From Candidatus Poribacteria bacterium (GTDB taxonomy: Bacteria; Poribacteria; WGA-4E; WGA-3G): 64,000 bases of DNA. Under the pieces are notes generated by a model. That model saw only the letters and a list, made by a program, of their open reading frames with translations, did no database searches and was not told the DNA's origin. Location of the stretch: positions 1,248,001 to 1,312,000 of the forward strand of contig CBDANF010000003.1 in assembly GCA_965197475.1 (NCBI GenBank), in the 5' to 3' direction. Shown in pieces: positions 1-64,000 of the stretch (within the stretch, counting starts at the first letter, position 1; every line of letters starts with the position of its first letter). A program made the position numbers and the translations under genes.

Positions 1-957
1 ACGTTACGTGTACGGGAAACGGATGTACAGCTCAAACCTTTCTTGAAATTCAAAACCGATAGCGAATTCATGAAAGATTTCAAAAAGGTTTCAAATAAAT
101 TACCAGACATAGGAGAACTTCCAAATCTTAGCATTATGAATGGTGCTTTTCAAGGTGTTCCAAAACTGTTAGTTGAAGTCAGCACTTTCTGGTTTGACAT
201 CTTTCCAAAAGATACACCCGAACAGCAAAAACAGGCGCACCTACTTTTCCAAGAGGCGAAAGCTTTTTATGAATCCTTGGCGGACCGGTGGAGTTTCTCT
301 ATGAATTTTGAGGACTCTATTTTACCTAACTATCTGTTTATCTTTGAATTGAAAGATCAACAAAACACAAAAACTTTTATGGATGGACATTTTCTGGAAA
401 AACTCCATGACCATTATCAAGCTTATGCATGTAAATCTATAATACACAACGGCGTTGAGATAAAAAGTTACGTCTTTCCCAATTTCAAAGAGGTTTTTGT
501 AAATAAGTCTCCTGAAGCTTCAGAGTTAGTGCCTCATGAATGGTATTGGTATTACGCGTTTACAGATGGGCAGCTCTTCTGGGCAACAGGGACCAGTCCA
601 GATTCAATTAAAATGGCATTGGATAGGAAAGCGGGAATGGGTGATAAGTTTGCCAGCAATCCGAGTTATCAAAAACTTGTTGAAAGTTTGCAGACAGACA
701 ATAACGTCCTTCTTGCGTTTTCCCCAATTATCGCAATTAAAACCTTTATGCCGTTATTGAGAAAGACAGATCCAAATAGCACAATATCAACGCAAATATT
801 ATTGGGCATGTTCACGAATCTTCCAGATAGCTATAGCGTCGGTCTTTCTGCCAAAGTTCAGAACAACGGAATTGATTCGAACATATTTCTTGCCCTCGGT
901 GATTTCAAGCAGCTTATTCAGATGTTCGGAATGCTATTTGGCACAGGGCAGATGTAA
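1..957 (+). CDS. Hypothetical protein, 5'-truncated by the window edge
   Basis: The frame is open from base 1 to TAA at 957. The ORF-track start at 43 is probably internal. Confidence 0.7.
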   Translation, partial: TLRVRETDVQLKPFLKFKTDSEFMKDFKKVSNKLPDIGELPNLSIMNGAFQGVPKLLVEVSTFWFDIFPKDTPEQQKQAHLLFQEAKAFYESLADRWSFSMNFEDSILPNYLFIFELKDQQNTKTFMDGHFLEKLHDHYQAYACKSIIHNGVEIKSYVFPNFKEVFVNKSPEASELVPHEWYWYYAFTDGQLFWATGTSPDSIKMALDRKAGMGDKFASNPSYQKLVESLQTDNNVLLAFSPIIAIKTFMPLLRKTDPNSTISTQILLGMFTNLPDSYSVGLSAKVQNNGIDSNIFLALGDFKQLIQMFGMLFGTGQM

Positions 958-1156
958 TAGGTTGTATGATTCTTGTGAATACGTTCACACGTTTTTATAC
1001 AGTTCAGAATTCAATGCCAGCGTCTCGGTCATTGATCGTGACGCTGATTTATTTTGGGATTAAAGTGTAAATTGAATACTTGAGACGTTTACAATAATGA
1101 TTGCAATCTGTTTCAAAAAATGCTACGATAGGACAAAAATTATAAAGGGACATCAA

Positions 1157-1975
1157 ATGAAAAAACCTATTTTTCTAATTCTTATCGGTATAGGGGTTTT
1201 GCTGCTTGTTGGTGGAATAGTGTTTGTAGTACCTTGGTTCGTTAATGTATTTCAAGAGATGGAACAGATGGGTGCGCAACAAGCAGAGTACAAACGCGCG
1301 TTAAGGCAATATGCAAACGAACCGCTAACTGAAGAACAGCAAAAACTTCTGTCTCAACTTCTTGAAGTAACTGGAGAAATTCTTGATCCTCAAAGTCCAG
1401 AGGGTTTAGAAGTTATTTTGTCGACTGAACCGTACCTCGCTTATATCAAAACACAAGATGGGCAAGACTATGTGGATTTTCCGAGTTATATCGCCGCAAT
1501 GCCGACACCGAACCATAGAACCGTTGTTCTGTCAAGGCTTAAGGATTTTTTGGGAACAGAGATAGAAGCGGCAGAACAAGAAATCTGGATTAACTTTTAT
1601 TACATAATTCGGGATTGGAGCAAGACAGGGAAAGACGTACTTGCTAACAGGAAGGAGTTTAACGAACTGCTACAACAGCACTTGATTAAACCCTTAATGA
1701 ATGAGGTGTCGGGAACAGAAGGGTTAACCAGTCAAATTTTAAAGATGGGGATGGTTTCTGCATCTATGACAGAGGACAATGAAGTGTTTCATAGTGCATG
1801 GCACGCACGTTTGAAAAGTCACGGAACACAAGAAGGATATTTGCGATGTGCCATTGCAACCCCAGCTGAATTTGCCTTGATGCGTTCATTTTTTGAGGAT
1901 GCTGCTGCATTTGAAACGTGGATTACAGAACCGTTTGAAGTAGAGGAAGAGACTGAAGGACAGGAAAATGAGTAG
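1157..1975 (+). CDS. Hypothetical membrane-anchored protein
   Basis: ATG at 1157 after AAGGGA; N-terminal hydrophobic helix IFLILIGIGVLLLVGGIVFVV. Confidence 0.7.
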   Translation: MKKPIFLILIGIGVLLLVGGIVFVVPWFVNVFQEMEQMGAQQAEYKRALRQYANEPLTEEQQKLLSQLLEVTGEILDPQSPEGLEVILSTEPYLAYIKTQDGQDYVDFPSYIAAMPTPNHRTVVLSRLKDFLGTEIEAAEQEIWINFYYIIRDWSKTGKDVLANRKEFNELLQQHLIKPLMNEVSGTEGLTSQILKMGMVSASMTEDNEVFHSAWHARLKSHGTQEGYLRCAIATPAEFALMRSFFEDAAAFETWITEPFEVEEETEGQENE

Positions 1976-2036
1976 AACCGTGTCACCTATTCTATTTCAG
2001 CAGAAAATGATATAGAACGTGCTCCAGCCCATTAAC

Positions 2037-2918
2037 CTATTTTTTCTCTATTTGTTCTGCCAAGATCGCAATCAGCTCTACCAACGTAGGGAATTGGTCT
2101 CGCGCCTCAGGTGATAGGTCTGCAAGATGTGTCTCACTAACAAGTCGATATATATCCGCTGCACCTATCAAGATATTTGGTGTCAATCCGACGTGTGCAA
2201 AAGTGGCTGAAATTTCTTCCATTTCACCTATCCAACGTTTCGCTTTCGGTGGCATGCTGGGTAATCCTCTTTCCATTCGTTCATAAAGTGCAGCCTGACT
2301 CAATTGAAACTCCGCAGCGAGCGCATCTGAAACACCTAACACCGATGCTGCCATGAGCAATTCGGTGCAAAGTGCAGTTAACCCTTTTGTCAAAGAAGCG
2401 TAACACATCTTTATTGAAGAAGCGAGTCCAATCTCATCACCGAGTGTGCGTACATCTAACCCATAATGATTCATCTCACAGAACGTATCAAGGTTCGGTC
2501 CCGAAGCATAAAAGCGGGTTGCATTCGGTCTGCGTGGTGGTGGCCCGATGATAGACACATCAACGAATATTCCCCCTGCCGATGAAATTATATCTCCTAA
2601 TTTGCGAACCGTTTGTGGTGCGATCGCATTGCAGTCGGCATAAGTCAAGTTCGTTTCAACCTGCTGCAGCGCATCAGCAACTGCTGTCGCTGCCGACATC
2701 GCTTGAGCTGGCACCATGATTGAGAGGATAAGGTCTGCTTCAGTGACGAGCTGAGAATACGTTGGTACATCCACAATACCCGCTTTTTGTGCTAGCTCAC
2801 GAGTACGTTGGCTTCTACTCTCAAGACAGGTAATTACGCGTAAACCGTTTTGACGGAGGACATCTCCAACGGTGTGCCCCATATCGCCAGGGCTTAAAAT
2901 TCCGATAGTGTTAGGCAT
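2037..2918 (-). CDS. NAD(P)-dependent oxidoreductase, 6PGD/HIBADH-like (DUF1932-type C-terminus)
   Basis: IGILSPGDMG dinucleotide-binding motif; ASSIKMCYASLTKG; RWIGEMEEI. Confidence 0.8.
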   Translation of the reverse strand: MPNTIGILSPGDMGHTVGDVLRQNGLRVITCLESRSQRTRELAQKAGIVDVPTYSQLVTEADLILSIMVPAQAMSAATAVADALQQVETNLTYADCNAIAPQTVRKLGDIISSAGGIFVDVSIIGPPPRRPNATRFYASGPNLDTFCEMNHYGLDVRTLGDEIGLASSIKMCYASLTKGLTALCTELLMAASVLGVSDALAAEFQLSQAALYERMERGLPSMPPKAKRWIGEMEEISATFAHVGLTPNILIGAADIYRLVSETHLADLSPEARDQFPTLVELIAILAEQIEKK

Positions 2919-2968
2919 AAATTCCTCAATTTCGGTATTCGCTTTTCCAACAATATAGGATTGTTCTT

Positions 2969-3850
2969 TTAAATCTGAATGCCTACATCGTTGAGAGCCT
3001 TGAATACTAACACCGCCCCAAGAACAATAACAACCGTAGCACTGATAATCGGTAGACGTTTTAGCCAGATGCCTTCCCCCGTAAATCGTTCAATAAAAGG
3101 TTTTGCCATTACCATTAGGATGCCGATAGCAACCAACACAGCAGCAAGCCCTAAAGAGAAAGCACATAAGATTACTACACCCCATGTAAGTTTATTAATG
3201 CTGATGGCAAATAGAAGTCCAATGAGTGCATCCACACACGGTACGATACCGCCAGAGATGCCGAGCGATAGCAATCCCCAAAAACCGGTCCGCTTTGAAG
3301 GCACATGGCTATACGTGTGCCCACCCCCATGGCTATGTGAATATCCATGGTCATGCGAATGGTCATGTGAATGATCATGTCCGTGGTTGTGCATCTTACC
3401 GCTGTAATACTGCCTCATATTTTTTGCGAGCAACCATCCACCGATACCGACAATCAAGAGACCAGAGATTAGACTCAGCCACAAGACGATATCCTCTTGC
3501 ACAAACCGATCTTTGGCAAACAGCAGGATGATACCGATCATGATGACACTGAAGGTGTGCGTAAAAGTAACAACAAGACCGAGGAAAATTGCGTCAGTTA
3601 TCCTGCCTTTCGTACCGACGAGATACGCTGCAACAACCGCTTTTCCGTGTCCCGGTGTCAAAGCGTGCAAACCACCCAGCACAAATGAAACGACTAAGGC
3701 GATAATTGCTATCTGCAATGTAAGCGGTTGAGTAATCAACTTTTTTATGTGGTCGCCAGAATGTTCATGATTCCCATCAGCAATAGCAAAGGTGCATGCT
3801 ACAATACTGATAAAAATAAAACTGAGAATAAGAAGATGCTGCTTTTTCAA
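2969..3850 (-). CDS. Nickel/cobalt transporter, RcnA/NicO-like
   Basis: HALTPGHGK motif, His-rich loop HNHGHDHSHDHSHDH, GIVPC motif, multiple TM helices. Confidence 0.85.
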   Translation of the reverse strand: MKKQHLLILSFIFISIVACTFAIADGNHEHSGDHIKKLITQPLTLQIAIIALVVSFVLGGLHALTPGHGKAVVAAYLVGTKGRITDAIFLGLVVTFTHTFSVIMIGIILLFAKDRFVQEDIVLWLSLISGLLIVGIGGWLLAKNMRQYYSGKMHNHGHDHSHDHSHDHGYSHSHGGGHTYSHVPSKRTGFWGLLSLGISGGIVPCVDALIGLLFAISINKLTWGVVILCAFSLGLAAVLVAIGILMVMAKPFIERFTGEGIWLKRLPIISATVVIVLGAVLVFKALNDVGIQI

Positions 3851-3855
3851 AACTA

Positions 3856-4704
3856 TTAAACCCTCGCAAATTTTTGGAAACGTCTTTCAGCGATAACTTC
3901 ACTGACGTAGATATCTCCTTTTGAATCGATCCAAATACCATGTGGGGAATCGCTAAATTGGCCCGGTGCGGTGCCTTTCTCGCCCCACCTTCCGATTATA
4001 TCGCCCTCAAGTGTCATGATGCAGATGCTTTGCCGTGCTTCGGCAATGTGAATGATATTATCTGAGTCAATGAATAGATCGTTAGGTGAGCGGAGATCCG
4101 TCCACTCGGTGATAAATTCTCCGTCGTTGTTAAAAATTTGACATCGTAAGTTGCCTCGGTCAAGAATATAGATCCGATCATTATGATCTACAGTAACATC
4201 GTGCGGTAGGTTGAATTCTCCCGGACCTGTTCCGGGTGCTCCCCACGAAACAATAACTTTCCCATCAGCAGTCATGCGGTGAACGCGCGATTGTCCGTAT
4301 CCATCTGAAACATACATCTCCCCGGAGGCAGAGAGGATTGCACGGGTCGGTTGATTAAAGGGTGTTCCCGGTGCTCCTGGCTGATTGACGGTGCCAAATG
4401 TCTGTAACAACTCTCCATCAAGCGAGAATTTCCGCACAGTGTGATCAATAGTGTCTGTTGTATAGATTTCATCTTCGGGACTAATCCAGATGCCGTGCGG
4501 TTTTTGGAAAATATCCTTGCCCCACTCTGCAACGAAAGTCCCATCTGCTTCAAATACGAGCATCGCAGGTTGTGGACTGCGATTGTAGACATAGACACGG
4601 TCATTTGAATCACATGCCACACCAGAAACGAGTCCAAGTTGCGGAATCATTCCCCAGCCTTTTACTACCTCATATCGGTAGTCGCCAGTTCCAAAAGTTG
4701 CCAT
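3856..4704 (-). CDS. NHL-repeat protein, peptidyl-alpha-hydroxyglycine lyase-like
   Basis: NHL repeats (FNQPT, YVSDGYGQSRV, GEFNLPHDV, PHGIWIDSKGDIYVSE). Confidence 0.85.
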   Translation of the reverse strand: MATFGTGDYRYEVVKGWGMIPQLGLVSGVACDSNDRVYVYNRSPQPAMLVFEADGTFVAEWGKDIFQKPHGIWISPEDEIYTTDTIDHTVRKFSLDGELLQTFGTVNQPGAPGTPFNQPTRAILSASGEMYVSDGYGQSRVHRMTADGKVIVSWGAPGTGPGEFNLPHDVTVDHNDRIYILDRGNLRCQIFNNDGEFITEWTDLRSPNDLFIDSDNIIHIAEARQSICIMTLEGDIIGRWGEKGTAPGQFSDSPHGIWIDSKGDIYVSEVIAERRFQKFARV

Positions 4705-5123
4705 AGCGTGTCTCCTGTTAGACGCTGATTTATTCTAACCATATCCGTAATTTCTTAATGGTAACGTATAATCATACGTTATTTTTAGTAAAATTGCAAC
4801 TTTTTTCTTTTAAGATTCAATGTACACATAGTTTTATTACATCTAATGGAGATTTTCCTTACCTCCAAGCAAATTTTATGTTAAATTTAAGCAAAAGCAC
4901 ATGAATATAGGCGTATGAATTCAGCCCAATTTTGAAAAGCACAGGAAAATTGAAAGCGTCCTATGGATGTATGGTTTTTAGAGATTGTTTACTTACAAGC
5001 GAATAGGTGGAAATGTGTGAACGATAAAGTGCAACGGAACCGAAATATAAATTATCTGGTGAAAAATCAGTGCCAACTAAACAATATGCTCTCAGTGGGA
5101 GAGGAAATTTAACCTAATCTGAA

Positions 5124-6911
5124 CTAAAAGAATCCATTGATGAATAAAACAGCACGTATTGTGTCCGCTTCCTGAAATCCTGTGGCATAGAGGTCTTTTG
5201 TTTCATCAATATATGTATATCTATTTTTGCCGAAGAAGTGTGTAATTTCAAAGTTTAAATGGAACGTTCGACTTAAGTCGTAATAGATACCGCCACCCCA
5301 ATCGGAGAATTTTGCGTTGAAATCGAGAAACCTGAAGTTATTCGGATTAAGCGCATCGTTGATGAAATCAAGGTTAATAGTACTGAAGTATGCATAAGCT
5401 CGTGCCTCACGATAATTGTAGAGGCTATGGTCACGTATCCATGTAAAATCAAGTTGAATTCGGTTATCCCAAGATGTTTCAGTTGATCTATCATCTTGAT
5501 TGAAACTTCCACGGAAGTCCGCAAAATCTTGCGAACGGTAATAACTTGTATCGGTCATACGGACATAAGTTAGCTGGTTAGAGAGTGCTATTCGATAGTT
5601 CTCGTTTAAATCATAAGAAAAGGTTATGTTTGCATCTGCTGAGTCTTGAATGATCTGTTCGTCAAAATCGGATTTAGTGTATAGATCCGCATCAAGGTCA
5701 TCTTGATTGTCTATTTCAATGTCGTGTAGATCGCGCGTATAGCGGAGTTTCAGTTCAGTTTGAAACATGGAAGAGAACAAAGATGTAGTTGGCGCATATT
5801 TCCTAAACCGTAATGCTGTCGTATTGAGATAGTATAAGTTTCCGCTTGGGTCAATCCCTTTAAGTTGAAGTGCTACATCTTCCTCATCCTCTCTTTGGAA
5901 AGGAATGAGTATCTTTTGGGTATACGCGCCATCAGCAGTAAATCGTTGGATTCTCCGTAGTCGGTATCGAAACGACCGTGAATAGCCATCATAACGTGGA
6001 GTAGGATCATCAAGTCGCTTCGGTAGTGTGGATAGAAAATCTTTAAGGTATTTTGCCTTGTCCGCAACAAGAAGCGTTCCATCTGTTAGGGCTGCGATCC
6101 GGAATGGGGCAATAAATTGTCCGCCAGCATCTCCATATTCACCGAAGGCGCGTAAAAACTTTCCTTCCGAGCTATATTTTACGACCCGATGTCCTTTTTC
6201 ATCAACAATATAGAGGTTGCCAGTTTTGTCCACGGTCATATCAGCGGGATGAATTATTTGTCCCGCACCGAGTTGGGCAATGGCATAGCGAGCAATTGGT
6301 TTTCCGTCTGCATCCAGTTTGTAAATTAAGTCGTTATCACAAACATAAAGATTGTGATGTACATCTACTGCAAGTAGAAATTGACGTTTTGTGTCACCCT
6401 GTGGGATAATGAGTGCGTATTCGCCATCGCTATCCAGGCCAGGCGCGGCTGCTTCAAGGTTTTCTATTCTCTGGCTGAAATCCTGTATCGGATAACTCTT
6501 GATAAACTGTCCTTGAGAATCAAATTTGTGAACACAAGGTCCGTAGTTGAAGATTTTCGGATTGTCAGTTCCCGCAATGTGTTTAAGTATCCAGTCCATC
6601 ACATAAATAGAACTGTCGCTCCCGATAGCAATAGCAGTAGGGTTGATGAATCGGAAGTCTGCGGAATCTTTCACCTCAATGTCAAAAACGAAAACACCTA
6701 TTTGCGTGAATTTGTGAATTTTGAAGTTGTCTGTATCCGTGACGTAGATAGCACTGTCGGACCCGAACGCTATGAACAAAGTCTTTGCGAATTGTGCCTC
6801 TCCTTCTCCTTTGCTACCGAATTCGCCAACGAATTTAAACTCTTGTGCAGCGTTAAGACTCAACGGAATTAGCAATAGAATGAAAAGCGATAGGGTTTTT
6901 AGTTTTAACAT
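5124..6911 (-). CDS. Secreted NHL-repeat protein with a possible C-terminal beta-barrel
   Basis: Signal peptide; NHL repeats in the N-terminal part; alternating aromatic strands ending in Phe (AVLFINGFF). Confidence 0.7.
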   Translation of the reverse strand: MLKLKTLSLFILLLIPLSLNAAQEFKFVGEFGSKGEGEAQFAKTLFIAFGSDSAIYVTDTDNFKIHKFTQIGVFVFDIEVKDSADFRFINPTAIAIGSDSSIYVMDWILKHIAGTDNPKIFNYGPCVHKFDSQGQFIKSYPIQDFSQRIENLEAAAPGLDSDGEYALIIPQGDTKRQFLLAVDVHHNLYVCDNDLIYKLDADGKPIARYAIAQLGAGQIIHPADMTVDKTGNLYIVDEKGHRVVKYSSEGKFLRAFGEYGDAGGQFIAPFRIAALTDGTLLVADKAKYLKDFLSTLPKRLDDPTPRYDGYSRSFRYRLRRIQRFTADGAYTQKILIPFQREDEEDVALQLKGIDPSGNLYYLNTTALRFRKYAPTTSLFSSMFQTELKLRYTRDLHDIEIDNQDDLDADLYTKSDFDEQIIQDSADANITFSYDLNENYRIALSNQLTYVRMTDTSYYRSQDFADFRGSFNQDDRSTETSWDNRIQLDFTWIRDHSLYNYREARAYAYFSTINLDFINDALNPNNFRFLDFNAKFSDWGGGIYYDLSRTFHLNFEITHFFGKNRYTYIDETKDLYATGFQEADTIRAVLFINGFF

Positions 6912-6987
6912 TGTTATCTTAAGACACGTGATTTATTTTGCCCAGCTTGCTGAAAAGCAGAGGTAATGTAACCGGATACGTATGGGA

Positions 6988-7401
6988 TTATGGCGAATTC
7001 TGGTGTCTTTTCCAGATATTATCAAGGATTCCGTTGATAAATTTAGGGGAATCCGGGGTACTGTAAGATTTGGCAATTTCAACCGCTTCATTGATTGAAG
7101 TTGCCGCGTCAATTTCACTGATATAGAGGATTTCATACGTTGCTATTCGGAGTATAGAAAGGTCTACAATAGGCATCCGATGAAGTTTCCAATTTTTGGA
7201 GGTGACTTGGAGTTCTGCATCTATCGCTTCAAGATTTGAAGTAGCACCTTCAAAGAGTTGTTCAGCGAACGGTCGTAGTTCTAGTGGGATATCTCGGTTC
7301 TGCCAAAACTGTCTAATGACGAGTTGCACTGGTTCAGCGGTGAGATGAATCTGATATAGCATTTGCATCGCGACGATGCGGGACTGTCTTCGAGAGGGCA
7401 T
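6988..7401 (-). CDS. nusB: Transcription antitermination factor NusB
   Basis: RRQSRIVAMQMLYQ; WKLHRMPIVDLSILR; INEAVEIAKSY; FINGILD. Confidence 0.95.
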   Translation of the reverse strand: MPSRRQSRIVAMQMLYQIHLTAEPVQLVIRQFWQNRDIPLELRPFAEQLFEGATSNLEAIDAELQVTSKNWKLHRMPIVDLSILRIATYEILYISEIDAATSINEAVEIAKSYSTPDSPKFINGILDNIWKRHQNSP

Positions 7402-7441
7402 CAGGGTTCCAATTTTTTTAATTGTGTTTGTGCTATTTTAT

Positions 7442-7470
7442 ATTATACGGGTTTTTAGACGGGGTGTCAA
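7442..7470 (-). promoter_or_regulatory. Sigma70-type promoter of nusB
   Basis: Minus strand TTGACA-N17-TATAAT, a perfect consensus about 40 nt upstream of the start. Confidence 0.8.
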
Positions 7471-7531
7471 GGGAAATGCTTAGCGAGGTGTGTATAGTTT
7501 TGTCATTAAACAGCTACGGTTTCTCATATTG

Positions 7532-7558
7532 ATAGGCGCGGTTTGAAACCGCGCCTAT
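7532..7558. repeat. REP-like palindrome (GTAG family)
   Basis: ATAGGCGCGGTTT-G-AAACCGCGCCTAT; related copies at 19281, 21570, 31661, 31705 and 44193. Confidence 0.7.
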
Positions 7559-7571
7559 TTGGTAAATCAGG

Positions 7572-8891
7572 CTATTGGGTCTCGGATTTGGCTTTGAGTG
7601 CTTCCACTACGAGACCTTCTAACTTCTCCCCTCTGGCTTTATGTGTGATTAATTTGCCATCTCTGTCAATAAGCCACTGTGATGGAACACCCGTAATTTT
7701 AAACTGCTGTACGAGTGGATCATTTTTCCCCCTTTCACCACTGCAAATCTGCCGCCACTGGATGTTGTTCTCTTGAATGTAATCCCGCAGTTCCGTTTCA
7801 TCATCAAGGCTAACACCGATGATGTCAAACCCCTGATCTTTATAGGTATCGTAGACATTTTTCAGATTGGGCATTTCGTCAATGCAGAAACCACACCCCG
7901 TGTCCCAAAAGCCAATCAGAACAACTTTTCCACGATAGTCCTGAAGCGAAATAGGTGTCCCATTAAGGTCAGTAGATGAAAAGTCAGGCACAGGTTTTCC
8001 AATCAATTCGTATGTAGGGTCAGCCTTGCGGTCATACACGTCGGCGAGTTCAATGTTGCCTAATTTCCTATGAATGTGGGCAATTCTCCAGAGGATAGGT
8101 TCCGCGTCCGGATGTTGCTGCTCAGCCTCCTTAAAAATCTCAAGCAAGTCCTCATACCGCTCCATTGAGTCAAGCATCTCAAACAACGTGCGATAGCTCT
8201 GAATGTCTTCTGGCTTCATGACTGACTTGAAACGGTTGATGAGACTTTCGACATCTTTCTCACGTCTAACTTTGATGTAGAGTCTGAAAAGCCGTGGGTA
8301 GAGATCAGAGACACTCGGATCATCCGGGTATCGCGCAAGTGTGTCTTCAAAAGCAGTAATAGCTGCTTCGTGGCTACCATACATTTCTTCAGGTGTGGAT
8401 TCCCAAACATGGGATGAGGGATAGACCTTAAAGGAGAAACTCAAGTTTAGGCAGTCAAAGGGTTGATTCGCATGATGCCGACAACGGACGAGCGGCATGG
8501 CATCCCCATACACTTTGCGTTGTTGTGCTTTCTCCTCCCGGTATTCAGGATGAAACTGGTAGCCATAACTAACAGGCATTTTCGGGTCAGCGTTATGCGT
8601 GAAAATTGGCTTGCCTCCCTCTTCATCTGCAGGACAAAGCAAGAGGTTCGCATCTGGCAGATATTTCGGGTGAAGCTCTGAAAGCCATTCAGGAAAATCG
8701 TCGTGGTCATTGTGGTACGCCTGAACTGCTTTGCCGATAACAAGCAAGTTTTGCGTGCAGATTTCGATGTTTTTCTGGTTCTGTGCTTCAGCTGAATTTT
8801 CAGTTGGTTTTTGGATAGGTGCTTCCGTATTCGGAGAAATAGCGCAACCTACCGAACTCAACACGATTCCGAAAGTCAAGATTTCCTTCAT
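7572..8891 (-). CDS. Lipoprotein: Cys-containing N-domain + TPR-like region + TlpA/redoxin domain
   Basis: Lipobox SVGC; redoxin motif FWDTGCGFCIDEMP and GVP. Paralog of the C-terminal half of 10703..13072. Confidence 0.8.
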   Translation of the reverse strand: MKEILTFGIVLSSVGCAISPNTEAPIQKPTENSAEAQNQKNIEICTQNLLVIGKAVQAYHNDHDDFPEWLSELHPKYLPDANLLLCPADEEGGKPIFTHNADPKMPVSYGYQFHPEYREEKAQQRKVYGDAMPLVRCRHHANQPFDCLNLSFSFKVYPSSHVWESTPEEMYGSHEAAITAFEDTLARYPDDPSVSDLYPRLFRLYIKVRREKDVESLINRFKSVMKPEDIQSYRTLFEMLDSMERYEDLLEIFKEAEQQHPDAEPILWRIAHIHRKLGNIELADVYDRKADPTYELIGKPVPDFSSTDLNGTPISLQDYRGKVVLIGFWDTGCGFCIDEMPNLKNVYDTYKDQGFDIIGVSLDDETELRDYIQENNIQWRQICSGERGKNDPLVQQFKITGVPSQWLIDRDGKLITHKARGEKLEGLVVEALKAKSETQ

Positions 8892-9002
8892 TTGATATTC
8901 TCCTTTTCGTTTAAGGGATTAGATAGATTATCCAATTAATCTTCTGTGTGTCGAAACACCAGCGCATCGTGCAAACTCGAAAAACTATGGGACATTACAT
9001 AC

Positions 9003-10045
9003 TAGACATTATAACTAATTAGTTGTAAGTTTGGTTAGTCTCTATTATACTTATTACAATCGGACAATAGGAGGCTAACTCATGATAAGTTTTCAAGAAC
9101 TAAAGGACAAACCTGATACGCTCCTGTCCCTCACCGGATATACCTTAGAAGAGTTTACTGAACTATCACCTTATTTTACTAAATGTTTTTTAGAGTATGT
9201 TCAAACACATACCCTTGCAGGAAAACCGCGCAAAAAACGGAAATATAAACCGTATAAAAATAGTCGTTTTGATACACCTGAAGATATGTTGCTATTTATA
9301 CTGATTTACCTTCGTGAAGCACCGAAACAAGTGCTATTCGGTGCGCTCTTTGGCATGTCTCAACCTCTTGCTAATAGATGGATTCACTTGCTTTTATCGA
9401 TATTGAACAAAGCATTAGCAGAACTTGGAGAGTTGCCATCTCGGGAAACAGACCCCGCCCCTATATGTGCTCCATCAAAAGTATCAACTCAAAATCAAGA
9501 AGGAGAACATTTTTTTCATGATAGCACCGAACGCCCGATACGACGCCCCAAAGACCCGTCAACTCAAAAGGCGTATTATAGTGGTAAAAAGAAATGCCAT
9601 ACAGTGAAAAATAATCTGATTATCAATGAGGCCTGCAAAGTCGTCCTATTGACACCTTCTTTTGAAGGAAGACACCATGACAAACACATAGCCGATATGG
9701 TGGGCTATTGTGTGCCACAGGGTAGCACATTGTATCAAGATACCGGTTTTCAGGGTTTCGTTCTCCCGGATATAAACATCATTCAACCGAAGAAAAAACC
9801 GAGAGGTAGAGAACGGACGAATGAAGAAAAAGAAAACAATAGAAAGATAGCGTCTATACGCATACGCGTTGAACATGCGATTAGTGGTGTCAAAAGATGC
9901 CGCATTGTCAAAGATAAACTCAGGAATTGGAAGAAAGGGTTTTGTGATTTAGTTATGGAAACTTGTTGTGGTTTACACAACTTCCGACTAAACTTTAGAC
10001 CCTGGCGTTATGAAACTTCTGTTATTTAAATCATTATAATGTCTA
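9003..10045 (+). mobile_element. Insertion sequence, IS5/ISL2-like (DDE_Tnp_4 type), apparently intact
   Basis: 12-bp inverted repeats TAGACATTATAA (9003) and TTATAATGTCTA (ends 10045) flank one transposase ORF. The terminal TA may be the target duplication. Confidence 0.85.
9082..10029 (+). CDS. DDE transposase (HTH + DDE_Tnp_4-like)
   Basis: FHDSTERPIRRP, YYSGKKKCHTVKN, QDTGFQG, RIRVEHAISGVKR. Confidence 0.9.
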   Translation: MISFQELKDKPDTLLSLTGYTLEEFTELSPYFTKCFLEYVQTHTLAGKPRKKRKYKPYKNSRFDTPEDMLLFILIYLREAPKQVLFGALFGMSQPLANRWIHLLLSILNKALAELGELPSRETDPAPICAPSKVSTQNQEGEHFFHDSTERPIRRPKDPSTQKAYYSGKKKCHTVKNNLIINEACKVVLLTPSFEGRHHDKHIADMVGYCVPQGSTLYQDTGFQGFVLPDINIIQPKKKPRGRERTNEEKENNRKIASIRIRVEHAISGVKRCRIVKDKLRNWKKGFCDLVMETCCGLHNFRLNFRPWRYETSVI

Positions 10046-10072
10046 ATTTAGTGAGGAATGACTTCTTTCATT

Positions 10073-10585
10073 TCACTCATCCTTTTCCAAAAATAGTTCC
10101 TGAAATTTAGAAACTACACCTTTTGTCATTTTTCCCAGATCCTTTTTAGGAAATAGGTACAAACCTGTTTGAGAATGTTTGATCAGATTTTCTGTGAGAT
10201 TGTCAACGCGTTCCCAATTTGAAACAGCAACATCTGGTTTGAGAATACTATTGTCAAAATAATCAAGATACTGAACACAAGCAGCGATATTATCGGTTTT
10301 TTGTTTATTTTCTCCAGCTCGTGCTGCCACGAGAACAACGTTTACGACATAGGATATGCCTTCTTCAATTTCCAAGACGACATTTACATTTTCAGTCTTA
10401 CTTAATGTTTCAAACAAATATTTCTTAACAAACGGTCTCAGATCGTCTTCACCGGCGACATCAAGAAAAACTTTAATTTTCTGTGGATCTTCAGGTGATT
10501 CTTGGACAGGTATACCTTCTAATGAGATTGCTATGAAACTTAGAATTACACCGACCATAAGAAAAAGTATCAAAAATCGTTTCAT
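10073..10585 (-). CDS. Hypothetical exported protein
   Basis: GGAGG ribosome-binding site; N-terminal signal or TM segment. Confidence 0.7.
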   Translation of the reverse strand: MKRFLILFLMVGVILSFIAISLEGIPVQESPEDPQKIKVFLDVAGEDDLRPFVKKYLFETLSKTENVNVVLEIEEGISYVVNVVLVAARAGENKQKTDNIAACVQYLDYFDNSILKPDVAVSNWERVDNLTENLIKHSQTGLYLFPKKDLGKMTKGVVSKFQELFLEKDE

Positions 10586-10702
10586 TTTATCCTCCTTTCG
10601 GCATTCTTTTCGTATTGGCAGGAAGCCATTATGTGAGGTGGATTATGTATACGGGACATAGATTCCCGCATACACATTTCGCATTTCCGTTTGCAAGAAT
10701 TG

Positions 10703-13072
10703 CTATTCATTCTCGGTTTTGTCCTTGAGTGTTTCCACTACGAGACGTTCTAACTCAATCCCTCTGGCTTTACGTGAAATCAACGTACCATCTCTGGCAA
10801 TAAGCCACGGTGCAGGGATTGCGCGTATATGATACTGCTCTGCAAGCGGACTGTTCCATCTTTGACCGCTGAAAATTTGCCGCCAAGAAATGTCATTCTC
10901 CATGAGGTAGTTGCGTAGTCTTGTCTCATCAGTGTCAAGACTGACCCCGATAATATCAAACCCTTGGTCCTTATAGGAATTATAAACCCTTTTCACATTC
11001 GGCATCTCTCCAATGCAGGGACCACACCAAACAGCCCAGAAATCGAGTAGGACAACTTTCCCGCGATATTGTTGAAGCGAGATCGGTTTGCCATCAAGGT
11101 CCGTTGCAGAGAAGTCAGGTACAACCTTTCCTATCAGTTCCGACATAGGATCAGCCTTTTTTCGATATTCCGCTGCAAGTTCAGAATTACCGAGTTTCTC
11201 ATGAATTCGCGCAAGCTCCACAAGAATCCAGTACTTGTCCGGATACCGCTTCTCAAGTTTCTCAAAGACCTTAAGCACTTCTTCATACCGATTCGCGGTC
11301 TCAAGCATCGCGGCGAGAACGGTATGTGTCTGAAGGTCATCTGGTTTTAGAATCAACTTGAAACGGTTAATAAGACTTTCGGCATCTTTTTCGCGTCCGA
11401 CTTCAATGTAGAGGCGCACGAGCGACTCATAGACATGGAAGAACCGTTCATTGTCTGCTTGCCGCTGAAGTCCATTTTCCAACGCCTCAATGGCTTTTTC
11501 CGTAGATTCATACATGTCTTCGGGGGTATATTCCCATGGACCAGATGACCAATATACCTTAAAGGAGAAGCCCAAGTTTAGGCACTCAAACACTTGATTT
11601 GCATGATGCCGACAACGCGCAAGCGGTATGACATCACCGTACACGGTTAGGTTTTCTCGTGTTCCTTTTCGATACCCAGGGTGAAATTGGTAGCCATAGC
11701 TCACGGGCATCTTCGGGTCTGTGTTTCCAGAAAAGATTGGTTTGCCACCCTGATCATCTTCTGGACAAAGCAAGATATTTGCGTCTGGCAAGTATTTAGG
11801 ATAAAGTTCTGAAAGCCATTCTGGGAAATCGCCGTGTTCCTTCTGGTATGCCTGAATCGCCTTTCCAATTTCAAGCAGATGTTGCTTGCAGATTTCAACG
11901 TCTTTTTCAATCTGTTCTGCCTTCTTGGATTCATCAGAGCGATTCTCACTTGCTGTCAATTCGGATTTGGATGTCTCCTCTGAGTCAACTGCTTGTGCCA
12001 AACGCATCGCGCCCATCGGAACAGCAAAGCAAATGAGAACAAGCAACCCTATTCCTACTACAACCTTCGTCACCGGGTGTCGATTCAGGTTTTCGGTGAG
12101 AACGGTTCGGAGTCGTCCTTCAATCTTTGAAGGACGTGCCATCGCCACGGCAGCACGCGAGACAGCGTTAACCATCTTTACATTGCGTGTTATATCAAGC
12201 AAATGTCGAGCGTAATCGGTTGATTGATAGCCGGTATTGAGCACTTGGTCATCGCACGCTTGCTCTGCCTCTATTCGCATCCGATGTGCAGCAAACCACA
12301 CGCCTGGGTTAAACCAATAGACTGTACAAGCAATCTGCGCAATCGTCTGCATCAACCAATCCCAGCGTTTAACATGTGCTGTTTCGTGGAGCATGACTGC
12401 CCGAAACTTCTTCGTTTGCCAATTCGCTGCATCAGTAGGTAGCAAAATCACAGGACGAAAAATACCCCACATCATTGGAACTGTGATTCTGTCGCTTAGA
12501 CGGATACTGATCTGTTGATTCCAAGTAGAATGCAGCGGTTCAATTGAACTGTTGAAGTCTTTGCTACGGGTTGAGATGTACCAGATACCACCAATTCCAG
12601 CAATCAAACGGACAAGAAAGAACACACTAACACATGCCCAAACTATTCCTATCCAATTTGTCCAAGGGATTGTTGTGAGAATACCTTTCTTACTGGTCTC
12701 AATTTTCGGTTGAGACCGTGTTGGTGTGATTTCTATTGATGACACCGTCTCCGATGACGACTGGATCGGAGCAATTGAAACAGGAACCGCTGGGGTTTGA
12801 GAGATTTTCGCCAACCGATGAGTCTCGTGTACGATCGGTGTTTCGGGTAGGACGCTAAGTTCCCACTTCGGAAGTATTACAGAAAACAGCGGGACGATGA
12901 GGCATCCAACAATTGTCATACTCCAAACGAAACAACGTACTGCCGCTGATTTGCGGCGGAAGCAGAATGAAAATATGCCGCCAACGGCGAAAATTACAAA
13001 ACTTTTCATTGTGGTGTCAAAGAGAAATTTCAATAAAGGGTTTGCATAGAATGTTTCAATAAATTGCATCAT
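10703..13072 (-). CDS. BlaR1/MecR1-like M56 metallopeptidase fused to a TPR-like region and a TlpA redoxin domain
   Basis: N-terminal TM helices; VMLHETAHVKRWD (HExxH); YWFNP; EQACDD; C-terminal DFWAVWCGPC. Confidence 0.9.
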   Translation of the reverse strand: MMQFIETFYANPLLKFLFDTTMKSFVIFAVGGIFSFCFRRKSAAVRCFVWSMTIVGCLIVPLFSVILPKWELSVLPETPIVHETHRLAKISQTPAVPVSIAPIQSSSETVSSIEITPTRSQPKIETSKKGILTTIPWTNWIGIVWACVSVFFLVRLIAGIGGIWYISTRSKDFNSSIEPLHSTWNQQISIRLSDRITVPMMWGIFRPVILLPTDAANWQTKKFRAVMLHETAHVKRWDWLMQTIAQIACTVYWFNPGVWFAAHRMRIEAEQACDDQVLNTGYQSTDYARHLLDITRNVKMVNAVSRAAVAMARPSKIEGRLRTVLTENLNRHPVTKVVVGIGLLVLICFAVPMGAMRLAQAVDSEETSKSELTASENRSDESKKAEQIEKDVEICKQHLLEIGKAIQAYQKEHGDFPEWLSELYPKYLPDANILLCPEDDQGGKPIFSGNTDPKMPVSYGYQFHPGYRKGTRENLTVYGDVIPLARCRHHANQVFECLNLGFSFKVYWSSGPWEYTPEDMYESTEKAIEALENGLQRQADNERFFHVYESLVRLYIEVGREKDAESLINRFKLILKPDDLQTHTVLAAMLETANRYEEVLKVFEKLEKRYPDKYWILVELARIHEKLGNSELAAEYRKKADPMSELIGKVVPDFSATDLDGKPISLQQYRGKVVLLDFWAVWCGPCIGEMPNVKRVYNSYKDQGFDIIGVSLDTDETRLRNYLMENDISWRQIFSGQRWNSPLAEQYHIRAIPAPWLIARDGTLISRKARGIELERLVVETLKDKTENE

Positions 13073-13458
13073 GATGAGGTGTCTCCTTTTTTTGCCTGCT
13101 CAATGAGTTGGCTTAAACGGTCAAGCTCCTCATCCGAAAGGTCAGCATCGGAAATCAAAGTCATGACCGTTTTCTCAATGGATTTATCAAAAAACGTGTG
13201 AAAAATCTGTTTGAGCGCAGAACGCCCTGCCTGATGGCGCGGTTCTGTTGGACGATAGATGTAACATTTGCCATTTTTTTCGTGTGTAAGATGCCCTTTA
13301 TCTTCTAAAATCCGCAGCAATGCTCGAACAGAAGAATAACTTGGCGGATCGGGTAGGTCTTCAAGCACATCTGCCACAGAGACGTGACCGCGTTGATAAA
13401 CGATATCCATAAGCTGCCGTTCCCGACGACTCAATTTGGCAATACGGTAATCTTCCAT
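13069..13458 (-). CDS. BlaI/MecI/CopY family transcriptional repressor
   Basis: LSRRERQLMDIVY; PPSYSSVRALLRILEDKG; translationally coupled to the M56 gene (ATGA overlap). Confidence 0.92.
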   Translation of the reverse strand: MEDYRIAKLSRRERQLMDIVYQRGHVSVADVLEDLPDPPSYSSVRALLRILEDKGHLTHEKNGKCYIYRPTEPRHQAGRSALKQIFHTFFDKSIEKTVMTLISDADLSDEELDRLSQLIEQAKKGDTSS

Positions 13459-13481
13459 TTTGTCACCCTCCTTTCAAGATA

Positions 13482-13540
13482 TGCTAATATTTTAGCACTT
13501 ATAGAAGTAAAAGTCAAGTAAAAATGCTGATATTTTAGCA
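13482..13540 (-). promoter_or_regulatory. Promoter of the BlaI-like operon with two palindromic operators
   Basis: Minus strand TTGACT-N17-TAAAAT (13517..13489). Palindromes TGCTAA-TATT-TTAGCA (13482-13497, overlapping the -10) and TGCTGA-TATT-TTAGCA (13525-13540). Confidence 0.8.
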
Positions 13541-13582
13541 TTAAAAATGTATAAGTGAAATAAAATGTGAAAAACTAAGCCA

Positions 13583-13716
13583 GGGTGTATAAAATTTTAA
13601 TATTAAAATACACTCTCTCTTGTAGGAGGGGTTTTCAACCCCGATATATTGACATTGATTGACTGCTGGTTGTCCAAAATCCGCGATTCAGAAATTTAAA
13701 AAATATTTACACACCC
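13583..13716. mobile_element. Possible MITE remnant with an internal GTAG hairpin
   Basis: Imperfect inverted ends GGGTGTATAAAATT / AATATTTACACACCC; internal GTAGGAGGGGTTTTCAACCCC. No clear target duplication. Confidence 0.4.
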
Positions 13717-13732
13717 AAAAAACCAGAAAAAC

Positions 13733-13761
13733 TTGACAATTCTGTAAAAAACCTTTAAAAT
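13733..13761 (+). promoter_or_regulatory. Sigma70-type promoter
   Basis: TTGACA-N17-TAAAAT upstream of the GGT gene. Confidence 0.7.
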
Positions 13762-13794
13762 TCCAAGTATTACCTTTAGCGAAAGGAAAGATAT

Positions 13795-15396
13795 GTGAAT
13801 TCACACAAAAGAGACTACGGGACTGTTATCGGCCCACATCCTTGCACTGCGGAGGCAGGATTTGATATGCTCCTTACAGGCGGTAACGCTGTGGATGCCG
13901 CCGTCGCAGCCGCTTTTGCAGAGGGAGTCGTGGAACCTTCACAAAACGGAATTGCCGGTTATGGCGGTTGCGTGCTGATCTACCGCAAGAAAACACAAGA
14001 TGTCGTGGCGATAGACTATAATACTGCAGCACCTGCTGCGGCTTCCGAAGACATGTTCACAATTGAGGATGCACCCGATACTCTTGCAGGATACCGCGTG
14101 CCGGGACGCGTTAACGTTCATGGACCGTTGTCTATTGGGGTACCGGGGGTTGTCGCAGGTCTCTGTTTAGCGTTGGAAGAATATGGTAGTCTTCCGCTTG
14201 CAGATGTACTACGTCCCGCTATCAATTCTGCACGCTACGGTTATGCACCGAATGGCTCAAATCGTGGTGGAATTGCCGGGAATGCAGAACGGTGGAAGCG
14301 CGAGTTTCCAGAAACAGCACGTGTTTTCCTCAAAGATGGAAGACCGCCAAAAAAAGGCGAAACGCTCACCAATCCTGACCTTGCACGAACCTTGGAAGCT
14401 GTTGCGGAGGGTGGACACTCAGCATTTTACGAAGGCACAATAGCTGAAACAATCGCTAATCACATTCAGGAATTAGGCGGTTGTTTAACCGTAGACGACC
14501 TCAAGAGTTATTGCCCCTTCATAACCCAACCTTATCAAATTCAATATCGTGGTTATTCTGTATATACTGCTCCCCTCGGTGCAGGTGGACTAACCACCTT
14601 ACAGATGCTCCGCTTGGTAGAGAAATATGATGTAGCCGAGATGTCTGTCACAGAGAGATTCCATCTTTTTGCTGAAGCAATGAAAATTTGCTGGGTCGAA
14701 AGACTACGCCGATTCGGTGATCCGAATTTCGTTGACATAGACATTGCTGCAGAACTTTCAGATAGTTTTACCGAGACACTCAGCAAGAAGTTGAATGCCG
14801 GCCTTGAATCGCCGCAACGCGGGGAGGTAGTCTATTACGAACCGATGAGTTGTACGAGTCATATTTCTACTGCAGATGCAGAAGGAAACATGGTGTCCTT
14901 GACACAGACACACGGTGGCGGATTCGGTTCAATGGTGACGGTGCCGGGTACTGGACTGCTTTTCGGTCACGGTGTCGGTCGTTTTGATCCGAGACCAGGG
15001 TTAGCGAATTCAGTCGGTCCGGGGAAACGTCCGCTTCATAACATGGGACCGTGTCTTGCCACGCGAGACGGAATGCCGTTTGCGACTTATGGCATCCCTG
15101 GTGGTCGCACTATTCCAAACAATCAACTAAATATCAGTGTTAGCCTCATTGACTTGCAAGTGTCGGCACAAGCAGCGTTGGACGCACCCCGGTTTCACAG
15201 CGATGGTGCCGAACCTATCCAAGTCGAATCACGTGCAGGTGAAGAAACACTTGCTGGATTGCGAGAACTCGGACATGAAATCGCAGCAAGCGGAGGTATC
15301 GGTGGCCCCGGACACGCTATTAGACTATGGAACGATGGAACTTACCACGACGGAGGCACTGATCCGCGCGGAGAAGGTAAAGTCATCACACGTTAA
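13795..15396 (+). CDS. Gamma-glutamyltransferase family protein
   Basis: GGNAVDAAVA; GVPGVVAG; CTSHISTADAEGN with the predicted nucleophile Thr; GTDPR. Confidence 0.9.
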   Translation: MNSHKRDYGTVIGPHPCTAEAGFDMLLTGGNAVDAAVAAAFAEGVVEPSQNGIAGYGGCVLIYRKKTQDVVAIDYNTAAPAAASEDMFTIEDAPDTLAGYRVPGRVNVHGPLSIGVPGVVAGLCLALEEYGSLPLADVLRPAINSARYGYAPNGSNRGGIAGNAERWKREFPETARVFLKDGRPPKKGETLTNPDLARTLEAVAEGGHSAFYEGTIAETIANHIQELGGCLTVDDLKSYCPFITQPYQIQYRGYSVYTAPLGAGGLTTLQMLRLVEKYDVAEMSVTERFHLFAEAMKICWVERLRRFGDPNFVDIDIAAELSDSFTETLSKKLNAGLESPQRGEVVYYEPMSCTSHISTADAEGNMVSLTQTHGGGFGSMVTVPGTGLLFGHGVGRFDPRPGLANSVGPGKRPLHNMGPCLATRDGMPFATYGIPGGRTIPNNQLNISVSLIDLQVSAQAALDAPRFHSDGAEPIQVESRAGEETLAGLRELGHEIAASGGIGGPGHAIRLWNDGTYHDGGTDPRGEGKVITR

Positions 15397-15464
15397 TATT
15401 TCATTTTATGGTGCATACCGCCTATGGAATGTTAGAAGGGATTGATAATCCCAATTTTTAAATC

Positions 15465-15546
15465 TATAGTAAAGTATAAAAATACATAGACACTTTCCGG
15501 TAGGCGCGCTGTTTATAGTGTCCAATCAATAAAATGTTTTACTATA
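15465..15546. mobile_element. Short MITE-like element (TATAGTAAA...TTTACTATA family)
   Basis: Inverted ends TATAGTAAA...GACACT / AGTGTC...TTTTACTATA with a partial GGTAGGCGCG inside. Same family as 31627..32022. Confidence 0.55.
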
Positions 15547-15568
15547 ATTCTTTGGAGTTTGAACAGAT

Positions 15569-15904
15569 ATGTCACAATTTATAAAAGCCGCGACAACCGA
15601 ACAGATACACCCAGGTACCTGCATCGGTGTCAAGGTTGAAGGTGTTTTTATCGGTATCTATAATGTTGAGGGTGAGTATTACGCAATGAATAATATCTGT
15701 CCACATCTTGGTGGAATTCTGACTTACGGTTTCATAGACAAAGGGTGTGTTACTTGCCCGATGCATATGTGGGAGTTTGATGTGAAAACCGGCAAATGTG
15801 TTTGGCCAGGTGAAGAAAGTCTACCTATCTATCCCATTAAAATTGAGGGTGAGGATATCTTTGTAAATGTGGACGAACCGATGAATATGGACAAACCGCA
15901 GTAG
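15569..15904 (+). CDS. Rieske [2Fe-2S] ferredoxin
   Basis: CPHLGG and CPMHMWEFD motifs. Confidence 0.92.
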   Translation: MSQFIKAATTEQIHPGTCIGVKVEGVFIGIYNVEGEYYAMNNICPHLGGILTYGFIDKGCVTCPMHMWEFDVKTGKCVWPGEESLPIYPIKIEGEDIFVNVDEPMNMDKPQ

Positions 15905-15964
15905 GTACGATAAAAACCGATAGGCGTGAGTGCATCATTGAGCCTATTACAAGGAGAAAACAGT

Positions 15965-16918
15965 ATGGCATATCTGCTCACCGGTGGCATGGGATGCATC
16001 GGTACTTATGTTATCCGCGACCTATTGGCTGCCGGTGAAAAGGTGGTTGTTTACGATTTCACTTACGACCTCACTATTCCAAAGATGGTGCTAACGGATG
16101 CGCAAATTGAAGGTTTTTCATTCGTGCAAGGTGACATTACCGACTTGCCGCACGTCTTACGCACCGTTCAAGAACATGAAATTGATCGGGTTATACATCT
16201 TGCTTCGTGGCAGGTGCCAGCGTGTAATGCTAACCCACTACAGGCGTTGAAGGTCGTGTGCGAAGGAACGATTAATATATTAGAAGCGGCGCGTATTTTC
16301 AAGCTCAAACGCGTTGTGTGGGCAAGTAGTGTAGCGGTGTTCGGTGCACCAGAGGATTATAACCATCAACAGATTCTCAACGATGCCCCCCACTATCCTA
16401 AGTTTATCTACGGTGCCTGCAAATCTCTCAATGAAAGATATGCGATGCACTATTTTGATGCTTACGATGTTGATTCAATCGGTCTTCGGTTTACGGCAGT
16501 CTACGGTGTTGGTAGGACGCGAGGGATGAGTTCGTTCACAACAAAAATGATTGAGGCTGTGGCGATGGGAGAACCGCACGTGTGTCCGTTCGGTGATGAT
16601 GCAGTGGATTGGCAATATGTAGAGGATGTCTCGCGTTCCATCGTCATGGCATGCACTTGCCTAACGACGAAGACCCGCGTCTTCAACGTCAAGGGGGGCA
16701 TCCGCCCCGTAAAAGAGGGTGTAGCGTATCTAAAAACTATAGTGCCGAATGCACAGATCACACTGGAGCCAGGAGTGTTCGGTATCTCGTGGGATTATGA
16801 CGCAACGGCTATCGCAGAGGAAATGGGATTTACGCCTGCCTATACGATGGAACAGGGAATTCTAAAAACGTTTAATCAATTTCGGGAGCGCGCTGGATTG
16901 GAATTAGTTAAATTTTAA
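15965..16918 (+). CDS. NAD-dependent epimerase/dehydratase (extended SDR)
   Basis: LTGGMGCIG; YGACK (YxxxK); ATG after AGGAGA. Confidence 0.88.
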   Translation: MAYLLTGGMGCIGTYVIRDLLAAGEKVVVYDFTYDLTIPKMVLTDAQIEGFSFVQGDITDLPHVLRTVQEHEIDRVIHLASWQVPACNANPLQALKVVCEGTINILEAARIFKLKRVVWASSVAVFGAPEDYNHQQILNDAPHYPKFIYGACKSLNERYAMHYFDAYDVDSIGLRFTAVYGVGRTRGMSSFTTKMIEAVAMGEPHVCPFGDDAVDWQYVEDVSRSIVMACTCLTTKTRVFNVKGGIRPVKEGVAYLKTIVPNAQITLEPGVFGISWDYDATAIAEEMGFTPAYTMEQGILKTFNQFRERAGLELVKF

Positions 16919-16920
16919 CT

Positions 16921-17490
16921 TCATCTGTTTTTTACATGAAGTACTCCTTTTTCTCTAAATAGATTGTAAATTTTAGTGCTGATTTCAGGTGGTGTCTCTG
17001 GGTCCGAGTAGAGAGCAATTAGAATTTGGTGTGACTGTGGAACGTTGATTGTTGCAAGTCCAGAGATTGCACTCCAAGCATAAACTTCATTTATGTTTTC
17101 GGGATGCTCTAAAATTTCCTGCCATAGTAGGATAAGCCGTTCTTTTTTCTGATGAGATAAAGCCTGGAGCGCGCGTCTTCGGATTTTTTCATCGGAACTT
17201 GTTTTGTATAAGTACAATAATGCGTCAACAGTCAAATCATCATGCTGTTTGTTGACAAACTCGTTCCAACGTTTTTCTCGAAAAGATAAAGGTCCCGATC
17301 CGCACCAATTGAATGATGGAGGCGGGATTCGCTTCTGAATTCCTGCTACTTTTTCCACCACGAAAACGGATGTACTGTTGTATTTATACAGTTGTCGTTC
17401 CGCTTCCTTTTCTTCTAAGTAAACGGAACGACAATTAACAGAAAATAGACCAACCGAGGGAATTAGGACGATGACAAAAACCCTATTCAT
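16921..17490 (-). CDS. Hypothetical protein, HEAT-repeat-like, possibly a lipoprotein
   Basis: GAGG site before MNRVF; hydrophobic N-terminus followed by Cys; helical repeats (IRRRALQALS). Confidence 0.55.
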   Translation of the reverse strand: MNRVFVIVLIPSVGLFSVNCRSVYLEEKEAERQLYKYNSTSVFVVEKVAGIQKRIPPPSFNWCGSGPLSFREKRWNEFVNKQHDDLTVDALLYLYKTSSDEKIRRRALQALSHQKKERLILLWQEILEHPENINEVYAWSAISGLATINVPQSHQILIALYSDPETPPEISTKIYNLFREKGVLHVKNR

Positions 17491-17559
17491 GTAAACCTCT
17501 CGGATTTTTGAAAGAGCGTATAGCAATCGGAAAAAATTAGGAGGGTTTTCGGTTAATTA

Positions 17560-18264
17560 ATGATGTTCGGTTCCATCTGCCCGATTTTTAAGATGTCAGA
17601 TACATCTCCATTGACGCGAAATCTCGCAAATAGGGCGACAGTCAAGTTCACCATCTCCACGCTTTTTGAAACGATAATAGACTTTCGCTTAAATCGTCCG
17701 AACCAATGACGCATCCGACAATTGTTTCGCTCAATCCCGTGCGTCTCTTTTTTGTCTGAACTAACTTATTATTGGGAATCACGGATCGGTAGGCATGCCA
17801 GTCATCGGTGTAATACACCTTCACAGACCAGTTTTCCAAACGTTCAATGAGTTTCTTCAAGGTTGCTTTATCCCGATGACCACACTCCCATGCGATGAGT
17901 TCTCCGGTATCACGACACAACGCTTTCCAAATCCAGAGTTTCTGCTTTTTTTCAGATAGTGCCATATCTCATCAAGTTCAAGCACGACAGCGTCTGCTTG
18001 GGGTTCTGGTGTGTGTGTGTTGGGTGCCAAAGTGGCGTATCCATGAGAGGATGGTGCTGGGGGAGGCACCAAGGATTTTTGCGATCGCATTCATCGAAAG
18101 TCCATGGCAATAGAGAAAGACGGCGAGTGCGCGTTCAGCGAGGGGTCTCCCTCGGTGTGTTTTCTCGGTCCATTGGTAGTGGCATTCTTTACACTTATAG
18201 CGTTGTTTTCCTTGACGAACCCATTTTTGAGGAAGTGTTCGTGTTGACATTTTGGACAGTTCAT
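17560..18264 (-). pseudogene. IS1-family transposase (InsA/InsB) broken by several frameshifts
   Basis: Fragments reassemble to MNCPKC...QRYKCKEC...LSMNAIAKILG...ELDEIWHYL...LWIWKA...YTDDWHAY...IERNNCRMRH. Breaks fall at A-runs and a (CA)n tract, more than the single programmed IS1 shift. Ends are approximate. Confidence 0.85.
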
Positions 18265-18326
18265 AACAGGAAACTCCTTGTGAAGTTATGAGTGATTTGC
18301 CTAAGGATACCGCGTCTGTTTTTTTC

Positions 18327-18355
18327 TTGACATTTTTTCGGACTTATGTTATAAT
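18327..18355 (+). promoter_or_regulatory. Sigma70-type promoter
   Basis: TTGACA-N17-TATAAT with an extended TG. Confidence 0.8.
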
Positions 18356-18465
18356 TTTTTGATACTTGGACAAGTATGGGACAAGGGCGTTATGAGGGAC
18401 CTTTATCTCATCATTATTTCACCGAAAACCCTCAAACTAATAACAAAACTTTCAGGAGGCTTATT

Positions 18466-19200
18466 ATGATGATGTTAAAGCGAAGTTTGGCATTCAGTTG
18501 TGGACTCTTGTTTTTTTTCGGGCTCAATGCGTTTTGCGACGTGTGGTACAGTGAGGATTTTGACAACTTCAAAGAGGGTGACATCGCTGGGCAAGATGAA
18601 TGGAAAACGGCAATGAACTCAAAAACTTGCCAAATTGGAAGCGAGGTGAAGCGCGGTAACATAGGCAAAAGCATTCTGGTCACAGAAAACACAATGGTCA
18701 GCAGAAGTTTTGAAGGTACCCATGATGGAATTCAGTTTGTTTCATTATTCACGCAGCGGGAAGAGGGTGTAGGCACAATGCTGTTTTATATCGGTGGAGA
18801 TGCCATCAAGTGGGGAGCGGCTGCCGTATTTAATATTCCGCAGGATGGCACTATCCATGCGTTAGACGGCATTGCAGGACAACAAGTAACGCAGGGGGAA
18901 CTGGGTGAATGGCATCATTTCCGCATCGTGCTTGACTTTAAAGATAAAACTTATGACTTTTACGTCGATGACGAACTCGTCGCCGATGATTTCGGTTTTA
19001 GAGGTGAGGGTGGCAAAGGCGGCGTGAATCCGGAGCTAAGCTGGATCTTTTTCGGTCAGAACAAGCTCGATGCTCTGACCGCTTATATTGATGACATTGA
19101 AATGGGAGACGGTGAGGGCGAAACGGCTGGAAAACCTGCAGCGGTTTCCGTCTCAGACAAACTCGCGACCACTTGGGGAAGAATCAAGCGGCGATTGTAG
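18466..19200 (+). CDS. Secreted LamG/ConA-like beta-sandwich protein with a C-terminal KLATTWG motif
   Basis: GGAGG site; signal peptide; EWHHFRIVLD...YDFYVDD; YIDDI; C-terminus DKLATTWGRIKRRL. Confidence 0.8.
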   Translation: MMMLKRSLAFSCGLLFFFGLNAFCDVWYSEDFDNFKEGDIAGQDEWKTAMNSKTCQIGSEVKRGNIGKSILVTENTMVSRSFEGTHDGIQFVSLFTQREEGVGTMLFYIGGDAIKWGAAAVFNIPQDGTIHALDGIAGQQVTQGELGEWHHFRIVLDFKDKTYDFYVDDELVADDFGFRGEGGKGGVNPELSWIFFGQNKLDALTAYIDDIEMGDGEGETAGKPAAVSVSDKLATTWGRIKRRL

Positions 19201-19280
19201 CATTTGTTCATGCGATGGTCAAAGTCTGTCAGTTGACGGTCAGAGCCATTCAGTTCTCTGGTCAGGTTTTACTCCAGGCC

Positions 19281-19306
19281 GGTAGGTGCGGTTTTCTAAC
19301 CGCACC
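19281..19306. repeat. GTAG REP-like hairpin
   Basis: GGTAGGTGCGGTTTTCTAACCGCACC. Confidence 0.75.
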
Positions 19307-19679
19307 GGATCCTCAAAAAAAGGCGAAAAACCGCAAGATCAAACTGTCCACCTCGGCGTTTGAAGTCTCTGAAGGCATCATCGAAACCTCGGAAAATTAG
19401 AACTAACCGTTTAAGTAGATAACGGTATGAAAGAACGGTTATGTTGTGGCTTCAAATTAACGTGAGTTCGAAAAATGCCGTAGGGAATCAACGGCGAATG
19501 CGCTTATGGCATCCATCCAAATCAACGCAGCGTGCGCGTATGGCACGCTGCGGGGTAGAACTAACGTGAAACCCACAGGTGTCAACCATTTAGATGCTCA
19601 TGTAAAAAGTGTGTGCGGTTGTTTTTAATGAAGGCAATGGCCACGTGGGTTAAACTTTTTCATTTGTACTCATTCTTAA

Positions 19680-19750
19680 CATGAGCCAACTCTTTATGCG
19701 TGACATGAGCTAACTCTTTATGCGTGACATGAGCCAACTCTTTATGCGTG
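19680..19750. repeat. Tandem repeat, 24 bp x about 3
   Basis: Unit ATGAGC(C/T)AACTCTTTATGCGTGAC at 19681, 19705 and 19729. Confidence 0.9.
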
Positions 19751-20032
19751 GAGAGCATTCAAATGCGTTTGAGAACGTTCACACCGTCCCAACATACGAA
19801 AAAGGCACACATCCAAATATCCAGATATGGAAAATCAACTATCCTGAGAATATCAAGCCTCACCCCAAATACCTCGCAACAGAATAACAAAGTGCAGTGA
19901 CCTTCCTACAATATAGGGTGGCGCATATTTGCCAAAATATCATGCGCTCTTTTTCCTTGCCAATTGTCACATCTTCTGATAAGATAATTGCACATAACAG
20001 TCTTGCTGCAAGAGGAAAGAGGAAACACTTTA

Positions 20033-21490
20033 ATGTCCGATAAACCACATGTATTACTAATTTCCACAGACCATTGGCCCAACTCGTTACTTGGAGTCAG
20101 TGGGCATCCAAATATCCAAACACCAACACTTGACTCGCTTGCACGCGCAGGCACGCGCTACACACGCGGCTATAGCGAATGCCCTGTTTGCGTTCCAGCG
20201 CGAAAGACGTTGATGACTGGGACAACGACACGCACACACAAAGACAGAGTTTTCAATGACCGGAAGGGAATTAACGGACTCCCGACAATCGCACAGACAT
20301 TTAGAGATGCCGGGTATCAGGCTCACGCAGTCGGCAAACTACATGTCTATCCCCAACGTGACCGCATCGGATTTGATGATGTGCAGTTAGGCGAAGAAGG
20401 TAGACTACAATACGGTGTGATTGACGACTATGAACTATTTCTTGGAGACAGAGGCTACGCCGGGCAACAGTTTGCACACGGCATGTGCAATAACGATTAT
20501 CTCAACCGTCCTTGGCACCTTCCTGAAGATTGCCACGTCACCAACTGGAGCACGCAACAGATGGTGCGCCAGATTAAACGCCGCGACCCAACCCGCCCTG
20601 GATTCTGGTTCTTGTCCTATTGCCATCCGCATCCACCTTTGGCACCACTCCAATGCTATATGGACATGTATCGAAACATTGATATAGACATGCCTTATCA
20701 CGGTGAATGGTCGAAGGATACTGAAAAGTTACCTTTACCGCTAAAATCCAAACAGATGGAGAATTCGCTTTACAATGAGGACTTAATCCGTTCTGCACGT
20801 CAAGCCTTTTATGCACTTTGTACACACATTGACCATCAATTGCGCGTTGTTATCGGAACACTGCGCGAAGAAGGACTGCTAAACAACACGATTATACTTT
20901 TTACTTCGGATCACGGTGATATGCTTGGCAACCACAAACTTTGGGCGAAACGTCTCTATTACGAGGATTCTGCTAACGTTCCGATGATTCTTGTTGGCAC
21001 TGCAGGCGATAAACGTGTTGGACACCATAGGGTTGATGACAGACTTGTCGGATGGCAGGACGTTATGCCTACGCTACTTCATCTCGCTGGTGTTGAAATT
21101 CCAGATACAGTTGACGGGATTCCGATGGTTGGCGACCAAAAACGTGAATGGTTATACGGCGAAGTCGGCGATGGTAGTAGTGCTACCCGAATGATTCATG
21201 AGGGACGCTATAAACTTATCTACTATGCCACCGGAAACTACCGACAACTTTTTGATTTGGAAGAGGATCCGAAAGAACTAAACAACTTGTCCGATTCACC
21301 CGCGCATGCTGAAATGCTGGATCGGTTGACGAACCTCCTGATAGGTGAACTCTACAGAGGTGATGAAAAATGGGCACAAGATGGAGAACTTGTTGGTTTA
21401 CCTGATCGTGCCTATTATCCATCTGGAAACCGCAGCTTATCAGGGCAGCGCGGGCTTCACTGGCCACAGGCTCCGTCTACAGGGTGCTGA
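20033..21490 (+). CDS. Formylglycine-dependent sulfatase (Cys type)
   Basis: PHVLLISTDH; CVPARKTLMTG (CxPxR); GKLH; FTSDHGDMLG. Confidence 0.92.
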   Translation: MSDKPHVLLISTDHWPNSLLGVSGHPNIQTPTLDSLARAGTRYTRGYSECPVCVPARKTLMTGTTTRTHKDRVFNDRKGINGLPTIAQTFRDAGYQAHAVGKLHVYPQRDRIGFDDVQLGEEGRLQYGVIDDYELFLGDRGYAGQQFAHGMCNNDYLNRPWHLPEDCHVTNWSTQQMVRQIKRRDPTRPGFWFLSYCHPHPPLAPLQCYMDMYRNIDIDMPYHGEWSKDTEKLPLPLKSKQMENSLYNEDLIRSARQAFYALCTHIDHQLRVVIGTLREEGLLNNTIILFTSDHGDMLGNHKLWAKRLYYEDSANVPMILVGTAGDKRVGHHRVDDRLVGWQDVMPTLLHLAGVEIPDTVDGIPMVGDQKREWLYGEVGDGSSATRMIHEGRYKLIYYATGNYRQLFDLEEDPKELNNLSDSPAHAEMLDRLTNLLIGELYRGDEKWAQDGELVGLPDRAYYPSGNRSLSGQRGLHWPQAPSTGC

Positions 21491-21569
21491 TTGTCTCTAC
21501 TAAATGTGGTATCCTTTTAACGGAGAAGGGCATTATTCGTGGGTTTATAACCGCCTCATTCCCCAGGAC

Positions 21570-21594
21570 GGTAGGCGCGGTTTCTAACCGCGCC
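21570..21594. repeat. GTAG REP-like hairpin
   Basis: GGTAGGCGCGGTTTCTAACCGCGCC immediately upstream of hsdM. Confidence 0.75.
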
Positions 21595-21637
21595 ATGCAT
21601 CTTATGAAAATACCGAAATAGGACCTTCTAAAAAAAT

Positions 21638-23245
21638 ATGGCAAAAAAGAAGTCAGACACAAACGCGAATAAAAACGGTGCAACGCTCGGCTTTGAAGCG
21701 ACTTTATATCAAGCAGCTGATAAACTCCGCAACAACATGGATGCTGCCGAATATAAGCATGTAGTGTTAGGGTTAATTTTTCTCAAATATATCTCGGATT
21801 CTTTTGAGGAAAAGTACAATTTTCTGCTGCAAGAATATGCAGATCCTCAGAGTGAACTTTATACTACAGAGGAATACGACCCTTATGCGTATGCAGAGGA
21901 TAGAGATGAATACTTGGCAGAAAACATCTTTTATGTGCCGAAGGAAGCGCGCTGGTCATATTTGCAAGCTAACGCAAAGCAAGCAGAAATTGGGAAACTG
22001 ATTGATGACGCGATGCATGCAATTGAACAGGAAAACCCACGGCTCAAAGGTGTTCTGCCCAAGAACTATGCACGACCGACGCTTGACAAGCGAACACTTG
22101 GTGAACTCGTTGACCTCATCGGCACAATCGGTTTAGGCGAAGAAGAGAATCGCTCAAAGGATATATTGGGCAGAGTTTATGAATATTTCCTTGCACGGTT
22201 TGCCAGTGCCGAAGGCAAAAGAGGAGGGCAGTTTTACACCCCTCGCTGTGTTGTGCAGCTGCTTGTTGAAATGCTCGCGCCATATCAAGGACGGATTTAC
22301 GACCCGTGCTGCGGTTCAGGCGGGATGTTTGTCCAAAGTGAGGAATTCGTTGAAGCACACGGGGGGCAGCGCGATGATATCTCCATCTATGGACAGGAGT
22401 CTAACCCAACTACACGGCAATTGGCACTAATGAACCTCGCTATTCGCGGAATTGAGGCGAATCTCGGACAGGAATACGCTGACAGTTTTCACGACGATCA
22501 ACACCCAGACCTGAAAGTTGATTACATCCTTGCCAATCCTCCCTTCAACAGTAGCGACTGGGGCGGTGACCGATTGCGTGAAGATAAACGTTGGACTTAC
22601 GGCACGCCACCTACCGGCAACGCTAACTTTGCTTGGGTACAGCACTTTATCTATCACCTTGCACCAAATGGGATCGCTGGGTTTGTGTTGGCGAACGGTT
22701 TAATGAGTAGTAATACCGCAACCGAAGGCGAAATTCGTAAGAACATTATTGAAGCAGATTTAGTTGATTGCATGGTCGCGTTACCCGGACAGCTTTTCTA
22801 TTCCACATCCATTCCCGTTTGTCTATGGTTTATCGCAAGGAACAAAGAAAACCACCGCTTTCGCAAGCGAACAGGTGAGACACTTTTTATAGATGCCCGC
22901 AGATTAGGAAAGATGATTGACCGCGTACACCGTGAGTTAACTAATTCGGAAATGACACGTATTGCTGAAACCTATCACGCATGGCGCGGTGATGAAGGCG
23001 CAGGTGAATATAACGACGTGCCCGGTTTCTGTAAAAGTATAATGCTTGCAGAAATTCAAGAGAACGGTAACGTTCTGACTCCCGGCCGCTACGTCGGCGC
23101 AGAAATAGTGGAAGAGGACGACGAACAATTTGAAGACATAATGGTAGACTTGACTGAGAAATTAACTAAACAGATGGCAGAAGCGAGACGATTAGATGAT
23201 GCCATACGTGAAAATTTGCAGATGCTCGGATTTGGAAATGAATAA
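21638..23245 (+). CDS. hsdM: Type I restriction-modification methyltransferase subunit
   Basis: [17 protein letters not shown]; GQFYTP; [11 protein letters not shown] (SAM binding); ANPPFN. Confidence 0.96.
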
Positions 23246-23254
23246 GGAGGAAAA

Positions 23255-23503
23255 ATGACAGTAAAAGAATTAATGGCACTTCTCGAAAAATATCCTGACG
23301 ATTTACGAGTTGTTGTCAACGGTTATGAAGATGGTTATGATGATATCTTACCAGAACGGATTTCCACCAGAAAAATACAGTTAGATGCTGGAACTCACGA
23401 CTGGGAAGGAAAACACAACGATCCGCCTTATGAAACTGAAGCAACAACAGATGATGCCAAGATTGTAGAGGCTTTGGTTTTTCACCGCGCGCCATATTAT
23501 TAA
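23255..23503 (+). CDS. Small acidic hypothetical protein inside the hsd operon
   Basis: Strong AGGAGG site; 82 aa, MTVKELMALLEKYPDDLRVVVNGYEDGYDD. Confidence 0.75.
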   Translation: MTVKELMALLEKYPDDLRVVVNGYEDGYDDILPERISTRKIQLDAGTHDWEGKHNDPPYETEATTDDAKIVEALVFHRAPYY

Positions 23504-23521
23504 AATTGAAAAGGATCTAAT

Positions 23522-24736
23522 ATGAAAAGTGAGCGGGTTAAAACCACCCTTGGTAGCTTGTTGTCACTCTCCAATGGTAAATCTAGTCCTGAACGCTCCA
23601 ACGACTTGCCATACCCTGTTTATGGCGGTAATGGGGTTATAGGATTCGCCGACGAGACGAATTCCAATCCTGGTACAATTATTATCGGGCGTGTTGGTAG
23701 TTATTGTGGCTCTGTACACTTTAGCGATAATTCTTGTTGGGTAACTGACAATGCTATTCGGGCTAAGGCAATGAACGGAAACGATCCAAGATTTCTTTTC
23801 TACATGCTTCAAACCCTTCACTTGAATAATTATCGGGCAGGTTCGGGACAACCATTACTTAATCAGACTATTCTTTCGCAGATATATGCAACTATTCCCG
23901 CGCCTTCTGAACAACGCCGCATCGCTCACATCCTCGGCACACTTGACGACAAAATTGAACTCAACCGACAGATGAATAAGACGTTAGAAGCAATGGCAAG
24001 GGCAATTTTCAAATCGTGGTTTGTAAACTTTGACCCCGTAAAAGCAAAAATGGAGGGACGCAAACCTGTATGCATGGATGTCGAAACTGCTGCCTTATTT
24101 TCATCTGCGTTCCAGGATTCTCCGCTGGGGAAAATTCCACGGGGATGGGAAATTGGCACACTTGGCGAGATTGCAAAAAATGTTCGGAAAAGTGTAAAAG
24201 CAAATGAAATTGACTCTAGCGAATGTTTTATCGGCTTAGAACACATGCCGAGGCGAAATATCGCGCTCTCTCAATGGCAAGTAGATGCTGAAATCGCAAG
24301 CAATAAGTATCGTTTCAGAAAAGGTGGAATTCTTTTTGGCAAACTTAACTCACATTTCCACAAGGTTGGCGTTGCGCCTATTGACGGGGTTTGCTCAACT
24401 GACATTTTAGTAATTCAGCCAATTGATGCGGGGTGGTTCGGAGTTGTTTTAAGTCTTATATCCAGCGATAATTTTGTTGCTTATACCACTGCATTCTCGA
24501 AAGGAACTACATTGCCACGAACAAATTGGAAAGACATGTCAAATTACAAAACCGTACTACCTAAAGTTGAAATTGCCCATAAATACTCTGAATTCATACA
24601 ACCAATTATCAAAAGAATTATTGAAAATATTCATCAATCCCACACCCTTTCCCAAATCCGTGATACACTGATGCCGAAGTTATTATCCGGCGAAATACGC
24701 GTAGACGATGCAGATGAGATATTGGAGAAAATTTAG
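23522..24736 (+). CDS. hsdS: Type I restriction-modification specificity subunit
   Basis: Two target-recognition regions; central EQRRIAHILGTLDDKIELN...FKSWFV; C-terminal RDTLMPKLLSGEIRV. Confidence 0.95.
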   Translation: MKSERVKTTLGSLLSLSNGKSSPERSNDLPYPVYGGNGVIGFADETNSNPGTIIIGRVGSYCGSVHFSDNSCWVTDNAIRAKAMNGNDPRFLFYMLQTLHLNNYRAGSGQPLLNQTILSQIYATIPAPSEQRRIAHILGTLDDKIELNRQMNKTLEAMARAIFKSWFVNFDPVKAKMEGRKPVCMDVETAALFSSAFQDSPLGKIPRGWEIGTLGEIAKNVRKSVKANEIDSSECFIGLEHMPRRNIALSQWQVDAEIASNKYRFRKGGILFGKLNSHFHKVGVAPIDGVCSTDILVIQPIDAGWFGVVLSLISSDNFVAYTTAFSKGTTLPRTNWKDMSNYKTVLPKVEIAHKYSEFIQPIIKRIIENIHQSHTLSQIRDTLMPKLLSGEIRVDDADEILEKI

Positions 24737-25960
24737 ATGTCTCAACAGACTGTCCCCCACATTGAGTCATTGCGTGTAAAAAACTACCGCGCACTACGAG
24801 ATATAGAATTGAAACAACTTAAACCGTTAACTGTCTTTTTAGGAGCAAACGGGAGTGGGAAATCAACGTTCTTTGATGTGTTTGCGTTTCTCGCTGAATG
24901 TTTCACAGTCGGGTTACGTCAAGCGTGGAATAAAAGAGGTGGGTTTAAAGAACTGAGGACTCGCGGAAGTAATGGACCGATTGAATTTAAGTTGAAATAT
25001 CGTGAGGAACCTGGTACTCCAATTATCACCTACCATCTTTCTATTGACGAAAACGCTGAAGGTCCCTTTGTTGGTACTGAATGGCTGCAATGGCGGCGCG
25101 GTAGTCGAGGAAAACCGGTTCGCTTCCTTGATTTTCATCGGGGGATAGGAAGCATCATTGCCGGCGAAAAACCAGATGAAGCAGATACTCGAACTGATGA
25201 ACAATTTGATGATGCCTCAATGATCGCTGTGAGTACGCTAGGGCAATTAACAAGGTATCCCCGCGTGAGTGCTCTTCGCCGCTTTATTACAGACTGGCAC
25301 CTCTCCGATCTTTCCACCGATGCTGCACGCCAAGCAACCGACGATGGACCGCAAAAGCGGTTATCCGAAACAGGAGACAACCTACCCAACGTTATTCAGT
25401 ATCTGCAGGAAAGATACCCAGAACGTCTGGAAAAAATTATATCGGTTCTATCAGATCGGGTGCCGCGCTTAGAAAAGGTGGACACAGAATTAATGATGGA
25501 TGGCCGCCGCTTGCTAAAAATTAAAGATGCGCCGTTTGAGCAACCCATATTAGCAAAGTTCGCCTCCGATGGCACATTGAAGCTGCTATCCTATCTAACT
25601 CTATTTCATGATAGACAACCACCACAATTGATCGGTATTGAGGAACCTGAAAATTACCTACACCCGCGCCTGCTAACCGGTTTAGTAGGAGAATGTCTTG
25701 AAGTGTCAATGATGTCTCAACTCATAATTACCACACATTCACCCCGTTTTGTCAATGAACTTAGTGCTGATGAGGTGTGGGTGTTGTATCGAGATGAGCA
25801 AGGTTTCACGGTGTGCAAACGTGCGTCGGAAATGCTGGGAATAGAGCAGCTTTTGGATGCAGGTGCAAAGTTGGGAAAACTCTGGATGGAAGGTTACTTT
25901 GAATTCGGTGACCCGTTGACCAATGCAGGCGGTCCAAAGCGGGGTGTGCATGCACATTAA
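24737..25960 (+). CDS. ABC-type ATPase (AAA_21/OLD-like)
   Basis: Walker A GANGSGKS; signature ASDGT; Walker B IEEPENYLHP; H-loop TTHSP. Confidence 0.9.
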   Translation: MSQQTVPHIESLRVKNYRALRDIELKQLKPLTVFLGANGSGKSTFFDVFAFLAECFTVGLRQAWNKRGGFKELRTRGSNGPIEFKLKYREEPGTPIITYHLSIDENAEGPFVGTEWLQWRRGSRGKPVRFLDFHRGIGSIIAGEKPDEADTRTDEQFDDASMIAVSTLGQLTRYPRVSALRRFITDWHLSDLSTDAARQATDDGPQKRLSETGDNLPNVIQYLQERYPERLEKIISVLSDRVPRLEKVDTELMMDGRRLLKIKDAPFEQPILAKFASDGTLKLLSYLTLFHDRQPPQLIGIEEPENYLHPRLLTGLVGECLEVSMMSQLIITTHSPRFVNELSADEVWVLYRDEQGFTVCKRASEMLGIEQLLDAGAKLGKLWMEGYFEFGDPLTNAGGPKRGVHAH

Positions 25961-26573
25961 ATTCTTCTTGGAGGAGTTATCTGCTGAAGAAGCTTTAACG
26001 CATATCTTACCAAAAATTTTGGCAGACGATGTCAGTTATGAATTCCATGTCTCTGAAGGAAGAGACGATCTGCTTGAAGAATTACCAAAGCTATTGAGAG
26101 GACACCAATGGATACCCGATGATTGGCGAATTGTCGTACTTATTGATGAAGATCGGAAAGATTGTCGCGAACTGAAAACATATTTAGAAAAGGCATCACG
26201 CGAAGCGGGTTTTGTGACAAAATCCAGTGCGATTCCGAACGAAGATTTTCAAGTTGTCAATCGAATAGCAATTGAAGAATTAGAGGCATGGTTTTTTGGA
26301 GATATTGAAGCCTTGCACGCAGCTTATCCCAGAATCTCAAGGAACCTCCACGCTAAGGCAAAATACCGGAATCCCGACGCAATCCAGGGCGGCACGTATG
26401 AGGCATTGAGAGACTTGCTCATTCAGAAAAAATACTTTACAGGACGGATATCCAAACCTACAGTAGCACAGAACATTGCACAACACATGGAACCGAGCCG
26501 AAACATATCGAAAAGTTTTCAAGTATTTGTTGAAGGACTCAAGGCATGCGTAGGAAAAGAATTGTTGGTGTAA
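25950..26573 (+). CDS. DUF4276-like TOPRIM-fold protein
   Basis: FLEELSAE, VLIDEDRKD (DxD), IEELEAWFFGD, C-terminal SKSFQVF. Overlaps the ATPase stop. Confidence 0.8.
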   Translation: MHIKFFLEELSAEEALTHILPKILADDVSYEFHVSEGRDDLLEELPKLLRGHQWIPDDWRIVVLIDEDRKDCRELKTYLEKASREAGFVTKSSAIPNEDFQVVNRIAIEELEAWFFGDIEALHAAYPRISRNLHAKAKYRNPDAIQGGTYEALRDLLIQKKYFTGRISKPTVAQNIAQHMEPSRNISKSFQVFVEGLKACVGKELLV

Positions 26574-26591
26574 CCTGCTTGGAGCAACAAC

Positions 26592-29500
26592 ATGAATCTC
26601 GATAAAATTTACGAATCCGATATTGAAGAAGCTGCGCTCAATTGGTTTGCCGACTTGGGTTATACCGTGTTACACGGTCCTAACATCGCACCAGACGCAC
26701 CTGCCTCTGAACGTTCCACTTACAAGGAAGTCGTTTTGACGCGCCGTTTACAAGATGTTGTTGCCCGCCTAAATCCAAACATACCCACCGAAGCACAGGA
26801 AGAAGCAATCAGCAAAGTGCTTAATCCAGATTCCCCCGCATTGGTTCAGAATAACCGCGCATTTCATCAGATGTTAGTTGACGGTATAGAGGTTGAATAT
26901 CGGCAGACAGACGGAACGGTCCGCGGTGATCGCGTGCGGTTGATTGATTTTGAAACGCCAGAAAACAATGATTGGTTGGCGATCAACCAGTTCACAGTAA
27001 TTGGAGAAAGCGAACGCCGCCCGGACATTGTGCTGTTTATCAATGGACTCCTTTTAGCCATCATAGAACTCAAAAATCCAACTGATGAAAAAGCTACCAT
27101 CTCAACCGCTTTTCGTCAAATTCAAACCTACAAACAGGAAATTCCGACACTGTTCACCTATAACGAAATGGTTGTTATCTCAGATGGATTAGAGGCGCGC
27201 ATCGGGTCTTTAACTGCCGACAAGGAGTGGTTTCTGCCGTGGCGGACAATTGAAGGAGAAAACGAAGCACCATCAACCGAATTAGAATTAGAGGTATTGA
27301 TTAAGGGTGCCTTTCAGAAATACCGATTTTTGCGTTATCTAAAACACTTCATCGTTTTTGAAGAAACAGAGAGCGGAACAATTGCCAAAAAAATCGCCGG
27401 TTATCACCAATTCCATGCTGTCCAAACAGCGGTTGACACAACATTAAAAGCGTCATCTTCCGAAGGAGATCAACAGTGCGGGGTCGTTTGGCATACGCAA
27501 GGCTCTGGCAAAAGCTTAACGATGGCTTTTTACGCTGGCAGCATCGTCCAACATCCGCAGATGGAAAACCCTACCCTTGTCGTTATCACTGACACAAACG
27601 ACCTTGACGATCAACTGTTCGGCGCATTCGCTCGATGTCACCAACTGCTGCGACAGAAACCGGTACAAGCACAAAGTAGGCAAAACTTACGCGAACTTCT
27701 GAAGGTTGCCTCTGGCGGAGTAGTCTTTACCACAGTTCACAAGTTTTTCCCAGAAGGTGAAGAGACACGTTTTCCGCAACTGTCTGACCGCCGAAACATC
27801 GTGGTAATTGCAGACGAAGCACATCGGAGCCAGTACGGCTTTATTGATGGGTTTGCTGCTCACATACGCGATGCGCTTCCGAATGCGTCTTTTATCGGTT
27901 TTACCGGCACCCCAGTTGAACTCACAGATCGTAATACCGTTGCCGTTTTTGGAGATTACATTAGTATCTACGACATCCAACAAGCGGTTGATGATGGCGC
28001 AACCGTACCAATTTTTTATGAAAGCCGTCTTGCCAAAATTGAACTCGACGAAGACGAAAAACCTCACATTGATCCGGAATTCGAAGAACTGACCGAAGCG
28101 GAAGAAATAACACAAAAGGAAAAACTCAAAACCAAGTGGGCGCAGCTTGAAAAGTTAATGGGAACAGAAAAACGACTGGGACTCATCGCAGATGATATAA
28201 TTGAACACTTTGCAGAACGTTTAGAGGTAATAGATGGTAAGGGGATGATTGTCTGTATGAGCCGCCGCATCTGCGTTGACCTCTACAATGCGATTATTCA
28301 ACGCTGTCCAGAGTGGCACAACGACGATGACAAGAAAAGTGCAATAAAAGTCGTGATGACAGGCTCCGCTTCTGATGACGAATCATGGCATCCACATATC
28401 CGAAATAAGAAACGGCGAGAAGAAATGGCAGTCCGATTCAAAAACGCAGAAGACCCGTTCAAACTTGTTATCGTCCGTGATATGTGGTTAACTGGATTTG
28501 ACGCGCCGAGTCTTCACACTATGTATGTAGACAAACCAATGCGTGGACATGGACTCATGCAAGCAATTGCCCGTGTTAATCGCGTGTACCGTGACAAACC
28601 GGGAGGTTTGATAGTAGACTACATAGGACTCGCGTACCATCTAAAACAAGCATTAAGTAATTACACCAAAAGCGGCGGAAAAGGGAATACTACCCTTGAC
28701 AAAAACGAAGCAGTTGCAGTAATGATGGAAAAGCATGAAATTTGCTGTAATTTGTTTCATGGGTTTGACTGGTCATTGTGGACTACAGGGAACGCGGCAG
28801 ATCGGCTCAAATTGCTACCTGCAGCACAAGAACATATCCTGCAACAAAAGGATGGAAAAGAGCGTCTACTGCAAACTGTTTCCGAACTGACCAAGGCATT
28901 TGCACTGGCAGTCCCACATGAAAAAACAACCGAGATACGAGACGATGTCGGATTTTTTCAGACGGTGAGAAAAGTTTTGGCAAAACCGACGGCTGCGGAA
29001 GAAGCACAGTTGGATGCGGCCGATCAAGCGATTAAGCAGTTGGTTTCCAAAGCGGTTGTCCCTGAAGGTGTGATTGATATATTCTCCGCCGCTGGACTGG
29101 AAAAGCCCGATGTCTCGATTCTCTCCGATGAATTCCTTGCTGACGTACAAGACATGCCCCATAAAAACTTGGCAGTTGAACTTTTGGAAAGATTACTTAG
29201 CGGTGAAATTAAAACGCGTTCACAGAAAAACGTTGTACAAAGCCGTTCATTTGCAGAGATGTTGGAACGTTCAATCCGCGCCTATCAGAATCGGACAATT
29301 GAAGCAGCACAAGTAATTGAAGAACTGATCGAAATCGCACAAGAGATGCGTCAAGCGCAAGACCGTGGCGACGCGTTAGGATTGTCAGATGAAGAATTAG
29401 CATTTTATGATGCACTTGAAACTAACGACAGTGCTGTTGAAGTCCTCGGTGATGAAACATTGAAAACCATTGCGATTGAACTTGTAGAAACCGTTCGAAA

Positions 29501-29669
29501 GAGTGTGACCATTGACTGGACAATCAAAGAGAGTGTCCGTGCAAAGATAAGATTAGCGGTAAAACGTATTCTGCGCAAACACGGCTACCCACCTGATAAA
29601 CAGGCAAAAGCCACCCAAACCGTATTAGAGCAGGCAGAAGTCCTGTGTAAGGGTTGGGTGATACAGTAG
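26592..29669 (+). CDS. hsdR: Type I restriction endonuclease subunit R
   Basis: [10 protein letters not shown]...IELKN nuclease motif; WHTQGSGKS; DEAHRSQYG; MWLTGFDAP; QAIARVNR. Confidence 0.96.
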
Positions 29670-29765
29670 TTGGGACAGAAGAGAGCACATAATTTTTTGA
29701 TAACTAATTCTTATCCAATTCTAAAAACGGAATATCATTCTTTACGAACATTTATTCATACATCC

Positions 29766-29794
29766 TTGACAAAATCAAAAGAATTCGTTACACT
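29766..29794 (+). promoter_or_regulatory. Sigma70-type promoter
   Basis: TTGACA-N17-TACACT. Confidence 0.65.
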
Positions 29795-29847
29795 AAACTA
29801 TTAAAATCATCTCCGCGTTAAGATGCGGAATATCTACGAGGGAAAAA

Positions 29848-30201
29848 ATGTTAGCTGAAATACGTCATAGAGAAGGTGTTATTGTTATTCGTCCCACCGG
29901 TCGCATGATCGGTGCAGCAAATGTTGAAATTAGACAGCAAATTCATGAAGAGCTTGAGGAGCACTTCGATTCACCAAAGGTCATCTTTAATCTTGAGGAG
30001 GTTACCCGAATGGATAGTAGCGGCTTAGGAACACTCGTTTCCGTGCACGTCACTATCACACGTAAGGGGGGACGCACTGCACTCGTCAACGCAGGCGCGC
30101 ATATTAGAAACCTGCTCGTTCTTGGAAGGTTAGCAACCGTTTTTGAGAATTACGACAGTGAAGAGGAAGCAATCCTTGAACTGAGCGCGGACAAGAGTTA
30201 G
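29848..30201 (+). CDS. STAS-domain anti-sigma factor antagonist
   Basis: VIFNLEEVTRMDSSGLGTLV. Confidence 0.9.
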   Translation: MLAEIRHREGVIVIRPTGRMIGAANVEIRQQIHEELEEHFDSPKVIFNLEEVTRMDSSGLGTLVSVHVTITRKGGRTALVNAGAHIRNLLVLGRLATVFENYDSEEEAILELSADKS

Positions 30202-30282
30202 CTTTTCTAATTTCCACCATTTTGCACCGCTATCAGTAACCACTCAAAATATCATTATGATTGAACGAGATTGAGGAGATTC

Positions 30283-31446
30283 ATGGCAAATCAGAATGAC
30301 CTAACGCTTACTGTCAACGCAGGCTTCCATAACCGGGATGGGTGTCCTGTTGTCGTTAATGTTGACCATCCCGCGGTGAGAGAGTTAATCAATAGCGATG
30401 TCATTTTAACCGATTCAGAAAGCGGAGATGTTATCTCTGCACAATGCTACAAAAGTGACGATCGCGCTTCTACCACCATAGCATGGATACTTGACAGACT
30501 CGCCGCTGGTGCCTCGCGCACCTATACGCTTTCGGAAGGTAGCGTTAACAAGGAAGCAGGTATTGAATTAAAATATGGTACGGAAACAATTGATGTTACA
30601 ATCAACGGACGACCGTTTACCACTTTCCGGTATGCCGAAACGCAGTTTCGTCCCTATTTTTTTTCTGTGTTGGGTCCGAACGGGTGCGAAGTGACACGAG
30701 GTGAAACGAGCGACATCTCAAAAGACCACGTGCATCACCGTTCTCTCTACGTCGCCTATGGTGAAGTTAATGACGTTGACTTGTGGGGAGAAGGTAAAAA
30801 TTGCGGAAGAGTTGTACTTCAAGGTTTCAGACAAAAACATGGGGGTGCTGTTGTCAGTAGAATCTATACTGACAACAGTTGGGAAACGAAAGATGGTGAA
30901 GTCTTGATGGCAGATAAGCAGCATTTTCGCATCTACAACTTGCCTGAGGATGGGGCCGTTGTTGACCTTGATTTAAGTTTTATCGCATCTGCAGGTGATG
31001 TCCATTTTGGTGACACCAAAGAGGGCGGTATCATGTGTATTCGAGTCCATCCGTCAATGAACGCTTCCGACGGTGGAAAGATTGAAAACGCTTTTGGCGG
31101 TATCAATGAAGGTGAAACATGGGGAAAACGTTCCAACTGGTGTGATTATTCCGGTGTCGTTGATAGCACGCCAGTTGGAATCGCTGTGTTCGACCATACT
31201 GTGAATCCACGGTATCCTACATATTGGCACGTTCGCAACTACGGACTAATGGGAAGCAACATTTTTGGAAGCGGCACCTTTGAACGAGACGCATCCAAAG
31301 ATGGTTCCTACACGCTAAAGCAAGGCGATGAGATGCACTTCCGGTTCCGTGTGCTTATTCATGCTGGCGATGCTACTGTCGGCAAAGTTGGACAGAAGTA
31401 CCACGATTTTATCAATCCTCCGACCGTTGAGATTTCAGAAGAATAG
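30283..31446 (+). CDS. DUF6807/'PmoA-family' beta-sandwich protein
   Basis: RPYFFSVLGPNG, DHVHHRSL, FGDTKEGG, WCDYSG, WHVRNYGLMG; GAGGAG site before ATG 30283. Confidence 0.7.
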   Translation: MANQNDLTLTVNAGFHNRDGCPVVVNVDHPAVRELINSDVILTDSESGDVISAQCYKSDDRASTTIAWILDRLAAGASRTYTLSEGSVNKEAGIELKYGTETIDVTINGRPFTTFRYAETQFRPYFFSVLGPNGCEVTRGETSDISKDHVHHRSLYVAYGEVNDVDLWGEGKNCGRVVLQGFRQKHGGAVVSRIYTDNSWETKDGEVLMADKQHFRIYNLPEDGAVVDLDLSFIASAGDVHFGDTKEGGIMCIRVHPSMNASDGGKIENAFGGINEGETWGKRSNWCDYSGVVDSTPVGIAVFDHTVNPRYPTYWHVRNYGLMGSNIFGSGTFERDASKDGSYTLKQGDEMHFRFRVLIHAGDATVGKVGQKYHDFINPPTVEISEE

Positions 31447-31626
31447 GTCCGACTACATAGTATCTGAACAGAATAGGCATGAACTAACAAATTATAGTTG
31501 GTGTTATCCAGCAATATCTAAATTGTCAAATACATCTCCACTGATTTTTTCAGTTGAGATTTCTTGACAATTAAAGGACTTACACATTATCCTGTGTCCT
31601 TTTATAATTTGCGTCCATCCTGATTA

Positions 31627-32022
31627 TATAGTGAAATCTAAAAATATGTGCACACTCCCTGGTAGATGCGGTTTGCTAACCGCATCTATGAGACTGAATA
31701 AACACGGTTCGGTTAGGAAACCGAACCTACCGTAGTGTATAAATAATTATACGACTTGTGCCAGTTAACCATTTGTTTTGTTGTTTTTCACAAATATCTA
31801 TTTTAGTTATAAACATATCGTCCCTACGGGACTGGAGAGAGGGTGTCCGATGTTTTTTCTATAAACATATCGTCCCTACGGGACTGAAGAACGTACCGCA
31901 GCTATAAAGTTTAGAAAATATGTTGGACATTTTAGAGAAGCATGGACAAAGGACACTTCATCTGTGAATATTATTGGACAAAAGTTATTTAGCACAACTC
32001 GTTAATTATGGATTTTACTATA
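31627..32022. mobile_element. Outer MITE-like element with an inverted GTAG-REP doublet, interrupted in its right end by a second MITE
   Basis: Left end TATAGTGAAATCTAAAAATATGTGCACACT. Removing 31751..32009 restores the right end AGTGTATAAATAATTATGGATTTTACTATA. REPs at 31661-31687 and 31705-31731. Confidence 0.75.
31751..32002. mobile_element. Inner MITE (AC...GT ends, 7-bp target duplication)
   Basis: Inverted repeats ACGACTTGTGCCAGTTAAC / GTTATTTAGCACAACTCGT (15/19). TAATTAT duplicated at 31744-31750 and 32003-32009. Carries two 27-bp direct repeats (31808, 31860). Confidence 0.8.
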
Positions 32023-32078
32023 ATTTCCAATTCATTGTCCTAATTTCCTTAAAAATCCGACAATTTTCCCAAAATTAC

Positions 32079-32200
32079 CAGGACTTACGCATTTCCTCTT
32101 AAAGTCCCCCTGATAAGGGGATTTAGGGGGTTAAAATACCAAAATTCTGCTTATTTTACCCCCTAACCCCCCCTTATCAAGGGGGAATGTGTAAGTCCTG
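32079..32200. mobile_element. MITE with CAGGACTTAC ends and a 5-bp target duplication
   Basis: Inverted repeats CAGGACTTACGCATT / AATGTGTAAGTCCTG (14/15). ATTAC duplicated at 32074-32078 and 32201-32205. Internal inverted pair of CCCCC...GGGGG hairpins. Confidence 0.85.
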
Positions 32201-32234
32201 ATTACATTAAATTTCAATTTTTTTCATTTTTTGC

Positions 32235-32263
32235 TTGCTTTTTTTTAAAAAATTTGGTATAAT
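32235..32263 (+). promoter_or_regulatory. Sigma70-type promoter
   Basis: TTGCTT-N17-TATAAT with an extended TG. Confidence 0.6.
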
Positions 32264-32431
32264 TAATCGTATTAAGACAATTTTATATTGATTTTACAAT
32301 TATTATTTAATTGGCTTAAAGTGATATAATGCAAGGAATTGCAATAATACTTGGTTTAGATGATCAAATTGTCTTATCCTTTTCAATAGACACCCGCGCC
32401 CGTGGCGTGTCGTAACAGAAGGAGGTCTAAG

Positions 32432-32634
32432 ATGTTCAATAAATGGATACTTGGCGGCGTTGCCTTCCTGATAGTGTTATCCATTGCGTGTGTTTTGTGG
32501 TATCAGCACGACACGGCAGCGTGACAGAACAGGCAGCCGACGTAGCCTCTGCGGCAACCGTAGAGGAATCATTAATTGAAGATAACCCTATAGATAAAAT
32601 GGCGTTACGCGAATCCTTGTTAGACATGAACTGA
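32432..32634 (+). pseudogene. Remnant of a membrane-anchored protein gene
   Basis: AGGAGG site; MFNKWILGGVAFLIVLSIACVLWYQHDTAA then TGA; a protein-like tail continues in another frame (TEQAADV...LDMN). Confidence 0.5.
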
Positions 32635-32687
32635 TAGTTTTCACATCATTATTTAGTTAATATTCTCGCAACTTTGGAGTTCATAAT

Positions 32688-35600
32688 ATGAAAATACACA
32701 TTGTAAATCAAAATAGATTCGTAATCGTTCTACTTGCTATCTTGATAGTTTCCTTTAGCACGTGGGGCATCAGTTATGGGGCAGATTTGGATGTCGGCGA
32801 ACCGCGTACGGTGCGGCTTATCTACTTCTTACCTAACAATCGTACACTTCACACCGAGGCGATTCAGAAATTCAAAGATGAGATTCGTCGTGTTCAGTCC
32901 TTCTACGCTGAGCAGATGCAAGCACACGGATACGGGAATAGGACTTTCCATCTTGAGACTGATGTCCAAGGTGAGCCAATAGTTCATCGTGTAGATGGAC
33001 AATACCCTGAGAACGAGTATAATTTCGGAAGTGTGCTTAACGAGATTGGAAACGTATTTGATCGTAGTCAAAACATTTACCTCATTGTCCTTGGCAATGG
33101 TAAACGTGAATTTGATAATGTTGGTGGACTCGGAAAAAACGACGGAAAAAATAGTGGATGGGCGATGTTTCCGGACTCATATTCGTGGCAAACAGTGGCG
33201 CATGAACTTGGACATGCCTTTGGACTACAGCACGATTTCAGGAACGGAGATTATATCATGTCGTACGGCCCAGGAGAGAATCGGTTATCTGCATGTAGTG
33301 CCGGATATTTGGCTGGGCATCCCTACTTCAACCCCGATATCCCAATTGAGGTAGGACAGTCTCCCACTATTGAACTTATTTCACCGTTGGAATATCCGAC
33401 AGGTTCAAAAAATGTTCCTGTACGACTCAAAATCAGCAGCTCGATAGGGATCCACCAAGTAACCCTATTCGTTAGGACAAGAGAACCAGTTTTCAATGCC
33501 GCCGGAGATCTGGAAGTGAAGGCATGCCGTAGATTAGCAGGTGAAAAAGAGACACTCGTTGAATTTGACTACGATGGCGTTACCCCATCTGATAGCAGGA
33601 CGAGTCTTGTCTATCCTATTTCACATCCAATTTATGCCGAGGTAATGGATGTAAATGGAAATATTGGCAAAATGGATTTTTCACTTGTTAATAACTTGAC
33701 ACACAAATTGGTTATCCAGAGACCGCGGGAGCGTGTGGCAAAGTTCGGCTTTTCTGCGGCATTTTCACCGGATGGAAGGACCCTTGCCTGGGCATTATCA
33801 GATAGGACGATTCGCTTGTGGGACGTTACTACAGGCGAAAATACTGCAACCCTTGTTGGGCATAAAGCGTGGGTATATTCTGTGGCGTTCTCACCTGATG
33901 GTAAAACCCTCGCGTCCGGTTCCTCTCAATGGGATCAGCACACAGTTAGACTGTGGGACGTTGCAACAGAACGAGAAGTCCGGAAAATAAGTCATAGCGG
34001 ACGGGTCGCATCTGTAGCATTTTCACCAGACAGCACAATTCTCGCATCGGCAGCAGGTAATGACGAAACAAAGAACTACACCGTCAAATTATGGGACGTT
34101 GCGACAGGGGAAAATACTGGCACCTTTGCACATACCTTCTCCCCGCGAACCGTAGCGTTCTCACCCGATGGCGCAACGCTCGCTTCAGGAGGATACGATT
34201 TAACTTTCAAACTATGGGATGTGGTGACAAAGGAAAATATCAACACATTTAGACTCAACGCACCGGTTGAATCTATAGCGTTCTCACCCGACGGCACTAC
34301 GCTCGCAGTAGGAGACTGGTATAAGGTAACCCTATGGGACTTTATAGCAGGTAAACAGATCGATACTCTTAACGGACATTCGCTCCTCATCCGTTCTGTG
34401 GCGTTTTCAACAGATGGAATGTTCCTTGCATCGGGATCAGATGAAAAAATCCAGATATGGGACGTGGCAACGCGAATAAATATAGCGACCTATGATAGGA
34501 GCACGTCGGCCACCCTCTCTTCCGTAGAATTTTCACCCGATGACACAACGCTCGCCTTGGCATCAGGAAACACGATTATTCTATGGGATCTATCTGAATT
34601 GAAAAAGACAAGTGCTGAGGCACGAACTGAAATTAACGTTCCCGACCCTAATCTTCGTACCGCGATTGCGACCACACTCGGCCTGCCAGCAAGTGCGCCA
34701 ATCTTGCACGGAAATATGACGGGTCTGAGCAGACTTATTGTAGACAACGCTTCTATTAAGGATTTGACAGGTCTTGAGTTAGCAACTAACCTGATATCCT
34801 TGTCGTTTGTGGGTAACTCGGTATCAGACATCTCTCCTGTGGCGAAATTAACCAACCTAACGTCACTATCGTTTGCGAACAACTCAGTATCGGACATCTC
34901 GCCTGTAGCGAAATTAACCAACCTAACGTCACTATCGTTTGCGAACAACTCAGTATCGGACATCTCGCCTGTAGCGAAATTGACCAACCTAACATCCCTA
35001 TGGTTTAGGAACAACTCGGTATCAGACATCTCGCCTGTAGCGAAATTAACCAACCTAACATCCCTATGGTTTTCGAGCAACTCAGCATCAGACATCTCGC
35101 CTGTAGCGAAATTAACCAACCTATCGTCACTATCGTTTTGGAACAACTCAGTATCAGACATCTCGCCTGTAGCGAAATTAACCAACCTATCGTCACTATG
35201 GTTTGCGGACAACTCGGTATCGGACATCTCGCCTGTAGCGAAATTAACCAACCTAACATCCTTACGGTTTGCGGACAACTCAGTATCGGACATCTCGCCT
35301 TTAGCGAAATTAACCAACCTATCGTCACTATCGTTTGCGCACAACTCAGTATCAGACATCTCGCCTGTAGCGAAATTAACCAACCTAACATCACTATGGT
35401 TTGCGCACAACTCGGTATCAGACATCTCGCCTTTAGCGAAATTAACCAACCTAACATCCCTATGGTTTGAGAACAACTCAGTATCGGACATCTCGCCTTT
35501 AGCGAAATTAACCAACCTAACGTTCCTATGGTTTGAGAACAACTCAGTATCAGACATCTCGCCTTTAGCAGAATTAACCAACCTAACATCCCTACGGTTT

Positions 35601-36689
35601 TGGAACAACTCAGTATCAGACATCTCGCCTCTCGTGGCAAATACGGAACTGGGGAGTGGAGTTAAAATTAATGTGAAAAACAATCCTCTGAGTTACAGAT
35701 CTATCCACACACACATTCCAATTCTACAGGAGAGAGGCGTTATCGTAGAGTTTGATGATCAAGCGCATCCAGCCCTTTTGAAAATATCGGGCGATGACCA
35801 GGAAGGTGCCACCTCTGAACTGCTTTCGGATCCATTGGTCGTTGAAGTACAGGATGAGAACGGTTCTGCGGTCGCAGGGGTTCAAGTGACGTTTACTGTT
35901 ACTACGGGTGGTGGAACGCTTAGTCTTATGAGCACAATGACCGATGAAAACGGTAGGGCGGAAAGTACGCTCAAATTGGGGCAAGATTTGGGAACAAACA
36001 TCGTTAAGGTACTTGCCTCCGGAATTGACAGTTCGGTGATCTTTAGAGCCATCGCTTCTACTGAGCGACCAACGTTTAAAGAAGATGTGAACGGCGACAG
36101 TATAGTGGATATCAGAGATCTGGTACTGGTTGCCACGCAGCTCGGTCAGACAGGCAAAAACAGCGCGGATGTCAATGGTGATGGCATTGTCAACATTCAG
36201 GATCTTGTCTTGGTGGCAGCCGCTTTTGGGAACGTACCCGCTGCATCTACAGTGCGTCCCTACACTAACGAGCTTCTCACTCCAGAAGTTGTGCAGCAGT
36301 GGTTGGATACTGCCAAGCAATTGGCGCATCCTGATGCTACCATGCAACGCGGTATTGCTGTACTGGAGACTCTCCTCATCGCTTTGCTACCTAAAGAGAC
36401 AGCACTTCTACCTAACTATCCAAATCCATTCAATCCAGAGACATGGATACCGTATCAGTTAGCAAACCGTACGGATGTTAGCGTTTCAATCTATTCTATT
36501 GATGGGAAGCTAATCCGAATGCTAAATATAGGGCAACAAGCGGCTGGTGTTTATGAGTCACGAAACCGGGCAGCATATTGGGATGGAAAAAATGAAGCTG
36601 GCGAGTCTGTCGCAAGTGGGATATATTTCTATACGCTCAAAGCAGGCGCGGATTTCACAGCAACACGGAAAATGTTGATTAGGAAGTAA
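32688..36689 (+). CDS. Large secreted multidomain protein: zinc metallopeptidase + WD40 propeller + LRR array + Ig-like + dockerin-like + FlgD/T9SS-like C-terminal domain
   Basis: Signal peptide; AHELGHAFGLQH (HExxHxxGxxH); about 7 WD40 repeats; 13 LRRs; VEVQDENG...FTVTTGGG; DVNGDxxVxIxDLV twice; LLPNYPNPFNPETWIPY...TRKMLIRK. Confidence 0.9.
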   Translation: MKIHIVNQNRFVIVLLAILIVSFSTWGISYGADLDVGEPRTVRLIYFLPNNRTLHTEAIQKFKDEIRRVQSFYAEQMQAHGYGNRTFHLETDVQGEPIVHRVDGQYPENEYNFGSVLNEIGNVFDRSQNIYLIVLGNGKREFDNVGGLGKNDGKNSGWAMFPDSYSWQTVAHELGHAFGLQHDFRNGDYIMSYGPGENRLSACSAGYLAGHPYFNPDIPIEVGQSPTIELISPLEYPTGSKNVPVRLKISSSIGIHQVTLFVRTREPVFNAAGDLEVKACRRLAGEKETLVEFDYDGVTPSDSRTSLVYPISHPIYAEVMDVNGNIGKMDFSLVNNLTHKLVIQRPRERVAKFGFSAAFSPDGRTLAWALSDRTIRLWDVTTGENTATLVGHKAWVYSVAFSPDGKTLASGSSQWDQHTVRLWDVATEREVRKISHSGRVASVAFSPDSTILASAAGNDETKNYTVKLWDVATGENTGTFAHTFSPRTVAFSPDGATLASGGYDLTFKLWDVVTKENINTFRLNAPVESIAFSPDGTTLAVGDWYKVTLWDFIAGKQIDTLNGHSLLIRSVAFSTDGMFLASGSDEKIQIWDVATRINIATYDRSTSATLSSVEFSPDDTTLALASGNTIILWDLSELKKTSAEARTEINVPDPNLRTAIATTLGLPASAPILHGNMTGLSRLIVDNASIKDLTGLELATNLISLSFVGNSVSDISPVAKLTNLTSLSFANNSVSDISPVAKLTNLTSLSFANNSVSDISPVAKLTNLTSLWFRNNSVSDISPVAKLTNLTSLWFSSNSASDISPVAKLTNLSSLSFWNNSVSDISPVAKLTNLSSLWFADNSVSDISPVAKLTNLTSLRFADNSVSDISPLAKLTNLSSLSFAHNSVSDISPVAKLTNLTSLWFAHNSVSDISPLAKLTNLTSLWFENNSVSDISPLAKLTNLTFLWFENNSVSDISPLAELTNLTSLRFWNNSVSDISPLVANTELGSGVKINVKNNPLSYRSIHTHIPILQERGVIVEFDDQAHPALLKISGDDQEGATSELLSDPLVVEVQDENGSAVAGVQVTFTVTTGGGTLSLMSTMTDENGRAESTLKLGQDLGTNIVKVLASGIDSSVIFRAIASTERPTFKEDVNGDSIVDIRDLVLVATQLGQTGKNSADVNGDGIVNIQDLVLVAAAFGNVPAASTVRPYTNELLTPEVVQQWLDTAKQLAHPDATMQRGIAVLETLLIALLPKETALLPNYPNPFNPETWIPYQLANRTDVSVSIYSIDGKLIRMLNIGQQAAGVYESRNRAAYWDGKNEAGESVASGIYFYTLKAGADFTATRKMLIRK
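34782..35639 (+). repeat. Intragenic 66-bp tandem array, 13 units (22-aa internalin-type LRRs)
   Basis: Consensus LTNLTSLxFxxNSVSDISP(V/L)AK with near-identical DNA; the first unit is more diverged. Confidence 0.95.
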
Positions 36690-36860
36690 ACGGGTATTCA
36701 AAAAACGTTCAAAAAAGAGGGTGTTGACTAACTAATGATAGCATAGTTATTACGATTAGAAACTCCTGTCTGTAGCGGTCTATGTTTCGCGAGTTGTTTC
36801 AAATACTATCATTTTAACAATACCCTCAGAACAAAAACTTCATGGAAAGGAAACAGATAT

Positions 36861-37928
36861 ATGGCAATTCCAACTATTCATGTTGGCTGCACGCATTTCG
36901 CACACGGGCGTTTACAAGCACAAGTCAATTCATACGGTCTTGAACCTGTTGCGTGTGTAGACATCAACCTTGAAGCAGCGAAGAGAGGCGTCGAATCAAT
37001 AAATGGTGCCCCCGAAGGTTTGTCAGAACGCATTTATACAACAATTACTGAGGCAAAAGAGAAGCACGACGCAGAAGCGTGTCTGATCTATGCGTCAACA
37101 ACAGTTCACGCGGAACTCATTGTTGAAAGTCTAAACCTTGGTATGCATACGCTCTGTGTCAAACCGATTGCAACGACGCAAGCAGAATTTCGTGACATTA
37201 TCCAAGCACACAAGGCAAACCCTGGTACACTATTGGTGCAGGGACAAAACAAGCGATGGAATCCTGCAGCTGCGAAAATGCGGGAATGGCTCCGCGAAAA
37301 AGATGGTATCGGTGAGATGTTAGGTGGTGAGTGCCGATTCTGGATACGCCAAAACCTATTTACTGGTCCTGATTCACGACAACCCGATGCGTATATTGAT
37401 GGACTTTACTTCCACGCAGGATGTAGTCATCAACTTGACCAACTCGTTGGTGCGAAAGGACTACCTAAATATGTCACCGCGCATGTCCATAACCGTCGTG
37501 ACCCCGCATTAGGACAGATAGAAGCGTGGGGCACAGCAGGTGGAAACGCCTTGATGGAATACGCCAACGGCGCGCCTTTCACGTATGCTGGCACCCGCGC
37601 AGGACACATGGGGGCTTACGGATGGAGCGGCAGTTGGACATTCCATGGTGAAGAGGGAGACTTACGTCGAGATGGCGGACACCTGCAACTTTTCCGGACA
37701 GGAAAAGAGATTGAAAACCTTACACTACAAGACCTTCATGGCGGTTTGATTGAAGATGATAGACTCCAATTTGATGCTTTTGCTGAAGCGATCACCACCG
37801 GAAAAGACCGCGAGTGGATTCAGGATAGCACGCTTGGAACATGGATATTGATGGAAGCGTGCAACGAGTCTGCCCGAACACATGAACGGGTTGATGTAGA
37901 AGCATTTGCACAGAAGATGCTTGCTTAA
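36861..37928 (+). CDS. Gfo/Idh/MocA family oxidoreductase (divergent)
   Basis: VACVDIN; HTLCVKPIA (EKP-like motif); QNKRWNP; HQLD. Confidence 0.75.
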   Translation: MAIPTIHVGCTHFAHGRLQAQVNSYGLEPVACVDINLEAAKRGVESINGAPEGLSERIYTTITEAKEKHDAEACLIYASTTVHAELIVESLNLGMHTLCVKPIATTQAEFRDIIQAHKANPGTLLVQGQNKRWNPAAAKMREWLREKDGIGEMLGGECRFWIRQNLFTGPDSRQPDAYIDGLYFHAGCSHQLDQLVGAKGLPKYVTAHVHNRRDPALGQIEAWGTAGGNALMEYANGAPFTYAGTRAGHMGAYGWSGSWTFHGEEGDLRRDGGHLQLFRTGKEIENLTLQDLHGGLIEDDRLQFDAFAEAITTGKDREWIQDSTLGTWILMEACNESARTHERVDVEAFAQKMLA

Positions 37929-37949
37929 GTTTCAATGGAAATTTAGACA

Positions 37950-39236
37950 ATGAAGTTTTTTAAACTGCTTTTTCTCGCAGTACTCAGCTTATCAGTACTC
38001 ACCGGGTGTGAGAGACAACTTGTATCACCAGTAGCTCCTGCTGATCTCTCGCAAACCACTACACAATTCGCGCAACAGGCACTCTCGGACCTTGCTGACA
38101 CTGCTGCTAAACGCGGATTTGTTGATCTTGCTAACGCTGCAAATGATGTTGCAGAGACACTTGCAATTGATGATGGCACTTCAGTGGAACCAATGTTTTC
38201 AAGGCTTGCAAAACTTGCTGATGCAGTGACTATCTTGGAACATGCATTTGTTGAAGCAGGATGCGAAATTGAATTACAGAAATTTGCTGAAGCATCAATG
38301 GACGCTGTAAAGGCATACACAATAAGGGATGCAGCTGAAATGGAACAGGCATTGCAGAACCTTACTCAAGAAGCTTTAAAAGCGCAAAAGGTATTGCAGC
38401 AGTTGCCTGTTGAAAACGGTTTCATGCCTTTCACATTCGGTTACGGTCCCGCCATAGATGCTACCATAAGTGAGTTTTTTTGTCCCGAACCAGACGATCC
38501 ACTTTATGAGCCTGGTTTAATCTTGATACAGTACGACAGCACAATTCGACCAATGTCTGAAACAAAGACTGCTGTAACTGAATTTTTGGCACTCAAAGGG
38601 TATACAGAGCAAGAAAATGGATTGTCTGGGTACGAGAGAAAAAATTCCTCGTTGTGGTTCCATCTCAAAGAATACACAGCATATATACAATTGGAAAGGG
38701 TATCCAACAATTTTGAGTCTATCGACTTAGGGGCAGATGTCGATCCACTTCTTATTATGGGAGAATTAATGCACATTCCCGGTGTTAATCTTGTGCAACC
38801 CTTTGTCTTTAACGTCATTTTTGAAAAGGTTTTACCACCTGATAGATATTATATAATGCAAGATATGGCAGCAAAATACAATGAAGCATGGTGTCAAGGT
38901 AATTTTGATGTCATAAACAATATGTTAATTGAAAGAATCGATTTAGATTTTTTTGATTATACTTTTGTGCAGAACCTTGCAGACATCTATGCTGAAGAAA
39001 TTCCTGAAACTGCAGAACAAATCCAAATGAATCGTTTTTTTCTCCGCAGGATAGCTGAGTTATTCCTTTATATCTACTTTCTGGATCCGGATAAAAACCT
39101 TGACGAGATAATTAACCGTTTTCGAGAATCTGTTAGAACCAGACACCTGAGTTTTATTGGTCGTAGAACATTTTTTCACTATTACCATACCACTGACTAT
39201 TGGAAGCAACTCGTTAATGATCATTTGAGCAAATAA
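37950..39236 (+). CDS. Hypothetical lipoprotein
   Basis: Lipobox LTGC; 428-aa ORF. Confidence 0.7.
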   Translation: MKFFKLLFLAVLSLSVLTGCERQLVSPVAPADLSQTTTQFAQQALSDLADTAAKRGFVDLANAANDVAETLAIDDGTSVEPMFSRLAKLADAVTILEHAFVEAGCEIELQKFAEASMDAVKAYTIRDAAEMEQALQNLTQEALKAQKVLQQLPVENGFMPFTFGYGPAIDATISEFFCPEPDDPLYEPGLILIQYDSTIRPMSETKTAVTEFLALKGYTEQENGLSGYERKNSSLWFHLKEYTAYIQLERVSNNFESIDLGADVDPLLIMGELMHIPGVNLVQPFVFNVIFEKVLPPDRYYIMQDMAAKYNEAWCQGNFDVINNMLIERIDLDFFDYTFVQNLADIYAEEIPETAEQIQMNRFFLRRIAELFLYIYFLDPDKNLDEIINRFRESVRTRHLSFIGRRTFFHYYHTTDYWKQLVNDHLSK

Positions 39237-39248
39237 TGGAGGTATCAA

Positions 39249-40877
39249 ATGCAATCGCCACACGGCTCAGCATTCCGCCCGTCTGTGATGGGTAGAAACG
39301 GCATGGTTACATCAGGGCACGTGCTTGCTTCACAAACAGGTATACAGACAATGATGGCGGGGGGCAATGCTGTTGACGCTGCGATTGCAACTGCCGCTGC
39401 CCTCGGTGTTGTTGAACCTGCTGGTTCTGGCATCGGTGGAGACGGATTTATCCTCATCTATTGGGCTGAAACAGGGCAAGTTGCAGCTGTGAATGGAACA
39501 GGACCAGTGCCTCGTGCCGCAACGCGCGAGACCTATCTCAAAAACGGCGGCATTCCAATGAAAGGTATGCGGAGTGTTTCTGTGCCAGGACTCGTTGACG
39601 GTTGGCTGCTTGCACACGAACGTTACGGCACACTCAAATTAGAAGATGTTTTCGCACCCGCAATTTCTCTTTGCGAAGATGGGTTTCCAGTGAGCCATAG
39701 ACTCGCCGGTGGTCTGAGAGGTGTGAACGCTGCCTTCGCTGCCGAACCGGATAGCCGCGCTATTTTTACAAACGATGGCGAACCGATCCCCGCAGGTGAA
39801 CTCCTCGCAAATCCTAATCTCGGCACAACCCTCCGCAAAATCGCTAAAGATGGAAGGGAGGTATTCTACGAAGGGGAGATTGCCAAAACCATTGATGAGT
39901 TTGGTCGTGCATACAATGGACTATTAACAGCAGAAGACCTCGCTAACTATCATGCACATTGGGCGGATCCAATACACGTCAACTACCGTGGTTACGAAGT
40001 ATATGAAATGCCTCCGAACTCAAGCGGACATATTCTATTGCAAGAATTGAACATCGTTGAGTTGTTCGATTTACAAACGTTGGGATGCAACACTGCCGAA
40101 AGTGTGCATCTGATGGTTGAAGCGAAAAAACTTGCCTTTGCTGACAGAGAAAAATATATGGCAGATCCTAATTGGGTAGATATTCCGTTAGAAGGGATGC
40201 TATCTAAATCCTACGCTGCTGAACAAGCAAAACGAATTAATTTGGAGAAGGCGGCTGTTGATGTTCCTGCAGGTGGACCAGAAGCACACGAAGATACAAC
40301 ATGTTTCTGCACTGCTGACAGCGCAGGGAATCTGGTTTGTGTGTTACAAAGCATCCAATCAGGTTTCGGTTCCGGCTTAATTGCAGGCGACACTGGCATT
40401 CTGCTAAATAACCGAATGACCTATTGGCATCTGGAAGAGGAACATCCGAACTGCTTAATGCCGGGCAAACGTGTTCGCCATACGATGAATCCTGTGATTG
40501 TGACTAAAGACGGTAAACCTGTGTTAGCGTGTGGAACACCGGGCGCGGATACACAAGTTCAGACGAACCTGCAGTTGGTCACACATGTCCTTGACTTTGG
40601 AATGACACCACAGGAAGCAGTTTCAGCACCGCGCTGGCGCAGTCTCCAGAACCCAATGGAATCCACAATTCCGCATACCTGTTCTAATCACCTTCAGTTA
40701 GAGACACGATTCTCCTCGGATGTCCAAGAGGAATTAGCGAATAGAGGTCATGAACTTCAACTTGTCGGGGATTGGGGCGGTCCAGGAAGTGCACAGATGA
40801 TCAAGGTTCATCCTGAATCGGGTGCGCTTATCGGTGGGTCCGATCCAAGGACCGACGGTTACGCTGTAACTTTTTAA
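39249..40877 (+). CDS. ggt: Gamma-glutamyltransferase
   Basis: GGNAVDAAIA; DTTCFCTADSAGN; GILLNNRM; PGKRVRHTMNP; GSDPRTDG. Confidence 0.9.
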   Translation: MQSPHGSAFRPSVMGRNGMVTSGHVLASQTGIQTMMAGGNAVDAAIATAAALGVVEPAGSGIGGDGFILIYWAETGQVAAVNGTGPVPRAATRETYLKNGGIPMKGMRSVSVPGLVDGWLLAHERYGTLKLEDVFAPAISLCEDGFPVSHRLAGGLRGVNAAFAAEPDSRAIFTNDGEPIPAGELLANPNLGTTLRKIAKDGREVFYEGEIAKTIDEFGRAYNGLLTAEDLANYHAHWADPIHVNYRGYEVYEMPPNSSGHILLQELNIVELFDLQTLGCNTAESVHLMVEAKKLAFADREKYMADPNWVDIPLEGMLSKSYAAEQAKRINLEKAAVDVPAGGPEAHEDTTCFCTADSAGNLVCVLQSIQSGFGSGLIAGDTGILLNNRMTYWHLEEEHPNCLMPGKRVRHTMNPVIVTKDGKPVLACGTPGADTQVQTNLQLVTHVLDFGMTPQEAVSAPRWRSLQNPMESTIPHTCSNHLQLETRFSSDVQEELANRGHELQLVGDWGGPGSAQMIKVHPESGALIGGSDPRTDGYAVTF

Positions 40878-41060
40878 CGTGGGTTAGGCGTTATGTTGTC
40901 TGAATCACCGATTATGCGGATTACACAGATTTCTCGGATTTTGGTGTATTGTATGTGTTGAATGAATTGGATGGATTGTTGGGTTTCGCTTCGCTCTACT
41001 TCATAGGTGTTAATTTTAGGTGTGCAACACTCGTGTTTAGTGTTGATTCGGATTTAGTCA

Positions 41061-41134
41061 GCCCCAGCGGGGCGAAATGTTTATAGAAACGCTGGTGAAC
41101 AACTGTCTTAGCCCCAGCGGGGCGAAATGTTTAT
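41061..41134. repeat. Doublet of REP-like hairpins
   Basis: GCCCCAGCGGGGCGAAATGTTTAT at 41061 and 41111; a similar doublet occurs at 58464 and 58513. Confidence 0.85.
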
Positions 41135-41222
41135 CAATAAATCTTATATTGATGTCTAAGGTGTTTCTATTGACCTTGACTATCACTCAAGAACTCTAAA
41201 AATTGTCTAATGTATACAGTCT

Positions 41223-41362
41223 ATCTCATAAATCGTTAAACACGGTTCTGTTCAGAGGATCCAACTTCATCGTAGGGGCGGGTCTCTGTGCCCGCCCGTT
41301 GTTTCCGTTCTCAAGACATGGCGAAGCACAGAGACCTCGCCCTACATAAGATTTATGAGATA
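41223..41362. mobile_element. MITE-like element enclosing an inverted GTAG-REP pair
   Basis: Perfect 13-bp inverted repeats TATCTCATAAATC / GATTTATGAGATA. Internal GTAGGGGCGGGTCTCTGTGC...GCACAGAGACCTCGCCCTAC (41272-41345). Confidence 0.7.
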
Positions 41363-41417
41363 CGCTCTAGTAATTAAATGTATAGTAATTATAGGTTTTG
41401 TTGTAAACGGAGAAGCA

Positions 41418-42470
41418 ATGAAAATTTTAGTTACAGGCGGCACGGGGCGCATCGGATCGAACCTCACCAAAAAACTATTAGAAAAGGGACACGAAATCCG
41501 ATGTTTTACCTATCCCGGCGATGCCAATCGTGTTGATAAGTGAGAGGGTACTGAAAGAGTTGAGACCGTCCTTGGTGATCTGCGCGAATATGAAGATGTC
41601 AAAAAAGCAGTTGAGGGTGTAGATGCCATCTATCATATTGGCGCAGCTTTCGGAGGTCCGTTTAATAACCGTGACTATCTGGCTATCAACGGGATGGGCA
41701 CGCTCAATATCTTAGAATGTGTCCGCGAATTCAATCCAAACATTCATCGCCTCGTCTATGCATGTACCGAAGCGATCTATTGGCGGCTAACTGAAAAAGG
41801 TAGGCTTTTTAACGAGTTAATCGCGGAGGATATGGTCGCTAAATACCACCACATGCCCTACTTCCTCACGAAATGGATAGGGGAAGAACTTTGTATGGCG
41901 TATCATCATCAATATGGCGTGCCTTCCACAGTGTATCGGTTTACAACAGTAATTGAACCAAGCGAATATCTCAATAAAGACGGATTACCAAAGCAATTCG
42001 TCTTTAGTCCTATCTATAATCGATACAAAAACTACAAAGGAAACGATCCTGCTGAATTAGAGACCGTTGAGGCTGTCAAGCAAGCGTGGAACGGAGAAGA
42101 AAAGTTTATACTCAAACGCAACCCCGACGGCCGTCCCTACAAAGAGCATTTTACCGATATTCGGGACATTGTTCAAGGATTGGTCTTAGGAATTGAAAAG
42201 GATGCTGCTGTCGGTGAAGAATTCACGCTCGGTGGAAATGGCATTTTCAAATATGAGGAGATAATTCCTTACCTGTGTGAACGCTATCATAAAGATTTCG
42301 CTGATATAAAACTTCCGAACGCCAACTATTTTGAGTTTGACATGAGCAAAATCAAAACGCTACTTGACTATGAACCACAACATGATATAGCAAGCATCCT
42401 TGATGCAGCGGAAGCGATGCGACGTGGCGAAGATGTCGGTATCATTCCGACCGGTGTTCGATGGGGTTAA
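41418..42470 (+). pseudogene. NAD-dependent epimerase/dehydratase interrupted by one in-frame TGA (41541-41543)
   Basis: MKILVTGGTGRIG...RVDK*EGTERVETVLGDL...continues in the same frame into ORF 41694..42470 (YFLTK motif). Confidence 0.85.
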
Positions 42471-42565
42471 AGTTAATTTTTCTTGAAAACTACAGAAAAA
42501 TAGGGTAAACTTAAATTATCGGACAGATTTAGACCTTAAGTATTCAGTTTATTAGGAGATTCGTT

Positions 42566-44188
42566 ATGAAAACAACATTTTGGACGACGTATCGGAATTG
42601 GGCGATTCTGCTTGCCTTTGCTTTTTTAGCAGTGGGTTGCGCCACAGTCACAACTATGAAGATTACCGATATATATGTCCCATCAAGTACCAAACACTTG
42701 GATAGACACATTGATGCTGTCTTAAAACAGGAAGGACTTGAACCTTCAAAACAGTCAAATGATGCCGAATTTCTAAGACGTATCTATTTAGATATGACAG
42801 GAAAAATTCCGACATCGGAAGAAGTGTTAGATTTTATCAACGACGGTTCGTCAAACAAACGTTCTAAAAAAATTGATGAACTTGTCGGGAGCAAAGAATC
42901 CATTAATTATTGGACGCTGTTATGGGTGAATTGGTTAATCGGGAGACGCGATGATGGAGATGACCGTCGCATCGGTTTAAACGGTTGGGTGCGCGAGGCA
43001 CTTGAGACTAACATGCCCTACAATCAGTTTGTCAAAGAACTTGTTGCTGCTGATGGAGAATTACAGGACAACCCAGCAGGCAACTATGTCCTGCGTTATG
43101 AAAGATCGCCTGTCTTCTTAACTTCTCACACGTCTCGGTTGTTCCTCGGTCTGCCGATGCAGTGTGCTGAATGCCACGATCACAAAACCGAAGCATGGTT
43201 ACAGGAGGATTTCTATGGTGTCGCTGCCTTCTTTACCGGTATTGAAAGTGAGGAAAAAGAAGAATTTCAAACCATAGATATGAACGGTGATCCGAAGATG
43301 ATGCAAAATTTCCTTATCAAAAATACGCCAAAACAGGAACGGACTATTTACGTCGAAAGCATGGATGAATCTGTTCCACCTCGTTACCTTGATGGAACGG
43401 AATACAAAGGCGAACTTATCAAAAAACGTGAGGCTCTTGCCGAATGGATGACCGCAAAAACGAACCCTTACTTTAGCAAAGCCATCGTAAATCGGATTTG
43501 GAAACACTTTATGGGACGCGCTTTTGTTGAACCTATTGATGGATTTGGGGAAGAATATCCCGCCACTAACCCTGCACTACTGGCGTGGTTAGCTGAGGAT
43601 TTCGTTATTCATGGGTATGACCTACAACATCTGATGCGGACTATCCTCAATTCTAAAACGTATCAGAGAAGTTCAGAGACAAATGAGAGTAACGAGGACG
43701 ATGAAATCTATTACTCACACGCTTATATGAAACCCTTGAGTGCAGAGCAATTCTTCTATTCTATGCTTCAAGCCACAGGTTTTGAAAGACTTCAAAAGCG
43801 GAAAGACCCTGATCAAGTTGATAGTATGAAACGGGAACACCTCAGACGATTCCTGTTCCTGCTTGATAATGGTGAGATGGAAGAGATTGAGGCGTTCAAC
43901 GGAACAGTACCACAAGCACTTATGATGATTAACGGGTCTCTCGTTAACAACAGCGCGAGTTACAAAGAACGCGGCAGCTTTATCAACTATGTGCTTGATA
44001 ATTGGCGAGACACGGTTGGTCGGGTTCAGTTTATCTATCTTACCGTGCTATCACGAAAACCAACAAGTAAAGAACAAACCTTTTTCCAGCGTTACTTAGA
44101 ACGCAGCCTATACAGAAACAAGGATTTAGCTTACGAAGACCTCTATTGGGTTCTACTCAATTCAGCAGAGTTTTCACTAAACCATTAG
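42566..44188 (+). CDS. DUF1549/DUF1553 (PSD1-type) lipoprotein with a CxxCH motif
   Basis: Lipobox AVGC; DAEFLRRIYLDMTG; CAECHDH; NRIWKHFMGR; QALMMING; LLNSAEF. Confidence 0.88.
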   Translation: MKTTFWTTYRNWAILLAFAFLAVGCATVTTMKITDIYVPSSTKHLDRHIDAVLKQEGLEPSKQSNDAEFLRRIYLDMTGKIPTSEEVLDFINDGSSNKRSKKIDELVGSKESINYWTLLWVNWLIGRRDDGDDRRIGLNGWVREALETNMPYNQFVKELVAADGELQDNPAGNYVLRYERSPVFLTSHTSRLFLGLPMQCAECHDHKTEAWLQEDFYGVAAFFTGIESEEKEEFQTIDMNGDPKMMQNFLIKNTPKQERTIYVESMDESVPPRYLDGTEYKGELIKKREALAEWMTAKTNPYFSKAIVNRIWKHFMGRAFVEPIDGFGEEYPATNPALLAWLAEDFVIHGYDLQHLMRTILNSKTYQRSSETNESNEDDEIYYSHAYMKPLSAEQFFYSMLQATGFERLQKRKDPDQVDSMKREHLRRFLFLLDNGEMEEIEAFNGTVPQALMMINGSLVNNSASYKERGSFINYVLDNWRDTVGRVQFIYLTVLSRKPTSKEQTFFQRYLERSLYRNKDLAYEDLYWVLLNSAEFSLNH

Positions 44189-44192
44189 AAGC

Positions 44193-44258
44193 GGTAGGTG
44201 CAGCTTCCTAACCGCACCATATAAGAGAGGCGGTTCGTCAATCGGCGAACCGCCTCTG
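44193..44258. repeat. GTAG REP-like hairpin followed by a GC-rich stem-loop (possible terminator)
   Basis: GGTAGGTGCAGCTTCCTAACCGCACC; AGAGGCGGTTCG-TCAATCGG-CGAACCGCCTCT. Confidence 0.6.
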
Positions 44259-44277
44259 AAAAAAGGAGCATTGTCAA

Positions 44278-44446
44278 ATGAAAAGGTATGGAATGTTTAT
44301 CCTCTTGTGTTGTTTCACCTTCGGCATTGCAACGGCTGCGATGTCACAACTCTACTTTGAGGATAATTTTGATAACGCAAACAAATCTGAAAAGAAGTAG
44401 GTTCCCTTGTGGGGTACCTGGGAATTCAAAGATAAGGAATATCATC
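44278..44446 (+). pseudogene. 5' fragment of a secreted DUF1080/LamG-like gene (continues at about 46843)
   Basis: AGGAG site; signal peptide MKRYGMFILLCCFTFGIATAAMS, then QLYFEDNFD...KK*VPLWGTWEFKDKEYH with an in-frame TAG at 44398. Confidence 0.7.
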
Positions 44447-44576
44447 TTGTATCGGAATGTCCCATAAAAAAGAACGTTGTAGCGAGACAAGCGGAACTGC
44501 TACCTGATTGGAATGCTACTTCAATCACGGAACATCTTGTTGCGTTGAAATCACATCTTATTGAAAGGATTCGTAA

Positions 44577-46481
44577 ATGAAGAAATGGACACACCGTACT
44601 ATTGTTATCGGACTACTGTTAATATGTAGTGTTACATTTGCACAAGAGAATGCCGAAGACTGGATGCCCGATCCTTCGCTACGCCACCAAATCAGGATGC
44701 GCTTGAGACTGCCTGATAACTTTCCACTCACAAAAATAGAACTCAAACGGCTTACATTTTTCGATGATCGGACTGGCGATATTCGTGATATTACCGGCTT
44801 AGAACATGCAACCTATCTTGAACATCTTGATCTTGAAAGTTGCGAAATACTTGATTTGAAACCTTTTGAGAAGTTAGCATCGCTTGAACATTTTCGGGTT
44901 TTAAAATTGGATGGAAACGATCCAAAATTAACAGATATTACGCCGCTCTCATCTCTAACTCAGCTCACATATTTAGATTTAGGTAAAAATTATATTTCGG
45001 ACATAACGCCCCTTGCGAATCTAACACAACTACAACATCTTGATTTAGGTAAAAATTATATTTCGGACATAACACCCCTTGCGAATCTAATACAGTTAGA
45101 GACATTGATTCTAACAAATAACATCCTTTTAGACTTTACGCCAGTTGAAAACCTACCGCTTCAAACATTTGAACATGACTGGATTTGTGATGTTCCCATG
45201 AAAGATGTTGCAAGCCGACTTGAAAGAAGAAGTTTTCCTGCAATTGTTCACGTGTGGCATATACGTGAGGCTGAAGGGTTAGACCATCCAAAAGTAGGTT
45301 TATTTTTTGGATCCTATCGGTATAAACTACGGAGAATCATCGAAACAAATATAATAGATTATATAGGACCAAGCGAAGAATCTGTTATGTCTCACTATGA
45401 ACAATTTCGGAGAAAAAACCCCGATGTAATTCAGCTCAGAGGCATGATATATAGAGAGGCTTGGCACACACAATTTCCAGAGGATTCACCTTACTGGTTA
45501 AGAGGTAAAAATGGTGAAAGATTAAGAAGTGTTCCGAGTGATCCTAATAATTTGTCCTATTACATTGACTTTACTAAACCCGAGACTATTGATTTTATTG
45601 TTCAACAAGCGGTAGCGGTCGCAAGATGTGGTTTATTTGATGGGGTCGTCTTTGATTGGTGGACAGATTACCATGCAATTCTAAAAGACAGATCGCGAGG
45701 TCGTATTCTAGTGCATAGTGTCCAAGTAGAACAAAATGCACGCGACGAAATCTTACGACGTATCCGTGCAGAGGTGCCAGAAGATTTTATTATTATCGGA
45801 AATGGAAATCGAGGGAAAAACATGCGCACCGCTTGGGCATGTAATGGTTCCACAATGGAACTTGGACTCGATTATCCTGGTGGATATACACATGGAGGGT
45901 TAGCTCAAATTGATGATGCGGTATTTTGGGTATCAGAAAGCATGCGTGAACCGCGCGTGAATGCTGTTCATTTTGATGGTATTGAATACGAACCTTGGGA
46001 TTCCCCCAACAATCAGCAGATGATGCGTGTTTGCTCAACGCTTGTCCTTACGATGTCTAATGCTTTTTTTAGTTATAGACCTGATAATCAACGCGATTTT
46101 AATTGGTATGATTTTTGGGATGCCGATCTCGGTAAACCGGTCGGAGAAAAAAGACAACGTTATAATAACATTGACGGTCTGTTTATCCGTGAATACACAA
46201 ACGGGTTCGTAGTCTATAATCGGAGTTACGCCGAACAAACGATTGACTTTTCAACTCCAATAAAGAGCGTTGCCAGTGGCAAGATCAGCTCACAACAGAT
46301 AGTTTCCGATTTAGACGGTGACATTTTCTTAAAAATAGACTTTGATCTAAATGACGATGGCGAAATCAATATACTTGATCTCGTTATTATCGCAAACGCC
46401 TTTGGAGAAGATGCTCCCGACATCAATGGTGATGGCATCGTTGATATTCGTGATCTTATATTGGTAGCAGGTGCATTGTAA
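44577..46481 (+). CDS. Secreted LRR + putative TIM-barrel glycoside-hydrolase-like domain + dockerin-like protein
   Basis: Signal peptide; WMPDPSLR cap; LRRs; CGLFDGVVFDWW; REYTNGFVVYNRS; DLNDDGEINILDLV and DINGDGIVDIRDL. Confidence 0.8.
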   Translation: MKKWTHRTIVIGLLLICSVTFAQENAEDWMPDPSLRHQIRMRLRLPDNFPLTKIELKRLTFFDDRTGDIRDITGLEHATYLEHLDLESCEILDLKPFEKLASLEHFRVLKLDGNDPKLTDITPLSSLTQLTYLDLGKNYISDITPLANLTQLQHLDLGKNYISDITPLANLIQLETLILTNNILLDFTPVENLPLQTFEHDWICDVPMKDVASRLERRSFPAIVHVWHIREAEGLDHPKVGLFFGSYRYKLRRIIETNIIDYIGPSEESVMSHYEQFRRKNPDVIQLRGMIYREAWHTQFPEDSPYWLRGKNGERLRSVPSDPNNLSYYIDFTKPETIDFIVQQAVAVARCGLFDGVVFDWWTDYHAILKDRSRGRILVHSVQVEQNARDEILRRIRAEVPEDFIIIGNGNRGKNMRTAWACNGSTMELGLDYPGGYTHGGLAQIDDAVFWVSESMREPRVNAVHFDGIEYEPWDSPNNQQMMRVCSTLVLTMSNAFFSYRPDNQRDFNWYDFWDADLGKPVGEKRQRYNNIDGLFIREYTNGFVVYNRSYAEQTIDFSTPIKSVASGKISSQQIVSDLDGDIFLKIDFDLNDDGEINILDLVIIANAFGEDAPDINGDGIVDIRDLILVAGAL

Positions 46482-46855
46482 TGCAAGCAAACTATTTTGA
46501 AATAGGTGGAGGATATTCGGCAGGTCGTGATTTATTGTCTCCTCATTGGCGTCAACGGAACGTAGAAACAGGATTACTTCCATCAGAAGTTGTATCTTTA
46601 TTCGATAATGTTGAATATTTTGATGGATATTTCGTTGAACCGGTGCCACTTCAAGTTATTGATCTAATTAGGGATTTGAAACCTCACGACAATGCAACGG
46701 TCATCCAAGCAGCCATTGCCAATGAAATAGGTATACAACAGATGGGAATATCCCTAAATCAACGTATGGGAATGCTAATAGAGACAGCTTGGTCATATTA
46801 TGGTAAAGACGATGATTATTTCCATGTAGCGTGTTTGACATTAACTCTTAAATGA
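46481..46855 (+). CDS. Hypothetical protein, probably truncated at the insertion junction
   Basis: TAATG coupling to the upstream gene; the last codons read into the interrupted host gene. Confidence 0.45.
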   Translation: MQANYFEIGGGYSAGRDLLSPHWRQRNVETGLLPSEVVSLFDNVEYFDGYFVEPVPLQVIDLIRDLKPHDNATVIQAAIANEIGIQQMGISLNQRMGMLIETAWSYYGKDDDYFHVACLTLTLK

Positions 46856-47393
46856 TTCCAATTGCATGAGTGTTGTTGCGGATGATTTTTGGGATGAGGA
46901 GTGGAATGAGTACACCTACGAGGTGCGCGGTAATAAAACCGATGGTGCTAAAGGGTTCCTGATTATGTTCCGGTGCCAAGGCCCGATGGAACCTCGGGGA
47001 AAAGCACTTAAAGAACATCCACCTCGCATGCAAGGTCAGGCACGGTTAGAATATTGGTGGAACCTCGGCGGTTGGGAAAATACCACTTCAAAAGTGGAGT
47101 CGTGGGGCGGTGTAGCAAGCCCGAACACCAACCACACTATTGCTACAGACGAATGGTATAGCATCAAAATTGTTAATACCCCTACCAGTTACACGCTTTA
47201 CCTTAACGATGAAAAAGTGGGTGAAACCATTAACGATGCCACAAGAGACGGTGTAGGCAGGGTCGGTGTCGCAACATGGGCTACCACTGCGATATATGAA
47301 GATGTAATGGTTTATGGTCCCGCTGGCCCTCTGCCAGTTAATCCAAAAGGAAAAGTCGCAACCACTTGGGGATTCCTCAAAGCTGGTAGATAA
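46843..47393 (+). pseudogene. 3' fragment of the DUF1080/LamG-like gene, with C-terminal KVATTWG motif
   Basis: LLNDSNCMSVVADDFWDEEWNEYTYEV...GRVGVATW...VNPKGKVATTWGFLK; it has no signal peptide of its own. Confidence 0.7.
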
Positions 47394-47410
47394 AGTTATT
47401 CTTTAAAATG

Positions 47411-47449
47411 GGAGGCAGACCATTGTAAGGTGATTTGCCTCCTATTTTT
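47411..47449 (+). terminator. Likely intrinsic terminator
   Basis: GGAGGCAGACCATT-GTAA-GGTGATTTGCCTCC followed by TATTTTT; lies between convergent genes. Confidence 0.6.
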
Positions 47450-47512
47450 GTTGTGGGAGGGAATCAATGCCAAATGTGCGTATAGCATTCAGCGGGTTTT
47501 TAACCCAACTTT

Positions 47513-48217
47513 CTAAAAAGGCAAGCTGAGTTGCTGCGGCGTTGGTTCGGTTGGCAAAAGTTGTTTATTACCCGTTAGAAGTGCAAGGTAATAATCCTTA
47601 TCGTTAAATTTCTGTTCATCAATCAGTCCATTTTTGGATAACGAAACAAATGACGCAGCAGCGCGCGCTTGGCAATTCAACGAGCGATTTGGATTGAAGA
47701 CAATGTCTGAGAAACCTTGAAACACTTCAAGTTCTTGCATCAGATCTTTCTTTTTCTGATACAATGCAGTGATATATAACCAATCGTAAAAAGCCGTTTT
47801 AGGTTCAATAGGAAAATCTTCTCCGCAGAAGTTAAAAGTGATCAACTCTCCCGAATTTTGCAAACGCTCGTCTGTTTTCGCGGATCGGCTTGAAACCGAA
47901 TATAAATTGCGGTAAGGACCTCCATTTTCAAATACCTTACTTCCTTGATACGCACACTCCACACTCATTTTCTGACCACTTGGTGTTTCCAACGGTAGAT
48001 TAAAAGCACTCAACGATACCCCAAGCCGTGATGCCGATTTTCGCGATATTTCCAAAATCGGAGCGATTCCCTGCTTTTCGGCAGCGTCATGTAAAGATAA
48101 AATGGTTTTTTGCATCTGCGATTTTGCAAAACCGGGATGCCATTTGAATTCTATATCTACCGTTTCAACATACGGAAATCTGTTGAAATCAGGGGTAAAA
48201 ATGGGACGGTTTGCCAT
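47513..48217 (-). CDS. DarT1-associated NADAR-type antitoxin
   Basis: MANRPIF...FKWHPGFAKSQMQK...LEISRKS...LSAFNL...SVECAYQGSKVFENGGPY...FYDWLY...FSDIVFNP...NCQARAAA; directly downstream of the DarT-like ORF. Confidence 0.82.
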   Translation of the reverse strand: MANRPIFTPDFNRFPYVETVDIEFKWHPGFAKSQMQKTILSLHDAAEKQGIAPILEISRKSASRLGVSLSAFNLPLETPSGQKMSVECAYQGSKVFENGGPYRNLYSVSSRSAKTDERLQNSGELITFNFCGEDFPIEPKTAFYDWLYITALYQKKKDLMQELEVFQGFSDIVFNPNRSLNCQARAAASFVSLSKNGLIDEQKFNDKDYYLALLTGNKQLLPTEPTPQQLSLPF

Positions 48218-48228
48218 TGTTTTAACTC

Positions 48229-49095
48229 CTAAAAAGGTATATCACCGTCAAAATCATCAAGTTCCTCATCATTACCGTCACTGAGGTAAGAAAGAGGAAT
48301 ACCATCATCGTTAAATTTTTCAGGCCTCCATACTTCATAATCACATCTCGCATCAAAATACTTCCGATCAACGAAAAACTTATCAGAAAAAGTTCCAATA
48401 TAATTAGAACGCCATTGCTCCAAAATAGTTGCATTCCGAAAATGAATCGCGTTAATGTACTCCGTTGGAATCTGGTCAAAAACAAGAACCTCCGCTTGAG
48501 GGTGTGTCGGATAATTCTGAGGTATTTGCAAGTCTTGGTGCTTGATGCCGTAAAAATCTCCAAACAAATCTTTTAACGTTTCAGTTTTTTTCCTTTCATT
48601 CAATGGAATAGAACGGACAGCATTAGAGGCGGCATTTCGCTGGCAAAACGCGCAATCCAATTCCCATAACACCTTTGCATCAAGCAGTAGAACAACCCAT
48701 TGGGAATCGTTGACTTCTTCTGATTTCATCCCTTCTCTAATGCTATAGAACATTTGGTAGTTTGGAAAACTGATGCTCAAACAATTCGCTTCTGGGCACC
48801 GGTCGGCGCGATCAGCGTCATTCCACCAAAATTGTTGCCCGCGTTCATGCAAAATACTTCGTCCTAACAATCCTTCTTGTAGAATACTTTGAAGATTTTC
48901 GATCCGTGTAAAATGGCAAAGTGTTTCTATTCCGCGTTCCTCACAAAACTGTTGTATTTGGGATGCGCGCGTATCAAAAAATTCCAGTTCCTCTTCTACG
49001 AGGATAGTTTTGTCTTTCTCAGAAACGACATCCCACAGCAGAACTACTCCATCCCGACACCCACTGGCAAGGTGCAACCATCTGGAGAAAAACAT
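48229..49095 (-). CDS. darT: DarT-type ssDNA ADP-ribosyltransferase (DUF4433-like, DarT1 clade); 3' part of a frameshifted WD40 fusion
   Basis: LCHFTRIENLQSIL, RAD...CLSISFPNYQMFY, WVVLLL, NAAS, PTHPQAEVLV (predicted catalytic Glu). The N-terminus LASGCRDGVVLLWDV is the second half of a WD40 repeat. Confidence 0.85.
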   Translation of the reverse strand: MFFSRWLHLASGCRDGVVLLWDVVSEKDKTILVEEELEFFDTRASQIQQFCEERGIETLCHFTRIENLQSILQEGLLGRSILHERGQQFWWNDADRADRCPEANCLSISFPNYQMFYSIREGMKSEEVNDSQWVVLLLDAKVLWELDCAFCQRNAASNAVRSIPLNERKKTETLKDLFGDFYGIKHQDLQIPQNYPTHPQAEVLVFDQIPTEYINAIHFRNATILEQWRSNYIGTFSDKFFVDRKYFDARCDYEVWRPEKFNDDGIPLSYLSDGNDEELDDFDGDIPF

Positions 49096-49940
49096 AAACT
49101 GCTAATTGTTGCTGTATGTCCTCTGAAGGTATTCAACTGCTTGCCTGTAGCAAAATCCCATAAATCAATTTTGGAATCACTCCCTACACTAGTACTCGCT
49201 ATCGTGTAACCATCCTGACTGAAAGCTAGAATATTGACAACATCTTCTTCAGATACCGACAAATCTTTTAGCAACACATGCTTATTAGGATCCCGTAACT
49301 TCACACTGATAATATACTTCGTTGACTCATGGTCGTGAACAAAAATATGTCTATCTGTATTGAAAACTATTGATAGTAATGATTTTACTTTAGACACAAC
49401 AAATATGGCGCGCATGTGCCCATCTGTACTGAAATTCGCTGATAAAACATTGCTTCCATATCGTTGTGGAAGGAATTCGCGGAATGAACCCGTGGCTATA
49501 TCGTACAAGTTAATCTCGCCGGACCAACTGAAATCAGGAATATCAACATCTCTAAGGATATCTAAGGAAAACTCAAGGTTATCTAAGGAAATACCCGTAT
49601 TAACACAATGAATATTGGACACGCCATTAAAATTGGACATGCCATTTAACGTTCCTAAAAAATGACCGGTAGCAATATCCCATAAATGGATTGTACTGTC
49701 TGCTGGACTTATACCAGTTAGATTGCAACTATCCGGACTGAAAACCATAGAAGTAATATATCCTGTGTGTCCGGACAGCAAAGAAATTTCTTTACCTGTG
49801 GGCGCGTCGTAAAGCAAAATGCCAGTGTTACGAGCCACTGCCAATCGAGTACCATCTGGAGAAAACTGAATATCGTTGATTGCGTCTTTTCCGAGGCGGA
49901 CTTTTGCACCTTCGGGTAAATTCCCAGGGTTTGTTTTCAT
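49044..49940 (-). CDS. WD40-repeat protein; 5' part of the frameshifted fusion with DarT
   Basis: LPEGAKVRLGK...FSPDGTRLAV; GHTGYITSMVFSPD; GHTATISSLCFSPDGCTL, then the frame is lost in mid-repeat. Confidence 0.8.
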   Translation of the reverse strand: MKTNPGNLPEGAKVRLGKDAINDIQFSPDGTRLAVARNTGILLYDAPTGKEISLLSGHTGYITSMVFSPDSCNLTGISPADSTIHLWDIATGHFLGTLNGMSNFNGVSNIHCVNTGISLDNLEFSLDILRDVDIPDFSWSGEINLYDIATGSFREFLPQRYGSNVLSANFSTDGHMRAIFVVSKVKSLLSIVFNTDRHIFVHDHESTKYIISVKLRDPNKHVLLKDLSVSEEDVVNILAFSQDGYTIASTSVGSDSKIDLWDFATGKQLNTFRGHTATISSLCFSPDGCTLPVGVGME

Positions 49941-49999
49941 AGACTTATGACTTCTTTTGCCGCTTCAGAGACCGTATTTATAATGAAACGATGGATCTC

Positions 50000-50028
50000 A
50001 TTATACCAAATTGACTTTACAATCTCAA
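50000..50028 (-). promoter_or_regulatory. Sigma70-type promoter for the WD40-DarT/NADAR operon
   Basis: Minus strand TTGAGA-N17-TATAAT with an extended TG, 60 nt upstream of the WD40 ATG. Confidence 0.65.
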
Positions 50029-50082
50029 ATAAAATCTGCCAAATATCATAAAGTCGGTGCTTGCAATAGCGAATCGGTTACA

Positions 50083-51129
50083 CTACCGATCCCCAACATG
50101 CTCACGGAAAGGTGGATTCACAGGCACTTCAGGTTCAGGACGTTGAGCCAACCACCACGCAAACACGACAACCAAACACGCAAGTACTATCGCGCTGAGT
50201 ACCATCGGCACACCCACCGTCTTTTCTCCATCAGTAACGCGTTCCGCTTGCTTATGTATCCTGAAAAGGGCGATCATTCCCGATACCAATGCAACTATAA
50301 ACAACACAAGATTTACCTGCCATGGGACTCGGAAAAGCAAGGCAATGAGCGAGACCACAGCAACTGTCAAACTCAGTAAGGCAAACGAGTTATATGGTGT
50401 TGTATCCGACTCTTCACTATCGGATAATTCGCTGTACTGACGTGGTGGCACAAGAATAGGCGCATCATCTTGATACGTCATCTCAATGAGTCGAATGAAT
50501 TCAGCTAAAAGTTTTCCCTGCTGAATCCACTCAAAAAGTTCAGGATATTCGTGTCGGAGCAGGATAAAAAACTCTTGACGTTGGGCACTATAATCTGTAA
50601 ACTCCTCCCAGTCGTTTTCTGCCACCGTGGTATAAGGTTCCGGACCAACGCGCAGTTCATACCCATGCCCAGCCACATAGACAACACTGCCGATACCTTC
50701 ACGTTGTGCCAGAATCGTCTCCCCAGAGTCGGTCGTCATCAATTGTTGATTATCCTCCGCAACAGCTGCCATGTCGCGTTGTTCGAGTGCCGCTGCTGTC
50801 TCTCCAGATCGTGATTCTATCTCGTTATTCGCAATGGCTACGTCAATACGGCTCACCAATTCAAGGGCAGTAACTTCATGCTCCGGTGCAACGAAAAGTG
50901 CGGTTTGGCGTTCCTGTTTTACTTGCACAGGACGACAGCGGATCTGTTGCGCGCCCAAAGTCGCTTGGATGAGTTTTATTTCCCATTCGTCGCGTGTGCG
51001 GTAAATTTCAACCCAGTCGGAAGTATCACCTATTTCCTCGTCGATGAACTCTGAAACCTGATCCAATCTGCCTTGGCTAACCTGTGCACCTTGCGATGGA
51101 GTAATTAGTTTTCTTCTTTCCTTATCCAT
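50083..51129 (-). CDS. Hypothetical membrane protein (DUF2007-like N-domain, three C-terminal TM helices)
   Basis: WVEIYRTRDEWEIKLIQATL; hydrophobic C-terminal segments. Confidence 0.65.
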   Translation of the reverse strand: MDKERRKLITPSQGAQVSQGRLDQVSEFIDEEIGDTSDWVEIYRTRDEWEIKLIQATLGAQQIRCRPVQVKQERQTALFVAPEHEVTALELVSRIDVAIANNEIESRSGETAAALEQRDMAAVAEDNQQLMTTDSGETILAQREGIGSVVYVAGHGYELRVGPEPYTTVAENDWEEFTDYSAQRQEFFILLRHEYPELFEWIQQGKLLAEFIRLIEMTYQDDAPILVPPRQYSELSDSEESDTTPYNSFALLSLTVAVVSLIALLFRVPWQVNLVLFIVALVSGMIALFRIHKQAERVTDGEKTVGVPMVLSAIVLACLVVVFAWWLAQRPEPEVPVNPPFREHVGDR

Positions 51130-51295
51130 TACGATTCCTTTGTGCAAGTATTTACTTGCAAAAGCGTTCTATAGTAAATATATCCTGTAAGCGCGCTATT
51201 GATGGTATCTCAAATTATAGGTTTTGCTATAATTTGTGTGCGATTTCGTCCTAATTGTAGACAGTGTATGCCGAGTTATCAACATGTTATCAACA

Positions 51296-52507
51296 TTATG
51301 TCAATAGTTCTGTGTAGACAGCTTCTGTCAAAGCAGTGTTCTTTGAACTGCTGAATAACTGTTCTGCGCGCTGACGTGCTGCTTTTCCCATGGCAGTTAA
51401 CTTTTTCCGATCAGTGGCAAGTATGGCAATAGCAGAAGCGATCGCCTCAGCATTTTCAGGCGGCACCAAAATTCCTGTTTCAGGCGTAACCAACTCTTTA
51501 CTTCCACCAAGCGGCGTAGCAATGACAGGCTTCCCAACCGCCATCGCCTCAATGATTGTGCGGGGGCATGCCTCTGGAATAATAGAAGGCACTAACATAA
51601 TGTCAAGCAGTGTCGTTATCACGCGCGTATTAGATAAAAACCCGGTGAAAATAACAAAGTCTTCAACGCCTAAATCGGCTACCTCCTGTTTTAACGAAGC
51701 CATATAATCGCGGTCTTTCTGAAAATAGGGACCGCCAACAATCAGAAGTTTGATGTTAACCGAGCCGTTAGGAAAGGTCTTTTTCAGCTCAGCCATCGCT
51801 CTCACAAGAAAATGGATTCCCTTCTCCGGTGTTATGCGTGTCACAACACCCACAACTATCGGAAATGTCGACTCTCCATCACTATGTGCAGGCGTAGCAT
51901 TTTCCGAAAAGAGTTCAGATTGAAGGGTTTTAACTTCTGCTTGCGATGCTTGAAAAGCCTCTAAATCTACTCCGTTATAGATTAAAGTCTGTTTTGCTGC
52001 AGGTGCAAAATCCCAGCGAGTTGCCTCTGACACCAGAATCACACGATGCAGCAGTTTTTCACAAATCTTGTCCAAAATGCCGTAGGATGTTGCATAGCGT
52101 TTGTGCATTAAAATTGGAATGCGGTTCATTCTTGCAACAATACCACCAAGTAGTGCTACCGAAAGGGAATTGGCATGGATGAGCGCAATTGAATGCCGCT
52201 TGACTGCCCGATGAAGTTGCGGGATAACCCGAAGTTGCCGAAAATCGTTGAGCAAATCTCGGAACGTAAATCGCTTCACCTTATCGGTTTTGTTATGCGC
52301 TTCAGGGAGAGACAACGGTACAACGTGCACATCTGTCTTTGCCACTTCCTGTGCAAACGGGCTTCCACCAAGACAACCCACAAAGGGCGTGAAACGTTGT
52401 TTGTCTAACAACTTCAGCAGAAGCAGCAGACTCCGTTGTCCACCGCCAATACCTGAACCGCTATCGAGATATAGGATATTGTATTTTAATGGATCGGGTG
52501 TTTTCAT
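51296..52507 (-). CDS. Glycosyltransferase family 4
   Basis: GGGQRS; IHANS; IYNGVD; EACPRTIIEAMAVGKPVI. Confidence 0.9.
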   Translation of the reverse strand: MKTPDPLKYNILYLDSGSGIGGGQRSLLLLLKLLDKQRFTPFVGCLGGSPFAQEVAKTDVHVVPLSLPEAHNKTDKVKRFTFRDLLNDFRQLRVIPQLHRAVKRHSIALIHANSLSVALLGGIVARMNRIPILMHKRYATSYGILDKICEKLLHRVILVSEATRWDFAPAAKQTLIYNGVDLEAFQASQAEVKTLQSELFSENATPAHSDGESTFPIVVGVVTRITPEKGIHFLVRAMAELKKTFPNGSVNIKLLIVGGPYFQKDRDYMASLKQEVADLGVEDFVIFTGFLSNTRVITTLLDIMLVPSIIPEACPRTIIEAMAVGKPVIATPLGGSKELVTPETGILVPPENAEAIASAIAILATDRKKLTAMGKAARQRAEQLFSSSKNTALTEAVYTELLT

Positions 52508-52895
52508 CTTCCCACGTTATATGAATCTTTATACATGTATCAGGCAATCTATCTGCCATCCGTTCTGCCCATTCAATAATGCAAATGCCATCACTCTCCA
52601 CATACTCGCCTAATCCAAGTTCGGCAATCTCTGTAGCAGTTTCAAGCCGATATAGATCGATGTGATAGATAGGGATCTTACCGTTATATTCGTTGATGAG
52701 TATATAAGAGGGACTGCTGACAACCTCATTCGGAGCAATGCCAACACCACGCGCGATACCTTGTGTTAAACATGTCTTTCCTGTGCCAAGATCACCTATC
52801 AGTGCGATAATGTCACCGGTTTTTAGCGTTTTGCCAAGTTTTTCACCGAGAGCTTGTGTCTCTTCCGGACTCTCTGTCCTAAATACCTTTTCCAT
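52461..52895 (-). CDS. tsaE: tRNA threonylcarbamoyladenosine biosynthesis ATPase TsaE
   Basis: GDLGTGKT; VSSPSY; HIDLYRL; IIEWAE. Confidence 0.95.
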   Translation of the reverse strand: MEKVFRTESPEETQALGEKLGKTLKTGDIIALIGDLGTGKTCLTQGIARGVGIAPNEVVSSPSYILINEYNGKIPIYHIDLYRLETATEIAELGLGEYVESDGICIIEWAERMADRLPDTCIKIHITWEDENTRSIKIQYPISR

Positions 52896-54424
52896 TACGC
52901 TCCTGCTGCACATCGCAAGATGTCCTCTTGCGTCAAATTTTCGTTGACAAATTCACCTGTAATTCTGCCTTCATGTAATACCAAAACCCGATCACTCATC
53001 CCTAAAATCTCCGGTAGTTCTGAAGATACTAATACGATAGCAACGCCTTCGTCAGCAAGTTGAGCAGTCAAGGTATGAATTTCTGCCTTCGCCCCGACAT
53101 CAATCCCACGTGTCGGTTCATCAAGAAACAGCACTATCGGACGCGTCATGAGCCATTTGCCTAAAACCACTTTCTGCTGATTTCCACCACTAAGCTGACT
53201 AACAGGAACATCAAGCGAAGTCGTTTTAATGCGGAGTGAATCCACAGAGTACATGCTTTTTTGATATTCTACTTGACGGTTGATCACACCATACGAGGTA
53301 ATTTCTCTTGATGCACCGAGACTCACCAGCGTCATGTTCCGGACAACATCGTTATCCAAAATAAGTCCATACCTTTTCCGGTCTTCGCTGACCAACGCCA
53401 TTCCGTGCCGTATTGCATCGCGCGGTGAACGAATCTGGACACGGATCCCATCTCTATAAACCTTTCCATTCCACCTCCCCGAATACGCACCAAAGATAGT
53501 ATTAATCAACTCAGTTCTACCTGCCCCCATCAGTCCTGCTATCCCAAGTATCTCCCCACGCCGCACCGCAAAACTTATGTTCTCAAGACACGGTGGTTCT
53601 AAAGGATAAGTGCTTAAATCTTCAACCTGTAGTGCTAAATTTGTTTCCGCTGATGATGGCGAAATGTGTTGCCGTGTCGGAAAAAGTGTTGTCAACTCCC
53701 TGCCAACCATTTGCGAAACCAGTATATCTTCGGTGCAGTCATCAATTGTTTGCGTTGCAACCGTTTTCCCATCGCGTAGCACCGTCACTCGGTCAGCAAT
53801 CTGAAATATCTCCTTGAGTTTATGGGTAATATAGATACAGGCTACGCCTTTGTCTTGCAGTTGCGTTAAAATCTGCCGGAGGATGTCCACCTCACTTTTA
53901 GTCAACGCTGCTGTCGGTTCATCAAGCACAAGCAACCGCGCATTTCGGGATAACGCCTTTGCAATCTCAACAAGTTGCTGTTGCCCAATACCGAGTTTAT
54001 AGACTTGTCCCTGTAGTGGAATTTCCAATCCAAACTGTGCCAGCAACTGTCCCGCATCGTGATACAGATGGGATTTGTCAATTATACCAAATCGGCGCGG
54101 CTCCCTGCCAAGATAGATATTTTCCGCAACTGTCATCTCCGGAATCAGTGCCAATTCCTGATGAATAATCGCAATACCCGCGTGTTCAGCATCACGCACG
54201 TTACGGAAACGTTGTTCAACACCTTTGATGTGCAGCTGTCCTTCGTAAGTCCCATGCGGATGCACCGCACCGAGAATTTTTATCAGCGTTGATTTACCTG
54301 CGCCATTCTCGCCGCAAAGTGCGTGAATTTCTCCAGAATGCACCTCAAAATTCACGTCGTCTAACGCACGCACGCCGGGAAAATCTTTTGTAATTGCTTG
54401 CATATTGAGAAGCAGGGCTGCCAT
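52895..54424 (-). CDS. Monosaccharide ABC transporter ATP-binding protein (XylG/RbsA-like)
   Basis: GENGAGKST; LDEPTAAL; LSGGNQQKV; LDEPTRGIDVGAK. Confidence 0.92.
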   Translation of the reverse strand: MAALLLNMQAITKDFPGVRALDDVNFEVHSGEIHALCGENGAGKSTLIKILGAVHPHGTYEGQLHIKGVEQRFRNVRDAEHAGIAIIHQELALIPEMTVAENIYLGREPRRFGIIDKSHLYHDAGQLLAQFGLEIPLQGQVYKLGIGQQQLVEIAKALSRNARLLVLDEPTAALTKSEVDILRQILTQLQDKGVACIYITHKLKEIFQIADRVTVLRDGKTVATQTIDDCTEDILVSQMVGRELTTLFPTRQHISPSSAETNLALQVEDLSTYPLEPPCLENISFAVRRGEILGIAGLMGAGRTELINTIFGAYSGRWNGKVYRDGIRVQIRSPRDAIRHGMALVSEDRKRYGLILDNDVVRNMTLVSLGASREITSYGVINRQVEYQKSMYSVDSLRIKTTSLDVPVSQLSGGNQQKVVLGKWLMTRPIVLFLDEPTRGIDVGAKAEIHTLTAQLADEGVAIVLVSSELPEILGMSDRVLVLHEGRITGEFVNENLTQEDILRCAAGA

Positions 54425-54461
54425 TGTAGTTGCGCTCCAATTCCGAATTCATGTTATTATA

Positions 54462-54614
54462 ACCCAAGTTGCCACCTATCTATAGACATAGCACCCCTAC
54501 AGGGTGCAGTTGCTTAAATATGCCGTTTTCTATAGACATATCACCCCTACGGGGTGGAGAAAAATCTGTAAAAACCCCTTGAAACGTCGAAAACTTGTTA
54601 GTAGCAACTTGGGT
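54462..54614. mobile_element. MITE (ACCC ends, IS982-like) with a 7-bp target duplication, carrying a REP-like doublet
   Basis: Inverted repeats ACCCAAGTTGCCAC / GTAGCAACTTGGGT. TATTATA duplicated at 54455-54461 and 54615-54621. Internal CTATAGACATA..CACCCCTAC(A/G)GGGTG at 54480 and 54530. Confidence 0.85.
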
Positions 54615-54615
54615 T

Positions 54616-54644
54616 ATTATAGCAGGATTATGTGGCGGATTCAA
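54616..54644 (-). promoter_or_regulatory. Sigma70-type promoter of the ABC ATPase-tsaE-GT operon
   Basis: Minus strand TTGAAT-N17-TATAAT with an extended TG; the -10 box lies within the MITE target duplication. Confidence 0.7.
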
Positions 54645-54649
54645 GTTTT

Positions 54650-54858
54650 TTGTCATTGTTACCCGCCCTGCCATCGCAAGCAGTGCAAGGACAATTCGGC
54701 ATAACTGCCGGGTCGTCGTTGCGGATAAATGTGGAATAAAAACAGTAAACAGTGCTATAATTTCAGGCATGGGGATTGTCCTTTCTAAGTTATGTTTAGG
54801 TGTTATAACTTTAGGACAACCGCCCTATTCATTCAAGTATTTTTTGGCGAAGGTATTG
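54650..54858 (-). pseudogene. Truncated IS remnant (left end plus about 40 N-terminal transposase codons)
   Basis: MPEIIALFTVFIPHLSATTTRQLCRIVLALLAMAGRVTM resembles IS4/IS701-like transposase N-termini; CAATACCTTCGCCAA is a possible terminal repeat. Recognised from memory only. Confidence 0.5.
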
Positions 54859-54981
54859 CACGTTAATAGTATCTATTTATCTTCGGTGTCTCTTCTGTAG
54901 GAGCGACCTCCCGGTCTTGACCTGTTTAAAACACTGTAAAAAACTGAACCTAAGTGATACCAAAGTCGGCTTAGATTATTC

Positions 54982-55010
54982 TTGACAATATAAAACAAAA
55001 ATAGTATACT
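54982..55010 (+). promoter_or_regulatory. Sigma70-type promoter
   Basis: TTGACA-N17-TATACT. Confidence 0.7.
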
Positions 55011-55077
55011 TAATCAAGTAAGGTAGATTCAGTATTTTGAAAGGATTAGGGCAGTTTGCTGCCCATATACTTAACGT

Positions 55078-55869
55078 ATGGACCTCGGACTCACGGACAA
55101 AATCGCAGTTGTAGGCGCATCAAGCAAAGGACTTGGCAAAGCAATTGCACTCGGTTTGGCGCAAGAGGGTGCAAAGGTCACCATCTGTGCCAGAAATAAA
55201 GACACGCTGGAGACGACAGCACAAGAAATTCGTAGCCAAACAGCCACTGAAGTGTTGGCAATACCGACTGATGTTAGCAAACCCGATCAGATTGAATCTC
55301 TGATAAATAAAGCGATATCTCACTTCGGGGGTATTGATATTTTAGTTAACAACGCAGGCGGTCCTAGAGCGGGACGGTTTGATGACCTGTCTGCAGAAGA
55401 TTATCTGAGTGCTGTGCATTTAAATTTGATGAGCACTATCAACCTATGCCGTGCTGTTGTGCCGACAATGCGTACACGCGGGAGCGGACGGATTATCAAC
55501 CTAACATCTGTCTCTGTTAAACAACCTGTGGATGGATTGATGTTATCGAATATGGCGCGGACAGGTGTGATTGGATTTGCCAAAACACTTGCAACGGAAC
55601 TTGCCTCCGACAAAATCCTGGTAAATAACGTATGTCCTGGGATAATCTTCACGGATCGAATCAAGCAATTGGCAACAGTACGTGCGGAAGAAGCAGGTAT
55701 CACCTTTGACGCGGCACTTGAGAAAATGACAGCAGATATCCCACTTGGAAGAATTGGGGATCCAGAAGAATTCGCCAACTTGGTCGTCTTCCTCGCCTCT
55801 GAACGGGCAAGTTACATTACAGGAGCGACGATTCAGGCAGATGGAGGTATGGTCAGATCATTGCTCTAA
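55078..55869 (+). CDS. Short-chain dehydrogenase/reductase
   Basis: GASSKGLG; LVNNAGGP; SNMAR at the catalytic position; YITG...DGG. Confidence 0.9.
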   Translation: MDLGLTDKIAVVGASSKGLGKAIALGLAQEGAKVTICARNKDTLETTAQEIRSQTATEVLAIPTDVSKPDQIESLINKAISHFGGIDILVNNAGGPRAGRFDDLSAEDYLSAVHLNLMSTINLCRAVVPTMRTRGSGRIINLTSVSVKQPVDGLMLSNMARTGVIGFAKTLATELASDKILVNNVCPGIIFTDRIKQLATVRAEEAGITFDAALEKMTADIPLGRIGDPEEFANLVVFLASERASYITGATIQADGGMVRSLL

Positions 55870-55973
55870 TTGGTTTCGGAGATTGATTAGAACCTCTTTA
55901 CTGACTGCTGAAAGATGACCATCAATAGCCATTAAAAGAAACGTAATGCATAATAAAAGAGACGTAATGCACA

Positions 55974-56699
55974 ATGTTAGTATCTGTAATCATCCCTGCG
56001 TATAATGAAGAGCAAACAATCCGACAGGTACTCGAAACTGTGCAAGCATTGCCCATTGAGAAACAGATTATTGTTGTCAATGACGGGTCAACTGATGAAA
56101 CTTATACTATCCTTGAGGAACTCCGTAGCGACGACGGTTTAACTATCGTACATTGCAAGGAGAACCGTGGTAAAGGTTTTGCGATTCGAAGTGGGATGCC
56201 TTATGTTAAGGGAAGTGTGGTTGTTATACAAGATGCGGATATGGAACTTAGTCCGACTGACCTATTGCAATTGGTTGAACCGTTGAAAAATGAAAAAGTT
56301 GAAGTCATCTACGGTTCCCGATTTCTGAACGGCAGAGGGAACGCGAGTATTCATAATTTTATTGCAAACCGTATACTCGCGATGTACACCAATCTCCTCT
56401 ACGGATGCAGAATCACGGATGAATCTACCGGTTATAAAGCGTTTTCAGCAGACTTGATAAAACAATTAAATTTGACATGTGAAGGATTTGAGTTTTGTCC
56501 TGAAGTCACAGCAAAGATTTTGCGTGCTGGTTATCACATCCATGAAGTACCGGTTTCCTATTTCCCTCGTACGAAAAAGGAGGGTAAAAAGTTGCGCTTT
56601 TGGTCGGATGGGTTGTTTGCTGCATGGACGTTATTGAAGTATCGGTTTATATCAAAGACAAAGATTTTCAAAAACACAACGCATAATGAAATGCGTTGA
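55974..56699 (+). CDS. Glycosyltransferase family 2 (DPM-synthase-like)
   Basis: VIIPAYNEE; VNDGSTD; NRGKG; QDAD; YGSRF. Confidence 0.92.
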   Translation: MLVSVIIPAYNEEQTIRQVLETVQALPIEKQIIVVNDGSTDETYTILEELRSDDGLTIVHCKENRGKGFAIRSGMPYVKGSVVVIQDADMELSPTDLLQLVEPLKNEKVEVIYGSRFLNGRGNASIHNFIANRILAMYTNLLYGCRITDESTGYKAFSADLIKQLNLTCEGFEFCPEVTAKILRAGYHIHEVPVSYFPRTKKEGKKLRFWSDGLFAAWTLLKYRFISKTKIFKNTTHNEMR

Positions 56700-56720
56700 T
56701 ACAAACATCTGGAGGTTAAA

Positions 56721-58343
56721 TTGTCGAAAATGTTTAAAAAGATGGTTTATTCCGTATTCCTCCTTTTACTTTTGGGAGGCGTGTCGTTTTCAGCATTTGG
56801 TCACGGTGAAGGGGATACCTTATTAGAAGATGTCAATAAGGATGGCAAGGTAAATATCCAAGACCTTGTGTTAGTTGCATCTGCGTTCGGACAACCTATT
56901 GACCGAAACGCTGAACAGAACCCTGATGTTAATCGTGACGGCACTGTTGATATACGTGATCTTGTTCGGGTGGCAAACCGTTTTGGTGCAACGGATCAGG
57001 AGGATAACTCAACCTATCATGATATTCAGGATGAAATCTTTGATAAGAGTTGTGCCAACAGTGCTTGCCACGCGCCTCCTTCAAACTCTGCGGATTTGAA
57101 TCTCACTTACGGTCAATCTTATCAAGGTTTGATTGATAGAATGCCACGGAATCCAGCAGCGGCGGCAATGGGTATGAAACTTATAGATCCAGGTAATCCA
57201 GATAACAGTTTTCTTTTGACAAAGTTGATGGGACCAGAAGCACCAGAATTCGGAGGGCGCATGCCTTACCTTATGGGCCCCCTCCACAATGGGAAAATTG
57301 AAGCGATACGCACTTGGATAGAAGCAGGGGCTCCACGAGAAGGAAAAGTGACAGGTATTGGTGACTTGGGTGTGCTACGCGATCCGCAAGAGGTATTTAA
57401 TCCGCCTCCGCCGCCATCTCCTGGAGAAGGTTATCAACTTCGTTTGCCTCCATTCAAGATTGAACCCGGCACTGAGCGAGAAATCTTCTACGCAACACAG
57501 ATCAAGGATGAAAATGGACAACTTGTAGAGGGAGATATCTTTATTAACAGAGTTGAAATCTTCTACCCATCTGGAAGCCATCACTTCATCATTTACCGAC
57601 TCACGGAGGAAGGTCTTGCAAACGGTATTCAAAATATAGGGGTTGACCCCAACATCGGTGTAGATCCGAAAGATCAATTCCGCGAACTTGACCCAGATGA
57701 TCCACAGACACTTGGCAATTTCGGCATTGATAGGCTCTTCGTCGTTGGAACACAGACCGATGATACACTCTTCCAATTTCCTGGGGGCGTAGGTTTGCGG
57801 TTGCCCGGGGAAACAGTATACGACCTGAATTCCCATTATATAAATCTTCTCGGTGAAGAAACGTTGATTGGTGAAACTTATGTCAATATCTACACAATCC
57901 CAGAGGAAGAGGTAAAGTACGAAGCGATCGAGATTTTTGTTTCCAATCGGTCAATAAACGTACCACCGAATACAACGCGTGTCGCCAAATTGACGTGGTA
58001 TGTTGAAGATGAATTGGAACGCCGAGGGCACGATCCGGATACAGAGTTGTATGTTTTTCTACTTACATCACACATGCATAGACACGGTGAATTGTTTGAA
58101 ATTACCCAAGACTCAACAGGGGAATTGTTGCATCGCAGTATTGCTTATGACGATGCGCCTATTACACTGTTCGACTCGCCTCTTATCTTAAATTCAGATG
58201 ACGGTCTAAAATTCCAATGTACGCATAATAACTACGATAAAAATGTACCACTCCAATTCGGACTTACATCCGAAGACGAGATGTGTATTATTTTTGGTTA
58301 TTATTATATTCCTGTTGAAAAAGCAGGAGATATAATTCAATAG
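56721..58343 (+). CDS. Secreted dockerin-like + c-type-heme-like + copper monooxygenase (PHM-like) protein
   Basis: Signal peptide; DVNKDGKVNIQDLV and DVNRDGTVDIRDLV; CANSACH...RMP...IRTWIEAGA; GSHHFII, NSHY, SHMH, DEMC. Confidence 0.75.
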   Translation: MSKMFKKMVYSVFLLLLLGGVSFSAFGHGEGDTLLEDVNKDGKVNIQDLVLVASAFGQPIDRNAEQNPDVNRDGTVDIRDLVRVANRFGATDQEDNSTYHDIQDEIFDKSCANSACHAPPSNSADLNLTYGQSYQGLIDRMPRNPAAAAMGMKLIDPGNPDNSFLLTKLMGPEAPEFGGRMPYLMGPLHNGKIEAIRTWIEAGAPREGKVTGIGDLGVLRDPQEVFNPPPPPSPGEGYQLRLPPFKIEPGTEREIFYATQIKDENGQLVEGDIFINRVEIFYPSGSHHFIIYRLTEEGLANGIQNIGVDPNIGVDPKDQFRELDPDDPQTLGNFGIDRLFVVGTQTDDTLFQFPGGVGLRLPGETVYDLNSHYINLLGEETLIGETYVNIYTIPEEEVKYEAIEIFVSNRSINVPPNTTRVAKLTWYVEDELERRGHDPDTELYVFLLTSHMHRHGELFEITQDSTGELLHRSIAYDDAPITLFDSPLILNSDDGLKFQCTHNNYDKNVPLQFGLTSEDEMCIIFGYYYIPVEKAGDIIQ

Positions 58344-58357
58344 TGTTCTTTGCATTG

Positions 58358-58745
58358 CTATAGTTTGGACAATTTCTTTCTGTTTCATGTTGAGTTCTCA
58401 AGCATTCTTATTTTTCTTTGAGTTTTGTCCGGGATCGTAACTCGTAGAAAAACATATTGAGCAGCCCCAGCGGGGCGGAATGTTTATAGCAATGGTGAAC
58501 AACCCATATTGAGCCCCAGCGGGGCGAAATGTGTCCGAATAGGGTTTCTGCCGATAACACAACTCGTGTTCACGGACCACCCCTACGGGGTTCAAGAGAT
58601 AGATTCCTCATATCTATAAACATATCGTCCCTACGGGACTAAAAATGCTCTTTTGAATGCTCTTGGTTCTTAATAGTATCAATGTCCTATGGGAATTTAC
58701 TATGACCAAGCACTTAAACAAAGTCTAAAATTGTCCAAACTATAG
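58358..58745. mobile_element. MITE with perfect 18-bp inverted repeats enclosing four REP-like hairpins
   Basis: CTATAGTTTGGACAATTT / AAATTGTCCAAACTATAG; hairpin units at 58464, 58513, about 58579 and about 58613-58640. Confidence 0.8.
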
Positions 58746-58800
58746 TTAATTGTAAGCTTACCATAAACTAAAAAACTTGTCCTAATGGAGGTCACATAAA

Positions 58801-61254
58801 TTGGCTTTCAAATTCACTTACAGTCCAATTGATGGAGAGGGCAATGTTAAGCCCAAAACCCACTTAAATATAGATATTGATGGTATTGAATCCATTAATG
58901 ATATATTCAAGTTGTACATTGTGAAAAAGGTTGGATTTTGGAGAGGATACAAAGAAGGTAAACTAGTAGATTCAATCGCGTCAAGGCTTGGTATCAGATA
59001 TTCTCAAATTGAGGCACTTCGCCGGAGTCCTGAGTGGCATGATGCGGTAGATGCTTACTCTCAAGACGAAACCGTAAGAAATAAGCTCAAATTGGATGCT
59101 TCAGGTCGAAAACGGAGTGGTCGAAGTTTAGAATTGGATTTTGAACTTCCTGAAGGCGTACGTGCGACAGGTAAACCACAACAAGTAAAATCTGAAATAA
59201 AGCACGTTGAAGGGAAACCGATTTGGGAAATTGAATTTGAAATTCCTACAGAAAGATATACACCTTCTGAGAACGAAGAATGTTTGAAGGAATACCTTAA
59301 CGATCTTAATCCATCTCAGTTGCGAGCAGTAACGCAATCTCCCGGCGTATTGCTTATCTTAGCCGGTCCAGGTTCAGGCAAAACACGCGTGTTAACTACA
59401 CGGATTGCTCATTTAGTGAAGCAGCAGTACGTAAAGCCAAACCTTTGTCGCGCTATTACTTTCACGCGCGCTGCCACCACTGAGATGAAAGAACGCCTAG
59501 ATGAATTGAAAGTGGAAGATGTAGTCGTTTCGACAATTCACGGACTTGCTAGAGAGATCATTGACAAATTTTACCGCTCACACCCAGATTTGATGCAAAT
59601 GTGTTCAACGGCAAAACGTACAGCTCCACTTTGTTGGATTGACGGGATGGACGAATCTCGGTATCCTGTATTTAAAGCACTTAACGGAGATACATATCCG
59701 GTAACACCAGAGAATTGTTTATACTTAGCACTTGGTCATGTTGTCTATTTAGTGAAGCAAGGATTAGATAAAACTAAAACATCGTTTTCGTGGCAGCGTT
59801 CGTTACAGATCACCAAGGAGTTGAAGTTGATAAACGAACGATTGAATACTGCAACAACAGCAACGCAACACCGATTTTGGGAGCGGTTGGCATCGTATGT
59901 GAGTCTTTTTCATCTAAAAAACTATGTGAACAATGTTCTGGGACACTCAATTCGTGCTTCGCTGGATCCGGAGGATCTCACCGAGATACACAGTCTACTA
60001 AATACTTTTTTGAAAGATTTTTCAATTGCATTAGATAATTTTCTCGATTCGGTTGCGTTAATCTATAAAAGTTTGATCGAAACAAAAGGACTTATTGATT
60101 ACACAGGACAGCTGCTATGGGCACACAAAATCTTGCAACACGATGAAGGAGTGCTTTCCGAAGCACAAGATTTATACGAAGCTTATTTTGTTGATGAATT
60201 CCAAGATACAGATACGGTCCAGTTTGAAACTCTCAAACTCCTTTCAGGGCGATACCGGAACCTGACAGTCGTAGGTGACCCTAATCAAGCAATTTACGGC
60301 TTCCGCGGAGCGGATGTCAAAGGCATACTTGATTTTCAAGAGACATTTCCAGATGCAAACGCAGTTTCTTTAGACATCAATTACCGATCCACACAACAGA
60401 TCGTTGATGCTTCCTACGTAGTGGTAGAAGATTTTCAACAGGACGGCTGGGTTCGGTGTCAAGGATTGAAAGAAGGATCTTCAGTCCGTTTCATTCAAAA
60501 ACTAAACGAGATTGAATCCTATCCTTCTGATTTTACCGTGTTGACACGTACAAACAAAGGATCGAAAGAAATTGGACAACTGCTGCAACAGGATGGTGTC
60601 CTCTATAAAATGTGCACGCGCGATAACCCACGCCCACATCTCGGAATTCCGAGTTGGCGCGTGATACCTGTGGTAGATATCTTACGCGCTGCTGAGGATT
60701 TTGATGATGTGCAACGGATTTTAGCAGCAATTCAACATGTCAGAGGCGTGGGTAAAAAAACATTGGCGCGTTTTAGGAAAGACCCTGCTGCTATGTGGAT
60801 TCACCCTAATACGACAGAAGTTGTTGCATGGTTGGCAAAAGGAATACCTTCCGTTTCAGAGATATACACATTAAAAAAACTAAAACTCTATATTGATTTC
60901 CTGCCACAGACGGAGATAACCGCCGAAATGGAATATCTCACAGAGATTTTAGACCAATTTCCAAGCTGCCCAACTTATGATGACCTATTAGCAGAAGCTT
61001 CCGTGGAAATCCGAACCATTCATTCTGCAAAAGGACTTGAGCGTCCGCGTGTCGTGGTTGATCTCAGAGGATTCAAACCTTGGGATGATTCCAATGAAGA
61101 ACTCGCGGAAGAATGTCGGGTCCTCTATGTCGCAATGTCTCGCGCAGAACAAGAACTTTATTTACTCCGAAACAACCGGAAAAACTTTCCTAATCTTGAG
61201 ACTCTGAAGGCTTTCATAGAAACACAGCAAAGAAACAAGCCTATAGATAGATAG
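58801..61254 (+). CDS. UvrD/Rep-like SF1 helicase with an atypical N-terminal extension
   Basis: GGAGG + TTG start; LNPSQ; AGPGSGKT; VDEFQD; VGDPNQAIYGFRG; NYRS; TIHSAKGLE; LYVAMSRA. Confidence 0.88.
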   Translation: MAFKFTYSPIDGEGNVKPKTHLNIDIDGIESINDIFKLYIVKKVGFWRGYKEGKLVDSIASRLGIRYSQIEALRRSPEWHDAVDAYSQDETVRNKLKLDASGRKRSGRSLELDFELPEGVRATGKPQQVKSEIKHVEGKPIWEIEFEIPTERYTPSENEECLKEYLNDLNPSQLRAVTQSPGVLLILAGPGSGKTRVLTTRIAHLVKQQYVKPNLCRAITFTRAATTEMKERLDELKVEDVVVSTIHGLAREIIDKFYRSHPDLMQMCSTAKRTAPLCWIDGMDESRYPVFKALNGDTYPVTPENCLYLALGHVVYLVKQGLDKTKTSFSWQRSLQITKELKLINERLNTATTATQHRFWERLASYVSLFHLKNYVNNVLGHSIRASLDPEDLTEIHSLLNTFLKDFSIALDNFLDSVALIYKSLIETKGLIDYTGQLLWAHKILQHDEGVLSEAQDLYEAYFVDEFQDTDTVQFETLKLLSGRYRNLTVVGDPNQAIYGFRGADVKGILDFQETFPDANAVSLDINYRSTQQIVDASYVVVEDFQQDGWVRCQGLKEGSSVRFIQKLNEIESYPSDFTVLTRTNKGSKEIGQLLQQDGVLYKMCTRDNPRPHLGIPSWRVIPVVDILRAAEDFDDVQRILAAIQHVRGVGKKTLARFRKDPAAMWIHPNTTEVVAWLAKGIPSVSEIYTLKKLKLYIDFLPQTEITAEMEYLTEILDQFPSCPTYDDLLAEASVEIRTIHSAKGLERPRVVVDLRGFKPWDDSNEELAEECRVLYVAMSRAEQELYLLRNNRKNFPNLETLKAFIETQQRNKPIDR

Positions 61255-61412
61255 AGAAAGTGAACTTATAGATAAATTTTTTGGATTATCCCGCTAAAAG
61301 ATAAGAGGTACTATCTTTACTTTGCATTGGCTGAACGTTAGATATTTTCTCAAACCTTCCTAACATCCCCGTGCCTGCCAGTGTAGGTGCGGGGAATCCT
61401 ATGTAAAAACAG

Positions 61413-63294
61413 CATGACTACCACGCAAACAAAAAAAGATAACTTCATGGAATCCATAACACATCAAGTACTGGTATGTGATGGAGCTATCGGAACAGAA
61501 CTCCGAAAACAGATACCCGCATATCTGCCTTGTGTTGATGCCTGTAACATCTTTGATGAATATGTTGAGGAAGTCGTCAAGATTCACCGTGCTTATGCTG
61601 ATGCCGGTGCCGATGTTATCCAGACCAACACATATCAGGCAAATAGAGAAGCCTTAGCAATTCACGGGTTGGCAGATCAAGTTGAAGAGATTAACCGCGC
61701 TGGGGTGAGATTAGCACGCAGTGCATCAGGAGAGACATGCTATATTGCTGGATCGGTTGGTCAAATTCCGTTTCGAACTGACGATGTAACTGAGACAAAC
61801 GTTGAACCGTCAACTAAGAAAATACGACTGTTTTTCAAAGAGCAGATGGACGCACTTGTTGATGAAGGTGTTGATCTACTTTTGTTAGAGACGTTCGTAT
61901 CTCCTAAACAAGCTGAGATTGCAACGAAGCAAGCTCTAACCTATGGTATACCTGTTATCGCTGAGATTAGCGGTATTTCCGGAGGCACTGTAGGCACGGG
62001 TGTAGATGTGCGTGTCTTCGCACAAGAATTAGAACAACTCGGTGCACATGCGGTAGGTATCAATTGTAGAGGTCCGCATGATCTTGTTCAAGCGATGGAA
62101 CTTCTCGCTCCTGTCATCAGAGCACCGCTTGTTGTACAACCAAACGCAGGGAATCCGAGAGTTGAACAAGGTGAGATTGCTGTTTCATATACCGTTGGTG
62201 CGGATGTTTTCACCGACTATGTTCACAAATTAATAATGCTTGGTGCCAACATGATCGGGGGTTGTTGCGGGACGACACCGGAATATACTGCTAAAATTCG
62301 GCAAGCGATTGCTGGCAGGAAACCCATCAAACGACACCCTCGTATCTTTGTCCTTCCAAAGAGTTCTCCATCCTACAGAACACAAAGAGATAACCCTGTG
62401 CAGCAGGTATTTGAAACGCGGGAGCGGATTGTGAGTGTGGAAGCGCGTGCAAACACCTTCCCACAATTGCGAGCATTACTAAAGGAAGCTAAGGTTCTCG
62501 TTGCGATGGGGGTAGATCTGTTTGATGTAACAGACAATTCTGGTGCTACAGTTAATATCGGTGCAGTTGGAACAGCGTTTCGACTGCAGCAAGTAACCCA
62601 TATTCCCACGCTCATCCATTGGACAACGCGGTCCCGCAATCTTATCAGCATGCAGTCGCATCTGTTAGAGGCAGAGGCGTTGGGGATTCGCGGTATTGTT
62701 GCATTATCAGGAGACCATCCCAAAGCCGGTCCGTATGAATCAGCGAGTCTTGTGCCGGATGTTCGCGGTGCTGTCCAACTTATGAAACTTATCTCTCGAC
62801 TTAATCACGGTGAACTTGCAGACGGTTCATCAATCGGGGATCCATGTGGATTCTACTATGGTGGCGGATTTACGATTGCAGAAAATCTTGACCCGCATGT
62901 TAAGCACCTAACAAATAAGGTTGCAGAAGGGGCGAAATTTGCTTATACGCAACCTATGTGGACTTTTGAAGACATCGCGCGTGCTCAAAAAGCAACAGAA
63001 CATCTCGACATCAAAATCCTTTACGGCATCCTTCCCTTAACAAGTTTCCGTAGTGCATCCTACCTACGCGACAATTTGGGTCTCTATATCCCTCAGTTCA
63101 TTGTGGACAAATTCCGTGACCTTGGAGATACAGCAGGAAGTGAACTCGGCATGCAGTTGACCCTTGACCTCGTTCGAGAAATCCGAAATCAAGATACGAT
63201 CCCAATTGATGGTATCTATCTTATCCCGCCTGCCCGTCTGAACTGGAAAAACAGACGTGGTGTTATTTCAGAAATCGTTAAGACCTACCGTTAG
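61413..63294 (+). CDS. Bifunctional homocysteine S-methyltransferase / 5,10-methylene-THF reductase (YitJ-like)
   Basis: DGAIGTEL; GINC; PNAGNP; IGGCCGTTP; C-terminal MTHFR-like half (SRNLISMQSHLL, YTQP). The start is uncertain (in-frame ATG at 61447 is the safest candidate). Confidence 0.88.
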
Positions 63295-63323
63295 CGTTTC
63301 TTCTCAAATCCCGTACGGATACT

Positions 63324-64000
63324 ATGAACACTCATGGAAGTATAATTTCATCTACGCGTATCACAGGACGTTCTCTTCTTTTAGGTGTCTTGCTCATTCC
63401 TGTCAATGTCTATTGGATGACAATAGTTGAGGTGAAATACTACTCGCTTGACGGTTCGTGCCTTCCACTTTTTATTCAACCTGTCTTCATAATGTTTATG
63501 TGTGTTGTTGCAAACTACATATTAAGACGTTTTGCGCCAAAACACATGCTACAGCAGGGAGAGTTGCTCACTGTTTACATCATGGTTGCGATCTCCTGCA
63601 CATTCGCTGGTCACGACACAATGCAGAATATGTTTGGCAGTATTGCCCATCCTTTTCGGTTTGCTACAGAAGAGAATGAGTGGCAGACACTCTTTTTTCG
63701 GTATCTACCATCGTGGCTCACCATTTCTGATCCACAAAGTTTGCAAGGGTTCTATGAAGGCGAATCCAGATTCTATACCAACCACAACTTTGCAGTTTGG
63801 GCAAAACCGCTGGCGTTCTGGGGACTCTTTTTTCTCATAATGATGTTTATGATGCTTTGCATCAACACACTTGTGCGAAAGCGATGGGCAGAACAGGAGA
63901 AGTTAGCGTATCCCATCATCCAATTGCCACTACGACTTTCAGAAGAGGGTGGAAGTCGCCTACTGAAAAGCAACATGATGTGGGCAGGATTTAGTATCGC
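63324..64000 (+). CDS. Polytopic membrane protein (DUF6785-like), runs off the window end; not in the ORF track
   Basis: Open frame MNTHGS...ELLTVYIMV...YLPSWL...FYEG...WAKPLAFW...RKRWAEQEKLAYPIIQLP with no stop before 64000. Confidence 0.8.
   Translation, partial: MNTHGSIISSTRITGRSLLLGVLLIPVNVYWMTIVEVKYYSLDGSCLPLFIQPVFIMFMCVVANYILRRFAPKHMLQQGELLTVYIMVAISCTFAGHDTMQNMFGSIAHPFRFATEENEWQTLFFRYLPSWLTISDPQSLQGFYEGESRFYTNHNFAVWAKPLAFWGLFFLIMMFMMLCINTLVRKRWAEQEKLAYPIIQLPLRLSEEGGSRLLKSNMMWAGFSI

Follow-up and report, generated by a model that had tools for sequence, protein, structure and literature searches.

DarTG1 toxin-antitoxin systems, known from Escherichia coli C7 and Geobacter lovleyi, are the closest described relatives of the module analyzed here. 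In the available text of the study that characterized them, residues R52, D54, M71, N104, and E152 are essential in E. coli DarT1, and F18, R35, N48, D49, S63, and F72 are also named (Schuller et al., 2023; PMC11543638). A further point of reference is the C-terminal hexapeptide of SSB (SSB-Ct), DDDIPF, which is described in the accessible part of its source as conserved and partner-binding (PMC5872125). The window, a 64,000-nucleotide stretch of a Candidatus Poribacteria contig, probably (about 0.7) carries a DarTG1-type module of an undescribed form, newly inactivated and situated at a fixed chromosomal locus of a Poribacteria-type genome.

Architecture of the toxin and its partner

The toxin locus lies on the minus strand and consists of a WD40 frame, a DarT frame that overlaps it by 52 nt, and the NADAR gene (Table 1). 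The N-terminus of the WD40 frame (MK..NLPEGAK..) agrees in alignment with the starts of homologues, while the frame terminates ...SSLCFSPDGCTLPVGVGME*, within the last blade and after that blade's first strand, its last seven residues (PVGVGME) being out of frame. The DarT frame starts MFFSRWLHLASGCRDGVVLLWDV..., supplying the rest of this blade and then DarT1, and intact homologues run ...ISSMCFSPDGCTLASGCKDGIVMLWDV... uninterrupted across the junction. The two frames and this alignment bear out the first-pass annotation, which had the WD40 ORF ending mid-repeat and its remainder in the DarT ORF. Residues 9-32 of the DarT frame match WD40 repeats of the PkwA structure, and the blade-7 remnant has pLDDT < 50 when the DarT frame is folded alone. 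The NADAR start codon follows 11 nt past the DarT stop. The promoter-like site matches its hexamers at 11 of 12 positions and is the best of six found in the region; it is a consensus match only, because shuffled sequence gave a mean of 6.7 sites. The same consensus scan of the region found none upstream of the DarT frame. One public RNA run contains a small share of the sequence words.

Table 1. Features of the WD40-DarT1/NADAR locus, in window coordinates.
Feature	Position	Strand	Remarks
Promoter-like site TTGAGA-17-TATAAT with TG	50000..50028	-	about 60 nt upstream of WD40 start codon
WD40 frame, 298 aa, N-terminal propeller of toxin	49940..49044	-	Pfam WD40 E 6.4e-22
One-base deletion site splitting toxin gene	49071..49072	-	contig comparison
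Remnant of blade 7, its final two strands (LASGCRDGVVLLWDV)	49027..49071	-	now residues 9-23 of DarT frame
DarT frame, 288 aa from first ATG	49095..48229	-	stop at 48229-48231
DarT1 ADP-ribosyltransferase domain	48286..48960	-	DarT-frame residues about 46-270; catalytic Glu is residue 202
Acidic C-terminal tail with DGDIPF as its end, resembling the SSB C-terminal tip	48232..48258	-	predicted disordered
AGGAG ribosome-binding motif for NADAR	48226..48230	-	overlaps DarT stop codon, 8 nt before ATG
NADAR antitoxin gene, 234 aa, intact	47513..48217	-	Pfam PF22397

Sequence and fold both assign the toxin to the DarT1 type. The DarT frame matches Pfam PF14487 over residues 60-230 (E 2.2e-22), scoring 80.2 bits where 22.5 is required. 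Among solved structures, E. coli C7 DarT1 comes closest to it (8baq; E 1.7e-36), and DarT2 chains are absent from its structure-sequence matches at E <= 1. Foldseek superimposed it on 8baq with E 9.1e-20, a TM score of 0.87 on the target, an rmsd of 2.3 Å, and 37% identity, as against a TM of only about 0.6 and 15-16% identity for DarT2 structures. All E. coli DarT1 residues named in the available text of PMC11543638 are matched in the 8baq alignment; mapping by hand, with chain numbering offset by one, places the essential residues at R96, D98, M115, N154, and E202, and the Ser at the Tyr position is S107. Across 78 homologues, most of the mapped catalytic residues either never vary or are conserved to at least 90%; those that never vary include H61, F62, N92, D93, R96, N154, and E202. 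The frame is not filed under the NCBIfam toxin_DarT equivalog NF048013, since its 30.3 bits fall below the cut-off of 150. The neighbouring protein matches PF22397 (NADAR-DarT1) over profile positions 1-208 of 212 (E 7.5e-86) and the G. lovleyi NADAR structure 8bat (E 3.7e-56), while PADLOC returned no match for NADAR. The two Pfam matches and the DarT1 fold thus uphold the pairing of a DarT1 toxin with NADAR proposed at first pass. By homology, the domain would ADP-ribosylate guanine in single-stranded DNA, and the adjacent gene would encode a NADAR hydrolase that removes the mark.

In the intact toxin, about 345 aa of WD40 propeller plus linker precede the DarT1 domain. The repeats are predicted to form a closed seven-bladed propeller, as in the AlphaFold model of an intact homologue, P0001, which has 28 strands (7 blades) over residues 15-346 at a pLDDT of mostly 70-88; the copy in the window has its final two strands in the other frame. 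The models predict disorder in the linker and tail and show no docking anywhere, and a complex prediction of propeller (P0001 residues 1-350) and DarT part (362-612) scored 0.00, a "no answer" that weighs for neither side. Pfam detected no NTPase family in the WD40 or DarT frame and, N-terminal to the toxin, no secretion signal or trafficking domain, only WD40-type families.

The propeller diverges faster than the other parts. Identity between the window and one relative (G012) is 27% in the propeller, 81% in DarT, 84% in NADAR, and 78-89% in the flanks; over 20 fusions, mean identity is 40% for the propeller against 61%, and the propeller is the lower in 174 of 190 pairs. The central blades are very divergent: a homologue search with residues 95-240 alone among longer proteins gave 370 candidates, none at E <= 0.001, and in a local BLAST against 106 proteins P0009 was the sole match (33% over 168 aa). 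Either diversifying selection or decay may account for this. In P0014, the N-terminus comprises 419 aa free of Pfam matches, and a protein atlas search with it reached a best score of 0.83, within the range of shuffled proteins.

At its other end, the toxin bears an SSB-Ct motif, an acidic stretch with I-P-F as the final three residues, a feature that is new here and absent from the first reading. The toxin terminates ...DGDIPF and the genome's own SSB EDDIPF, and these two are the only ones among 14,877 genome open frames of at least 80 aa with a D[ILVM]PF ending. An SSB-like tail is present in 65 of 106 long homologues by a loose pattern and in 52 by a stricter one.

Relatives of the locus and its possible role

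The initial interpretation had been made to depend on WD40-DarT fusions beside NADAR in relatives, and many intact ones were found, with the NADAR gene directly downstream. WD40-type families accompany a DarT match in 76 of 106 long homologues by the listed families and in 75 by motif count. Of 44 genome loci, 11 match across both domains; all 11 are titled Poribacteria and occupy the same chromosomal locus with NADAR adjacent. NADAR adjoins DarT at 44 of 52 loci, some of which are duplicates, and flanking genes for a membrane protein, a glycosyltransferase, and a 3-keto-hydrolase-like protein recur in L010-L015, L018, L021, L024, and L039. An intact DarTG toxin gene is found in relatives and not in this genome. 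No literature linking DarT/DUF4433 with WD40, a beta-propeller, or an SSB tail was found, although the supplementary lists of PMC11543638 may hold long forms. The impression that the architecture had not been described therefore holds as far as papers go, but the architecture itself is frequent in public data.

The module is present in 12 of the 39 genomes of the genus, and 9 of 43 DarT matches within the phylum contain an internal stop. One genome (G003) retains a full NADAR gene and no toxin, together with the AGGAG motif before NADAR; another (G017) keeps a NADAR remnant; a third (G021) has neither. A decay series is therefore shown at one locus, from intact to split, to toxin lost with orphan NADAR, to gone. 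The orphan copies are of interest because phages, according to the available part of the source, reportedly counter DarTG1 with orphan NADAR-like antitoxins (PMC11257639).

By analogy with DarTG1, toxin-antitoxin and anti-phage activity may be expected of the module, and the sequence data would be equally compatible with defence and with growth control. The alternative that WD40-DarT1/NADAR controls the symbiont's own replication or growth, or that the WD40 part, as a "eukaryote-like" repeat, aims the toxin at host factors, is unlikely in our estimate. In its favour, the locus is chromosomal, syntenic, vertically kept, and outside a defence island: housekeeping genes surround it for about 6 kb, and no defence-island or mobile-element genes occur within that distance. 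Replication in M. tuberculosis is under DarTG control in the accessible part of one source (PMC12170906), and the SSB-like tail would suit a toxin aimed at the replication forks of the cell itself. The very large WD40 family of this genome, with 465 matches and 51 ORFs that share the N-terminal module, also speaks for this alternative. Against it stand the patchy occurrence even within the genus, the lack of a secretion signal or trafficking domain in the Pfam results, and the frequent pseudogenes and fast-evolving N-terminal module, a combination usual in conflict genes.

The break in the toxin gene

Comparison with contigs from public runs revealed an intact allele. One contig, X1 (one public run), is identical to the window, including the deletion, whereas the X3 contigs have 0 other letters over 48750-49900 besides one inserted base. 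This extra T behind position 49071 of the plus strand is present at 50.7/50.7 depth in X3, 138.4/138.4 in X4, and 83.1/83.1 in X5, as compared with 0/22.6 in X1. On the minus strand, the intact allele reads GCACACTTG, in which the added base is an A between two Cs and the codons are Thr-Leu-Ala-Ser-Gly; repair joins 291 and 279 residues into a single frame of 570 aa. The contigs with the intact allele agree with the single 570-aa WD40-DarT protein predicted at first pass from a one-base repair near 49071, except that the restored base is an A on the minus strand rather than a C. The suggested choice between GG and GGG at 49071-49072 does not apply: the extra base is T on the plus strand and A on the minus strand, and neither a G run (GG/GGG) nor a C run (CC/CCC) changes length at the deletion site.

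The contigs of another sample (X3), otherwise identical over this stretch, carry the frame-restoring base, so that the break is most probably a genuine and recent mutation that segregates, at a site free of repeats. X1 may derive from the sample behind the window's own assembly and so shows the deletion in reads rather than in a second population; since contigs drop rare variants, a minority of intact alleles may also be present in X1. The window differs from the X4/X5 relative at 15 positions, and in the small sample of 10 listed, 7 change a residue and 3 do not. Of the causes first considered, namely an assembly error, an inactivating mutation, or a reversible switch, the inactivating mutation is best supported (by the contigs, the second-sample allele, and the lack of a repeat tract), and the others less so. 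The recent one-base deletion would leave a propeller minus its last two strands and a DarT frame lacking a recognizable ribosome-binding site, on which account the toxin is most likely inactive in this genome, with NADAR intact.

That the split gene works as two pieces seems decidedly improbable. DarT translated from the ATG at 49095 would then act as a free or weakly regulated toxin held by NADAR, possibly rejoining the propeller through blade-7 strand complementation. This ATG, which the first-pass annotation had put forward as a possible source of free toxin, is in frame, the DarT domain behind it retains all catalytic residues, stand-alone DarT1 proteins exist that start near residue 46 of the DarT frame, and NADAR is intact. 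However, no promoter-like site and no AGGAG-like motif of the kind present at the NADAR start are seen in the sequence before 49095, the first 30 residues of the DarT frame are modelled as disorder, and many clearly dead toxins occupy the same locus in relatives.

We give still less credence to a sequencing or assembly error that would conceal an intact 570-aa gene in the organism. In favour of an error, the assembly is of metagenome type, in three contigs, and its contamination stands at 6.97%; long-read assemblies err most often by indels, and X1 is not independent if it comes from the same data. Nevertheless, X1 was built separately and, at a word depth of 22.6, has the same deletion with no sign of the other allele, and the site is not a homopolymer. 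Lastly, a programmed ribosomal frameshift or reversible phase switch is barely credible: the frames do overlap and both intact and broken forms occur in nature, but in relatives one frame covers the whole protein, and the sequence context at the deletion site, with no slippery heptamer, homopolymer, or simple-repeat tract, argues against programmed frameshifting and phase variation.

Proposed mechanism and comparison with known systems

As a newly inactivated DarTG1-type module, the locus would in its intact form encode a three-part toxin-antitoxin system of the kind used against phages. The toxin of about 570 aa would combine the seven-bladed WD40 propeller, a short linker, DarT1, and an acidic tail imitating the cell's own SSB tip; DarT1 would mark guanine in single-stranded DNA, and the NADAR hydrolase would take the mark off. 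The propeller may serve as a sensor, targeting, or autoinhibitory domain that gates or aims the toxin, e.g., by binding a trigger protein, and the tail may bring the toxin to SSB-docking proteins at exposed single-stranded DNA or act as a pseudo-substrate or decoy. A more speculative version, which we consider rather unlikely, has Poribacteria DarT1 as a single-chain immune sensor with two baits, a fast-evolving propeller that senses phage proteins and an SSB-tail decoy bound by phage or replisome proteins whose usual docking site is host SSB. Either would free the enzyme or recruit it to ADP-ribosylate exposed single-stranded DNA, NADAR would act as a safety and reset the cell, and the genome's WD40 family would serve as a receptor pool. 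Fusion to a variable propeller plus an SSB docking tail offers testable handles on DarT activation during infection and on targeting, while the one locus displays the whole life cycle of a module.

Fused CapRel-type toxin-antitoxin proteins, like STAND/Avs proteins whose sensors are WD40 or TPR repeats, join a variable protein-binding module to a conserved toxic effector. The module-effector logic here is similar, but there is no NTPase, the repeats are N-terminal to the effector, and the antitoxin is a separate enzyme; lacking an NTPase and a secretion domain, the protein falls outside both the STAND/NLR-like (Avs-type) and the polymorphic-toxin classes. DarTG2 (DarT2 with the macrodomain DarG, in Thermus and Mycobacterium) shares the ART superfamily fold, single-stranded DNA as target, and an enzymatic antitoxin, and differs in the low identity and TM given above and in its macrodomain partner, which is absent here. 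The SSB-Ct resembles the toxin tail in its acidic run and terminal IPF, but it sits on an OB-fold protein, whereas here it is found on a predicted single-stranded DNA-modifying enzyme, which may bind SSB partners. The strongest likeness is to DarTG1 of E. coli C7 and G. lovleyi, which, in the available text, have the same DarT1 fold and residues, NADAR directly downstream, and the substitution of S for Y in the H-Y-E motif that is also mapped in this toxin (Schuller et al., 2023; PMC11543638; 8baq, 8bat). E. coli DarT1 stands alone and has 207 aa (compared up to 21 residues before the end of its chain), whereas in the present family, whose gene is broken in this genome, a WD40 propeller precedes the enzyme and an SSB-like tail follows it, adding a new architecture to DarTG1.

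A split toxin gene of DarT1 type and its NADAR partner

The module lies on the minus strand and comprises a WD40 frame and a DarT frame, which made up one toxin gene before it was split, and a NADAR antitoxin gene. The WD40 and DarT frames share a 52-nt overlap, and the NADAR ATG is found 11 nt past the DarT stop, which is itself overlapped by an AGGAG motif. The best promoter-like site, TTGAGA-17-TATAAT (11/12, a consensus match only), is upstream of the WD40 frame, and the same scan found none upstream of the DarT frame.

Frames of the module and DarT-NADAR single frames of related loci
Feature	Coordinates	Strand	Remarks
WD40 frame, 298 aa	49940..49044	-	ends ...SSLCFSPDGCTLPVGVGME*; Pfam WD40 E 6.4e-22
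DarT frame, 288 aa	49095..48229	-	begins MFFSRWLHLASGCRDGVVLLWDV; Pfam PF14487 residues 60-230
NADAR frame, 234 aa	48217..47513	-	Pfam PF22397 (DarT1-associated NADAR) E 7.5e-86
DarT-NADAR single frame	L021:3025-4347		
DarT-NADAR single frame	L006:1549-2901		
DarT-NADAR single frame	L024:3010-4254		

Assignment of the pair to DarT1 and NADAR, as the first-pass annotation had proposed, is borne out by Pfam profiles and by solved structures. The DarT frame scores 80.2 bits against PF14487 (cut-off 22.5) and is called by PADLOC (E 2.3e-11), and it misses the NCBIfam DarT equivalog cut-off (30.3 vs. 150 bits); PADLOC returned no match for the NADAR frame. Among solved structures, the DarT frame is closest to E. 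coli C7 DarT1 (8baq; E 1.7e-36, frame residues 46-236 aligned to chain 3-187), and the NADAR matches that of Geobacter lovleyi (8bat) at E 3.7e-56. An AlphaFold model of the DarT frame (78-row alignment, mean pLDDT 84.5) superimposes on 8baq in Foldseek with E 9.1e-20, TM 0.87 on the target, an rmsd of 2.3 Å and 37% identity. Passages of PMC11543638 describe E152, N104, M71, and R52 as essential in E. coli DarT1 and D54 as a loss-of-function position, name F18, R35, N48, D49, and F72 as further residues, and give S63 as the counterpart of the DarT2 Tyr in H-Y-E. All are present in the window (E202, N154, M115, R96, D98, F62, R79, N92, D93, F116, S107), as mapped by hand on the 8baq sequence alignment, in which the chain numbering is offset by one, and among 78 homologues most are invariant or show conservation of 90% or more.

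The junction and the one-base deletion

The WD40 frame had been described as breaking off in mid-repeat, with the remainder held in the DarT frame, and this proved correct. Where the window switches frame, intact homologues run on as ...ISSMCFSPDGCTLASGCKDGIVMLWDV... in the homologue alignment (A1), and DarT frame residues 9-32 match WD40 repeats of the solved propeller PkwA, so the two final strands of the last blade are encoded in the DarT frame.

Nine public sequencing runs contain part of the stretch, and Logan contigs of four of them (X1, X3, X4, and X5), all covering the split site 49071/49072, were compared with the window. A 1319-nt contig of X1, possibly the source sample of the window assembly, is identical to window 48897-49900 without gaps (word depth 22.6). 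Contigs of X3, another sample of the same study, have no other letters over 48750-49053 and 49024-49900 except for one insertion, a T behind 49071 on the plus strand at depth 50.7 of 50.7, and X4 and X5, from another study, have the same base inserted along with 15 other letters over 885 nt; such contigs omit rare variants. The intact coding strand reads ...TGC ACA CTT GCC AGT GGG... (C-T-L-A-S-G), the base missing in the window is the A of ACA, and the restored frame encodes 291 + 279 = 570 aa. The repaired protein is thus the one the first-pass annotation predicted, but its placement of the lost base at a GG/GGG site was wrong in detail, since the deletion has neither a homopolymer nor a repeat tract around it. 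The simplest reading is that the deletion is real and recent, segregating among otherwise identical populations.

In X4 and X5, a 98%-identical relative has 248 other letters in place of 44 nt of the linker at window 48960-49005, so linker length is variable; the replacement corresponds to the long linker (FDIDEINAIAQQ...) of the homologues P0003, P0008, and P0009.

Most likely, the window toxin is dead, its propeller being two strands short and its DarT frame having an ATG (49095) with no AGGAG-like motif seen before it in the window sequence. That the toxin still works as two pieces is conceivable and less probable than its death.

Propellers and SSB-like tails in the fusion family

A protein search with the DarT frame, limited to lengths of 505-2000 aa, reduced 1922 candidates to 106 matches, of which 76 are listed with Pfam families of WD40 or propeller type; a motif count of our own placed at least three WD motifs ahead of the DarT core in 75. 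P0001, a 612-aa protein, is the best intact fusion (80% identity across the DarT frame), and all three source-named matches in its clade are from Candidatus Poribacteria. In a one-genome-per-species scan, which overlooks distant members because it relied on two short peptide patterns, 11 of 44 loci match across both domains, all 11 titled Poribacteria, and the other 33 match in the DarT part only (Poribacteria, Latescibacteria, cyanobacteria, Chloroflexi, Bacillota, and others). Intact fusions in so many relatives uphold the proposed fusion against a chance junction. Across the phylum, 36 of 176 genomes matched at E ≤ 1e-20, the matches being confined to three families (25/111, 6/11, and 4/29; 0/24 in the other eight), and open frames of at least 500 aa contain 19 of the 43 match rows listed. 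The AlphaFold model of P0001 (20-row alignment, mean pLDDT 63.9) has 28 strands between residues 15 and 346, for the most part at pLDDT 70-88; its N-terminus is thus a predicted propeller of seven blades, and the linker behind it is modelled at low confidence.

The propeller is 27% identical to that of genome G012 (DarT 81%, NADAR 84%, flanks 78-89%) and 28% identical to that of G020 (DarT 73%, NADAR 85%, flanks 83-89%). Pairwise comparison of 20 intact fusions gives averages of 40% identity in the propeller and 61% in DarT, and in 174 of 190 pairs the propeller is the less similar part. Judged by these identities, the propeller evolves faster than DarT, NADAR, and the flanks. The central blades of the window (residues 95-240) have no long relative in a large protein database and match P0009 only among the 106 fetched proteins. 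The WD40 module had been called lineage-typical, and the propeller does belong to a lineage-specific family, with 465 matches in the genome and 51 ORFs that begin with the same ~100-aa N-terminal module. Most of these ORFs encode nothing but WD40 repeats, in 600-750 aa; in a few family members the terminal domain is of cohesin, dockerin, FlgD-Ig, or secretion-tail-like type, and in one (C3:777059-779584) it is a trypsin-like peptidase. The family, which includes tandem arrays, is found at C3:456272-489493 of the source genome and elsewhere (L053-L059).

The C-terminus of the DarT frame, ...DDFDGDIPF, is a feature added to the first-pass annotation. Only 2 of the 14,877 six-frame open frames of at least 80 aa in the genome end in D[ILVM]PF, namely the DarT frame and SSB (162 aa, PF00436 E 6.6e-33, ending TEDDIPF). 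The SSB hexapeptide DDDIPF is described in the abstract of PMC5872125 as highly conserved and as docking SSB's partners. A strict acidic-IPF end is present in 52 of the 106 long homologues, often as exactly DDDIPF and sometimes in two copies, and a looser pattern in 65. Stand-alone DarT1 proteins of cyanobacteria have another C-terminus (...DWQMW), except at L044, which carries the tail. Structure predictions leave the tail disordered.

Among the remaining long homologues, DarT is the sole listed family in 26, sigma-70 regions occur in three, and NADAR plus a macrodomain in one. A rescan of ten proteins from outside the WD40 group showed a 290-1170-aa N-terminal region without a Pfam match in nine, the tenth being P0010. 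P0010 (951 aa, with two DarT domains), P0086, P0091, and the loci L029 and L031 join DarT to a complete sigma-70 factor (regions 1.2, 2, 3, and 4), possibly a genuine fusion, possibly an artefact of gene calling. N-termini without a Pfam match measure ~420 aa in P0014, P0018, P0032, P0033, and P0081 and ~1100 aa in P0030 and P0034, all of which have the SSB-like tail; these regions gave no usable Atlas lead and may be further partner modules.

The locus, a proposed mechanism, and known DarTG systems

Of 52 loci, 44 have a NADAR gene adjoining their DarT match; the set includes duplicates of the same place. Flanking the module in the window are a 354-aa protein that matches no Pfam family, a group-1 glycosyltransferase, and a 3-keto-disaccharide-hydrolase-like protein. 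The module has these neighbours again in L010-L015, L018, L021, L024, and L039; therefore, it has long resided at a single chromosomal site, surrounded by housekeeping genes rather than by a defence island. The toxin varies at this site: DarT can follow a single propeller or several (608-866-aa frames) or share one frame with NADAR (L021, L024), and short forms occur too. The single frames, of 460-469 aa in some Poribacteria, are toxin-antitoxin fusions, and L006 and L024 have an additional stand-alone NADAR gene behind theirs. A macrodomain accompanies DarT and NADAR in the family list of P0043 (618 aa), likewise such a fusion.

An inverted repeat, GGAGGCA ... TGCCTCC, with a short T-run behind it (window 47410-47441), occupies the gap that separates NADAR from the convergent 3-keto-hydrolase-like gene; the terminator scan passes over it because its loop of ~18 nt exceeds the length rule. 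The 634-aa product of window 44577-46481 (+) has leucine-rich repeats and a domain resembling GHL15-type glycosyl hydrolases, and its end is dockerin-like.

Internal stops interrupt 9 of the 43 phylum DarT matches, and several are fragments. Five same-genus genomes without a DarT match were inspected, of which two were uninformative. G003 (L060, G003:C1:856395-860444) has no toxin gene and a full-length orphan NADAR at 1368..667, 85% identical to the window's, which directly follows the upstream membrane-protein gene and keeps its AGGAG motif. G017 (L061) retains only a remnant, NADAR residues 126-232, and G021 has neither toxin nor NADAR, the downstream gene being ~920 nt off. Toxin loss is common at this site, and the window deletion is a further step in the series.

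By homology with DarT1 and NADAR, whose activities are established, the DarT1 domain of an intact toxin would ADP-ribosylate guanine in ssDNA and block replication, and NADAR would take the ADP-ribose mark off the DNA. The propeller may gate or aim the enzyme; that it diverges rapidly, and that N-terminal modules are exchanged at one fixed locus, would fit a recognition module. The SSB-like tail could bring the enzyme to proteins gathering on SSB-coated ssDNA or, alternatively, serve as a pseudo-substrate or decoy.

Literature searches, including passages of PMC11543638 and PMC9503650, found no paper in which DarT or DUF4433 is connected with an SSB tail, a WD40 domain, or a beta-propeller, and public records annotate the fusions just as 'DarT ... 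family protein'. The WD40-DarT1 family is of solid interest, the broken window copy of less. DarT1-associated NADARs are stated in passages of PMC11543638 to be free-standing, and the toxin studied there has 207 aa. The window DarT frame, as modelled, reaches only TM ~0.6 and 15-16% identity with the DarT2 structures of DarTG2. With described DarTG1, the window pair agrees on every sequence and fold criterion tested, whereas the N-terminal propeller and SSB-like tail set its family apart.
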